Below are positions 1 through 64,000 of a DNA stretch of 64,000 nucleotides, piece after piece (position 1 is the stretch's first letter; every line of letters begins with the position of its first letter). The stretch is from Botryllus schlosseri (Eukaryota). A program made the position numbers and the translations under genes. Below the pieces are notes generated by a model that made no database searches, was not told the origin of the DNA, and saw only the letters and a list, made by a program, of their open reading frames with translations. The stretch is taken from positions 4,900,001 through 4,964,000 of the forward strand of contig CM119372.1 in NCBI GenBank assembly GCA_051294905.1, read 5' to 3'.

Positions 1-47
1 ACAAAGTTCAGAGATTTATGGTTTTACGGAATAAATTTGATGTTGGA

Positions 48-252
48 GCGTCCGGCTTCTGGATCGATAGTACGGGGATTCAATTGCGGTCCCGGCCAGA
101 CCAAAGACTGAATCCCGAAGCTCGTCAAACTGAATCCACGGATTACCCGAATATCGTGGAGAGGGGGAATTTGTTGTTCTGTCTTGATAACTTGACAGCT
201 TCTTCACATCTCCAGCGTCCAAGCACCTCGATGGTGCAGACGAGAATCAAAA
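48..252 (+). mobile_element. Degenerate tRNA-derived SINE copy
   Basis: Shares the head (CGTCCGGCTTCT..GATCG, CCCGGCC..AGACCAAAGAC) and tail (CTCGATGGTGCAG.CGA) with the SINEs at 10865-11680 and 45891-46227. Confidence 0.6.
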
Positions 253-2964
253 TGCCTTCCTCATTAGACAATACTGAACACGCGCGCCATGATCGGTCAG
301 CATATATTTGGGCCATGCATCACACGAACATGGTCCTACATGCATAGTCCTCGCCATTATGAAACAAAGTTTCTTGACACGGGATGTACGAGCCACCAAC
401 AGGCGCATATGAAGCCTGTGACGCCGTTTAGAGCAAATGCGGAAATATGGTACGTCATTTGCGGTTGGCTGATATGGAAAAGTGAATGATGCGGCGTCTC
501 ATTAAATCAATTAAATTACGATACTTGTACGCTATGGTCGAGCTTAATTCGTAACGCCATTTTTCATTGAAATAATTAAGGAGTCCGTCGCTATTGTGAC
601 ACCGGTATATTTAGGAATTTATCTCAGAGTAAAACACATTGGTGAACTCATGATCTGAATCAGATCCGCGAAAGCGGTATCCAACAAAGGCCTGGTACGA
701 ACATGGCCCGTGTTGTACGTCGGCTGCATCGGAATCATAAACAAGATGGATCGCACATAACGTACTTCCGTATAATGCAGGGTGCACATTAACCCGTTAA
801 TTCTTTTAAACTGTCGGCATATAACCTCCCCCAGAAGCTACAAACGAATTCAATTCAATCGACGATAGTATATTGAAAATTTCTCGGCACGAATTTGTCA
901 TCGTCCGGTAGTTATTGTAACATTCGGTTGACCGTAACGTACAACAAATTCCATTCATGTTTGTTCGAATGTAGCAAAGGATCTGAATGTCGGGGGGATC
1001 GATTCCCAAGACAGCAAACTGCAGACATGGGGCGGAAATATTAACAACCAAAATATCATATTTTCCCGTTAATTACTCGTTACTATAACCCGAGATATTT
1101 ACGATAGCCCCCCACAAAATATTACTATGTGGGTGATTCAGGTCAATAAGCAAGACCCAACGATAATGCTAGCGTGTGAAAGTTGAAATCGCGCTCACAG
1201 TCTCAATATAGCGGCGTTCGTGTTACAAATATTCGTCCGGTAATAACAGGTTTATTAAGCTCCGTGACATAGGGATGAGTCCGTTCCTATGACTACACGC
1301 TTCCTATACGGGCAGCAACGTACGAGCGAGTGAGTGTAATCCAGTGTCTCTGTCACTTCCATTATGAACTTCGCAGTATTGAAATTATAGAACAACCTGC
1401 TCACGTAGGAAGAAACGATCTTTAGTAATGGTAAAGCAGTATGGCGTGAGAACAACTACAACGCCGTCAGAGCGTCCCGCAACGATAATGTAGACGCCCA
1501 GGCAAGATTACTAAACCTTGTCAGCCTCGACATAGGTGTGCTCGTGACATATGTGAAAACGCATTCGTTTTGCGTTACATATGCACAAAGATACACGTCC
1601 GCCATTTTGAATCGCGTTCCCAAACTCTTCGCGAAATACAGTTGTATTCTATGTTGAGGGTATTTCAATTCAAAACGCTATGCATCCTTGAACTAGTCGA
1701 AAATGCGTCATGGCCATCTGTTATTCCCTTTATCCTTTGAGAACCACGATCTGACAGATGATAAATCTCGGGCCTGCATAGATTGCGACAATTTCTCAAA
1801 TAAGGACATCATGAAAGTCAAATCAATTGTCCTGAAGATGATAGATTTTGAATTGCGTAATGCGTAAGAAAAATTACAGTGTGTTGGTTATCTTCACAAA
1901 TATCTGGCGGACGAAATTTGATACTTTGATTGCTATTCTTCAGATCGAAGCTATCGGAGTGTAGCAGGTCATAGGACATAATTGCATGTGTGCGCGATTC
2001 AAGGGATCCGATGCTGAGAGAGCTGTGTAATTTTCTTCATTGATAACGCTATAAGCTCCGCCGCAGCTCATCAATGACTATTTACACCCCTTGCACAATC
2101 TGAGAGCCGGCGTAGTTGATCAAACGCATTTGGCGCAATAATATGTTTTGACGTAGCCTACACCTATTGGCGGATAGATCTCACATATTTTCGATTATCA
2201 GAGGAAATGTTCGCCCACGACATAATGGAATTTGGAAATAGACTATAAGCATCCATATATAGTTACATCATTTTTGATCTGGCTGTTTTCGTTTAGCGTT
2301 CTGGGGCGTATCGTGATACGTAACTTAAAAAAAGCTCTGAGTGATTTACTTTGTTACTTCATACAGAACGCAGTATTAACGCGATGAAGATTTTGAGTTA
2401 CTTGACGTGCTTGTGAATTTCATACAGTAAGCGTTTTTAGTGATAGCTACCGTGAACATATTAATGGTAACACAATTGCAGCCTGCACGCGTTCCGAGCG
2501 ACAACGCCAATTCACATAACCGGTTTCGCATTGCAAAAGTTAAGACGCGCCGATTCGCCGTTGCATTAATCATGAGTCGTATTTAAATTATACATAGAAT
2601 CCGATACCCGTAATTTTGAGCAACGGCAGCATTTGAACAAATATTTCGTGTCTATCGCTTTGTTCGGATTCGTGACCTATCACGAAACCGATTCCATTTC
2701 TTTTACTCCGACTTCTTCCTCGGATGTAACTGGATATATTTCCTAGTACTCTCGTTCGGTCGTTCCGACGCCTGGCACCTATTGCAATATGTCATAACAT
2801 TGATATTTTATACACTTGAAATTTGATTACGCGTCTCAATTGAAAATTCATGTTTCTTTAATCAAGAACAAAATTAAAAGATAGCCTGGTTGGATATCTA
2901 AGAGGTCTCGCCTTACATACATTTCTGATTTCAATCGCGCATTCTACAAGCTCTTCTTTTGCAG

Positions 2965-4567
2965 ACGGAAATCATTTAGGGGGAGATTCGACTATGAAAG
3001 GGAAGAAAAAGAAAATGAGGAAGCCAAGAACCATATACTCAAGTCTTCAGTTACAAGCGTTGAATAGGCGTTTTCAACAGACGCAGTACCTGGCATTACC
3101 GGAGCGCGCAGAGCTCGCGGCCTCTTTAGGATTGACACAGACTCAGGTAAATAAATACCTTAGCGTCTGATTCCCTAAACGCTTGTTGAGTCATAAACAT
3201 AACGAGAAGGAATAAGCAACGACCGCGAGACGTTGAAGGGTGGACGTAAAGGATCCCGACGGGTCAATAGTTTACTAAAACATATTATGACCGGGCCGGT
3301 GGGTTTGGAGAAAATTCGCGTTTGATGTCATGGAATATTTCAATCAGATGAACCGCAATGTATAAGGCTCATTCATTTCGCTGTCGATAGAACAGGCATA
3401 AGCGAATTCCTTCTCACCAAGACCCACAAAGTGGAAACCAAGCGCCGCATCGCTGGTTTTTAAAAATGTAATGAACCAAAATTCATCGCTGTATTGGAAA
3501 ATCATATGCCCCTATACTTAATTAATATGCGGCGGTGCTAGTCGTCGGAGGGGGTCGGATATTTTGTTGTCTGACATGCTTCGATGGCGATAGTGCACGG
3601 CGTAATATACGTGAACGCGTTCACGCTCGAGATCGTATACGAGACAAGGTATATAACGAAGAGTATTCCGACCAAAAATATATCAAAAACTTGCGTCAAC
3701 AACATATAGATTCTGATGGTTTATGACTTTATGTGACACTTGCATTTGAGCGATAAGTGTGCTTAGAATAAATTTGTTATTCATCGTTCAAGATTGCCTA
3801 TACAGCAAATAGGCCACTCGATATTTAAACCGTTCCCATCACATTATACCTTGAATTGGCAGGTAAAAATCTGGTTCCAAAACCGACGCTCGAAATTCAA
3901 AAAGCTCATGAAACAAGGCCACCAGGACAAGGACAATCCTTTATTATCGTCTTCAAACAATAACGGCAATAACAATTCCGCCAGTCCGGCCTCGATGACT
4001 TCGCCTATCATGGAGCCCAATTCTAACGGGGTCGACACGAACGGCAGCAACGGGCAGACCTGGAGTCCAAGTTCTGGCGGAGACCGCTCGCCTCAATCCC
4101 AATCCACTTCCGGCATGTCACCCCCTCCGCATGGCATGACCTCTCCGCACACAGTTACTTCAGCGCAGTACGACATGATGTCACCCTCCCAGCATGTGCT
4201 TGGCCTACCTCCACCAAACGCGCCTGATACGCCTCACCACCAAGCGATGAAGACAGAAATGTCATCACCAGGCGGACATCCATTACCGCACAGCGCCGGA
4301 GTACTGCCGCCATTTTCTATTCCTGCCAACACGCTGGCATCGGTGTCGCAGGCCGACGTGACTTCCTCTGAATCCAGTCACGACCCGTACGCTGCGGTAT
4401 CTATGCATCATCCGAATTCGATGCACGTCGGGCATCCTCCACTGCCGCATCAGCAACAGGGTATGATGAGTTCTGGGTTCTGGTACGCGGGCGCCGAAGA
4501 CGGTCAGTCCGCGGCGCAAGCGCTTCAACATAATCCCCAAGGCATGAGGACGCCTTTCTTGAAATGA
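2965..4567 (+). CDS. Dlx: Distal-less/Dlx homeobox transcription factor, last two coding exons (2965-3146, 3863-4567); upstream exon(s) not identified
   Basis: Spliced translation gives [65 protein letters not shown]. The phase-0 GT-AG intron sits at the canonical Q/VKIWF position. The C-terminus is Ser/Pro/His-rich with an FWY motif. Confidence 0.96.
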
Positions 4568-6553
4568 GCCTCAATTATAAGATTCGAATCAGTCATCGCA
4601 TAAAGAGAAGCGCGTGGTGGTTCGAATCAGGTGGGAAGCGCCTTTGAACCGAAACGAGACGGTGACGCATTTACGGAACACGACGGGTTGAAGGTCATGA
4701 TGTAACAAAATGAGTACACTGTGAGAAAACCGCATTCGTTAGATGCGTTGAAAAAGCCGAAACGATCCGCGCGACGCAGGATTAACCACATCGCAAACGG
4801 ATTCGGACGCAGTGCAAACACACGTACATCGTTTTGGAGTTCCTGTATATAAAGACAAAGGCGAAAGCTTTGTACTAGACGTTTTTATCCTGATTCGAGA
4901 TGCGCCGACTTTTTTTAACGTGTATCTCACAAAGGCAATTATTTGCACAAAGGTAACTGTGTTACGCGCATTGAAATAGGCTGCAGGTTCTTACCCGCTT
5001 CACCTTTCCTATTGCTGACTGGACCAGCTCATAATTATATAGGTGACTGTACTTGTTAAGTTTTATGCACTGAGTTTCCTCGGTGTATATATGCCTTGAT
5101 ATCAATCATCGGTCTGGGACCTGATTTCATTGTTCATTTCATTATTCCTAAATTTCTTATTCGTTTTCTATTTATTTTGATTTTAATTTTATTTCGGCGT
5201 TTACCTTCACGATGTTGTTGGATTCTTTCCTCTCAGTGTAGTGAAGAAATGATTTTTGTCTCCTATGACAGAGAACGCACGACAGTGTCGTCATCTATAC
5301 TTTGACGAGAACCATGAAGTATAATGTCGCTTCTACTTCCCTAATGAGAAATAAATCACAATTCCGCCGTGCCAATTTCGTGCCGTATCAGAGCGATTCC
5401 GACAGCGCGGTCGTACGATTCCCAAACTCCAAAACGGAACGTACACCGCGTCTCGCCAGGAAAGGTTCCGGTAAGATAATTGCCAGTAATTGCCGAGTGT
5501 GTAGAATAAAATGTGTTGAAAAGTGAACGAGAGGAATTTTAAATACAAGGCACGGAACAGGAAACAGGTGAAACAATCTTAGAAATCCAGATAGGACATC
5601 GAGTACGCATCAGGCGAGCGTGAGATAGCGTACCTTCTTTTTAAGTGCATGACGAAATCTCGTAGGTTGGTCCAAGACCTCACTTCCTCTCAATAGCGCG
5701 GTGCCTGAACTCGCGCCGACGGTGTTTAATTAAAACGAGGTAATGACAGGTGTCGGGACTTGATAACATGTACAACATTAGCCACTACATGACCGCAGTG
5801 CCAGTCTTCGGGCAGCGAAATGACATTTCCGGAGGCTCGCGCATCCGCCGAGTGCGCCGCGCAGAGTCGACCGCGTCGAAAAGGCGATCAGCCAAGGAAT
5901 CAGACCTTGTCCTGCCTTGTGTACAGAGAATCGAACATAGCTGGTAGTTTCGAAAAGTGCAAGACGTTTGGTTAGGTGAAAAAACCTCATTGGAACTCGA
6001 AAACGAAGCCCGAAATCATTGGCATTTACGAGACATTCATCATATTACTCTAATTGACAAGTAGTAAGTTATCACGTCAAGCCACGATGAATGCGAAAGT
6101 AGTTGAGACACAAAGAAAGATTAACAATGATTGGTTCATCCAAACCCTCTAGTAATAGGGATTAAGTACGTGCTACCAGGGATTACGCCAATAATGCAGA
6201 TGGAGTGTCGTTGCATGCTTGCATGTTAGTTAGAGAAACAGTATGTAGTCGCAGACACGAGGGCGTGTACTCACGCGATTTTTTGTCCGTAAGATATAGT
6301 TGTCATGAAAATTTATTTGTCGATCATTCTTGAAGCAGTTTCGGTTGATTCATCAACAGTATCCAACGACACACCTCTGCCTGGAGGTGTGACGGATGGA
6401 TTTTACCTCCAACTTTCAAACGTATCGCGTGAGTTATTCACAAAGCGAACCCGAAAACACGAAAAAAAGCTTGAAGAATAACAACGGAGTCGAATCCAAG
6501 ATATCCGCAATTGAATATGAGAAGATATTGATCCCCATGAGAAGCCTCTACAA

Positions 6554-7006
6554 CAGTGGTTCTCTACCTACCCCTTTAGACTTTCAAGGACCCCCACGGA
6601 CACTCCCCCAGTTTTGGTTCACATTTAGAGCAATTATCGTGCAACCGTCAACCGTGTGCATATATTTACTGCGGACTAGTGACAAACAGCCACCAAATGT
6701 CTTTACTTGAAAATATCGTCATACTATTTATGTAGAAATTGGTAAATAGATATTTGCAACATTTTTTTTCCAAAACCCGAACAAAACAGCAATATCTCGG
6801 TATCAGTAGAAATTTGGCAATTAAAATGAGCTCGCACAGTAGAATATTTCATCTCAAACGGCCATTCTGTTCATTTGAGTCCCGAAGTTCTGGCAGTTAT
6901 GAAGCGAGACTTCCTCGTGATTTCTCTAAGTTAAAAAATTTAATTAGGTTGTTAACCAGCACTTTGCAAATTTGAGGTTTTGCGGACCCCCGATTGAGAT
7001 CCACAG
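6554..7006. mobile_element. Non-autonomous hAT (Buster/Charlie-like) MITE
   Basis: Ends CAGTGGTTCTC...GAGATCCACAG flanked by an 8-bp direct repeat CTCTACAA. Confidence 0.75.
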
Positions 7007-8183
7007 CTCTACAAGGCATGCCGGCAACAATTTCTTTATAACAGGGATAGATATTCGACATGAGTTGGAACTAACTTTCAAAATTACGAAGTTCACTTTT
7101 CCGATTTACTCAACTCATTTTCGAAAACCATTGCTATGATCCGACAAAAGCAATAATTTACCTATGCTCCTAAGTACTGCATAAGACCATCCAAGCGGAG
7201 CTATGAACCCAGTGTGAGTAGGGTTGCATTGAAAACAAAAATTAATTTTAAACAAGCATGTTTATAAAACATGACGCTTGTTCAAAGCATTTTTATTGTT
7301 TGTTTATTATTGTTTTGTTTTCAGCCATGACGTCACGAATCTTCAACTGTGCCTTCACAGTGGATTGGCATTGCTAGATGGCTCCCTAAAAAAAGTTTTT
7401 GTCATTTGTTTAAAACAATGTTTAAAAATGTTTTAAACAAAGTTTTTCATACACCTCTTACTCTAAATACAATCCTAAGTGTGACCAAATCTCTAACGGG
7501 ACCACAGCGAAGAAATTCGATAAAGCGATGTTCAAGCAGAGACGAATAGGCCTAGCTGCTAAATTTATAAGGTTATCTATTTTAAACTGCGCCATGCACT
7601 CTCTTGCTGTGTCTCAATGATTTCTCGCGTGGCTATGTATTAGAGATGGTGAGAAAAATTCTGGTTCGTCACACGAAACTACGACTTCTCGTCACAATCC
7701 TACTTACAAGCGCTACATATCTGTGAGTAATAAATGTAAACAATACTCGAGGGAAAATTTCCTGAGGACATCTTGAGGAGACGCGATAAAGCCACAGATT
7801 CATTGTCATATTCAACAATATAACTAGATCCCTATAACTTAATCCAAAATCTACGGGAGACACCCAATCTTCGCCAACTCCACCATCGTATAGGCTACGT
7901 CCGTCGTCCGTGTAGGTACATCAAAATATATGTAAATCGCGGGTGCGTTCACAGAACTTGGAGAACTCGGAGAATTTGCGGAGCCCAGCTGGAGCAATCT
8001 TTTACAACCGGACCGAACTATTAACTGCCGTTACACCAGACATAGGTAGCTCCGCCAATATGCGGAAATCTGGGCTGAGACTGTATATCGGTATAGCCCG
8101 CTCGCTACCGTGCGAAACAATTCATTTATATTGTTCACAACCAGAATAGCGTCATGTTTTACCATAATTTAGCGAGTTGTGGG

Positions 8184-8687
8184 TAGGGCTGGGCAAAATC
8201 GAGTACCTGAGTGATTCGATTCTGAATCTCGTAAAATGCTTCGAGTCGAGTAATCGAGTATCCCCCATTATGACGTCACAACAGAATGCAATATGTCAAA
8301 GTTCAAATATCTACCTTTTATGCGACCACAAAGGCTATAATTCCTGTTATCTATCACATTAAAGATACTTTGGTATTTTTTTGGACCATGCCGATTTCAT
8401 TGCACATGGTGACAATGTTTTGGGATGATCACGACTTCGGAAATGTGTTATTTTCAGTAACGTTCGTAGCTATGTACTATATGTTTCGTACGGCCAATAA
8501 AAGGTTTCAAGGCTTCAACAGTGAAAATGAGTATCGAAACTATAATTCTCATTGATAAATAAACTTTCAGTGGCGAGGAGCGTATAATTTCAGTATTCGA
8601 AAAAAATCGTCTTTACTACTCGACTCGAATCATTAAAGTTAATACTCGATTCATATTCGAGTACTCGAATCAGTGCGCCCAGCCCTA
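8184..8687. mobile_element. Non-autonomous DNA transposon with TAGGGCTGGGC TIRs
   Basis: TAGGGCTGGGC...GCCCAGCCCTA inverted ends with subterminal TCGAGTA/TACTCGA repeats; no clear TSD. Confidence 0.6.
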
Positions 8688-9355
8688 TAACTATAGTTAT
8701 GGAAAGTTGAATTTGAAGGAATTGTGATCACATATGTTAAGATTTCTGGAAATTTCTATTAATTTCACAACAACGATCAGAGTGTATATGTATAACCTAC
8801 ACCCCAAGGTTCGTTGGCGAATGAGCACCTCTGAAATGACAAGGTCCGCATACCGGACAAGAACTTGAACCGAACGTTACAACTATCGCTATATAATGGC
8901 TATCCTTGGTGACATTCTGAGCCATCATGAAATTCGCTATATTTTGCAGAGTGCCGGTGATAACTCGTCGCGGCCACCTAGCGTGTAGCTCGTGACAGGT
9001 GTAGCCAGAGCCGTGAAGTCGGTAAATTTTACCACCGACTTCAACTCCGACTCCGACTATGTTCTGAAGAGAACTGCGACTTCGACTCTAACAGTATTAC
9101 CAATATACTTCGAAAATTCTATGCCACAGTGACGATTAAATTACTATTATATAACCATTAAACATATGCAAACATATGATTAACGATAGCATACAAAATT
9201 GTTTCATTGTGACTCAGCTCGAATTATTCATCATTCAATTAACATAGAAGAATTCATTTCTAAATATCCTTCCTTTTTTCATATTCTATAAGTTTTTATC
9301 ACATGGAATCTCTAATACGCTAATATTTATGAATCATTCAAACATGACATATATC

Positions 9356-10643
9356 CAGAGGTGGTCAGTAACGAAGTACTTCTACTTTTTCGAAGTACTC
9401 AAGTAGTTTTGCTCTACTTCTGGTACTTACTCAAGTAGGTCTGATTTTAGCTACTTCCACTTCTACTTCGTAATATTTTGTGATCTACTTACTTACTTTT
9501 CGCTATTTTCAGTTTGTCAAGTAGAAGTAGTTTAATCCGCAAATCAGGAATATAGCCTGGGCAATTTCGGGGCTGTTTTCACGGAGTATCTACATTCAAT
9601 TTTCATAAAAGTTGAGTAAAGCCCAAAATTTTCTTCGCGATTCGTGCTCAGTGTATACGGCGTAACCAGTATGATGTCACGAAAGTATCGGTGAATATAT
9701 ATTAGGTAGAGGGTTGGCGTGGTTCCGTTCACACCGCATTGTCGCCCTTCGCCGATATGAAATATTTCATCACAGTATATATGGCTCATCATAACGCTGG
9801 AAACTGATGTTCGCAATCTAGCATTTACTTATCGTATCGTAATCTAGCAGTCCATGGCGCGTCCTATAGTCTTGAAAAGTGGACTCTGACTTTTTTTTTA
9901 GTTTTGGAGCTGTTTTAGCATACAACCTTTAAAAATTTCTGGATAAAGACATGAAATACATTTTTCACTTTTAGAAATAGTATTTATATTTCACTTTCAA
10001 TTTCTAGTATCAAATACTTTGAGTTCCAATTAATATCAGTTCTTTTGTCTGGATAACATACATGTTGAGGTATAAAAGCAAGTGCCTTTAATTTCCGGAA
10101 ATGAAGCTACACAATATGGCATTTTTACGGTACACTGTATTTTTTATTAACGTTTACTAATCGCGCAAAGTGTTTACACCGTATCCTGTACAACTTCTAC
10201 GTATTGCTCTTCGACTAAACTACGGGCCTTATAATAGTGGGGAGTGCGCCATACCATGATATTTTCTAAAACGTGCTGTTCGATCAAATAGAAGATTAGT
10301 ATCGCATTTTCATATCAATACTATCGTTTTCATCCTATGACGCCGACTAATGCTTATGCTGTCGAACATTGAATACTTCCTGGTATGCATCAATATTAAT
10401 CAAGCTCGGCACCTTTCGCATAGCTCAATCTGCACCTTTTGACAATCCATGCGAACGAATTACGATCGTTTTCACAGTTACTTACTTACTTGAGTAGATT
10501 TGAAGTCAGCCAATTCTACTTCTACTTTAAGTAGTTTCAGGCTGCTTATGGAAGAAGTACTTCTACTCGTACTTGAGTAGATTTTTTCGTCGCTACTTCT
10601 ACTTCTACTTGAGTAGCTTTCTTGACTACTTTGACCACCTCTG
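9356..10643. mobile_element. Non-autonomous hAT-like transposon (CAGAGGTGGT TIR)
   Basis: CAGAGGTGGTCA...TGACCACCTCTG with perfect 8-bp TSD CATATATC; TACTT-rich subterminal repeats; homologous along its length to 17095-18350 in opposite orientation. Confidence 0.88.
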
Positions 10644-10864
10644 CATATATCCAATCCTGCATAATTAAAATGTAGATAAACAATCGAAGTGTAGATCTTG
10701 TGTATGAGTCAGCAACTAATACAAAGGTGTAACTTACTAATTTTCTCATTACACACGATACTGATTACAAGCGCAGCACATACGCCGTCACTACTAATAA
10801 ACATTGGTCAGAAACGAAATTTAGGAAGTATAGTCAAATAGCATATGTCTAGTGTACATGCACT

Positions 10865-11629
10865 TAGTCAAGATAGTGTAATGGTTATGCGTCCGGCTTC
10901 TCGATCGGTAGGTCGTGGGTCCGAGCCCCGGCCGAGTCATACCAAACACTCGAAAATTGGTATCCGCAGCTACCAGTGATGAGCATCGGAGCGGAGTCGG
11001 AGTGGATTCGGAGCGGAGTTTTGCCAATTTTGTGACAGTCGGAGCGGAGTCGGAGTTTACTACAGATATTTTTTCGGAGAATTTCGGAGTATTGTAACTT
11101 TTGTCTCCGATATATTTGGATAGATCTGACCAGAATACACTATTGATTATGATCAGAAACCAAAACACAGACAGTTGACACCTTGTAAAGTTGTAATATG
11201 ACGGGTAACATGCAAAAATGATTGCCAAGTGCATAAAAATCAGCCATCTGCACTGCAATTGGGGACTGGAGAGTAAACAATACTATGAGGCCAACCATAT
11301 TATCACATGTACGATGTTATGTAGGCTACCATGTGTATCATGTACCATGCTTGCCACTGTTTCGGATACTTGACGAGATTCATCGGAGTATCTCGGAGCC
11401 TGGGATTGAGCTCTTCGGAGTCGGAGGGAGTTTTCCTCAGACACTAAAGTTGTCGGAGGGATTCAGAGTCTCGAAAAGCACTATCTGCTCATCACTGGCA
11501 GCTACCCCGCTAGGCGCTCAGCAATCACGGATAGCATGGAGGAGAAAAAACGGGGGCGCAGACTAGATGACCTCACGGCCGTATCGCAACTCCGTCGTCA
11601 AAGCATCTCGATGGTGCAGGCGAAAACGA

Positions 11630-11679
<50 letters not shown>

Positions 11680-11680
11680 T
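10865..11680 (+). mobile_element. tRNA-derived SINE interrupted by a MITE, ending in (CT)n(CA)n
   Basis: A-box-like TAGTGTAATGG and B-box-like GGTCCGAGCCC. The body resumes after the 10974-11497 insert. Homologous to 45891-46227. Confidence 0.8.
10974..11497. mobile_element. hAT-like MITE inserted in the SINE
   Basis: TIR CAGTGATGAGCA / TGCTCATCACTG with perfect 8-bp TSD GCAGCTAC. Confidence 0.88.
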
Positions 11681-12859
11681 AGGACTTGCAGTCTTTATTA
11701 ATCATTTGTTCGATCCAAGCAGCTGAACTACACTACAAATATTTTTAATTTTGTCAAGTGGGAAGCAGCGTTTGGTTATATATTTGGTATACATCAATTT
11801 TTACAATTTGACAAAACCAGACGAAGTATTTATTCTGTCACAGTATCATGGTATAATTTCAAAAAATGCATCAATTTGGGGCTGCAACGCGAAGATGCAT
11901 ATTGCGATTTTCTTCCTCTATGTAACTGAATTGCAATTTGCAAATAATGTCCAATTTTATCAATATCGCTACTAATAACAGTGATTGGTGGTACATAAAA
12001 ATATTATTTTAGTAATTATTACCATAGAGATACCTTTGAAAGCAATTGTTTTCATAATAAAGAAGTCGGAGTCGAAGTCAGGGTCCTTTTCACAAACTCC
12101 GACGCCGACTCCAATCAGTATTTCTTCCACGACTCCGACTCCAGCCACTACAGTTTTCACGACTGCGATTCCAAGGCGTGCTGAAAAATTTTAGACTCCA
12201 ACTCCGACTGCATTAAGCGAAAAATTATAGTCCAACTCCGACTCCACAGCCCATGGTTAGCTATAATACTGCGTAGTCTGCTATTGCAACATAGTAAATT
12301 ACGAACTAGCACATACGATTATCATTATTTCGAATGGGAAACCATTAGTATGAACAACGCAGAATAAATAGGATATTTATCAAGTTAAGAGCCAGTAAAA
12401 CAACAACGAATTGCCACTGTAGAAAAATCAGCAGGCCTACGCCAGAAATAAAAAAAAAGGATATCCAACGCGAATTCCATTGAACTTCAATACTGTACTG
12501 GCCATATGGTGGCGTTAGATCACTAGTAGATTAGTCATGTGAAACTGTTTATGAATATTGAAATATATAGTATAGAATTTGAAATCCTATTAGTCACAAC
12601 TACTCAACCAGCATGATGTTCATATCGCACGATTGCACTGGGATCAAGTCGGAGGTCGCTTCTAGAAAGTACAACGGCAACGAGATGCTTGTCAGAATAT
12701 TTCGCAAAGGGTGAAGGAGCGATAGCGCGTGATATCTATCTGTGGTACTGCTGTGACTCCAGCTAGAATGCAGTGTTGCATTTAAAAAATCCTTTATCCG
12801 CAGTTCAAATACGGCGACTTTCTGATGTGAATAGATACTGTCAGGTTTTTCCCAATATT

Positions 12860-13575
12860 ATCATCATCATCATCATTGGTTTATTAGCAATTTTATCAGT
12901 TCAATACACCACAAAAAATGCGATACAATGAAAAGACAGGAAGATGTCGAAGCGACAAGGAGTAGTCTATGGAACTGACACCCACCTTGGCCTAGGCGAT
13001 GTAAAGAGGAGGCATGCACACTGAATGAAAGTAAAGAAGATAGTATAGAAAAAGAAAGCGACAAGAAATAGGGCGGCATGCCATGGGAAGCGAGATCGAT
13101 AGGTCAGTCGTGGCCCGGTAATCTTGAGAATGGACTGTATTTATTTAGTAGTAATTGCTTGTATTTCGACTTGAATGTGGACATGCTCGTCGACTGTCGG
13201 ATGGCCGGCGGGATACTGTTCCACACATCAGGTCCGGCATATTTGATAGAGCGATGATCTTTTCGGTCGATCATATGATATTTGGACGACGTGGACGCGC
13301 GTGTGTTGTACTTGTGCGTTTTTGATTTCGAGATAAAGAAGTCATTGAAATATTCGGGGCAACGACCGCAGTGGAACTGATACATAAACTTGGCGATTTC
13401 TAGTTTCCGCATATCTTCTATGTTTAGGACGCCGAATCTCTTCAGCAGCGACTTGTTGGATGGGCAGCCAGGCCCATTTGGGGCCCTAGCTATGATTCGG
13501 AGTACTTTATGCTGTAGTTTTTGCAGTGGCTTGAGTGCAGTTTTACTGGCAGTCCTCCCAACAGAGGATGCCATA
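12860..13575 (-). mobile_element. 5'-truncated non-LTR retrotransposon (CR1/L2/Crack-like): ORF2 C-terminus, 3' UTR and (TGA)n tail
   Basis: ORF 13104-13574 reads LQKLQHKVLRII...HKYNTR...SIKYAGPDVWNSIPPAIR..SMSTFKSKYK, typical of CR1-group ORF2 ends. The 3' UTR recurs at 13930-14125 and 34625-34786. Confidence 0.8.
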
Positions 13576-13929
13576 ATGTAACTTCGATTGGATTAAGGAT
13601 TTAAAGAGTATCAGAAGAACCCACCTTTCATTGCGACCATAACATATTTGGAGCGCAGTGCACCTTTAATATTTAGAAATATAGCACGCGATAATGTCGT
13701 CGCGGTGGAATGAAAGTAGCTGATGTCTATTTTTCAAATTTTGAGATCCAATTTTAAAACTTTGTAAAACTAAGTTTATCTATAAGCTATTATACTGTCG
13801 TCGAGCATGTCCAGGTCCACATTTAAGTCGAAATATGAGCAATTTTACTGAATCAATACTAGTCAGCCCTCAGCTTACCGGACGACGACCAGACATGAAT
13901 CCCGCCTTCCATCACATGCCACCTCATTT

Positions 13930-14125
13930 TATTGCTTGTCCTTTTGTATTATTTTCTATTACTTTTCATTCAATGTGCAATGTGTATGCTTCCTCTTTAC
14001 ATCGCCCAAGCCAGGTGGGTGTCTGATTTTAAAGACTACTCCAAGTCGTTTCGACATCTTCTAATCTTTTCATTGTAACGCAGTCTTGTGGTGGTTTGAA
14101 ATGATAAAATTCTTAATAAACTGAC
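13930..14125 (+). mobile_element. 3' UTR fragment of the same LINE family, inverted relative to 12880-13060
   Basis: TTACTTTTCATTCA...CCTCTTTACATCGCCCAAGCCAGGTGGGTGTC...GACTACTCC is the reverse complement of 12920-13035. Confidence 0.7.
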
Positions 14126-16224
14126 ACTGTTATAGTCACACTTGTTACCGAGACCGTACAACAACATAAGGGCGTGCCGGGATCATTACCGGATATTGAG
14201 TATACTCCACGTGAACTTTCTTTGTGTATTTGCAACACTCCTTTGTCATTGGCAGCGTAAACACTCTCATTATTCATAACAGCCCTTGATTATTTCCAAT
14301 ATACGAGAACCACCAATGCTCATAAATTGTCTTATAAGTGTGATATGAATATGACTTAACGATGTACAATTATGCTCCCTGCATTTTCGAAGTCATAATC
14401 GTACACCAGCTATGCCTCTTACTTCGAACACTTGCTCGGAGAGAGGATCGAAATTTTATAGTAATATATGAAAGAACCAATATTATTGACAGAATTCATT
14501 CCCAAGATTTAACGACCAGATGCATGTAGTAAGCCCAGCCCTCTCCAGAAGTTGCATCGATAACCCTATGGTGGGCCCAAGATCAGTGTTTATTTGGGTG
14601 GGCGGGAGTTGGCTGAAAAAATGTCGTTTCGGTCCTGGTAAATAAATTGAATTGGTTACAACACACAACCACATAAATGCATCGAACTAACATTATAGTA
14701 GGGCTGTCAAAGGCGCGACCAGCCAGTGAATAAATCTGTTACAGACCGAATGAAAATACAGTACAGCAGCAATATCCAGAGATCACATTAGAGACGGCCC
14801 AATTCAGGACCTATGTTCCACTCCTGTTCATACCTCATTTTACCTCATACCCATCAAAGAAATAAAAATATGGTAACACTAATATATACTCTGTCCGTCC
14901 CCAAACTACCCTGATGCTCGTCAGTAACTGGGATATACCGCTGCTACGTCGCCGAACAGTTGGTTGCTAATGCTGCTGTGATATATTTCGTCATTCGCAA
15001 TATGCCTATGACAGTAAAGTCACGTTCATGCACTGCACTGCAGAAAATGCAAGTCGCATGATACTTTCAACATTTGCTGCAATCAAACGTAAGTATAATA
15101 TGTAGGTTGGAGAATCATGACGTGCAAACGATGTATGTTCATGTTCAACTGGAATGGACACTTCTAGTATCAATTTTTGGGGGTGTTTCAAGAGTTGTAC
15201 AACTATAAAATTGTCAGCATTTCCAAATTAGATTAGAAAAAGAATTCTAGCTACACAGTTTTTTCCTGATTACATTTGAATCACTGAATTCACAAAAACA
15301 TGCAAATCGAATTAAATTCCGAATTGGGAGGAATTACAACAGAACCCAAGTTCGGTTCGTGTCTAATCAGAGTTCATTCCCATAAGCATAAGAACTATGC
15401 TCGACTCGACCATGCATGTACAATTGTACACCGTGCTCGACTCGCTTCGCACTGTATAGTTATCCTGAAGCATTTTCAGAAAAAGCAGAAATCAGATTAG
15501 AATTAGATTACCGACATTTCGCTCTATTTAAATAATTAGAATTATCTAGTTGCGCAAGTATTGGTGCTCCAAAGTTTAACCGCCAGATGTCGCTGTTGCT
15601 CCCATTACGAATTCATCGGAGGTTGCCCTACGAGTTCGATTACTCGCCCCGGGCAAACTTCTACGTAGATTGTAAATATTTCAACTGTAGCAGTTACTAC
15701 TGTGCTTGCTTAATAAAATAGATATCGCCTTTAAAATCGAATGATAAAGTGAAGCTTCCAGTTTTCAAGAGTAGGATGGGGTAAAGATCAACTGCTTTAT
15801 GAGATACTATAGCGGGTAATGTTATGAAATTCTAGCATTAAAAATATATGCGATGGTTTCTTTCCTGTTGCATAATTGTAGAAAAGACCGTATTTATTAG
15901 TTTGTTCGCAAAACTGAGAGAAAACTTCCTTATTTTCGTGTAGATTTGCCCTATCGTCGAAAAATAGCACGCTCTGCTCCGTTATTACGGAGTGTTATGC
16001 TTAGTGATTAGGCTCTGGTCTCATTAATTACGTTTCTTGTGTTGTAATTTGCCGACCAGCGCTAGTCGAGAGAAAAGCCGCAGGCGAACGAGCCAGAGGC
16101 AGACCGGATGAATATGTCAACAACCGAATTAATTCGGCACAGATTTTCCAATTTGCAGATTTAGAATATATCGTGCTATCGGAATTGATGTCTGTGAAAG
16201 GCGGTTGGTAAAAAAGCAGTCAGA

Positions 16225-19200
16225 ATGGTAGCGGTGCCGAGTATATCGGTGCAGATTTGCCTTATAGTATCCTTGCTGCAAGTGGATATGTCGAGACGTA
16301 AGTTTAATTTTCTTGTTTTATGAAAATAATTTCATTCATTCGTTCAGTATAGCATACGAAATTCTGCGATCCCACAACTCATTTACAGAAGCAAGAGTGA
16401 TACATAAATTAGGGAAGAGCAAATCACATCCGTAATTTACAATGCTAAAAGAAGGCGTTAAATGTCAATAATATGTCACGACTGCCTTGTGGTTCAACCA
16501 TGTCTATTACTTACGATTCAAGAATCTAGAGATGAGGATGATATTAATTGCGGCGAAAACCCTCGTGCCTGAAAACAGCCAGGGACGATAACAGATATAG
16601 GCCTGCGTTAAATCAACTGATGTTTTTCCAGCATTACGATTCGCTATTACTTCAATCAATTGCACGGCAACGGAAAATACAATCACCCTGCGTTGGGATG
16701 CAACACCAATTAGTAGAAATTTCGACTTTACGAAAGAAGTGGCAACGAATAAGAAAGGAGAAGTAATCAAAAATTTGCAAAAATAATATTTCCACATACA
16801 CTATTCTCAAATGGGCCTCTCGCACAGGTCTACCCCGTATTCGGATACATTGTGAGCTGGTTTAACGTTCGGTATTCGGTGGTAACAGACAATTCCGCGA
16901 AGATATTCAAGGTGAGATGAAATGAAAGAGCAGTTTATGATACACATATTTATAATCGGCATCAATTTAGAACATACTGGGCATTGATGATCCGATGGTC
17001 AGAGGGTTGGAGGTGCAAAATGTATTGTGGAAGGTGTACGAAAATAACGAAAACGACATGGAAGCAATTGGCAGTGCATCAGGTAACCTATAATCAGAGG
17101 TGGTTAAAGTAGTCAAGAAAGCTACTCAAGTAGAAGTAGAAGTAGCGACGAAAAAAATCTACTCAAGTACAAGTAGAAGTACTTATTTAATAAGCAACCT
17201 AAAACTTCTTGAAGTAGAAGTAGAATTGACTGACTTTAAATAAGTAAGTAGTTGTGAGAACGATCGTAATTCGTTCGCATGGACTCTGGACTGTCAAAAG
17301 CTGCAAATGGAGCTATGCGGAAGGTGTAGAGAGCTTCATTCACATTGATGCGTGCCAGGAGGTGTCAATATTTGACAGAATAAGCAGTCGTCCACATCAT
17401 GGGATGTAAATGATAGCATTGATTTGGAAACGCAATACTATTTATTTATTTACTCGAACACCCCGTTTTTTAGAGAGTATCGTGTCATCGCGCCCACCCC
17501 CATCTTATAGGGCCCCTAGCTCAGTCGAAGAGCAATAAGGAGAAGTTGTGTCGGATACGGCTTTAACAGTTTGCGCGATTAGTATACGGCAGATCGTAAA
17601 AATTCCATATAGTGTATAGCTTTACTTTCGGAAAATATAAGGCATTACTACACTTGCTTTTATACTTCAACATAACATGTATGTTTTCCAGACAATAGAA
17701 CTGAAACTATAATTAGAACTGAACGTATAATACTCGTAGTTGAAAGAAAAATACAAATACTACTTCTAAAAAGCGGAAAATATATTTCATGTCTTTTGTC
17801 CAGGAAGTTTCAACGGTAGTCTGCTAAAACAGGTCTAACGTTAAAAAAGTCAAAGTCCACCTTTCCATGTCATGGACTACTAGGTATAATATTTTATTGC
17901 TAGATTGCGAAATGATAGTTTAAACGTTATGGGGGGCCATACTTACTGCGTTGAAATATTTGGTATAGGCGACAATACGGTGTGGGCGTAACCACGCAAC
18001 CCGGTATCTAAATTATATTCAGCGATACTTTCTTTAAAACATATTTGTCACTCCATATCTACTGTGCGCGAAGTGCAACGATAATTTTCGGTTCATGACT
18101 TTTATGAAAATTAATGTTGGTATCAAGTGAAAACGACCCCCAAATTCCTTAGGCTATATTTCTTATTGGATGATTAAACTACTTCTACTTGACAAACTGA
18201 AATAGCGAAAAGTAAGTAAGTAGATCACAAATATTACGAAGTAGAAGTAGAAGTAGTGAAAAAAGATCTACTTGAGTAAGTACCGGAAGTAGAGGAAAAC
18301 TACTTGAGTACTTCGAAAAAGTAGAAGTACTTCGCTACTGACCACCTCTGTCTATAATAGTAGGGTACGTTGCAGTTATCGTGTATCACGTCAAAAGTTG
18401 CAAGCTAAGATACCTTTAATCATATTACGCACCACGTTTCTTAAATAATAACTGATTCATATTTCACCAGAGTATATTTCATCGTTCGAGTATCGCGCAT
18501 TACGGCCACAAGCAAATAAATACAAGCTATCCAAGTTGCCGTACGGGGACGAATATTTTTTTGAAGTAAGAGGGCTGCCATCAGAATTCGCCACTGACGC
18601 GGAGATAATAAAGCAGAATGTTACATGCTCCGTTACGACGGAAGAAGGAGGTATGCAACTGTCTTTCACAATACTCTACATTCGGTGCAGTGCAGTCCTA
18701 TATTCAGCTCCGGACAAACCGGAAGACTTCAGAGTGGTGCCAAAAAATAAACAAGATATGGCAGTCTCGTGGAAAAAGCCGTACAAGACCAAGGGAGATA
18801 TTAAAGCCTACATTATACAATATCAAATGCTAGGAGCCAAAAGCTTGGAGAAGGTATATAGTTCGTTGAAACTCTTATTTCATATTATTAGCCTACTATC
18901 CGATAAGAACATTATAAACTTGAATTAGCTCCATTTCAAAAATAACTATGTATTGCTAACAATTAATAATTATGGTGTCGTAATTGTCATTCAAGTGTCT
19001 TTTTAAAACTACATATGTAGGTAAAACCGATTCTGCTCCGAGCTGACGCTTTTTGAAATTTATCGTAATTTAAAATGTTTTCCTTTACGAATTAGGGTAT
19101 TGCGGTTTGGTTTCACGAAGTCTTGAGTCATCAGTATGCAAACTATGCATAGATACTTTCAACAGAGACTTTTAAATAATATTTGCTCTTACACTGAGTA

Positions 19201-22200
19201 CACTGGAATGCAGGATGTGGAACCTTTGTTGCGAACGGACCTGATATACAGTATCTGTCATATATTATTATAAAGATTTAAACCGCGGGACGCACGTTTA
19301 TACAACGCAGCCTTTTAGTAGTTGCAAACAGAAAAAAAGATTCGACTCAAGATCGATAACTCGACTGCCAATTCATTATGTACATGTCACGAAATCGTGC
19401 AAATTACGATTAGAATCGAATGAATTCGGTCGAATTGTCCTTCAAGAAATGTCAAATTCTACCCTACGCCAACATACCCAAAGGTTAAGACCCGCTTGTA
19501 TGGTGGCATATATATACGTAGAATCTTCCATTCATTTAGGTCGAGGTAAGCGCGAGATCCAGAAATATCATCATAAAAGGACTCGAAGCGTATCGCGTAT
19601 ATAACTTTCGAATGGTCGCGAAGAATGCCAAAACGGTCGGTGCTTACACACCCTGGAAGAAAGTGCGTTTGCGTGAGTACCTTACGTTCACGAGTATAAA
19701 TCGGATGGCAGTCGGATTGAATGGTGTATCGAACAGAATCGCGGGAATTCGTGGCAAAGCTCCGGTTTCCCCCGCGTTTCCACAGACAGAATCCTAACGC
19801 GCCGCGATTCGAGGATCAATCGAAATTTCTGAATTTCCTAGACTCTTCGGTGAGTACAGGTTCGATTCAGGCAAAAGAGCACTATAAGTTGCTTTCATTT
19901 TTAACCAGCTGCGGCAAACTCTCTCCGGTACATCGTACAAATATTTGGGATTTCAAAAAACTTCGATGCAAAATGTAACGGTAAACGGCAAAGAAGAATT
20001 TGAGGTATAATATTACCTTATTACGCCACTTTTTGTATCGTCCTGAATTTATCAACGGGGTAATCTGTAACGAACTTTATCAGGCAAAACTGCTTGGAGT
20101 GTCAAGTATTCACTTAGGTGTTGTACTGAGTATACCGCTATGGAAAATAGCTCAGACACTTTCAATCAATCCAGTACCCATGTCACAGAAACTTGAAATT
20201 TGTAAATTGTAAATTGCTTATGGAGGTTTGTTTAACCAAACTAGAGACATCCCGACTTCCTATAGCCTAAGATACATGTACGGGTCGAGTTTTGCTTACT
20301 TTAATGGTTAGAACCAGGACCAAAATAGCACTTTGTCAGCCCCCTCCAAGCCACTGGTCCTGGGCCCCAAGCGGTATCTTTTTTGGGGGTCCTACCCCCT
20401 ACCACCCCGAACGTCTACGTATCATTTCATCAATACTTCTGAGCATACTTTAACAATATCCGTGACATATACACACAAATATATTCGACTATATATTTAT
20501 TTACGAAATAACTTGTGGCCCACTTCGAAGCTTGGTCCTCCTCCAAATGGTGGGGGCTGTTACGGTCCTAGATAGAACCATGGGCTACGCTTTAATACAT
20601 CGCAGCCTACTTATCCCTTTATGTATAAATATAAAAAGTCCATAAAATATGTGAGTAAAAACTGTTGAACATCTTTCTCCTTCTTCATTGCCAATATAAT
20701 TGAATTGGCAATATGGACTTATTTTACATGGTACAGTATATTATTGTAGCCTATGTATTTGCTATTAGATTAAAGCACCGGTTTCTGTAGATTTTAGGAA
20801 ACATTTACTTCGGAAAGAACGGTCTCGCACAAGCGGATTCACTCAGACTGTATCTACGTAATGCCTTCACGTCGCCCCCCTTAACACCAGTAAAACTCTT
20901 CACGTTGAGAGGTAAAATCGTGTATTCACCCTCATGAAACAAAGTGACAAGGTGACAACACATATGCAATATTTCAGAGGTTAACTTCTGCCAATTTCCA
21001 AGAACGAGAGTGTGTCACAAAGACGCATCGTGCAAGTCGGAACACGGCGTTTTCACGTGCAAGTGCAAAGAAAACATGATCGACGATGGGCGTAGTATAA
21101 ACAAGCTACCCGGCATTGACTGTATTCCAAACACAGGTGAATACGTGTTTTACGTATTATATGTTTGTACATATCTTACAGGTTTAATTTACTCTCATAA
21201 GGATTTATTCCATATATTTCCATATTTGCACGTGTGATCGCATGCTTAGCTGCTGCTAATCCACACGGGACTGGAACAAATACTCATTACTGGGCTGGGA
21301 TGCTACATCCACATACTGGGTCTGATGCTACAACGAATCAATCTAATAAATTTCCTGCATTAGTTACGCTCTAGTGATATCTGTGACATGCGATTGTTGT
21401 GTTGCTCATAAACGCCAACATTCAGGTTCACCAGTCGATCTCATGGCCGAAGCAATGAACCCGTCGTCCATATATTTGGCATGGGGACCGCCCGCCTCCA
21501 CGGTTGGTGATATAATACACTACGATATCCAAATAAAAACGATGGTGGACGGCATCATGCAAGAGAGCGAGGCTCAAGCTAACCCGTAGGTTTACAATTA
21601 GAACGAACGTAGTAACAGTCTAAAATACAACATATGCATTTGGTAAAAGAGGCGGGTTCTTCACCGAGTATGAGTTCACGGATCTACCACCATTTGGATT
21701 GCATAAGATCCGAGTCAGAGCAGTTACAAACACGGCTAATGGCGAATGGACGGACTGGATTGACATGAGATCAGGTAATAGTTATTTTTATTATCGTTTC
21801 TACCTATAATCATATGTGCGCGGGGAATTCAAATTCTAAGAATTATGATGGCATTACTGTCAGCAAGCTGATTTCAATTCATATACGAGGTATAATCCTA
21901 GTTTATGATTGAAGCACATACTGTCGCCGGCGGCTGTTCATAGTAGAGTTGATCTTTTAAATGATATTTGTCACCGCGCGATACTTGTCGATCTCGTTGA
22001 TCAAGGTCGTATATGTATGCTGTTTAGCTAAATAGGTACAGAATGGAAAAGCACCCGTGAAACGTTATCAAATCAGTACCATATGTATCTCAAGGTTTAA
22101 ACCGACTTCAGTGGTAAGCAATGATCGTATACGTTTCTAAGTCACATACGCCTGATGGTATCGACAGACCGCAGAATGAGGATTAAGTCTTGTTTACAGA

Positions 22201-25200
22201 AACTAACATTTTCAACCTGGTTTTCGACTTCACCTCCACCGACCCGATAACAAATTACCAAGACATGAGGAAAAGCGTGCACGAGCAAATCAAAAACGCG
22301 GTAAGATCATCAGCCCCAGACGTCTCCATAGTTTTTTCTAAATTCTTCCTCACGATAACACTTCTCGAATTGATAATTATAGTCTAATATTAATTAGAAG
22401 CACCAACGCTCAGGTCCGCTCAAAATCTTACCATATTATTCAGGTCGTGGAGGCGATGCGCTACAACAACGCAATCGACTTCCGCGATTATGTAATCCTA
22501 AATTCTGACGTCGCAGGACAGAACGTCGTCCGGGTGACGGCTGCGCTGTTTTTGGGCAAGGATTGTGAGTAGAAATCGTTCAAGTCGCTTTTGCGGACTG
22601 AAAAGCAAGTTAAAAATCTGTGTGACAGGGCAAGACGGGTCTGTACTCATCGAGACGACTATAACAGATGAATTCAAAGAAAGCGTCCAGATTCCTACTG
22701 GCGCTATCGCAAAGGATTCTATCAAAGTTTCAGGTCTCGTAAGCGATCTGTGTGAACTAGAATGGCGCTCCGCCGTAAGCAGAAAAAGCGATATTCACAA
22801 ATGCGATCTCATCGTCTAAGAAAACATGGTGAAATTCTTCGGAAATCCAAATCCAAGCACGCCTTAACCTTAAGCATGTCAATTTTGACCTTTGGTCTTT
22901 TTAACCGAATTATCTCACCCATCTCAGTCAACATTTTGGACTTGATTCATTGCTTGTTTTAGCGTACTGTGAAATCTATACTAATCCGTAAATGACATGC
23001 ACGATGTGATTGGCAAATTTTGTCGAACCTATATGCGAATTGTGATCGGAATGATTTGTCCATTTCGCCTGTACGTATGTGCGTGTTACCGCTCGAAGCG
23101 AGCGCGACCCTATAATTCCGATGCCTCCTGTTATCTCCCATTAGTATCTACCTCACCACCAAGAGTACCGCTTGGAGGAATACGGAAATATACGACGAAT
23201 ACTGTATGGATTCCTAACGCCTTATTGTTGGGAACACGGGTGATATTTTTAGACTTCGCCGAATGTGGCACGCAGTACCAGGATTGTGGCGGCAATATAT
23301 GCAAAAACACGCTGGGTTCATTCACGTGCGAATGCCCACACGGACACGTTGATGTGAGTGAAGACTACGGGAGACTACCGGGACGGAAATGCATCAGTGA
23401 GTACAGCCAGGATTTGACGGAGAGTGCTGATTTCTCAGCTTACCAATATTTTTGATTGTACAGTATTCGACGCACCGGGCTCGTTCCTGTTAGCAGTACT
23501 AGACCCGAAGACCGTGCGTGTCAGTTTTACAATACCGCATCAGCTTCGAAACGAATTATACAAATTTTGGTTCAAGATCCAATACAAAAGAAAAGGCGGC
23601 GTGCAAGTTAGAGGTGACAATATTCTGCATCGCATTGTCCTGTACACGCATAATCGCATATTCCCTCGGCAATGCTGCACTTGAAACATATGGGAATTTC
23701 CTGTGGGTGGACGGAACCGACAATTGAGACATCACTTATCCATAGTCTTTGAAGAGGCTCGCAATCCTGCTAGGTGATTCAATAACACCGAGATCGGTTA
23801 CCTTTCCATAATCGCTCGTTTCATTGTTAATGCCGCTTATCTGTAGTTTCACATTGCTTTCGCGACAATTGGGTTCCGACAAAACCTACCACAATTCCTT
23901 AATCTTAGGACTTTGATAAGTAATTGCACTCAACACTTGACTTCCTCAATACGAAATTGTCAAACGTACATAATGCATTCGTATTTTAATAATTACCCCC
24001 TCAGGATTCATCGGTACTAATTAAAGTTGTTGCCATAATTTGGTATATGTATTTACGATTAATTTATATACAAATGCGTGAAGAGCTTGCTGGAGGTACA
24101 AAGGACGATCACGACGTGTCACAATTGTTGATATACAATGTTCTCTCCAATTCTCTTGGAGTTGCTGACAATTACCCCTGACGAGTGTCAGCCGAAAATA
24201 TTCGGGTTATTTTCAATATGAATATACTACTCAATTATATACAAATGCCTACCACATTTGTTGCCTGTAAAACTCTGGCATATCATGATTACATGTATTA
24301 TAATATATGAGATACTGTAACGACAAATAAATCCATTCCTGAAATTCGCAGAAACCATGGTTGAGGTGGATTCTGGGAATTTCACAGAAGAGGGATACAT
24401 CGTAACCAAAGCCGTCACACATTTGCGGATGAATAGTGTATTTCTATTCCGAGCAGCGGCGGAAAACAAAAATGCAGTTGGGAGATATTCTACGTGGGTG
24501 GAGGCAAAAATTTGTAAGTTCTATATTTCAGCATTCTGAATCACGCAAATATATGTATTTCATGTATTAGTGCACTTATGGGTGTTCACTGTTCGTGTTT
24601 TTATTTTACGTCGCAGCCGCTAATATTTATGAAGCCAAGATGAATTTTACGGAGCTGTTATACAGAAAGATGTTCAGGCTACCCAGATCGGAAATCTACC
24701 TCAAAACGTCCGAAGGGGTTCGCAAGTTTGTAAGAACATGCACCACGAAACCGCGGTTTTCACCACTAACCCTGACATTTTATACAGCTCAACAGAATCA
24801 TGGCTCCAAGAATGTCGCAGTACAAGAATTCCGGAGAAATTAAGCTGATCCCTGGAATCAAGGGAAGAACATTTGCGTAAGTGTAGCGGGAGCGCGAACA
24901 ACAATTTTTTCAAGCGAATAATTCTCTTTTGTTGCAATTTTAGGATCGTGCAAATGTTTTTCGATGCGTCCTCCTACGTTGATCCGAAGCAAGTTTCGGA
25001 CATGTTCAAATACAACGATATCACAGATAACCCCTACGGTTTAGACTTCACGAGCGTGGAGCTGCGAGGTAGGTGTACTGTTCCGAGAGCGTGTTAAATA
25101 TATTGATACTTCATAATGAGTCTATATGCTTTAACTACACGAAATATATTGTCATCGACCTTAGGATATTAAGTATTGCGGGTTTAATTTGTCTAATCAT

Positions 25201-28200
25201 CGATATAGAACGGGAATTTATATTACAGTTGACCTAGACGAGTGCTATATATGCACTGTATAGACATATTTATCATGCATTTTTGTATTTTCAATTTAGC
25301 CAAAAGCTATAGTTCAGAAGTTCTTAACGTTCGATCCCCTTTCAATACTGTTCATGGTCTGGCGTTACCATATTTGAAGGAGCACAGGCCCGGTTATACT
25401 TTTCGGGTACGAACATGATTATATAGATAATATTTCGGGATCGCTTCCCGCAGAATAACCAAGTAGTCTAATTTACGATTCGAAATCGTGTGTACTATTT
25501 TCGGGGTCAAATCACCCTGCAATAGCAAACCTCGGACCGGCATAAACCTATAATCCGGTTCGAGCCAATTGTACGTACACAGTTCGATACCACGTCTGCT
25601 ATTGGCGATAAAGTAAAGTTGAATTAAGTTTTGTTTTTTTGCTTTTTTACAATTCGTGAACGAACTGAAAATGCGGATTTTACTTGAATTCCAAACAAAG
25701 CAACCCGTACTCATATTATCTAACGTATATGTATGGTTGTGAATCCCAACACTGACTTCTTTTTAATGATATGATAAAGGAACTACTAATTACATTTGTA
25801 ACTCTCAAATACAGGGATATTTAGTTTATCATTTTTACCAGAAATACACAAAAGGCGTTCACTCTGATATTCGGTAGGACTAAATTCGCAAGTTTAAACA
25901 CACGCAGTGTCCTAGTTCGGAAAAAAATCGTCCAGTGTAATGAATCTCTGTTGAGCGACTGCGCGATCCACATGTACGTGCATAAATGAATTACAATAAT
26001 TATAATGAACGCTGTAACATAGTCTTTATATACATTGCTACGCTGTTATACGCAATCTTTCTTCATCGCCCCTCATCGTCACTGAGTGTTTCCGGCCCCT
26101 TAGAAATCATGCCATACGTATAAGTGAGAGATTAATAAAGTCAGGTGAATGTAAAACGTCATGCACACATCTTCATTCATTCGTCTTGATCTATCAATCG
26201 CTACACTCACGGAGATGAATCGAATTGAAGATGTATCAATACGCAATTCTGTAGGTCACGTCACGTATCGGCTGATCGGCTGAAATATAATTGGCCAATT
26301 AATTAACGTTCTGACGCGTAGTAAATCTATTTTATATCATTATATAACAGCAATATTATACGTAAGTCTGTAGCGAGTGCTTCATTTTTAGATTTATGAC
26401 TTTGAGTCAGGGTTGCTTGTTGCTTCACGTCTACAAATGTCTGTTTATAAATACGCTCGACCGTATTTATAAGGGGAAGATTGTTAATGCGTTACATTTC
26501 ATCCAAAATCAAACGTAAAGTCTACATAAATACATATTACAACATTTCATCAACTGAAGCTACCCGCACATTATGACTCATACCTGTCGTTCGGACAAAT
26601 TAGATTATGCCGATTTTAAATGCTGGTTTTGAGAGGTATATATAAAATGGACGTTCTCACGGTGTCAAAACGTGCAACGCTTGAAGTCAGCGTGGCGCCA
26701 GAAAATTCGTTGTCATATACGTCGTTTCAAAGAGCCGTAAGCAACACAAGAACCATCTGCTTGAAATCTGGCCACAAATTGTAGCATTGTTGATAAATCC
26801 TTAAAATTCTGAGACCGGACGCCGCTGTTATTGACTTATTACAAAGAACCAATTAATTTTCTGCCTCCTCATTCAACACAGTCTGGATGAGAGAGTACGC
26901 CATAGCGGAATATGGAAACCACATTTTTGCAGACTGCAACAATACATAATTAGATACTTTTTCTCCGAGGTTGTACATCCACTTATACAGACTTTCTAAC
27001 TTTCATGTTTGATAGGTCGCAACTGTGGAGAAATATAGAACAGAAATGGAACAGATATAGATATTTTTATTAATTATGGTGGATGATTACGGATTATATT
27101 GTGGAAGCCCGATAATAAATTAGGATTGCGAAGCTACAAACAATTCATGTATTTGCACAATTCAAATATGGATACTTAATTATATGAATGTCATAGATTT
27201 CGACGAATGTAATTCAACATGGTCCGACTGCTCTCTCGATGGAAACTGCACCAATACCGCGCCAGGATATACATGCACGTGTAGAGAGGGCTACGTAGAC
27301 AAAGGCATTGACACTGGATTACTGGCGGGCAGAGTATGCATTTCCCCATGTAAGAATTCTATCTAATCCACACAGCGTGATCACAAAGTTCTGTGAATCT
27401 TACGTGTTTCGACAGTTGCGAGGACAACGCGAAAGCCTGTCACTACTCGCCCGACCGGATTCGCGCAGAGTCGACAGCAAAGGACTCAAACTCAGAAAAC
27501 CGCTCCCACCACCCCTCAAACTACCACGCCCGCAGTGACCACCACGACCACGACCACGCCTTTACCAACTGCTGCAGTAAAGTTGGAAGCGATCGCCATT
27601 GCCAGAACTAAGATCAGAACTACGTGGAAGCGGTACAATAAGAATGCGGCGAATCTGAATGATTTGATATACATCATACAATACTCAATAAAAGGTGAGA
27701 AGTTATTCAGTCTATCACGGATAACAGGCATATACTGCCCTTCACGAATGCCCATTGCCCTATCAGCAATCGTACATAACAGTAATGGCTTTGGAGAAAA
27801 AATGCGCAATTTTCCAGAAGAACAATTCATGGAGAAACCTTGACCGGGCTATATTGGAAGATAAATTGAATATATACCAGAAACATTCCTGGTACTTCTA
27901 AAAATTTTCGGACGTGCGACGCGGCAAAATCTTCTATTCGGAATTGGTTTATAACGGTCGAAATTCATGAAAAACGCTGAAAACAATTCAATTCCCTAAA
28001 TCCCGTATAAAATCCAAATACTAGTTTAGTATAAGAAATAGTGTCGTTCGAAATGGTGAGATTATCGTACAATGCCGTATCTAACCTAACCTCATATACA
28101 AATTTTGTAAGTCTACTTCAGGGATTTCTATGAGATATCTGTGGTATATCTATGGGATATATATCCTGGTCTACTTTAACCATATGAACTTCCTTTATAA

Positions 28201-31200
28201 GGTTTAAAGACGTGGAAAGAAGTAATAGTGTCGGCGTCATTTCCAAGTCTAACGATTACCGACCTCACTCCTCATCTGATGTACCGACTTCGTGTGGCCG
28301 AGAAGTGGCGAACAAACTCTGAGAGACACACGGAATTTACCTATCCCATCGAAGTCCGGACAAGTGAGAATATATGACTTTCAGAGGGAAGTTTCAAATT
28401 GATAGGTTCAGAATTATTCGTTTCTCAGATCCGAAAACGTTTCGATTCTACATTCGTCTGCCGCAAGTGTTGGCGGACGATCTATCCAACGTTCGTAGCA
28501 CGAAATATAGGGAAATGCAGGACTACGTCGTCGACTTTGTAAGTATACAGTATTACCATGAAGAAAATTTGGTCCAAAAGTGACGTGGACGGACATACAT
28601 TTGGGTCTCTAGAAATACATTCACGAGTAATGTTTGTTCGTTTCTTGTGACTCCAGCAGTACATTGTATCAGTAACATTTTATATAAAGGACCAACCGTA
28701 TACGTAAATCAAATTGATGTTTATTTAGCATCCCTACCGGTTTGATACATCAGCACGTGTGTATGTGTATAGCATCACAATTTGATAAATAATCTTTGAT
28801 TTGTTACACAGTAAAATATTTCATGGCTGGTATTCGAAATTGTAATGCGCCAATTGGTTTATTTTTGTCGTTATATCGATGCAGGTGGCAAAAATGATTT
28901 TTAGAGCTCTCGTATTTTTACGTTGTATTTGTAGCACATGGTATCGTTTAACTGGGCCGGCTACCAATATGACCAATGCCAATATTTATATTTATTGAAA
29001 TTATCACGTTTCCCTCTTAACTATAATATGGTATGATATATCTGTAATGAGATGTTATTTGTTACTCAACTAGAACCAGACATGGGGTAATCGCGATTAG
29101 TAATCGTAATCGATTACGACGATTACAGCATTTTGAAGTAATCGTAATCGCAATCGATTACATTCGAAAAAAATCCGAAGTAATCGTAATCGTAATCGAC
29201 TACTTCCTATATCTAATCGATTTTTTGTGAAAGAACGATTACTTTTTGTTGGTACAAGGACTATGACAGAAACTGAATATTCGTGAACAAGAATGAGATA
29301 ATATACCACGTTAGCGATAGCACAAACGTCTGTTTTCAAACGCCACTGACTCATTATTACGTCAGAAGTGTTAGCTCCGCTCGTCATTGCGTAAGAACTA
29401 TCCACACATAGTAAACAGACATGCGATTGACATTGTAGTGTGATTGTAAGATCACCTCCCGTGGTGTATATCAGGTTATCAATACACTACAGAAATCCCT
29501 ACCTCGCAGCAGGATATTGATCACCACTCTGCCAATAGTTTCAAATAGTAACTTATCTATTGATGTTTGGTTGTGCTTAGTTAAACGCAGTTTACCGTTG
29601 CTGCTTGGCCTACGTACGCACGTGCACCTGACGAAGATTAGGAATTTTGTACTCGTCGAATAAAACATTGCGCAGTTTCCACAACGAAGCATTACAAATA
29701 AACAGCTGCTGATATATATCATAAACGAGCCGTGCTTGGCCGTTTCTCGTAACAGCAGCTCGCAGTATATGTATAAAGTTGAAGGCAGAATTTTTATGTT
29801 CACTATATCTTATTCTCAGATAACTACTTGAAACAGGCGTCAATCGTTATTTCACAGTTCGTTACTTAGCTTACCGCTTATATAGCCTGAGATGTTAGCG
29901 TTGGTTGTAGCTAGAATCAGCAATTCAGCCAAAACTGCAATTCGTCCCCCTTTCCAACCGTTGGTCAATTTTCAAAACTGAAGTTTCGGCCTAGGTATGT
30001 CTTTGGTATCGCATCCCGTGGAGTTGCGTGTTGGCCGAAACTGCATGTCATTTGGTGTGTTGTGGGATCGTGGCGCGGTAATGACCGGCTCCGAAATGCC
30101 CGTCCCATAAAATAGCCTATGCATGTTTGTTCTTGAGTGGAAGAGGTATGAAATTATGAATTTCAAACCCAGCTATCTACTGGAGCAGGGGTCACCAACC
30201 GTTTGGAAACAAAAAGCTACTTCTTGAGTAGTGTGTACTGATTATTGCGACGACCGACGGGTTACCACTTACTCCCGCCATTTATCCTTGTTCAGTTGGA
30301 TTTCTTCACTTAGAGTAAGACAATCAGAGCACTGGGCCGGGTTTCCGCCCCTTAACAAGAACAAAAACGCTCACTCGCCGGGACTCACACCAGCTCCTCC
30401 GGGCTCAGTTGCGTTGCTGCAGTACGCGCCGAAGCGCCAATCTCTGCGTCGAGACTCGGAAATATAAACTATAGATTCTAGTTGAGCCGCCGCGTGGGCG
30501 AAGAAAAGCAATGCCCCGAGCGACTGCGTTCGTATGTTCCTTGGGGCCGGCCGACCCATGTTCAACTGCTGCTCATATGAAACCAGCTTCAACTTTCAAA
30601 TCTCTCATTTGGATATTAGCTACATCGCAGTGGTGGCCCTACAAACGGGGGGGGGGGCTGGGCGAGACTTACCGGGGGGCCCTATAAGTATCTATCCGTA
30701 ACTTATGGGGGGCTTCGCCCCCCAGATCCCCTTTCGCATCTGTTATTATTATCTATCATTCACCACGGCAAGGTTTGGCCAGGTGCTGGATTCGGCCATG
30801 TCTATTTTTTCATGCGTGCAAGGATAGACTACATTAAAACTAAGTAATTCTACCGCATGCAGAGACGTGATGATTATCGGGATATGGTAGTTTTCTAACA
30901 AATGCAGAGATTTGATGATGATTGACACATCTGCACGGAATCCTGTTCTTGCTTGGCACACGGATTTTCATGTTTATTCGTTATTATCCTTGAAAAAAGC
31001 GCATAATCCAAGTAGGGGGCCCTTCGACCAGGGGAGCCCCGGGCGACCGCCCACCTCGCCCACCCAAAAGCCACCACTGTTACAGCGACCGCGGGCGACT
31101 AATTTGGTCCGCGTTGGTGACCCCTGTACTAGAGACATTTGAATCGCAAAGCTCGAAGAACATTTTCAAGAATTATTTAAATTCTCAAAAATACTCTATA

Positions 31201-34200
31201 ATTTATGTTGGTTTACGAAATACTTCTGAGTCCCCTTCGAGCACGCTCCCCACCCTATTAAGGAATTTAGGGTGCGGCAGGTAAAGACCATTGCAATAAT
31301 GCAAATCGTTGGATGCGATAAATCATCCACTATAAAGTTGGGCAATTGGTAGGCCTATATTATGACGTAATAAGCAAATGACGCATGATGTATGACGAGA
31401 GTTGATATCTCATTAAGCCTTTTCATCGCAATCCTTGTATTGTCTTCCAATATATCATTTAAGATTATAGTCCTAAGAAACAAAACAAATGTAATCGTGA
31501 GTAATCATGATTACTTTTCCAATGTAATCGTAATCGTAATCGACTACTTCCTGATTTTGCTGTAATCGTAATCGTAATCGTAATCGCGTGATTCCGAAGT
31601 AATCGTAATCGCAATCGATTACATTCATAAAGTAATCACCCCATGTCTGACTAGAACCCCATTCGACTTCCGTGCATCGGAGTAACCGTCAGAGATGGGC
31701 CAAAAGCAACCCTACTGGCACCGAGATTCCCTAACCTCCACCAAGATTTTATCCTGACTACGCCAATGCTTCCGAGTCATTTGATTTCGCAGTAAAATAT
31801 GAAGTATCGATATCAATGATCTTAATGTTGTTATTGTGTAATATTAGGTCCGGCGTGTCTACTCAAGCCTCCGTTCTTCCGACCAATATCGCCAGATCGA
31901 TTTTGGGGATGCTGGCCACGTTACCTTCCGGCCACACGTCGATCAAGGTATTCGCTTCTGGATCTGATTCGAAATGACGCTTGACATCTACATTTCAATA
32001 CAGGGACCGAGGCTACGTTCCTTGTCTTTTTAACCGACAAGAGTGATGGTGGCGCTCGCATACTAAAGTCGGCTTTCGATGACGCCTCGAAAAAGATCCC
32101 AAACCCAAGAGATCTCCAACTAATGGCAGTTACAGGTAACGATGTTCTGTACCATATTCGTCATTATCCGCGGCTAACATTATACATTTCAATTCTTGGA
32201 CATCACGCAGACTTCAACGAGTGTAAATCGGACGACTTTATGGATTGCGACCAAAATGCAGAGTGCCGCAATGTTGACGGTACATTCTTTTGTAACTGTG
32301 GGCCCGGATATACCGACACCAGCGTGTTATACAACCTACTTCGGGGACGAAAGTGTGAAGGAAAAGGCACAACTACGACAAGTCAGTTAAAATTTGAAAC
32401 TTTCCCCATATCAATAGATTGGTCATTCCTTGAAAGGAAATATCTCACCACTTTGATTATTGCAGCGACCACAACTACTACAACAACAACAACTGCTACG
32501 ACAACAACAACTATTGCGCAACCTAATAACATGATTCAGGCGACCCCGAACAACCTTCCTGGGCTGGTTATCAGCGATCGAGAAAATATAACCCCAAGCC
32601 CACGACTTCCACCGCGAACCCCACTGCGTACTCAGCGACCTTCGACTACGGTAGCACCGCCCAGAACATCTCGTCGACCGTTTCAGACGCCGCCACGTTA
32701 TCAATTGACAAGGTGAGAGCCAAATAATGTTCATCATCACTGCTATCGATTAAGTACAACCAAAAGCATTGTTGATCAATTTACTGTTACAATTGCTACA
32801 TTCAGCAGAATCTTTCTATTATAACGGTGTCACCCTAAGATCCCGCAACGAGGGAAAACGACGAGCTAAATATCACGGAGCTCAGTCGCATCGAAGATTT
32901 GTTTGTTTCATTCACAACATTGGTACTTATCGCCTATAAGGTCATTTGCGCGCAGCACGGTAATTTCAGTAAGATCAGTGTCTCTGCGGTCTTTTTGTCA
33001 TACTACGAACGACTTTCGTTCTCGTGCTGTCCCGCCATCGCGTCCATATCTTCAGTCTTCGCTGCCGACTTTTTTGGCTCGGCCCACCTTCACTCTAGAG
33101 CAGAGGTCTCAAACTCAAATGAGCTCGCGGGCCAATTTCCCAGTTATGATGACGCCGCGGGCCGCAGCATCAATAATGAGGATATCCAATGTAATATTTC
33201 CAAGTAGGCCTTTTTTGACGGGACCTTATAGACAGGCATTCCACAATCATCTCAAATATATAATTTACTCTTGTAGTATTCACGTTTGACACGGAAAAAT
33301 TCATATTATCAAATATTTGAATAAAATTGTTTTTGTGGGGGCACAATTTTCTTTTAATTAATGAGTTATAGACATCATAGGAGATGATGCATCATTCACC
33401 CTCTATTATTCCAATGAGATATCTCGTTGCCCCTGACCATTTTCAACACGATTTCAGATGGTACCTATATGAAAATCAGAAAGCCCATTCACATAACATC
33501 GCGCATAGCGGCAATACTATTTTCCAGTTGAATAAATTGGCCAATAAAATAGGCCTATTCCACAGCATATAGGCGAATTCCACAATGCATCTCGTGGTGA
33601 GGTGCTTCGTTCCCCGATGGGGTCTACGTACCCTGGTTAAGAACCCCTGGAATAGAAATGTCCAATCGGTCAAGAATTCATTGGTGTAACAGCTGTAGAG
33701 CGTACTAATGCATTTGTCGACACCGATAATAAAATGGATAAATAGAACAAACAACACCCAAAATGTAACCAACTATACGTCACGGGGGTCACAGAATGCC
33801 AATGGTAGCCGTACAGACCTGATTAGATAGCTACATATCCTACGCAACGCAAGCAACGATGTTTTGATATATTACTATTCCCCATGACAGTTTCATAGAT
33901 TGTTTCGTCCGTAGAAATACCAAGTCACCGTTCCGAGTCGCAAATCCTTCTCTGATTTTACCGTTTGACCTGACTCAACTCAAGTCATTTTTATTAACTC
34001 ACTCAGTCAATCCTAAATTGAGTAATTTTACGAGAAGGTCGCACCTAACTAAATCAACATTTTCAGTCACGAATCATCAAGGGTCATGTTTTATCATCAT
34101 GAATTAGAAATGTGACGTTAGCAGATCTTTCACTGCTTAGCAGCTTTTAAAAGTGATGTGATAGTGAGATTTTTCGAGATTTCAGTGATCTTTATAGTAG

Positions 34201-37200
34201 TTTTAGGGTGAACTTTAAGATCTTGTATCTAAAAAAGATATATGGCACTGGAATGTATTGTTGAATACTTGAAATTCCAAAATGCCATCGCGGGCCGCAC
34301 AAAATCCTCTCGCGGGCCGCGTGTTTGAGACCTCTGCTCTAGAGTCTAGGCTTTTACATACACTGCAATCGCAGCGAGGTTAGCGATGATGATTCGAACC
34401 GCTTCCATTAGTGTCGCCACGCTGGCGCTTAACGAAATGCGCCACTCGCTTACCAGTCGCAACGAAGTAAATAAGTCCTTGTCCACAATATTCGTTAAAA
34501 ATCAGTTGTAATATGACACGAGATATTCAACATTGGTAGAAATGCAATAAATTTGGGCTTTTCGAACGACATTACTATAGTTAGTTGCCATCGCTTCCAT
34601 TTTCCATATACACTTGAAATAGGTCAATCAATCAATCAGGTTTATTTTCATCGTTTCAAAACATCGCAAGACTGCGATACAATGAAAAGATAGGAAGGTG
34701 TCGAAACAACTTGGAGTAGCCTTTAAGATCAGACACCTACCTTAGCCTAGGCGAAGTAAATAAGAGGCATGCACACTGAATGAAAAAGTGATTTGTGGTA
34801 CAGAACTTCAGAATAACGCGAAACAATAACTTCATATTGTTAATTTATTCGCTAAAAGCTTTTCGACTAACTCTCATCAGTAGCGAACGTTAGTGATAGG
34901 GTGAATCAAATTCGAAATGTAAGAACTATTTTGTCTGTATGACGTAATAATAACAAAAACAAACTACTAGTAGACGGGCTAGATGCGGTAGTAACGGTAC
35001 AAAACAAACGTTAACGAGTACATATTCGGTTATAAATAACCGAAAACACAACACATAACATTAATGAAATATTCCAAGAGTGTAGAGGCGTTCCTTTTGG
35101 CGACAGAGAATCGGCTTTCGTAGCTTGATGATCGTAGATTCCAGGACCTTTAAATGAAAAAGAGAACGGCCACGAGCAAGTATAGAAAATTGACTGTCAT
35201 TGTAATGATCAGCACATTCTGGATGGGATAAGAGATGCTGTCCAATAGCCGAATTACAAGCAGTAACTTGATCATAATCACGCAGTGTGTCAACAGACTG
35301 CGATGAAGGAGTTGGAGAAACATTATTTATTCTAATTTGCCGTGGGACATGCTGGCGAATTCTTTGCTGCAAGCGCTGAGACGTGCGACCTACATACCGA
35401 CTGTCACATCGGCACGTGTATTCATATATTATGTTGCTTTGATTTGTCGCAGGTAGCACATCCTTTTGCGTTGCAGGCATCAGAGATTTCGTCATGAAGA
35501 TTATCTGAGGTTTTACTTGTGAAAAACAATGACTCACTGACGATTTAATTTGTTTTTCAAACCTGTTGGACACTTTCCCAATCCAAGGAAGATGCAAATA
35601 AACAGGACATTTCTTAGGTCCAAACGGTTTAACTTTTCTGAAATCTTTGAGTTTACGATCTATGGTCATTTTAATGATATGATCAGGATAACCATTTGAC
35701 TGAAAGATTGACCGAATGTTCTCCAATTCAGAATCAAGTTTGACTTTACTACAAATCATCAGAGCCCTGTGTACCAGAGTTCTTATCAAATTTACTTTAC
35801 GTTTTACTGGACAGAAAGAATCCCACGAAATGTATTGCCCACTGAATGTAGGCTTACGGTAAACTGATGTAACAAAATTAGCACCCGTCTTTTCCACTAC
35901 AACATCAAGGAATGCTAATGAATTATTAACCTCTTTTTCCATGGTGAATTTCAGTGATGGGTGAAGACCATTCAATTTGCTCAGAAACAAATCACACTGG
36001 GATTCATTTTCAAATATGGCGAAGGTGTCATCAACATATCTTTGATACATTAATGGTCGATCAATATCTTCGAATAACCGTTTTTCGTAATACCCCACAA
36101 AAATGTTAGCCAGAATGGGACCAAGCGGCGATCCCATTGCAACACCATCGATCTGTGTATATATGGTGTTATTGAAACTAAATTCGACATCACAAGTGAT
36201 CAATCGCATTAATTTAACAAAAGAAGACCTTGAGAATGGAGGAGATGGAAGGACACCACCATAGAGTTCATTGGCACAAATCTCTATAGTCTCTTGAACT
36301 GGCACGTTCGTGAATAAACTAGATATATCAAACGAACACATAGAGATTTCGGACTCATCGAGATCAACATTACGAATGGTATCAGCAAATGTGAACGAGT
36401 CACGAATGCAGTTACCACCATAGAACAAACTCACCGGCTCAAGATATCTCGCAATCCACTTCGCGACTTTGTGATACGCTGATCCAACCATCGATAGTAT
36501 CGGACGTAAGGGTACATTCGATTTATGGGTCTTCGGAAGACCATACATACGTGGTCGAATAGAGCCAGTGGGTCTGATGTCGTCGTATTCAGCAGAAGAG
36601 ATTTTTTCCCGCCTTCTTGAGGGTCAATAGTAGACGCTGAATACGAGCTTCTATCTTGGAGGTGTTGTCATTGTCACACGCAGGGCCAAGGATTTCAAAT
36701 TTAGACTTGTCGCCGAGAATTGAATCCATTTTAGAAATGTAGTCACACTTATTCAAAATGACTACACCAGATCCTTTATCAGGTTTGGTTATGTGAATTG
36801 ACTTATTGGATTTCAGGGATCTGATGCTCCTGTAGCAATCGGACGTCATCGTGAAATCACTTCTGTCGATTGGAGTTCCACAAAAACCATGCGCTAAGCT
36901 ACTTAGTTTGGCTTTAAGTGCCACAATTTTCTCACTGTGTTCCTTAGCTCTGCTTTCATCATCAAATTTCTGGTGGTGATGTGACAATTGTCCAAGTAAT
37001 ACCTCAAATTCAGCAAAGACTTCCTCACGCTTGATTTCTGTCGGTGGCACAGAAAAATTAAGACCAAGAGATAGTACCAACTCTTCTGTGTCACTCAGCT
37101 CATAGTCCGATAAGTTGGTAATAACCTTACTACCACCAACTGCCTTGGTACCGTATCGTGTCTTGAGAAGCAAGCTGATGTTACGCTCATTCTGCCGTAC

Positions 37201-40200
37201 CTTCTCATCCTCTTTACGTGCATCAATTTTGGCCATATAACGACAAAACCGTATCAGGTCAAAATAAGATAAAAACTGCACTGCCTGCTGCTTAAGCTTG
37301 GCACAACGTTGAGTTACGGTTTTGTCGTTATATGGCCAAAATTGATGCACGTAAAGAGGATGAGAAGGTACGGCAGAATGAGCGTAACATCAGCTTGCTT
37401 CTCAAGACACGATACGGTACCAAGGCAGTTGGTGGTAGTAAGGTTATTACCAACTTATCGGACTATGAGCTGAGTGACACAGAAGAGTTGGTACTATCTC
37501 TTGGTCTTAATTTTTCTGTGCCACCGACAGAAATCAAGCGTGAGGAAGTCTTTGCTGAATTTGAGGTATTACTTGGACAATTGTCACATCACCACCAGAA
37601 ATTTGATGATGAAAGCAGAGCTAAGGAACACAGTGAGAAAATTGTGGCACTTAAAGCCAAACTAAGTAGCTTAGCGCATGGTTTTTGTGGAACTCCAATC
37701 GACAGAAGTGATTTCACGATGACGTCCGATTGCTACAGGAGCATCAGATCCCTGAAATCCAATAAGTCAATTCACATAACCAAACCTGATAAAGGATCTG
37801 GTGTAGTCATTTTGAATAAGTGTGACTACATTTCTAAAATGGATTCAATTCTCGGCGACAAGTCTAAATTTGAAATCCTTGGCCCTGCGTGTGACAATGA
37901 CAACACCTCCAAGATAGAAGCTCGTATTCAGCGTCTACTATTGACCCTCAAGAAGGCGGGAAAAATCTCTTCTGCTGAATACGACGACATCAGACCCACT
38001 GGCTCTATTCGACCACGTATGTATGGTCTTCCGAAGACCCATAAATCGAATGTACCCTTACGTCCGATACTATCGATGGTTGGATCAGCGTATCACAAAG
38101 TCGCGAAGTGGATTGCGAGATATCTTGAGCCGGTGAGTTTGTTCTATGGTGGTAACTGCATTCGTGACTCGTTCACATTTGCTGATACCATTCGTAATGT
38201 TGATCTCGATGAGTCCGAAATCTCTATGTGTTCGTTTGATATATCTAGTTTATTCACGAACGTGCCAGTTCAAGAGACTATAGAGATTTGTGCCAATGAA
38301 CTCTATGGTGGTGTCCTTCCATCTCCTCCATTCTCAAGGTCTTCTTTTGTTAAATTAATGCGATTGATCACTTGTGATGTCGAATTTAGTTTCAATAACA
38401 CCATATATACACAGATCGATGGTGTTGCAATGGGATCGCCGCTTGGTCCCATTCTGGCTAACATTTTTGTGGGGTATTACGAAAAACGGTTATTCGAAGA
38501 TATTGATCGACCATTAATGTATCAAAGATATGTTGATGACACCTTCGCCATATTTGAAAATGAATCCCAGTGTGATTTGTTTCTGAGCAAATTGAATGGT
38601 CTTCACCCATCACTGAAATTCACCATGGAAAAAGAGGTTAATAATTCATTAGCATTCCTTGATGTTGTAGTGGAAAAGACGGGTGCTAATTTTGTTACAT
38701 CAGTTTACCGTAAGCCTACATTCAGTGGGCAATACATTTCGTGGGATTCTTTCTGTCCAGTAAAACGTAAAGTAAATTTGATAAGAACTCTGGTACACAG
38801 GGCTCTGATGATTTGTAGTAAAGTCAAACTTGATTCTGAATTGGAGAACATTCGGTCAATCTTTCAGTCAAATGGTTATCCTGATCATATCATTAAAATG
38901 ACCATAGATCGTAAACTCAAAGATTTCAGAAAAGTTAAACCGTTTGGACCTAAGAAATGTCCTGTTTATTTGCATCTTCCTTGGATTGGGAAAGTGTCCA
39001 ACAGGTTTGAAAAACAAATTAAATCGTCAGTGAGTCATTGTTTTTCACAAGTAAAACCTCAGATAATCTTCATGACGAAATCTCTGATGCCTGCAACGCA
39101 AAAGGATGTGCTACCTGCGACAAATCAAAGCAACATAATATATGAATACACGTGCCGATGTGACAGTCGGTATGTAGGTCGCACGTCTCAGCGCTTGCAG
39201 CAAAGAATTCGCCAGCATGTCCCACGGCAAATTAGAATAAATAATGTTTCTCCAACTCCTTCATCGCAGTCTGTTGACACACTGCGTGATTATGATCAAG
39301 TTACTGCTTGTAATTCGGCTATTGGACAGCATCTCTTATCCCATCCAGAATGTGCTGATCATTACAATGACAGTCAATTTTCTATACTTGCTCGTGGCCG
39401 TTCTCTTTTTCATTTAAAGGTCCTGGAATCTACGATCATCAAGCTACGAAAGCCGATTCTCTGTCGCCAAAAGGAACGCCTCTACACTCTTGGAATATTT
39501 CATTAATGTTATGTGTTGTGTTTTCGGTTATTTATAACCGAATATGTACTCGTTAACGTTTGTTTTGTACCGTTACTACCGCATCTAGCCCGTCTACTAG
39601 TAGTTTGTTTTTGTTATTATTACGTCATACAGACAAAATAGTTCTTACATTTCGAATTTGATTCACCCTATCACTAACGTTCGCTACTGATGAGAGTTAG
39701 TCGAAAAGCTTTTAGCGAATAAATTAACAATATGAAGTTATTGTTTCGCGTTATTCTGAAGTTCTGTACCACAAATCACTTGTTCAAATACTTTCGCAAA
39801 AGGTACAGTGACCAACAATTGGAGATCCTTAATAAGTTGGTCAGAACTCGGGGGAAAATTCGAAATCTACGGTATCATGTAGCCTTTCTTAAGGCTTGTA
39901 TAAAGAAAAGAGTTGTACCAAAGTTTCTGAAGACGAGGATAGAGAAATCGCGTGCTCGCATCAACTCCAGAATTGAGAGTGCATTTTTACATGATGAGAT
40001 CGAGAACAGCGTAAAAGAGATGAGTACCGTAACTCAACGTTGTGCCAAGCTTAAGCAGCAGGCAGTGCAGTTTTTATCTTATTTTGACCTGATACGGTTT
40101 TGTCGTTATATGGCCAAAATTGATGCACGTAAAGAGGATGAGAAGGTACGGCAGAATGAGCGTAACATCAGCTTGCTTCTCAAGACACGATACGGTACCA

Positions 40201-43200
40201 AGGCAGTTGGTGGTAGTAAGGTTATTACCAACTTATCGGACTATGAGCTGAGTGACACAGAAGAGTTGGTACTATCTCTTGGTCTTAATTTTTCTGTGCC
40301 ACCGACAGAAATCAAGCGTGAGGAAGTCTTTGCTGAATTTGAGGTATTACTTGGACAATTGTCACATCACCACCAGAAATTTGATGATGAAAGCAGAGCT
40401 AAGGAACACAGTGAGAAAATTGTGGCACTTAAAGCCAAACTAAGTAGCTTAGCGCATGGTTTTTGTGGAACTCCAATCGACAGAAGTGATTTCACGATGA
40501 CGTCCGATTGCTACAGGAGCATCAGATCCCTGAAATCCAATAAGTCAATTCACATAACCAAACCTGATAAAGGATCTGGTGTAGTCATTTTGAATAAGTG
40601 TGACTACATTTCTAAAATGGATTCAATTCTCGGCGACAAGTCTAAATTTGAAATCCTTGGCCCTGCGTGTGACAATGACAACACCTCCAAGATAGAAGCT
40701 CGTATTCAGCGTCTACTATTGACCCTCAAGAAGGCGGGAAAAATCTCTTCTGCTGAATACGACGACATCAGACCCACTGGCTCTATTCGACCACGTATGT
40801 ATGGTCTTCCGAAGACCCATAAATCGAATGTACCCTTACGTCCGATACTATCGATGGTTGGATCAGCGTATCACAAAGTCGCGAAGTGGATTGCGAGATA
40901 TCTTGAGCCGGTGAGTTTGTTCTATGGTGGTAACTGCATTCGTGACTCGTTCACATTTGCTGATACCATTCGTAATGTTGATCTCGATGAGTCCGAAATC
41001 TCTATGTGTTCGTTTGATATATCTAGTTTATTCACGAACGTGCCAGTTCAAGAGACTATAGAGATTTGTGCCAATGAACTCTATGGTGGTGTCCTTCCAT
41101 CTCCTCCATTCTCAAGGTCTTCTTTTGTTAAATTAATGCGATTGATCACTTGTGATGTCGAATTTAGTTTCAATAACACCATATATACACAGATCGATGG
41201 TGTTGCAATGGGATCGCCGCTTGGTCCCATTCTGGCTAACATTTTTGTGGGGTATTACGAAAAACGGTTATTCGAAGATATTGATCGACCATTAATGTAT
41301 CAAAGATATGTTGATGACACCTTCGCCATATTTGAAAATGAATCCCAGTGTGATTTGTTTCTGAGCAAATTGAATGGTCTTCACCCATCACTGAAATTCA
41401 CCATGGAAAAAGAGGTTAATAATTCATTAGCATTCCTTGATGTTGTAGTGGAAAAGACGGGTGCTAATTTTGTTACATCAGTTTACCGTAAGCCTACATT
41501 CAGTGGGCAATACATTTCGTGGGATTCTTTCTGTCCAGTAAAACGTAAAGTAAATTTGATAAGAACTCTGGTACACAGGGCTCTGATGATTTGTAGTAAA
41601 GTCAAACTTGATTCTGAATTGGAGAACATTCGGTCAATCTTTCAGTCAAATGGTTATCCTGATCATATCATTAAAATGACCATAGATCGTAAACTCAAAG
41701 ATTTCAGAAAAGTTAAACCGTTTGGACCTAAGAAATGTCCTGTTTATTTGCATCTTCCTTGGATTGGGAAAGTGTCCAACAGGTTTGAAAAACAAATTAA
41801 ATCGTCAGTGAGTCATTGTTTTTCACAAGTAAAACCTCAGATAATCTTCATGACGAAATCTCTGATGCCTGCAACGCAAAAGGATGTGCTACCTGCGACA
41901 AATCAAAGCAACATAATATATGAATACACGTGCCGATGTGACAGTCGGTATGTAGGTCGCACGTCTCAGCGCTTGCAGCAAAGAATTCGCCAGCATGTCC
42001 CACGGCAAATTAGAATAAATAATGTTTCTCCAACTCCTTCATCGCAGTCTGTTGACACACTGCGTGATTATGATCAAGTTACTGCTTGTAATTCGGCTAT
42101 TGGACAGCATCTCTTATCCCATCCAGAATGTGCTGATCATTACAATGACAGTCAATTTTCTATACTTGCTCGTGGCCGTTCTCTTTTTCATTTAAAGGTC
42201 CTGGAATCTACGATCATCAAGCTACGAAAGCCGATTCTCTGTCGCCAAAAGGAACGCCTCTACACTCTTGGAATATTTCATTAATGTTATGTGTTGTGTT
42301 TTCGGTTATTTATAACCGAATATGTACTCGTTAACGTTTGTTTTGTACCGTTACTACCGCATCTAGCCCGTCTACTAGTAGTTTGTTTTTGTTATTATTA
42401 CGTCATACAGACAAAATAGTTCTTACATTTCGAATTTGATTCACCCTATCACTAACGTTCGCTACTGATGAGAGTTAGTCGAAAAGCTTTTAGCGAATAA
42501 ATTAACAATATGAAGTTATTGTTTCGCGTTATACTGAATGAAAAGTAATGCAGAACATATAATACTATTAACAATACAGAAATTCATTTTAATTGCATAA
42601 AAAGGGCAAGGTGTAGTACGAGCCTTTCATTCACCCAATGTCATCAGCGACTATCGTCAATGCTGCGGTACGAATCGATGTGGATATAGCCACATTTCAG
42701 AAACAAATTGACAAGGTGCTGAATCGCATTTAGGCTGCCAAGGACAACGATATCTTCAGATCGAACCACGCCATCGTCCGGTGTTCAACTTCGCCGATTC
42801 AGGCTCCCCAACTCCGGTCCGTCGCTCAGCCTTCCCGGGGTTCGCCCACAAAGTCCTTTCGGCGGGCCTAGACCCTCATTTCGTCGGATTGGACCGACCC
42901 TACAGTACAAACCTACCATGTCGTGTGGAAGAGGGCTGACTCCTGTCGATGGCGTGTGCGAGCGTGAGTACAGTTACTCTGGAATGCTACTTGTACTTAC
43001 GTTACAAATGGTGCGTATGATTTACAGGTGTCTTCAAATATCAAGGCGTCGCACATATCAAGAAACTAAATGGGAAGGACATAACATACGAAGAAACTGT
43101 CCGGACCCCGATCACCGACGTTGTCAAGGCAGCGGTATGTTCATCAATATGTTGAATCAGTATTGGCTCCGGACATTATATTTCTCTGTATTTACTTATT

Positions 43201-46200
43201 TCTTACGTAACCAAATCCATCATCGTTTACTTGCGAAAACAAAGAGGGTATCTATTCTGTCCAGACTAATAATGTGTAACCGTCTTGGTTAGAGCCATGT
43301 CTCCACGATCTACAATAAATAAATATATTCCGCATCTGTATGAACAGTGAAAACTTCACCACTGCCGTCGACTCGTTCCCATCACGTTAAGACCAAGATT
43401 AAATAAACTAGCAAACCAATTCTCCCATTAACTGCGACTATAACAGAACAATAATTCCATTTCGTTCAATTGCTATAACCGCTTTACCGGGTTTTGTATT
43501 AAGTTATACCATAGTGTCCTATATGGTATGGACACAAGCAAATCTCACTGAGCCGTGAGATTGGTCAACGTGACACTTTCCATTTGGTCAAAGGCAATTT
43601 GACGGTAATTTTTGACTGGCTTTCCGAGCATTAAATTTGATAAAACGGGTATCAATCGAAAGCCACCGCGGTATTGATTGCGAAAATATAAGTTTTATTC
43701 TTCTCGTGGTCCTGGAACCCCCCAAAATCAGCCTCGAATGTTGCATTGTAACAAAGTTTGGTATTGCGACGAAGCCATGCCGTCTGGGAGCAGCGAAAAC
43801 CGCAAGGTTATGGGCCATCGTTGCGCAACAGATTGAGCAATGAGTATTCGCACTCTCACTCTCGTCCGCACTTTCTTCTGAGCTGCTATAGTTGCGCCAC
43901 GATACCAAACTGCATTACAATGCAACATTCAAGGCTGATTTTGGGGGTTCCAGGGCCACGAGCAGCTGTAGCTTTCGATTGATTCGCAGTAGCTTTCGAT
44001 TGATACCCGTTTTATCAAATTTAATGCTCGGAAAGCCGGTCAAAAAGCAGCGTCAAATTGACTTTGACCAAATGGAAAGTGTGACGTAAACCAATCTCAC
44101 TGAGCCGTGAGATTTGCTTGTGTCCATACCATATAGGACACTATGGTTATACCGTATAGTACATTTGTATGCCTGTAACTTATTTCATGAGAGTTAAGAC
44201 GAACCTAAGCAAATTTTAAACTTTGTAAAATGAGCCTTTGGTAAATATTGTTGAGTATAGCCCTGACAGAACTTTGTCATATTTCAGCTTGATCTCGTCC
44301 TTCGTGCATCCGGTTTGGACGGGTTCAAGGGAGTACAGGTGGTCGGCCTCAGTCGGCAGCGACCGGCGCAGAAATTCGGAGTCAACACAAATTTCCTTGT
44401 TTACGTAGCGAAGCCGGATAGCAGCGCGCGAGGAGACAGAGTTAAAAGACAGATCTACACACCCAGGTCACAGGCATGTAGCAGGACGATGCACTATAAT
44501 CATAAACGAACGATCAGACTAATGATACTATATTTTAATACACAGTCCAGGAAAACGACAACATGGGGCGTGGCAAAAAGTTACTTCATGAAATCGCTGA
44601 CGTCGATGAACGTGGAAGGCTTGATTTCAACCTCAAAAGGGACTGTACAATTCGATATATCGGAAAGCAGCGTAAAATTTTCAGGTTTGTTGACAATTTA
44701 TTCACGAGGAATAGGGGTAAAAGTTACAAAGTTACGTGATTTTGAAGATTACGATGAATGTAAGAATAAAGACCAGGACACGGATTGCCAGGCAGTTAGA
44801 TCGAGATGCATAAACACCCCGGGGTCTTACACGTGTCGTTGCAGGGAACTATTTTCTGATAGCGACCCAGACTATCCCGGCAGGCAGTGTGTGGGTAAGA
44901 ACATAGCGGCTATATGTTTTCTCGACATGGGAATTCAATTTTATTTTTGCGTATTCTTTCAGATCAGTGCATGGCATATAAATGTGAAAACGGTGGACGA
45001 TGTACCGCCAGGGTTGATGACACACCCAGATGTACTTGTCTCAAAGGTTTCATTGGCGAAAAATGCGAAATAGGTAAAGTGGCAATGAATGCGCTCTTCT
45101 CGTGATCACCGACAAACAACATAGTTTAACCGTTACAGAGGACAACGGTCCTAACTATACGTTAATCGGGGTCGCAGTTGGAGTGATAGGATTCGTGGTG
45201 GTAATCATGGGAGTGACTTGCTTCGTCTTAAGAATACTGCAAAGGCGAAAATCAGCTGCGAGGAAATCGGCTACCAAGAGTAATCGTAATGGGTATGTGT
45301 GACGTTTAACACTTGTACATGTACACATATAAGATTGGATCAATCGATGAAGGCTCTGTTAAGTCGTATTAACCGCTTGACATTAAAATAACTAACGAAA
45401 TTATTTTTCACTCCGCGCAACTCCGAAACACTGCTCAAGTGCTCGCTAGCGCTCAACGACCACGCTATAATACCTTCAAAATGATGCATAGCGTCTGAAC
45501 TCTGCTCTAAGTTGTTTTATGACGTTGAGTTGTTCAACTAACTGACATTATACATCACAAATTTTGCACGTTTCTATTGGGCTGCGCGTGGCCCCGGGCT
45601 GTGGCATTTTGTGATAGGGATCGCTTACCAGTTACCAGCCTTGCACGTCGCGATTTATGAAACACTTAGACCAGTGGTTCTCAACCGGGGGTCCGTGAAG
45701 CATTTTTAGAAGGTCCGCGAAGCCTCTAAATTTACAAAATGATTGATAACCGTATTGTTATTTTATTTTAAAAATTGCGAAATGACGAGGCACTTTCGCT
45801 TCATCATTGCTACAATTTAATGACTCACATTAACCGAATGACCGTCTGAGATGAAATATCCTACTGTGCAAACTCATTTCAATTGCCAATAGGAAAGGAA
45901 AGGACGTAGTTTATTTTTGTCCTTGATGTTTTTGCGGCATATACACCGACTCATGATACACATACACACGATCTGCGCATATGCATACCATGAGTGCATG
46001 ATGTGCATATGCCGCTGGACAAGGAAGTGCAGATATAGCCTTTACAGCTTTCTAAGTCATGCACCACCCCTCCATGCTATCCCAGTAATGCATGAGCGCC
46101 AAGCAGGGAAGCCATGGATACCAGTGTTACTAATCAGGTCTTTGGTCTGACCCGGCCGGGAATCGAACCCACGACCTACCGATCAAGAAGCCGGGCGCTT

Positions 46201-48660
46201 AACCATTACGCTATCTTGATCTTGATCAATAGCCTATTGATACAGAGAAATTGGTGTTTAGAGATGTTTTGTTGGGGTTTGTGGAACAAATTTTAAAAAG
46301 TAGCAATACTAAGGTCAATCAGCGCGATTCAAATGTTTGCAAAAATCCATTTTTCCTGCGATATACATAACCACTATTCTGGAACAACTTCGAGACGAGC
46401 TGCTAGATTGAAATGACTAGTATGGACGTTGCATGTTCAATGAAAAATATGTCTCAATTTTGCCGGCATATATGTTGCGATCATACCCAAAGGGGTCGTA
46501 GGACGCGTTGCCCATTTTCATACCATTCGCTACCATGCACATATCTTTGTGGAAATAACTTTTAAGCACTGGTTCATATCAAAGCGAAGGCGCAGATTTC
46601 CAAGACACGACCACGTATTTCAAGAAATGCAGCTGCAGAATTCGCTACCGTCTACCCAATTTCAGCATAAATAGTGTGATGTTATCTTCAAGAATACCGC
46701 TAATCATTTTGTTGTTATTTGTCACTAGCTTACAGTCAATTTTCGCAAAACACAGATGACAGTACCACGATAATTGAGCTAAATTTGAATCAAAACTTGC
46801 ATGGTGGGCCCGCGGGGGTCCTTGACAGTCGAAAAGGGGTCCGCGAAGACAAAAAGGTTGAGAACCACTGACCTAGACAGGGGTATAATATACTATCACA
46901 GCATAAGACTGAATATTATAATAATAATCAACATATGCAGTCGATTGAATCAGGCATTCTCTACAGAAATAGATAAGCAGTTCAAAATAAAACATAATAA
47001 ACATTATGGCAGAACCGAGCCTAACATCAATGCCTTGACGCGAAAACAATTCGATTAAGTGAGCGACAATGGCCTGAACTTTGGCACCACCTCAGCCATA
47101 TATTAATCGCCCGCACACACTTCGTTGTCTTATTCTGTAAATATGCACTAAAATAGTAGAAATTAAACTCACAAGACACTCACTCACGTTTCTGTCAAAC
47201 ACAGTCCGTCATCATCCGGAGATTCCAGCTGTTCCAATGATCACGGGAAGAAAACTCGAAGAGCTTACCTGCAGCCTGATGTAGCGAATGCATCACGTTC
47301 AACACCAGACGACGGTGGGTTTATCAACAATCATATCTGTTTACCTTAACCCGCACAGCACAGGTACCGTGGAGCTATATATCCGGTGGATTTAGTTCGT
47401 AGTTTCCTGCAGCAAACGAAATCCATATGCAAATAGTGCACTGTTACTGCGCACGTCTAATGAGCTCGCAACCAACTTGGAGGACGCATATCAGTCAGAA
47501 CACATAACTTCTGAGCCTTGTAGCCCAGGCTCAGTACCGTAACAGCATACACTCTCGTCGCTTATGCAGGCGTAACAAGCAGATTTATTCTATGCACGAG
47601 AACAAACTATATCCATCACTATTTCCTCGCTACACCTCATTTTATTAACTTGCAGTTGACTTTGCTTAATTCATTCGCATCCTAAAACCACCAATCAATG
47701 ACGAATCTCAAAACTTATCTGTAAGTATGTGAGCACTCGAGCGTGGAATTCGGCCTTAACCTCGCATGCCATGAATTATAGCACTATAGAGAAGTGATTC
47801 TCGGCCGCCAGTCCTTGTCAAGTTTCCTGTCGGTACGCCAAATGTAGAATTTAATATCTCAATTCCAAAAAGCGACAAGTCGGGCGCTTGACCATTAAAT
47901 AGAAATATAAAAGATCGAATTTTAAATATATTTTGAAGTGTATGAAAAGTATTTTTGTATGGTAGCGCAATGGAGATTTCATGCCTACAACTCGTTTCAG
48001 AGAAGTTATATGTAAACACTACGGAGACTTTTCAACAAACTTAATTAAGAGTGATTTTTAGTTTTTGAGGGTTCACCGGTCCGCAAGATTTGTTTCCAAG
48101 TTTTACTGGTCCGCCAGGTCGAAAAGGTTGAAAACCACCATCCGTACTAATGTACAAAGCACAATCCTCCAATTAGTATACGACGACCGCATTTGGCAAA
48201 ACACGTGATCTTCACTCATATAGTAATAGGCCTGGTACTCGTCTCATATATGCTATATGCCTGACATTCTGTAGTAGCCTAGCCTATTGTGTTACATGTT
48301 ATCGAATATCTAGATCTACGGAGCAGCCCAGTCGCAAAAGTGTCAAACACAAGCAACGCCGCAGTTCCACCTAGACCTCCGAAACCGCCACAGTACAACA
48401 ACAATGAATTTGAAGCTTCTCCGCCGCCGGATTTGCCACCGCGTCGGCCGTCACTATTGGATGACGACAGCACAGGGTCTAATACCCCTCCTACACCGCC
48501 GCCCAAGAGAAAACATATTCTTATGGAGACTGAAATGAAGCACGAAGATCTTCATTCCCGTCCGCCCCCACCTCCGCCGAGGGGTAACGCGGGTTCAAAT
48601 ACGGATGAACCAGTCGACACGCCTCCGCAGTTGCCACCAAAGCCGCTTCGCATATCCTGA
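16225..48660 (+). CDS. Multi-exon single-pass membrane glycoprotein: signal peptide, ~4 FN3-SEA-EGF modules, Thr/Pro mucin linkers, SEA-EGF-EGF, TM, probable Pro-rich tail (uromodulin-like-1-type domain mix, no ZP seen)
   Basis: Signal-peptide exon 16225-16297 (MVAVPSISVQICLIVSLLQV). FN3 exons at 16632, 18471, 18708, 19541, 21427, 23464, 24350, 27560, 28202. EGF exons at 20978, 23253, 27197, 32211, 44748, 44963. SEA-like exons near 22200, 24617, 28429, 43028, 44288. TM exon 45139-45292. Splice phases are compatible wherever I checked. Linkage of the cytoplasmic exons (46.9-48.7 kb) is less certain. Confidence 0.8.
17095..18350. mobile_element. Non-autonomous hAT-like transposon, same family as 9356-10643, intronic
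   Basis: CAGAGGTGGT...ACCACCTCTG, TSD CCTATAAT/TCTATAAT. Confidence 0.85.
18471..18852 (+). CDS. FN3-coding exons of the membrane protein (18471-18650, 18708-18852)
   Basis: YKLSKLPYGDEYFFEVRG and APDKPEDFRVVP...MAVSWKKP...GDIKAYIIQY, separated by a 57-nt GT-AG intron. Confidence 0.8.
23253..23397 (+). CDS. Calcium-binding EGF exon
   Basis: DFAECGTQYQDCGGNICKNTLGSFTCECPHGHVDVSEDYGRLPGRKC. Confidence 0.85.
24164..24210 (+). ncRNA. Minimal type I hammerhead ribozyme (family 2) in a ~120-bp solo pLTR-like repeat (24118-24240)
   Basis: ACCC-CTGACGA-G-TGTCAGC-C-GAAA-ATAT-TC|GGGT: intact core, palindromic AATATT stem III, UUC cleavage triplet, loop II complementary to upstream GCTGACA. Confidence 0.8.
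27197..27349 (+). CDS. Calcium-binding EGF exon
   Basis: DFDECNSTWSDCSLDGNCTNTAPGYTCTCREGYVDKG...AGRVC. Confidence 0.85.
29077..31649. mobile_element. hAT-like non-autonomous transposon with (GTAATC)n subterminal arrays and two nested MITEs
   Basis: TIR CAGACATGGGGT / ACCCCATGTCTG, perfect TSD ACTAGAAC. Confidence 0.88.
30186..31126. mobile_element. Nested hAT (Buster-like) MITE, itself containing a CAGTGGTGGC element at 30628-31079
   Basis: TIR CAGGGGTCACCAAC / GTTGGTGACCCCTG, TSD TACTGGAG/TACTAGAG. Confidence 0.8.
32211..32712 (+). CDS. Ca-binding EGF exon and Thr/Pro-rich mucin-like exon
   Basis: DFNECKSDDFMDCDQNAECRNVDGTFFCNCGPGYTD...RGRKC, then TTTTTTTTATTTTIAQP...PRLPPRTP; donor at 32713. 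Confidence 0.85.
33101..34336. mobile_element. hAT (Buster/Charlie-like) MITE
   Basis: TIR CAGAGGTCTCAAAC / GTTTGAGACCTCTG, perfect TSD CTCTAGAG, GCGGGCCGC subterminal motifs. Confidence 0.88.
34847..34894 (-). ncRNA. Minimal hammerhead ribozyme in the pLTR of the inverted arm
   Basis: Exact reverse complement of 39673-39720. Confidence 0.85.
35061..37320 (-). pseudogene. Inverted, 5'-truncated PLE RT/GIY-YIG ORF with a +1 frameshift at ~36602-36607
   Basis: Matches the ORF at 40026-42284 except for a T6 run where the + copies have A5, which splits it into ORFs 36589-37350 and 35061-36548. Confidence 0.88.
37332..39506 (+). CDS. 5'-truncated PLE reverse transcriptase/GIY-YIG ORF (724 aa)
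   Basis: Same sequence as residues 127-850 of the full-length ORF; begins at the inversion junction. Confidence 0.88.
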   Translation: MAKIDARKEDEKVRQNERNISLLLKTRYGTKAVGGSKVITNLSDYELSDTEELVLSLGLNFSVPPTEIKREEVFAEFEVLLGQLSHHHQKFDDESRAKEHSEKIVALKAKLSSLAHGFCGTPIDRSDFTMTSDCYRSIRSLKSNKSIHITKPDKGSGVVILNKCDYISKMDSILGDKSKFEILGPACDNDNTSKIEARIQRLLLTLKKAGKISSAEYDDIRPTGSIRPRMYGLPKTHKSNVPLRPILSMVGSAYHKVAKWIARYLEPVSLFYGGNCIRDSFTFADTIRNVDLDESEISMCSFDISSLFTNVPVQETIEICANELYGGVLPSPPFSRSSFVKLMRLITCDVEFSFNNTIYTQIDGVAMGSPLGPILANIFVGYYEKRLFEDIDRPLMYQRYVDDTFAIFENESQCDLFLSKLNGLHPSLKFTMEKEVNNSLAFLDVVVEKTGANFVTSVYRKPTFSGQYISWDSFCPVKRKVNLIRTLVHRALMICSKVKLDSELENIRSIFQSNGYPDHIIKMTIDRKLKDFRKVKPFGPKKCPVYLHLPWIGKVSNRFEKQIKSSVSHCFSQVKPQIIFMTKSLMPATQKDVLPATNQSNIIYEYTCRCDSRYVGRTSQRLQQRIRQHVPRQIRINNVSPTPSSQSVDTLRDYDQVTACNSAIGQHLLSHPECADHYNDSQFSILARGRSLFHLKVLESTIIKLRKPILCRQKERLYTLGIFH
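39507..39781 (+). repeat. Pseudo-LTR (3' UTR + hammerhead + ORF start)
   Basis: Repeated at 42285-42532 (direct) and 34786-35060 (inverted). Confidence 0.9.
39673..39720 (+). ncRNA. Minimal type I hammerhead ribozyme in the PLE pLTR
   Basis: GTTCGCTA-CTGATGA-G-AGTTAGT-C-GAAA-AGCT-TT|TAGCGAAT: 8-bp stem I, CUGAUGA/GAAA core, palindromic AAGCTT stem III. Predicted cleavage after 39712. Confidence 0.88.
39732..42284 (+). CDS. Full-length Penelope-like element protein: reverse transcriptase + GIY-YIG endonuclease (850 aa), Penelope/Poseidon-type
   Basis: Motifs KPDKG, PRMYGLPKTHK..PLRPI, SFDISSLFTNVP, QIDGVAMGSPLGP, YQRYVDDTF, LAFLDV, VYRKPT; C-terminal NIIYEYTCRCDSRYVGRT...RIRQH and SAIGQHL. 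Confidence 0.96.
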   Translation: MKLLFRVILKFCTTNHLFKYFRKRYSDQQLEILNKLVRTRGKIRNLRYHVAFLKACIKKRVVPKFLKTRIEKSRARINSRIESAFLHDEIENSVKEMSTVTQRCAKLKQQAVQFLSYFDLIRFCRYMAKIDARKEDEKVRQNERNISLLLKTRYGTKAVGGSKVITNLSDYELSDTEELVLSLGLNFSVPPTEIKREEVFAEFEVLLGQLSHHHQKFDDESRAKEHSEKIVALKAKLSSLAHGFCGTPIDRSDFTMTSDCYRSIRSLKSNKSIHITKPDKGSGVVILNKCDYISKMDSILGDKSKFEILGPACDNDNTSKIEARIQRLLLTLKKAGKISSAEYDDIRPTGSIRPRMYGLPKTHKSNVPLRPILSMVGSAYHKVAKWIARYLEPVSLFYGGNCIRDSFTFADTIRNVDLDESEISMCSFDISSLFTNVPVQETIEICANELYGGVLPSPPFSRSSFVKLMRLITCDVEFSFNNTIYTQIDGVAMGSPLGPILANIFVGYYEKRLFEDIDRPLMYQRYVDDTFAIFENESQCDLFLSKLNGLHPSLKFTMEKEVNNSLAFLDVVVEKTGANFVTSVYRKPTFSGQYISWDSFCPVKRKVNLIRTLVHRALMICSKVKLDSELENIRSIFQSNGYPDHIIKMTIDRKLKDFRKVKPFGPKKCPVYLHLPWIGKVSNRFEKQIKSSVSHCFSQVKPQIIFMTKSLMPATQKDVLPATNQSNIIYEYTCRCDSRYVGRTSQRLQQRIRQHVPRQIRINNVSPTPSSQSVDTLRDYDQVTACNSAIGQHLLSHPECADHYNDSQFSILARGRSLFHLKVLESTIIKLRKPILCRQKERLYTLGIFH
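42451..42498 (+). ncRNA. Minimal hammerhead ribozyme in the terminal pLTR
   Basis: Identical to 39673-39720, 2778 bp downstream. Confidence 0.88.
43510..44145. mobile_element. Foldback MITE with very long TIRs (P-element/Galileo-like ends)
   Basis: CATAGTGTCCTATATGG... / ...CCATATAGGACACTATG; near-palindromic over most of its length; 7-bp TSD GTTATAC. Confidence 0.85.
44748..45292 (+). CDS. Juxtamembrane EGF, EGF and transmembrane exons
   Basis: DYDECKNKDQDTDCQ...CINTPGSYTCRC...PGRQC; DQCMAYKCENGGRC...CTCLKGFIGEKCE; TLIGVAVGVIGFVVVIMGVTCFVL followed by basic RILQRRK. Confidence 0.88.
45672..46870. mobile_element. hAT (Buster-like) MITE carrying a SINE insertion
   Basis: TIR CAGTGGTTCTCAACC, TSD ACTTAGAC/ACCTAGAC; colinear with 62263-63190. 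Confidence 0.88.
45891..46227 (-). mobile_element. tRNA-derived SINE
   Basis: Minus strand GATAGCGTAATGGTTAAGCG (A box) ... GGTTCGATTCCC (B box), body CCAAAGAC...GGTATCC..GCTTCCCTGCTTGGCGCTCA, (TTTCC)n tail, CAATAG on both flanks; absent from the sister MITE at 62.5 kb. Confidence 0.85.
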
Positions 48661-49335
48661 TGGGTGCCATCCTTCAAACTCACGTGATCGTTCTTCTGAC
48701 TGACGTAACCGCATAACTGGAGAGGAGGCGGGTACATGAATGCTACATCACAGGACAGCTCGTATAGGACGGTTAATTCGGATTACGCTGTAGGTGGTTT
48801 ATCCAACCTTGGGTATACGGCATCACTGACTGGATGACTATTGATATCAGTCACACAATCAAATAATCAATATTGGATATTCAGTCGTCGCTCCGCTACT
48901 GGGATTTTTTGCTAGCCATTAGCAAAGTGGGCTTTTATTTCAACAAGTACGATAATGCGGTTTCATGATTATATACAGTCAAATCAGCATATGCCATCAT
49001 CAAAATATCATCGCCAGTCGTAATCATTCGGCCGGGCATTGCAGAGGATCCGAAGTGCAGCCAGATGCCTGGATATTCTCACCTATGATAGCAACCATGT
49101 CACAGAAATAGTATTCTCTGAAGAAATCTCTGACACTTTCGTGGGTTGAAACGCGAAAAGCTCGGGCTAGCGAGCTGCACAGCATGCGACCTCGAGTAAA
49201 GAGGCTCCTGTCCATATGAGCCTGAATATTTGAAAGATGTTTTCTTATTGGCGGTACCTTAATAATGCAGTACTCTGTACAGAGTTCATAAATATACAAC
49301 TGTGCAATATCTTGATTGGGAATCGTTGAGTGGCC
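48040..49335. repeat. Segmental duplication block A (paralogous to ~54650-56090)
   Basis: Colinear, moderately diverged alignment covering a MITE end, the Pro-rich exon, the intergenic UTRs and the transferrin last exon. Confidence 0.9.
48314..48660 (+). CDS. Proline-rich terminal exon (probable cytoplasmic tail of the membrane protein)
   Basis: After a TAG acceptor: VPPRPPKPPQY, PPPDLPPRR, PPTPPPKRK, RPPPPPPR, PPQLPPKP, stop. Confidence 0.7.
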
Positions 49336-49649
49336 AAAGGAGCATATTCATATGTATAGTGAAGGCAATCTATAGCATACGCGTTGCAACGTTTGAAGGT
49401 GTGACTGTACACTGTACAGTAGGGGTGTTGAAAAATAATTTTTTTATTCTTGATTCCAGCCATTCAATCATTAAATTGTCAGGTTACCCTAAAGAATGCT
49501 GCACGCCAAATTTGGTTCAATTCTAACAAGTATAGGGCTCCGCAGATGCAATTAAATTTTTTAATTCAAACAGGAAAATTAAAAAAAAATTCAAATTTTT
49601 CTGTTAACCTCATGAAATTGTTGAGCTGTCTTTAGAGACGATGCTTAAC

Positions 49650-49802
49650 AAATTTGACTCAATTCCAACTAGTAGAAGCGGAGTTATTGGAGTTTTTCGT
49701 TGATAATCCGAGAATTATCAACGACAAACTCGAATAATTTCAATTATCAACGAAAAACTCAGATAACTCCGCTACCACTGGTCGGAATTGAGGCAAATTT
49801 AT
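49650..49802. repeat. Small inverted-repeat (MITE-like) hairpin
   Basis: AAATTTGACTCAATTCC...GCGGAGTTAT..GAGTTTTTCGTTGATAAT mirrored by ATTATCAACGAAAAACTC..ATAACTCCGC...GGAATTGAGGCAAATTT. Confidence 0.65.
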
Positions 49803-50057
49803 TTTGCATCGTTCGGTAACGAAGATTTTGGTGGATAGGGCATCAGATCTCTACCATGGGGCGAGGTGTGAATCAGGTGAGCGAAACTTTCAGGCACCAA
49901 GTTGTGCTTTCACACGCATTTCAATGAGTCGAGTACACCAATTAATATGGCGATATATTCCTGGGGTGTATTGGGTTCTCTTTATGTGTACCACCTTTAT
50001 AGGATTTCTTCAAGTGGTACAGGAAAACAGAGTACACTACAATCCTGGTCAGTCGGC

Positions 50058-50207
<150 letters not shown>

Positions 50208-51481
50208 AGTCGACACACTATCCTGCGCAGGGAACTCAAAAGGCTGCTTGACGCTATACTAATAGTGTGTTTTGTTACCATATCATTGAAAGTGATCAAT
50301 GCTTGCGGAGCTTAAGCTATGGTGACGAGCCAATGTCCCCATCGGAATGGCCCACCCGGACGATTTTGCAATTGCGGTGTGACAGGATTTTGCATTTTTC
50401 AACGTGCACATGCTGTATGCTCGATCTTCTTTTTCACAGCTGCCAAACCGTAATATGCAGCGTCTGGAAATGGAATAGTAATTTTGCAATTCGATCCATA
50501 GGAATTCTTTCAAGTGCGTTAAAGTTACCTCCCATCCCATAGTCTTCACAGCCGACCGCTGAAAGACCCTTAGAATTGAAGAATACGAATTTACTGATGA
50601 CAAACTTTGGTAGCAGGCCGGATTCAAGCCTTTGAGACCATTAAAAATGTCAACCTCCAAATCCAAACCTTCGTTTTTTTCTGGGATGCTTTATTATCAA
50701 GTATACGTTATATTACGGATCATAGAGGCTAGCAACTCCTTCATTCGAAAGCAACAGAATCATCAAAAATATGACGATTGGTCCTTTGAGCACAGTTATA
50801 TACCGCCCAAATATAGTGGCTCTGACGACGATAAAAGTCGGCATACTTTTATGTTCCTTTTGCCTTAGTCTTGGTGCGACATTCGGGTTGTAACTTGCAC
50901 ACAGCGGTTTCGTAAGAAGTTTTCGTTTATTAGTTGGTACAGTTTCCCACTAAACTCTGAAGTGTGAGTGAGCAACGTCACCGACTTGATTCTAATGGTG
51001 ACTAGAGTGGAAACTCAACACTGCCGTCGGCTGGTTATATTGTGGCCTGTGAACATGTTCGACATCTGCTGTTTTGTGGGATTATTCACGTCATTTTTCT
51101 ACTTACTTGGAAATAAATGGATTGGAATTGGATGAAGTCGTGTGGCGGGCCGTATGTGTCACACCCCGTCATAACAAGCGGTATACGAATAATAGACTTG
51201 GAATGGAATCAGTCAGGTACTATACTGTCGCCCAGGGTCAATCGTACGTGCTTGGAAGATCCTAGTACCCGTCCCAATGCAACACTCCGACCAAAATTAC
51301 GTAACCTTGATTGCATTTACGCATGCGTAATATTCTTCCGACAGAATTAAAACGCACGTAATAGCCAAGAAGCGACCATTAACATTGGTACTCGCAACAG
51401 TATTGCATCTATCGAGCGCGTTCTGTGAACTACAGCACCACCTCCATGAACGCTCGTCTGACGTTTGACTAGCTCCTACAC

Positions 51482-52864
51482 CAGGGGTCACCAACACGCG
51501 GCCCGCGGGCCGCATGCGGCCCTCGAGGTCCTATTTTGCGGCCCGCGACCTGATTTGAAAAAGTTTCAGAAAAACGCCTAGTAAATCATTTTGAAACGCT
51601 GAAATTTATTTCAATTTAAACATGATGTTGTTGTTGTTCAAAGTAAGCCATTATTATATGCCCAATATCAGTATTCCTTACTAGTTGATACGGCTTCGGC
51701 ATGGTAATATCATTCCATGGATAAAGAATTTGCTGGTACGAATGGGCATAATATATTGCCTTGACGTGCAATGGCCCACCACTGCCAAGACCGAGACGCG
51801 TGAAAAACGACTTCGGGCTCTCCAAAAGACCATGCTTTACGAAGAGATAGTTGTCTAGCAAGTAGACCTACCGTGTCTAGCTAACCCAAATATTGATTCT
51901 TTAATCTAGGGGAGGCCAATCTGCGGCAGTAGAAGGGAAATTATGCGGCTGTCGACATTTTTGATAACAACCCTTCGTTTTCTAAGATACCCCTTGCATC
52001 AGCTCTATCGGTGAATCTGATCACATTGGCCGAGAAAGGATAAATATTTTATAGTAATATGTGAAACTATACGAATATTGATGAAATTCACTAATGAACA
52101 TGAAAACGTTTTCGCGCCTCGCGCGACTACAAACCGAGGTTTCATGTCGCTCTTTACAACATAACGATTTCGATGCGCATAGTAAGCCGATATGTATAAA
52201 TTGATTAGTTCGGAGTGTACCGGCAATGGACATGGACAGTTTAACGTGGGCATTTGGCCCCAGAAACCATACGAATATTGACGAAATTCACTAATGAACA
52301 TGAAAACGTTTTCGCGCTTCGCGCGACTACAAACCGCGGATTCCTGTGGCTTTGTACAACATAACTGCTAACGATTTCGGTGCACATAGTAAGCCGATAT
52401 GTATAAATTGATTAGTTCGGAGTGTACCGGCAATGGACATGGACAGTTCAACGTGGGCATTTGACCCCAGCTAGTATATCACGACTAACCACCTGCATGC
52501 GGCCGCAGGCTACATGAGTAATCGAAATGCGGCCATGAATAGCAAAAATGTTGGCCACCCCTGTTTTAGCGGCTACAGAGTGTTGTCAGGTATCGTGTAC
52601 AGCTCATAGTTCAAAATATAACGAAATTGTTGATCATGATACTTTTTGTTATATTTGTGTTTGTTCAATAAAATATTATTTCTTTTGTGGTGACTATAAC
52701 CGTCGCCCATGTTAGAGTGCACAGCATTGTAATAACGTAGAGTTATCAGATGTGGTTGTTGAACTGCGTTGCCTACTTTTATATCGACATTGATGTCCTG
52801 CGGCCCGTGGCCTCTAGGAATTCGGAAAAGTGGCCCGCGACCCATTTTGAGTTGGCGACCCCTG
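51482..52864. mobile_element. hAT (Buster-like) MITE with an internal ~200-bp tandem duplication and an extra internal TIR at ~52550-52563
   Basis: TIR CAGGGGTCACCAAC / GTTGGCGACCCCTG, perfect TSD TCCTACAC; direct repeat 52068-52262 / 52268-52470. Confidence 0.85.
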
Positions 52865-53975
52865 TCCTACACCGACATAAAACTCCAACGAATCAATCTA
52901 TTATATACAGAGAGGCCGACCGAAGAACAACGATGACACTATTAACGATGTGATTATAATGTGTGCAAATAATAATAAACGGTCTTGAAATAGGCGTAGC
53001 CTATATTGCCTGCAACTTGCATATGACCTGTGCGATTCGATTTATAGTACACGCAAGCTGCGCGTAGGGACTCGGACAGCATAACAACACCTGAGACGGA
53101 AATCTGGAAGATATCGCTTAATCCTTGGAACAATACTTTATTAGAAGCGTTTTGTGATCGTGGCACTTGCAGATAAGTCGAATAGGCTATGGTCAGCACG
53201 CGGGACCGGCCGACGGCCAAATCGAAATAAAGCAATACGGTATGCAATGCAAGGCATTACATGTATTGATGTAGTGAATAGAGCATATAACTCACCAAAG
53301 AGGCCTAAGACTTCGATGGCAAAGAATATCTGTTTCAGAGTAGCCAGAGCGAAAAGATGACCTTTTTTTTTAGTCATCCACCTGGCAACGTGGAGAGAAA
53401 AACGGTATTTCGAGCTCTGAGCGGAAAAGATGACCTTTTTTTTAGTCAACCGATCACAAAGTGGGAAAAATTCACCGGTTTTTGAGAATTCTTCTCCGGT
53501 TTTGCAAGTGTCAAGTGTCCTCTTTTTAGATTTCCAGAATATGGTAAGCCTACTATCTCTACAATAACAGACACATCAATTGCACGACTTCATAAACGCA
53601 AACACTTTTATCTACGTCGACAGAATGGCTCCGGAATGGTGTTCACTTGAACTTCGTAGACTATTTAACGATGTATTTATCCTGTATTGAGAATCGAAAA
53701 GCACCAACCGAAAATTACTAAAATATGCCTATGCACTGCAGTTGATTTGAATCGTTTCCCTTCATTATGTATTACGGGGAATAGTTTTATAATCCAGAGA
53801 CCGAAGGTCTCAAATGTTCAAAATCACACAGGGGAAAGGGTGCCCTACCATGTAGATCTCGTATTTCAGCTCAAACGCCAGACTCCCAAACTTACACTAA
53901 TATGCATGTGTAATTGTGTATCTCCTAATTTAACAAGACTTTATATCCATTGTTATTGAGATCATACTATAATGG

Positions 53976-54112
53976 AAGTGATTCTCAGCACCTGATGTAA
54001 CACCACAAGAAACAATAACTTCCATAGTCAATTTATTCACCAAAAGCTTCTCGACTGACTCTCATCAGTAGAGAACACTAGTAATACAGTCGAACAAATT
54101 CGAGATATAGGA
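53976..54112 (-). mobile_element. Diverged solo pseudo-LTR related to the Penelope element, with a decayed hammerhead
   Basis: Minus strand GTTCTCTA-CTGATGA-GAGTCAGTC-GAGA-AGCTTTTGGTGAATAAATTGACTATGGAAGTTATTGTTTC...AATCACTT aligns with 39645-39781; core GAAA changed to GAGA. Confidence 0.8.
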
Positions 54113-54290
54113 AATATAGATAGCTAATGATATATATAAAGTCTATTGACTGAAATGCTGCATGAAGGATGTAGACACCAGTTGTTCGTAACCTTTACTT
54201 AACTTGAAGAACACTCGTACTAATTACTACGATTATGTTCATTATTACTATTACTATGTTCCTATAGCTTACTGGCGCACAAAATGAACT

Positions 54291-54352
54291 GTTGAATAGT
54301 ATTTTCATATTGTAACGAACACGAATATGTTCGGCTGACACTCGGCAGGGTT
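54291..54352 (-). ncRNA. Degenerate family-2 hammerhead repeat
   Basis: Minus strand ACC-CTGCCGA-GTGTCAGCC-GAACATATTC-GTGT...CAATATGAAAATACTATTCAA, homologous to 24164-24235; core mutated. Confidence 0.65.
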
Positions 54353-54649
54353 TTGGGCCATGTAACATGCGACTCCGAGAAGTGTTCCAGAACGATCGGC
54401 AACGAGTAAACCTTGGCCGAAGTGCCCTTATGCTGACCGAAAACTTCGATATATTCCTAATAGCTATATTAATCAGGAATGTAAAACATCAAATATTAAA
54501 TGCATTTAGAAGAGTGGAACGTATTTCTTGTATGTTGTCGCAATTAGGAGCTCATAACTTCCATAGAACCAGGTATGGGTATGAGTATCTAGTATCTAAA
54601 ACGCATCAATAAATGGAGTTTCCAATATTACACTCCAGTTGTCGTAATC

Positions 54650-56090
54650 AAATTTAGGTTGAATTATAGGTTTTGAGGGTTCGCCGATACGCAAGATGTA
54701 TTCAGAAGCTTTACCGGTTAGCGAGGTCGAAAAGTTCGAGAACCACTGAGCTAGAATACAATTGTCCCGTTCGTACTGATGTACAAAGAACAATGGCCCA
54801 ATGGTAGACATTCACAAACCACTTGGGGCGCCAACACCTCGTCCTATCGTCCGTAGTAAACAAACAAAACCTAGCTTTATTCGCCACTGCCTGTTGGATT
54901 CGGGTAACAGTATGCGCCGACAGCAGCTGCCAAGACACGTGATCTTCACCACTCATAGTAATAGGCCTAGTCCTCATAAATAGGTTACAGGCCTGTCATT
55001 CTGCAGTGTAGCCTATATATATTGAGGTACATGCTATCGAATATCTAGATCTACGGAACGGCCCAGTCGCAGAAGTTCCAAACACAAACAGCGTCGCAGT
55101 TTCACCCAGACCTCCGAAACCGCCGCAGTACAACAACAATGTGTTTGAAGGTTCTCCGACGCCGGATTTGCCACCGTGTCGGCCGTCACTATTGGATGAC
55201 GACAGCACAGGGTTTAGTGCCCCTTCTACACCGCCTCGCAGGAGTAAACATATTCTTTTGGAGACTGAAATGAATCAGGAAGATCTTCATTTCCGCCCCC
55301 CCCCAACCTCCTCCGTAAGGTAACGGCAGTTCAAATATGGATGAACAAATCGCCACGCATCCAAATTTGCCACCAAAGCCGCTTAGCGCATCCTGATGGG
55401 TGCCATCCATCAAACTCGCATTCAGGTTGATCGTTCTACTGACTGTCGTAACCTCATAACTGGAGAGGAGGCGGGTACATAAATGCTAGATCACAGGACA
55501 GCTTGTATAGGACGGCAAATTCGGATTACGCTGTAGTAGGTTTATCCAACCTTGGGAATACGGTATCTCTGACTGAATGACTATTGACTTCGGTCGTAAA
55601 ATCAAATAATCATTGTTGGTTATGCAATACACTCGTCGCTCCGCTACTCGGATCTTTTATTAGCCATTAGCAAAGTAAGCTTTTATTTCAACAAGTACAA
55701 TAATGCGGTTCCATAATTATATGCAGTCAAATCAGCATTGTCCCCTCATCAAAATATCATCGCTGATCATCATCATTCGGTTGGGCATTGCAGAGGATCC
55801 GAAGTGCAGCCAGATGCCTGGATATTCTCACCTACGAGAGCGACCATGTTGCAGAAATAGTCTTCTCCTAAGAAATCTCTGACAGTTTCGTGGGTTGAAG
55901 CGCGGAAAGTGGCTCGCGAGCTCCACAGCATGCTACCTCGAGTAAAGAGGCTCCTGTCCATGTTAGCCTGTATACATGAAAGACGTCATTCATATTGACG
56001 ACACCTTAATAATAGAGTAGGGTACTTTGTACAAAGTTCATAAATATACAATTGTGCGATATCTTGATTGGCGAATCATGGAGTAGCCAG
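54650..56090. repeat. Segmental duplication block A' (paralogous to 48040-49335)
   Basis: Colinear alignment with block A; homology resumes at 63528-63925 vs 50207-50600. Confidence 0.9.
55049..55396 (+). pseudogene. Duplicated, frameshifted copy of the proline-rich terminal exon
   Basis: DLRNGPVAEVPNTNSVAVSPRPPKPPQYNNN...HFRPPP, then a frameshift in a C run gives a stop at 55323; several Pro motifs are eroded. Confidence 0.75.
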
Positions 56091-59000
56091 TTTAAATGTG
56101 GGCAATCCATCGACGTTGCTTAGTTTACATTGGAAATGCATTCATAGCGTTTGGAATTCGTTTTAGGATTTGATACGGTAACTGCGTGACCAGAGTCAGG
56201 TGTGCATGTGCATTACCGTAATTTTCCATGTATAATGCGCAAAAATTTACCGATTTTTTGCCCTAAAATAGGAGGGTGCGTATTATACATGGGTACAGCA
56301 AGTCTTAAAAAAAATATCCATCGATCAAAAACTTGAAATCACACCTTTCTTCATGTTTTTTTTTCACTCGCGCATCACCTCTAGCCATCTTGCCCCCGTA
56401 ATTCGTATCATAGAGTGTAACGCGCGGCCAAATAGAGAAGCGTGTTGCCAAAAGCGTGTTGCTAATTGACGAGAGTCGTCTGCACAGCATGCGATCTCTT
56501 ACTGATTCCGAGCTAGTTTGCCGTTGTGCGCGAGCGAAATTAGGTCGTTGATTGCTACAAGCGTGCGCGACAATCCTTGCTGATTCATCTCGCATCAACG
56601 ACAGGCCTTATTACACTCGCAGTCGCATATGCAGGATGCCATGTGCGCATTGCTCAAGATATAGTCGCTTGCGCAACCAGTCGCATCTCCAACGGGACTG
56701 GTGCGCCCGATATAACCGTTGGCATGAGCAATCGCATCTGTAATTGTAATAGGTCTCGTGCCCAAGATGTCGTGTGTCGCTAGCCTGAACTATCGCGTCG
56801 CCGGCCTCGCAGGCTTTGGCGACTATCTACTCTCGCTTAGAGACAATGCCGTTAATTGTATTAACTCTCTCACAAATAAATTGACCGCTTACGAAGTGAT
56901 CGAAGCTTACAGCTTATGCTGTCGTAAACTAGTATAATAAAGTATTTTGTTAGAAAAATGTCTATTACAGTTCTCTGTAGCTGAACCAAACCTCTTTATT
57001 GAAATTAAATTCGAAGATAGTTTATATAGTCCTCGACCATTGGCGCAGGCTCGAATTGTATCAAAGCCATTTGTAAATGGGTAATGCATTGCATCTTATC
57101 AATTCGTTTCTCTATTCTCTATATTGGCTGGTAACTATAAACTGAGGCTATGCCATTATAATTGCGTAGTTTAGCATTTCTACGTATATGTAAGCTAGGC
57201 TTACCATATTTTGGAAATGTAGAAAGAGGACACTTTTTCAGAAATTTGAGACTTGCAAAACCGGGGAAGAATTCTCAAAAATCGGTGAATTTTTCCGACT
57301 GTGTCAAAAAAGGTCATCTTTCCGCTCAGAACTCAAAATACCGTTTCTCGCTCCACCTTGATAGGTGGATGACCAAAAAAAAAGGTCAACTTTTCGCTCG
57401 GAGCTCAAATCGCCGTTTTTCACTCCGAAATGCTCGCCGGAGCGTCCCTTCTGTACTAATTTTAGGCATATCACTCGCATTTTGCTCTAAATGTGACCTC
57501 ATTTTTCAAAAAAGAGGACAAAATCTCAAAAAAGAGGACAAAAGGGCGTCCTCCGAGGACACTTTCAAAAAAGTCAAAAAAGAGGACAAATCCTCTTAAA
57601 AGAGGACGTATGGTAACCCTATGTAAGCGATACAGCCCCGTCTTACGTGTATATTTGACTTCATATTCGTTCATCGGTTCAAAATCAATGACCAGTTAAT
57701 CCGTATTTCAGACAGCTAGCAAAATGCAATGGCGTAGGCATTCGAAAAGGCAACTTGACTTGAAATGTGACTTGACTCGTGACTTGACTTGACTTGACTC
57801 GACTTGACTCGAGTCACCTCCAAAAATCGAGTGACTTGACTTGACTCGAGTCACCTTCAAAAATCGATTGACTTGACTTGACTCAAGTCAAAATGTGCAA
57901 TGACTCGAAATGACTCGTGACTCGAAGGTAGTGACTTGATCCCAACTCTGCATTAAAGGCCATCTTCGACTACAGAGTTACATATTCGTATTGCTACTTG
58001 CTCGGTATAGAACACATACAGCATCTATGCTTCCTTTGCGGGTTACTGGCTTCACGTGCAGTGAGCACTGAGGCTAGTGTAGCCTACTGTACAGTGTACA
58101 GTATACACTGTACTGTACAATGTACAATTGTACAATGTACATGTACGTCGTACATAGATATCATAACGATATGGTATTCTGCGCGCATGTAGCCATTGAA
58201 TCAGTAGCGCCAGTGTAACAACATTTTTAATCATTTCAATTGACACGAATCTTACTATGATATAGTTCACGATTCAGCGGCGCGACCCCCTCGAAATCTT
58301 TGCGTGTGATTCCCTTCGTGGTCGCAACCAATAGGCTGGGAGCCACTGTCCTATAAGGCTATAACTATAACATCAGTGGGAATAATATGATTTTGCAAGA
58401 ACAAGATTTAAAACACCAAGTTGCATTTGAATCTGCAAGACGAGGGCTTGGCAAACTTGATTACCTGATTCGGCCTTGAAGATCGACATGATACGACACG
58501 AATTCAGGATTTGGATCACGACTTTGAAACTAAAATCTTAATCAGGACTTGGATTAGCATATGATAAATCAGCGCCGATTGTGTAACCGGTGTGGATTTT
58601 GTTTCGTATTTATTGGTCTGCTACTGGGAAGCTTCCACCCGGAACGTATTGGCGAAGGCGCCTTGCAAATTGAATCGAATGTGAAAGCTCTCTTTCTTGA
58701 ACACCCAATTATTTAGTATATACAAAAGGCGGAATTATCCCCAGGGTCTGCAGAAAATTTGATCGAGGGCCGCAGTGTGGCCACCTCTGTATTATAACAT
58801 TGGTTCCCAAGATATCGGTGTCGTTAGAATTTACATGGCTCATGTGTTTTCACTGCATGTTGAAAGCTCATACCCGTGCATATTCGAGGGCATCTATCAG
58901 AGTTTCTGAATGTTTATCATCTCCTTTTCTCATGATCATACCACGTGAAGGAATTCTTCCAAGGTTACAACTTCTCCAATTCGATGGATGATCCCTGGAA

Positions 59001-62000
59001 TCGAGAATAGGTACATAGGTCTTAATAAATACGGATACGAATAAGGATTGTACTGGTACATATAGATTCATCTAATTGGCGAAAGTCTCTTCGTATTCTT
59101 GGCATTCGCATCGCCGTATAAGTTTATTGTGGCGAATTATTAATATATGTATGTTAATAATATACATCATAATTAGACCAAATATAATTTTACGGAAATC
59201 TGAGCACCAAAAATACCAAGACACCAGGGTTGTAATGACTCGAGTCATGACTCGACTCGAGTCAGACTCGAGTCATAATTTTCTGATGACTCGACTTGAC
59301 TCGAGTCTTTTTCTCAAAATACGGAAATACTCGACTCGACTCGAGTCAGTCTGAGTATTGACTCGACTTGGACTCAAGTCATTGCGCATGACTCGAACCA
59401 AGTCATATGACTCGAGACTCAGACGGTCAAGACCGACATTTCATTGTAATTTCGAAGAACAGTAAAGTATAACCACCCCATTGGGATTTCGGATATTGGT
59501 CCTTGTGCTTGAAAATTCGATCAAAAAGTGCTAAAAGTGAGAAAAATTGGTATATTATAAATCCGGACCATCCGATATCATCAAACAGAGTTGTAAAAGT
59601 GGGTTTAACGCGACGTTAACTTCAAACTGAGCAGTCAACACAATGACTTGGACTCGGACCCGAGTCATAATACCATGACTCGGACTCGATCCTCTGCTTG
59701 ATGACTTGGACTCGGACTTGACTCGGTGGTAAATTGAAAATGACTCGACTTGACTCGAGTCAAAACTAGAAAAGTGAGATTGACTTGTGACTCGGAGCTT
59801 TGTGACTTGGTTACAACCCTGCAAGACACTTTCGTGAACTAGATGAATGTGTAATGTGCATTGGACATTCTGGTGGATATAGGGGGAATAAGAGAGTGGC
59901 GCTATGCATAGCGACACCGTCACGACACCAATGGCTGTTTGTTCGAGTCCTGACTCTGTCACGTTTCTATGTGTCGGATCGGAGGTTTATCTTGGCTCCT
60001 CATCGCTATTCTCACTGCCATAGAAGTGTTTCAAAAAGCCTAGGTCGAGGGTGAGCCGAGTCACGAAAGTATAGGCAGCAAAGATATATAGTTCCGGGCG
60101 CACGTAAAACGAGAGATACTGATGTTTGAAGCGCGCGAGTGCGGTAGTCGTCCGGAAGATATCGAAGGCAAAGATCATGAATTGAACATTACCAACTCAT
60201 TGTCGTGAAGCACATGACCTTAATACACTGTTATGCATTAAATAATACAAGCCATTCTTGGTGATGAGTCACTTAGATGAACTTATAGTGGACAGTAACT
60301 GTTAGTTTGCCCGTTCGGGAATGGATGACTGTAATGACTGCCGCCGGAATCACTAAAACTCGTAATGCAACTCCACCTTGACCATGATCCCGATCAGCTT
60401 ACCCATGACGGGGAGACTCCCTACTTCTAAGTGGTGACATGTAATACTTGGACCTGTGTCTCCGACTTCGGACTCCTTCTGGGTGTATGTATAGGATAAC
60501 TGATAATTTTATGCATGCCGATAGCGGGACAGAACTGCATAATGTGTGACGTACCGATATCAGCCAAAATCGATATTTCACAAAGTATTGTGTATTGTGT
60601 GCTGACGTTATATTTTGTGATACGATTGTTGATATACGATGTTCTTATAAATTCTCTACTAGTTGCTGACGATTACCCCTGACGAGTGTCAGCCGAACAT
60701 ATTCGGGTTCATTTCAATATAAATATCCTATTCAATGGTATATTGCAGTTTTGCACCTCCAAGAAGCTGTTCAAAGTATCGTGTCTACATCTCGCAACTC
60801 AGGACAGATTAGTCATATACCAGACCTGCTTCCATCTTTGCATAGGAGACTGAATCTGTCTGCATCTTCGTCAGGAATGACGTTGTTCTTGATGAAAGCT
60901 ACATCTCCTGCGGACTCATTTAAGCATCTGAATAAAAGTTTATCACCGCATATCATTATGAATTTACGCACATGACTCAGTTGGTATATATTCTATACAT
61001 TAAGCTGGTTTTACAAATGTTATCCTGCAATCCATGTAATTGAAGATGGTGAAATCGAGAATTCCCTTAAATTGGTATTTTCATTCGTTCAAGCATTTTT
61101 TTCAAGCACGAATAGGCTATATTTTTCGAGTTGGTTATGCGAAACATATCCTTTTGGGTTTATATATTTGTAATCTGACTCTTAAAGGGGCACCGCGCTC
61201 TAAAAATGATGTGGTCTCAAATTGAAAGTAAAAACGAACAAAAATTTTTGGCCGCAGCTATTTCCTTCAGAACGCCACTGTAATGGAGATGCAATTTATT
61301 GAAATTTCTACAAGACCAGCTGCCGCGGCTGCTTAACCCGTTACATGGCACGATGTCTTCATCGTCGCACTTGCTCGACGCGCTGAGGCAGTCACGCAGA
61401 GAACGAAACTAAGACACACTTCCTTCAGAACATCGGCTGACAACTATCTAAAATTCGTTCTCTGCGTGACTACCTAATCACGTCGAGCAAGTGCGACGGT
61501 TAAGATATTGTGCCATGTAACGGGTTAAGCAACCGCGCCGGCTGGTCTTGTAGAAATTTCAATAAATTGCAGCTCCCTTACGGTGGCGTTCTGAAGGAAA
61601 TGGCCGCGGCCAAAAATTTTTGTTCGTTTTTACCTTCAATTTGAGACCACATCATTTTTAGAGCGCAGTGCCCCTTTAAGGGGTCAGTGCCTCACCAATG
61701 AATCGCACCGCACGCAACTGGAATATAAATCAGATTTATTCGTGGAATGGAAATTCCATGTAAAGAATGGGGTATTCTAAGCGACAATATATTTGTATTA
61801 CCCGGTGTGCTGGTCATCATAAATATATAATAGACTCAGCAGTTAGCACTCATATAGCAATGATGACAACATATGACCCATATATCTGTGTACGCCTACG
61901 GAGTGCTAACCTGAATGCGCCACCGTATCCATAGTAAGTCTCGTCAGCATCTCGATCACATACGTGGTTTCCGTTTTCATCTCCTATGCACAAATCGCAC

Positions 62001-63903
62001 CATTTGCCTTTTTCTGTGTTCGGGGGGCTCGGTGGAAGCTTTAAAGCATAGCGCGCGTTGTTAGCTCCCGGTGCACAGCTGGCTTGGAACGGATCTGAAT
62101 GATTACAGATTACAGAGATTTCAATATACCAATGAATTTCCGTGGAAACAACGAAATTATACTGTTTTAGTACCGAACATTTCGGTGGGTGTAATTATTA
62201 TGGAAGATATGGGAACCATTCATAAACCTACATAATTCGCTGATTGCCATCATCGTCTACTGCAGTGGTTCTCAACCGGGGGTCCGCGGACCCCTGGGGG
62301 TCCGTGAAGCATTTTCAGGGGGTCCGCGAAACCTCTAAATTTGTAGAATGATTGACAACCTATTTTTTATTCATTTTTTAATTAGGCAAAGCATGAGCCA
62401 GTTTCGCTTCATAATTGCTAAAACTTTAGGAATCACATGATTAAAATGGTCGTCTCAGATGAAATATCTGACTGTGCAAACTAATTTTAATTATAAAATT
62501 GCCAATAGCCCGCTGATACAAACGTATTGCTGTTCATAGATGTTTTGTTTGGGTTCGTGGAAAAATGAAATGCTGAAGATAGGAAAATATAATAGGGTGA
62601 CTTGAAATGTTTGCAAAACATTTTGGATTTGGAGTTGCCAGTCTCAGCAAATTAGTAAACAGTCGTTTGAAATAGAAATTCCTGAATTTTTTCCTAATCT
62701 GTCCCAATAAAGGAATTGAAACCTCGCCACGAAATCCATTTTCTCCTGTGATATAACCACTAAATAACATCAATATGAGATGCTAGATAGAAATGACTAT
62801 GCTGGACGTGATGTGTTCTTTAAAAAGTCACACCAATAGCGGTCGTAAGAAGCGTTGCGCGTTAATATTACAATCGCCACCAATATATCTTCGTGGAAAT
62901 GGATTGTCGGCACTCGTTCAAATCAAATCGAAGACGCGGATTTTCAAGACAATGAATACAGCTGGAAAATTCCTTTCGAAATAATAAAAGTCTACCCAAT
63001 TTCCACATATAGTGTGCTGTTATTTTCAAGATCAGTCATTTTGTGGCTGTTTATCACTAACCTGCTATTGATATTCGCACAAGACATATGACGGTTTTCA
63101 CGTCAATTCAGGTAATTTTAAACGAAAACTTGAGGGGGTCCGTGACGGTCCAGAAGGGGTCCGCGAAGACAAAAAGGTTGAGAACCACTGGTCTACTGAA
63201 TAAATGTTGCACCACGTCGTAAAAAGAGCATAAAACAGTTTCGCATTTTTCAGTTAGCGAATTTGCTAGCAGCGTAGTGATTACAGTTGAAGAACGACCG
63301 TATCATTGGAATAAACAACAAATAATGACGCACTAACATTTTCCAGTCCGTGGGTCCTATGTTATCAGAAAAGAAGTGAGGATGATCATGATCATTGATC
63401 AATGATCACGATGCCTATAAGTAAAGTGATGTGAGTGTGGTGTAAAATGACCTCGTTGGTGCGGTATTGAGCTGACCCTGACACCGCGATATCAATAGTA
63501 CGAGTAGAATATATTTCATCAAACGATAGTCGATACACTACCCTGCGCAGTGCGCATGGAACGCAAAAGGCTGCTTGACACTATACTAATAGTGTGTTTT
63601 GTTACCGTAGAGCTGGAAGTGATCAATGCTAGCGGAGCTTAGACTATGGTGGCGAGCTAATGTCCCCATCGGCATGTTCCAACCGGCCGATTTCCCAATT
63701 GCGGTGTGACAGGATTTAGCATTTTTCAGAGTGCACATGGTGATATGCTCGTTCTCCGTTTTCACAGCTGCCAAACTGAAGTATCCAGAGTCTGAAAATG
63801 TAATAGTAATTTTGTAATTCATTCCATAGGAATTCTTTCAAGTGTGAGAGAGTTACCTCCCATCCCATAGTCTTCGTAGCCGACCACTGAAAGACCCTCA
63901 AAA
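55773..63903 (-). CDS. Transferrin-family protein, six 3' exons (63857-63903, 63606-63791, 61911-62094, 60826-60927, 58874-58994, 55773-55967); 5' part lies beyond the window
   Basis: In-phase GT-AG splicing gives FEGLSVVGYEDYGMGDSGYFSLAAVK...LKNAKSCHTAIGKSAGWNMPMG...FQASCAPG...WCDLCIG...[24 protein letters not shown]...FSLLCKDGSR...WRSCNLGRIPSRGMIMR...DFLGEDYF, the standard transferrin lobe signatures. Confidence 0.93.
57196..57621. mobile_element. Non-autonomous DNA transposon with TAGG(C/G)TTACCATA TIRs
   Basis: TIRs flanked by TGTAAGC; AAAAGAGGAC subterminal repeats; related inverted fragment at ~53345-53552. Confidence 0.8.
57752..57950. repeat. (GACTT/GACTC)n array, end fragment of a transposon similar to 59225-59821
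   Basis: Tandem GACTTGACTCGAGTC units ending in CAACTCTG. Confidence 0.7.
59225..59821. mobile_element. hAT-like MITE with GACTCGAGTC arrays
   Basis: TIR CAGGGTTGTAA / TTACAACCCTG, perfect TSD CAAGACAC. Confidence 0.88.
60665..60708 (+). ncRNA. Family-2 hammerhead in a solo pLTR-like repeat (60620-60740), GAAC core variant
   Basis: GCTGACGATTACCC-CTGACGA-GTGTCAGCC-GAAC-ATATTC-GGGT; flanks align with 24118-24240. Confidence 0.7.
61186..61675. mobile_element. Palindromic MITE with TTAA TSD and AG..CT ends (Kolobok-like)
   Basis: TTAA-AGGGGCAC.GCGCTCTAAAAATG... long near-perfect inverted arms (~225 bp) ...GTGCCCCT-TTAA. Confidence 0.85.
62263..63190. mobile_element. hAT (Buster-like) MITE
   Basis: TIR CAGTGGTTCTCAACC / GGTTGAGAACCACTG, perfect TSD GTCTACTG. 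Confidence 0.9.
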
Positions 63904-64000
63904 CTGAAGAATATGAAATGACTGTGCAGAATCATGACATCAGCTTCATCGTTCTGAAGTATACAGACGATATCATAACGCAGGGGCGTTACACGAAACT

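Follow-up and report, generated by a model that had tools for sequence, protein, structure and literature searches.

The locus analysed here, within a window of 64,000 nucleotides from Botryllus schlosseri (contig CM119372.1, positions 4,900,001 to 4,964,000 of the forward strand; window coordinates are used below), consists of a single 7.7-kb insertion in which a Penelope-like retrotransposon (PLE) is present intact, with the architecture published for these elements. The insertion is probably very recent, the element's hammerheads are predicted to act only as dimers, and two internally primed reverse transcription events probably produced the insertion from RNA that ran uninterrupted across the ribozyme site.

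Architecture of the insertion

The whole insertion extends from 34787 to 42532 (Table 1), of which a preliminary description from sequence had covered only part. That description placed the element between two hammerhead-bearing 'pLTRs'; identical hammerheads do flank the unit, but the repeat is not short, spanning 2440 nt at 100% identity (37315-39754 = 40093-42532), and a third identical hammerhead, on the minus strand of the inverted arm at 34880, had been missed.

Table 1. Features of the insertion and its target site, in window coordinates
Feature	Coordinates	Strand	Remarks
Left target-site duplication, 12 bp	34775..34786	+	Identical to 42533-42544; extendable on neither side
Inverted 5'-truncated arm	34787..37320	-	Unit 314-2778, then +1 to +68 (longer, 'tailed' end)
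Third hammerhead	34848..34893	-	Motif scan; same sequence as the other two; cut predicted between 34855 and 34854
Head-to-head junction	37254..37320	.	61-nt spacer between inverted arms
5'-truncated upstream copy, partial tandem ('pLTR')	37315..39712	+	Unit 381-2778; 100% identical to 40093-42490
Hammerhead 1, type I	39674..39719	+	Sequence; pair counts on 8 related motifs; cut predicted
Full unit between two predicted cuts, 2778 nt	39713..42490	+	BLAST of unit against window
Intact 850-aa ORF	39732..42284	+	Uninterrupted
3' untranslated part of unit, 206 nt	42285..42490	+	41% U; ends in 5' half of hammerhead 2
Hammerhead 2	42452..42497	+	Same sequence as hammerhead 1; cut predicted after 42490
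Short end, unit +1 to +42	42491..42532	+	Next unit's start up to inferred reverse-transcription start
Right target-site duplication, 12 bp	42533..42544	+	Matches 34775-34786

The direct arm comprises 1.88 units and ends at +42, and its upstream truncated copy retains a 724-aa ORF remnant (37332-39506). The inverted arm, which ends at +68, matches the unit at 99.96% over 2466 nt with one gap (BLAST of the unit against the window, and exact comparison); its reading frame is shifted by one additional base within an A homopolymer near 36602-36609, leaving split ORFs at 36589-37236 and 35061-36548. The arms meet at a 6-nt microhomology (37315-37320; unit 314-319 against 381-386). The insertion is likely very recent, and an independent public contig of 2808 nt (2778 + 30) encodes a 99%-identical protein. 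Exons encoding EGF_CA domains flank the insertion on both sides, on the plus strand. A scan with a bacterial promoter model gave no hits, and such a model is not suited to animal DNA.

The tandem and inverted copies could in principle be a long-read or assembly artefact of one unit, as the 100% identity of the arms, the one-base homopolymer difference and the absence of this inversion joint from the 15 X1 DNA joints listed (of 17) would allow; the exact 12-bp duplication, arm ends that fall at the family's two natural end points and the same layout in the copies L033 and L069 make this explanation extremely improbable.

The protein and its class

The earlier claim of an uninterrupted 850-aa ORF for a Penelope-like reverse transcriptase (RT) and endonuclease was borne out. 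The protein has a helical N-terminus, a DKG motif, a telomerase-like RT (D429, D528, D529) and, at its C-terminus, a GIY-YIG endonuclease with a CCHH motif (C734, C736, H755, H793); the definitions of DKG and of CCHH, with two Cys inside the GIY-YIG core, follow PMC8557442. The profile match to RVT_1 is above the cut-off (E 7e-10), and that to GIY-YIG, at residues 728-756, is below the Pfam cut-off (E 0.007). Across 41 aligned relatives D279, K280, C734, C736, R751, H755, H793 and E825 are invariant, and G281 is found in at least 90%. The predicted structure (pLDDT 89.6) has telomerase RTs as its best 13 Foldseek matches (TM 0.28-0.32), followed by R2, retron and LINE-1. The GIY-YIG motif usually includes an Asn near the endonuclease C-terminus; in this protein a Cys stands where Asn is usual in canonical EN+ PLEs.

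The element and its insertion show these features of EN+ PLEs: a single ORF that joins a telomerase-like RT to a C-terminal GIY-YIG endonuclease with CCHH, a DKG motif, a partial tandem with an adjacent inverted 5'-truncated copy, a one-sided tail, a short target-site duplication, and a hammerhead in the repeated region that is recognised by core, stems and covariation. Canonical Penelope/Poseidon-group EN+ PLEs, as described in two papers, are alike in these protein features and in having an ORF of ~840-850 aa whose first codons lie within the repeat, and this arrangement of tandem, inverted copy and one-sided tail is typical for PLEs (Craig et al., 2021, PMC8557442; Arkhipova et al., 2013, PMC3846280). 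The tail is 26-32 nt here versus the published 30-40, and, unlike the canonical elements as presented there, both truncated copies here are near full length (2.4-2.5 kb).

By its motifs the element would belong to the Penelope/Poseidon clade: inspection of residues 660-727 of the translation, between RT and endonuclease, found no CX2-5CxxC linker, a state that fits this clade and does not fit Neptune or Nematis. The Naiad/Chlamys clade was ruled out because its endonuclease is N-terminal, and the Hydra clade because it has DKT and no CCHH. A non-LTR retrozyme, a short non-coding tandem unit, was ruled out by the 2778-nt unit with its 850-aa ORF. The unit length is a multiple of 3, yet in-frame stops intervene, which eliminates an endless ORF on a circle.

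Compact hammerheads with a pseudoknot

Two identical hammerhead cores lie at 39687 and 42465, 2778 nt apart, with predicted cuts at a UUU triplet after 39712 and 42490 and the first ATG 19 nt downstream, as the preliminary description had it. The hammerhead anatomy is real and of type I, and that description was also right about a palindromic stem III suited to dimer cleavage, but it overlooked a pseudoknot. In hammerhead 1 a 7-bp stem I (39680-39686/39713-39719) is combined with a 2-bp stem II and a 6-nt palindrome in the stem III region (39706-39711), and a strand 5' of stem I (39674-39678) pairs with loop II (39696-39700) over 5 bp. The compact core pattern occurs four times in the window, versus a mean of 0.08 (maximum 1) in 100 dinucleotide shuffles. 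A search of 33000-44000 against Rfam (E<=10) returned seven matches, none to a hammerhead family and none anywhere near its gathering score, so it is by core, stems and covariation that the motifs are identified.

Across eight aligned motifs, which are mutually related and include five from one family, 91.9% of 136 cells are paired and 8 of the 17 pairs show two-sided changes; none of 500 shuffles reached this pairing score, and slid controls gave 31-43%. For the palindromic reduced stem III the value is 95.8%, with one two-sided change. Core, three stems, palindrome and pseudoknot covary across families that are 46-60% identical in protein; the ribozyme is under selection and, as judged from these alignments, is a compact form with a covarying 5-bp pseudoknot and not the long-stem-II minimal type. 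Relatives with the compact pseudoknotted form have their predicted cut 3-21 nt upstream of the start codon, and a form with long helix II was found in ~30%-identical relatives.

An alternative partner for loop II, downstream at 39724-39728, occurs in this element's family and in the copy at 54068 and is absent from the sister family (about 59% amino acid identity), from L004 and L055 and from the motif at 24178; since it is not shared by all, the upstream strand was taken as the conserved pseudoknot. Linkage between the pseudoknot variants 39676 A>G (26%) and 39698 T>C (32%) in X1 was not demonstrated, and the frequencies in X24 (2/51 versus 14/49) argue against tight linkage there. One candidate from the compact-motif scan (L088) was dropped because its second stem II pair fails, and none of 57 pattern matches in viral contigs proved to be a relative.

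The minimal hammerheads described from metazoan PLEs (Cervera and De la Pena, 2014, PMC4209133), also the topic of Lunse et al. (2017), are likewise type I with a palindromic reduced stem III, a dimer requirement (predicted here), a position at the unit junction and a proposed role in excision and circularisation. In their consensus helix II is 5-8 bp long, helix I is short and A9 is followed by an extra base, unlike the 2-bp stem II, 7-bp stem I, absence of an extra base and 5-bp pseudoknot found here. A base-paired contact between loop II and stem I is shared with pseudoknotted hammerheads with a 2-bp stem II, a device used by about 40% of hammerheads (Perreault et al., 2011, PMC3088659); what differs here is that an autonomous PLE joins it with a stem III of the dimer type. 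Type I hammerheads of fungal RNA viruses also have a short helix II and cut a little upstream of a start codon, at a distance of 7 nt in one case; these cleave as isolated motifs and were shown to drive cap-independent translation (PMC13725137), whereas here the cut itself is a prediction. Non-LTR retrozymes share tandem units bounded by type I hammerheads, but their units are non-coding and 150-400 nt long and their circles have been demonstrated (PMC7229834; bioRxiv 10.64898/2026.07.22.740005), versus an autonomous 2778-nt unit here.

Cleavage

For all three motifs the prediction is cleavage in dimers and not in monomers. A monomer would have to pay 5.3 kcal/mol to close stem III, and the double hammerhead scores -16.5 versus -30.5 for a misfold, with the pseudoknot outside the score. 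Thermodynamic folding, a model that leaves out pseudoknots and dimers, gave z values of -1.2 to -1.3 and no support for the active fold; the pairing probability of stem I was 0 in 201 nt of context under nearest-neighbour folding, which favours inactive folds.

The preliminary description predicted RNA ends at the UUU site, and these did not appear: no pile-up of read ends was seen at 39713 in any of three public RNA runs, a weak test, as such libraries catch 5'-OH ends poorly. The runs come from other individuals, 3-6% of each was read and 439-647 reads were placed. Reads span the cut site (depth at 39710 of 52, 73 and 110), depth across it shows no step (49 to 39, 66 to 67, 91 to 109), and the sole pile-up listed is at 39375. 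Many reads derive from truncated copies inside other transcripts (91% continue into unlike sequence in X24), and no RNA run was among the 20 listed as containing the element in a sequencing-run search. One-base deletions at 39710, considered as imprecise joining, reach 7.5% of depth, not above other homopolymers (about 5-9%).

UUU is a poor hammerhead triplet, and core position 3 is a U in the sister family. Together with the inactive predicted folds and the low in vitro activity of PLE hammerheads (PMC4209133), this could mean that the motifs no longer cut and are kept as structural or protein-binding elements. The covariation described above and the protein-assisted cleavage of an anole PLE hammerhead (PMC11167929) render this quite improbable, and the ribozyme likely cleaves a fraction of tandem transcripts. 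Cleavage was dispensable in PAc, a Poseidon of Anolis carolinensis in which RNA-seq likewise shows no ends at the cut (Frangieh et al., 2024, PMC11167929), and the in vivo role of PLE hammerheads is still called unclear in PMC8557442.

Probable reverse-transcription starts and template

Copies across the family run on past the predicted cut and stop about 36-77 nt further downstream. In X1 DNA contigs, summed depth rises to 146,264 at 39702-39794 and drops 38-fold in the next bin, with loose ends at 39748, 39753, 39755 and 39789. In the sister family, 8 of 13 alignments obtained with BLAST have their ends at +26 to +32 (4) or +54 to +61 (4); these clusters fall at homologous codons, and L033 and L069 carry one of each on opposite arms. 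Reverse transcription that starts 42-68 nt inside the unit must cross the cut site, so the template ran through it, uncleaved or re-ligated, and a linear excised unit could have served for the insertion only with a template jump. Three of the 15 DNA joints listed (of 17) end within 39709-39717 (p about 0.005 for an interval chosen post hoc; single contigs, depth 7-8) and could reflect RT meeting cleaved ends. Loose ends at 39712 in four X1 contigs were rejected as copies ending at the cut, since the bases there resemble those with which a diverged subfamily normally continues.

PAc is similar in that two internal RT starts near the ORF start, flanking an AC-rich stretch, bound the tail; it cuts 26 nt downstream of its start codon with RT starts at 111-118, and extends both target strands in vitro (PMC11167929). 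Here the predicted cut precedes the start codon, the RT starts lie 23 and 49 nt into the ORF, and two-strand priming is inferred. Priming by PAc is reported without homology (PMC11167929), whereas here 5 of 6 target bases match the element at both ends, against backgrounds of 0.0064 and 0.0063 for a length chosen post hoc; judged by eye, all four ends of L033 and L069 show weak microhomology, so this match was not generalised.

The favoured origin by two internally primed events would begin with a 12-bp staggered cut by the endonuclease, after which a cDNA primed by each target strand would start at either of two points that lie ~26-32 nt from each other, a short way into the ORF. The two cDNAs would run back over the hammerhead into the 3' end of the ORF and join head to head at the 6-nt microhomology; alternatively, the top-strand cDNA may fold back there and then meet the second cDNA. 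The template would most likely have been an uncleaved tandem precursor and, as a second choice, a re-ligated circle, which are not separable at this locus because the junction sequence is the same for both. Cleavage of tandem transcripts would leave an uncapped RNA with a 19-nt leader.

It was proposed in 2014 that PLE units are excised from a precursor, ligated into circles and reverse transcribed over more than one unit length (PMC4209133). Applied to this locus, paired hammerheads of a tandem transcript would excise the 2778-nt unit, a host RtcB-type ligase would close it, and RT from +42/+68 would run round the circle to yield the 1.88-unit arm. We regard this as doubtful. The direct arm crosses the unit junction twice, unchanged; both arms stop near each other on the unit (314 and 381); the ribozyme structure is conserved, its pseudoknot type is known to speed cleavage (PMC3088659) and retrozyme monomers circularise with RtcB (PMC7229834); and the 2808-nt contig fits a closed unit, although tandem DNA gives the same. 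Against this, there is no direct sign of circles, a bulk RNA run has zero depth in eight consecutive bins over the 5' ORF, ribozyme mutants of another PLE still insert in vitro (PMC11167929), and fold-back plus a second cDNA explains the locus from a template of one unit plus 42 nt. Of the excised, circularisable RNA put forward earlier, the unit length stands, its cleavage in vivo lacks support from RNA ends, and the dimer and circle model was not new.

Source or daughter

This copy is likely a daughter and not the family source. The preliminary description saw an active master copy, as might be expected from the intact ORF, identical arms and perfect target-site duplication, from an upstream tandem copy that could supply a promoter, and from same-strand host exons that make read-through plausible. 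Yet the window's alleles at five diagnostic sites (39054, 39440, 39470, 39602 and 40287) each account for <0.5% of X1 DNA family depth, and RNA reads carry the other allele at 39440 in 82/82, 23/24 and 14/16 cases and at 39602 in 79/79, 194/200 and 61/64 (three runs), so in each of the four runs hardly any of the family's DNA or RNA carries the private alleles. In addition, the inverted arm would pair with 2434-2460 nt of either direct copy, giving long double-stranded RNA with one hammerhead covered, and a host transcript crossing the insertion would form a 2.4-kb hairpin. A master copy is very unlikely on this evidence, which is not a refutation since the runs come from other individuals and a locally active lineage is possible.

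Implications

The element class, insertion layout, hammerheads and excision and circle hypothesis were already published, so the finding is unsurprising in these respects. The need for an insertion template continuous across the ribozyme site limits models to an uncleaved precursor, a circle or a precise template jump. The locus is also an unmutated natural tandem with an intact ORF, and its compact ribozyme should be easier to assay than sluggish minimal forms. It is conceivable, if unlikely, that in a PLE branch the long-stem minimal hammerhead, which is slow, gave way to a compact pseudoknotted form that works fast as soon as two units have paired and always cuts 3-21 nt before the start codon. 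This cut would both free the 2778-nt unit, to be closed as the template of a rolling circle, and start cap-independent translation of the RT, as shown for hammerheads of fungal RNA viruses. If that were true, the intact tandem would be a ready substrate for settling the purpose of PLE ribozymes.

A compact, pseudoknotted hammerhead in a Penelope-like element

As the preliminary description had claimed, two identical hammerhead cores lie 2778 nt apart (39687 and 42465), with predicted cuts after a UUU triplet (39712 and 42490); 19 nt separate the first of these from the start codon of an unbroken ORF of 850 aa (39732-42284). The compact core pattern occurs four times in the window versus 0.08 on average in 100 dinucleotide-shuffled sequences. 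The covariance-model check it had proposed, made with Rfam over window positions 33000-44000, returned seven weak matches, none of them a hammerhead. The ribozymes belong to type I. Stem I has 7 bp and stem II 2 bp, stem III is palindromic, and the bases preceding stem I form a 5-bp pseudoknot with loop II. Energy models preferred inactive folds for monomer and dimer, the pseudoknot being outside their scoring.

This compact design differs from the minimal form of Cervera and De la Pena (PMC4209133), which has a long stem II and is the type mostly found in relatives that are ~30% identical (28 rows). A 2-bp stem II with a pseudoknot is common among hammerheads generally and accelerates cleavage (PMC3088659); no description of this combination in Penelope-like elements was found in the literature searched, and Lunse et al. 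(2017) may cover it. A compact-motif scan of 110 related loci gave ten matches. Nine of them show the same design in other letters and come from loci with a best segment of 46-64% identity; one match (L088) was dropped from the set.

Within the window, the motif at 24178 has the same pseudoknot design, a different palindrome, a UUC triplet, a broken second stem II pair and an ATG 14 nt past the cut, and the one at 54068 has a damaged core (GAGA) and has lost the upstream pseudoknot strand, its loop II still being complementary to a downstream 5-mer. A sister family (L001, L002, L003, L033, L038, L069) has U at core position 3, the focal palindrome and UUU triplet, and an ATG just 3 nt past the cut.

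In a gap-free alignment of eight motifs (three from the window and five of the sister family; omitted were L004 and L055, which differ in length, and L001, L003, L025 and L038), 91.9% of cells were paired and 8 of 17 pairs had two-sided changes. None of 500 shuffles reached this level and slid controls gave 31-43%; because the sequences are related, this should not be read as a probability. The pseudoknot helix was 95% paired with one two-sided change, and L004 and L055 add two more letter sets, of 4 bp each. Within the focal family, matching pseudoknot variants occur in X1, a DNA run from other individuals, at 39676 (26% of depth) and 39698 (32%), unphased; their frequencies in the bulk RNA run (X24) do not match each other.

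The first ATG lies 3-21 nt past the cut in the eight compact motifs examined and 0-154 nt past it in ten long-stem motifs. An ATG inside the core opens a 10-codon in-frame ORF (39690-39722) whose end lies 9 nt upstream of the main ATG; predicted cleavage would take this short ORF away. Cleavage by viral type I hammerheads has been shown to drive cap-independent translation (PMC13725137), the precedent for an unlikely reading in which cutting would do so here.

Architecture of the insertion

The preliminary coordinates span about one third of the whole insertion, which reads on the top strand as target copy, inverted arm, junction, direct arm and target copy. The core region stands as described; the two copies of the direct repeat are 100% identical over 2440 nt, so the supposed short 'pLTR' amounts to most of a second element. 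Partial tandems with an inverted truncated copy and a one-sided tail are described as typical of Penelope-like elements (PMC8557442, PMC3846280).

Features of the insertion and its surroundings (unit, 39713-42490; +1, first base after the predicted cut)
Feature	Position	Strand	Remarks
LINE-like ORF	13104-13574	-	156 aa; resembles the C-terminus of LINE-type retrotransposon proteins; no Pfam match at E<=0.01
Calcium-binding EGF exons	~23.3, 32.3, 44.8 kb	+	
Solo compact hammerhead, other family	24165-24215 (core 24178)	+	no long ORF after
Left target copy	34775-34786		12 bp
Inverted arm	34787-37320		unit 314-2778, then +1 to +68
Third hammerhead	34880		inside inverted arm; identical to other two
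Head-to-head junction			between arms; 61-nt spacer, 6-nt microhomology
Direct arm	37315-42532		unit 381-2778, full unit, +1 to +42
Right target copy	42533-42544		12 bp
MITE-like element	43508-44147		640 bp; 163-nt inverted arms (91%), inner inverted repeats
Diverged focal-family fragment	54043-54117 (motif 54068)	-	75 nt; 82% identity; degenerate

The inverted arm carries one extra homopolymer base that shifts its frame; in a host-strand transcript it could, as computed, form a duplex with either direct copy over 2460 or 2434 nt. Since EGF exons lie on the same strand on both sides, the insertion is probably intronic, assuming that they form a single gene.

Probable reverse transcription through the ribozyme site

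When X1 contigs were mapped onto one permuted unit, depth summed per bin climbed 5' to 3' along the ORF to a maximum at 39702-39794, the next bin being 38-fold lower, and the loose ends shown include 39748, 39753, 39755 and 39789 (481 further ends exist), so family copies begin reverse transcription ~36-77 nt past the ribozyme site and proceed back across it. In the sister family (~59% protein identity), 8 of 13 junction alignments stop between +26 and +32 or between +54 and +61, in codons homologous to those of the focal family; L033 and L069 each have one short and one long end on opposite arms, L069 with a 12-bp duplication read by eye. The same double internal start-site pattern is reported in vitro for the Anolis carolinensis Poseidon element, in which two internal start sites bound the tail and both target strands are extended (Frangieh et al., 2024; PMC11167929).

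In the proposed mechanism, cDNA would be primed 42-68 nt inside the unit and extended back through the ribozyme junction. A linear RNA cut at both ribozymes keeps just 42-68 nt upstream of the priming sites; therefore, barring a precise jump of the reverse transcriptase to another end, it cannot be the template. The RNA copied ran unbroken across the site, having been left uncleaved or re-ligated. The direct arm passes the unit junction twice, which agrees with a circle or three-unit multimer as its template; alternatively, top-strand cDNA could fold back at the 61-nt loop and join a second cDNA, a route that needs only one unit plus 42 nt, and the locus sequence fits both without deciding between them.

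At both insertion ends, 5 of 6 bases agree with the continuation of the element (background ~0.006 each); this agreement is weak in L033 and L069 and differs from the anole account (PMC11167929). Bases directly before the short start can pair with those directly after the cut (39713-39756; by eye also in sister locus L002, 410-438), and this pairing competes with stem I, a possible switch that would block the ribozyme after transcription of the ORF start. An AATAAA hexamer 6 nt past the cut, overlapping stem I (39718-39723, 42496-42501), recurs in the 54068 copy, is absent from the sister family, and could terminate precursor transcripts near +30 to +45.

RNA reads at the cut site

Three raw RNA runs with the same species label, read at 3-6% depth, gave 439 mapped records of 12.9 million, 647 of 22.2 million and 460 of 22.2 million, mostly on the 3' end and on both strands. 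Of the reads in the bulk run, 91% continue into unlike sequence, and the 5' ORF has eight consecutive empty bins there, as expected of truncated copies within host transcripts. A read peak in runs X22 and X23 around 41004-41096, with a 41078 variant absent from X1 and a loose end at 40931, is an expressed truncated copy within another transcript.

Reads cover the cut site with no step in depth, and the sole pile-up listed is at 39375, a weak test at 3-6% of the runs that agrees with the anole report of no RNA ends at its hammerhead (PMC11167929). A hint in the opposite direction comes from the 15 DNA joints shown, 3 of which have their end in 39709-39717 (p ~0.005, post hoc; single low-depth contigs, at a palindrome).

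Protein and clade

The ORF matches RVT_1 in Pfam (E 7e-10) and, below cut-off, GIY-YIG; relatives numbered 620 among 7999 scored candidates. When the query was aligned with 40 of 120 listed relatives, the reverse transcriptase aspartates, DKG, CCHH and endonuclease R/H/E were invariant or nearly so. At residue 837, where Asn is usual in GIY-YIG endonucleases, at least 90% of the 41 aligned relatives have Cys. The predicted structure has a pLDDT of 89.6, and its best 13 structural matches are all telomerase reverse transcriptases. With a C-terminal endonuclease and CCHH and no CX2-5CxxC linker, the element fits the Penelope/Poseidon group by published motif criteria (PMC8557442, PMC3846280). 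Thirty relatives (L081-L110), several with inverted layouts and hammerheads, lie on contigs of bacterial metagenome-assembled genomes, probably as host-animal contamination.

Age and significance

Identical arms and a perfect target duplication make a very young insertion likely. The window allele makes up <0.5% of X1 family depth at five diagnostic sites and RNA reads carry the non-window allele almost throughout, which speaks against the active master copy first envisaged and, the runs being from other individuals, does not refute it. Given these rare alleles and an arm able to form a hairpin, the locus is more likely a recent daughter, which may feed silencing.

The preliminary observation is confirmed and its interpretation partly supported: the type I anatomy, a palindromic stem III suited to dimer cleavage and the unit length hold up, cleavage in vivo and master status are not supported, and a linear excised unit cannot serve as template without a jump, since reverse transcription crosses the cut site. 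Much of the interpretation is already published. Cervera and De la Pena proposed that the RNA cleaves itself, is ligated into circles and is reverse transcribed beyond unit length (PMC4209133), a review repeats this (PMC6765202), and circles are demonstrated for non-coding retrozymes (PMC7229834; bioRxiv 10.64898/2026.07.22.740005). The compact pseudoknotted sub-form of the ribozyme is the part that deserves a bench test.
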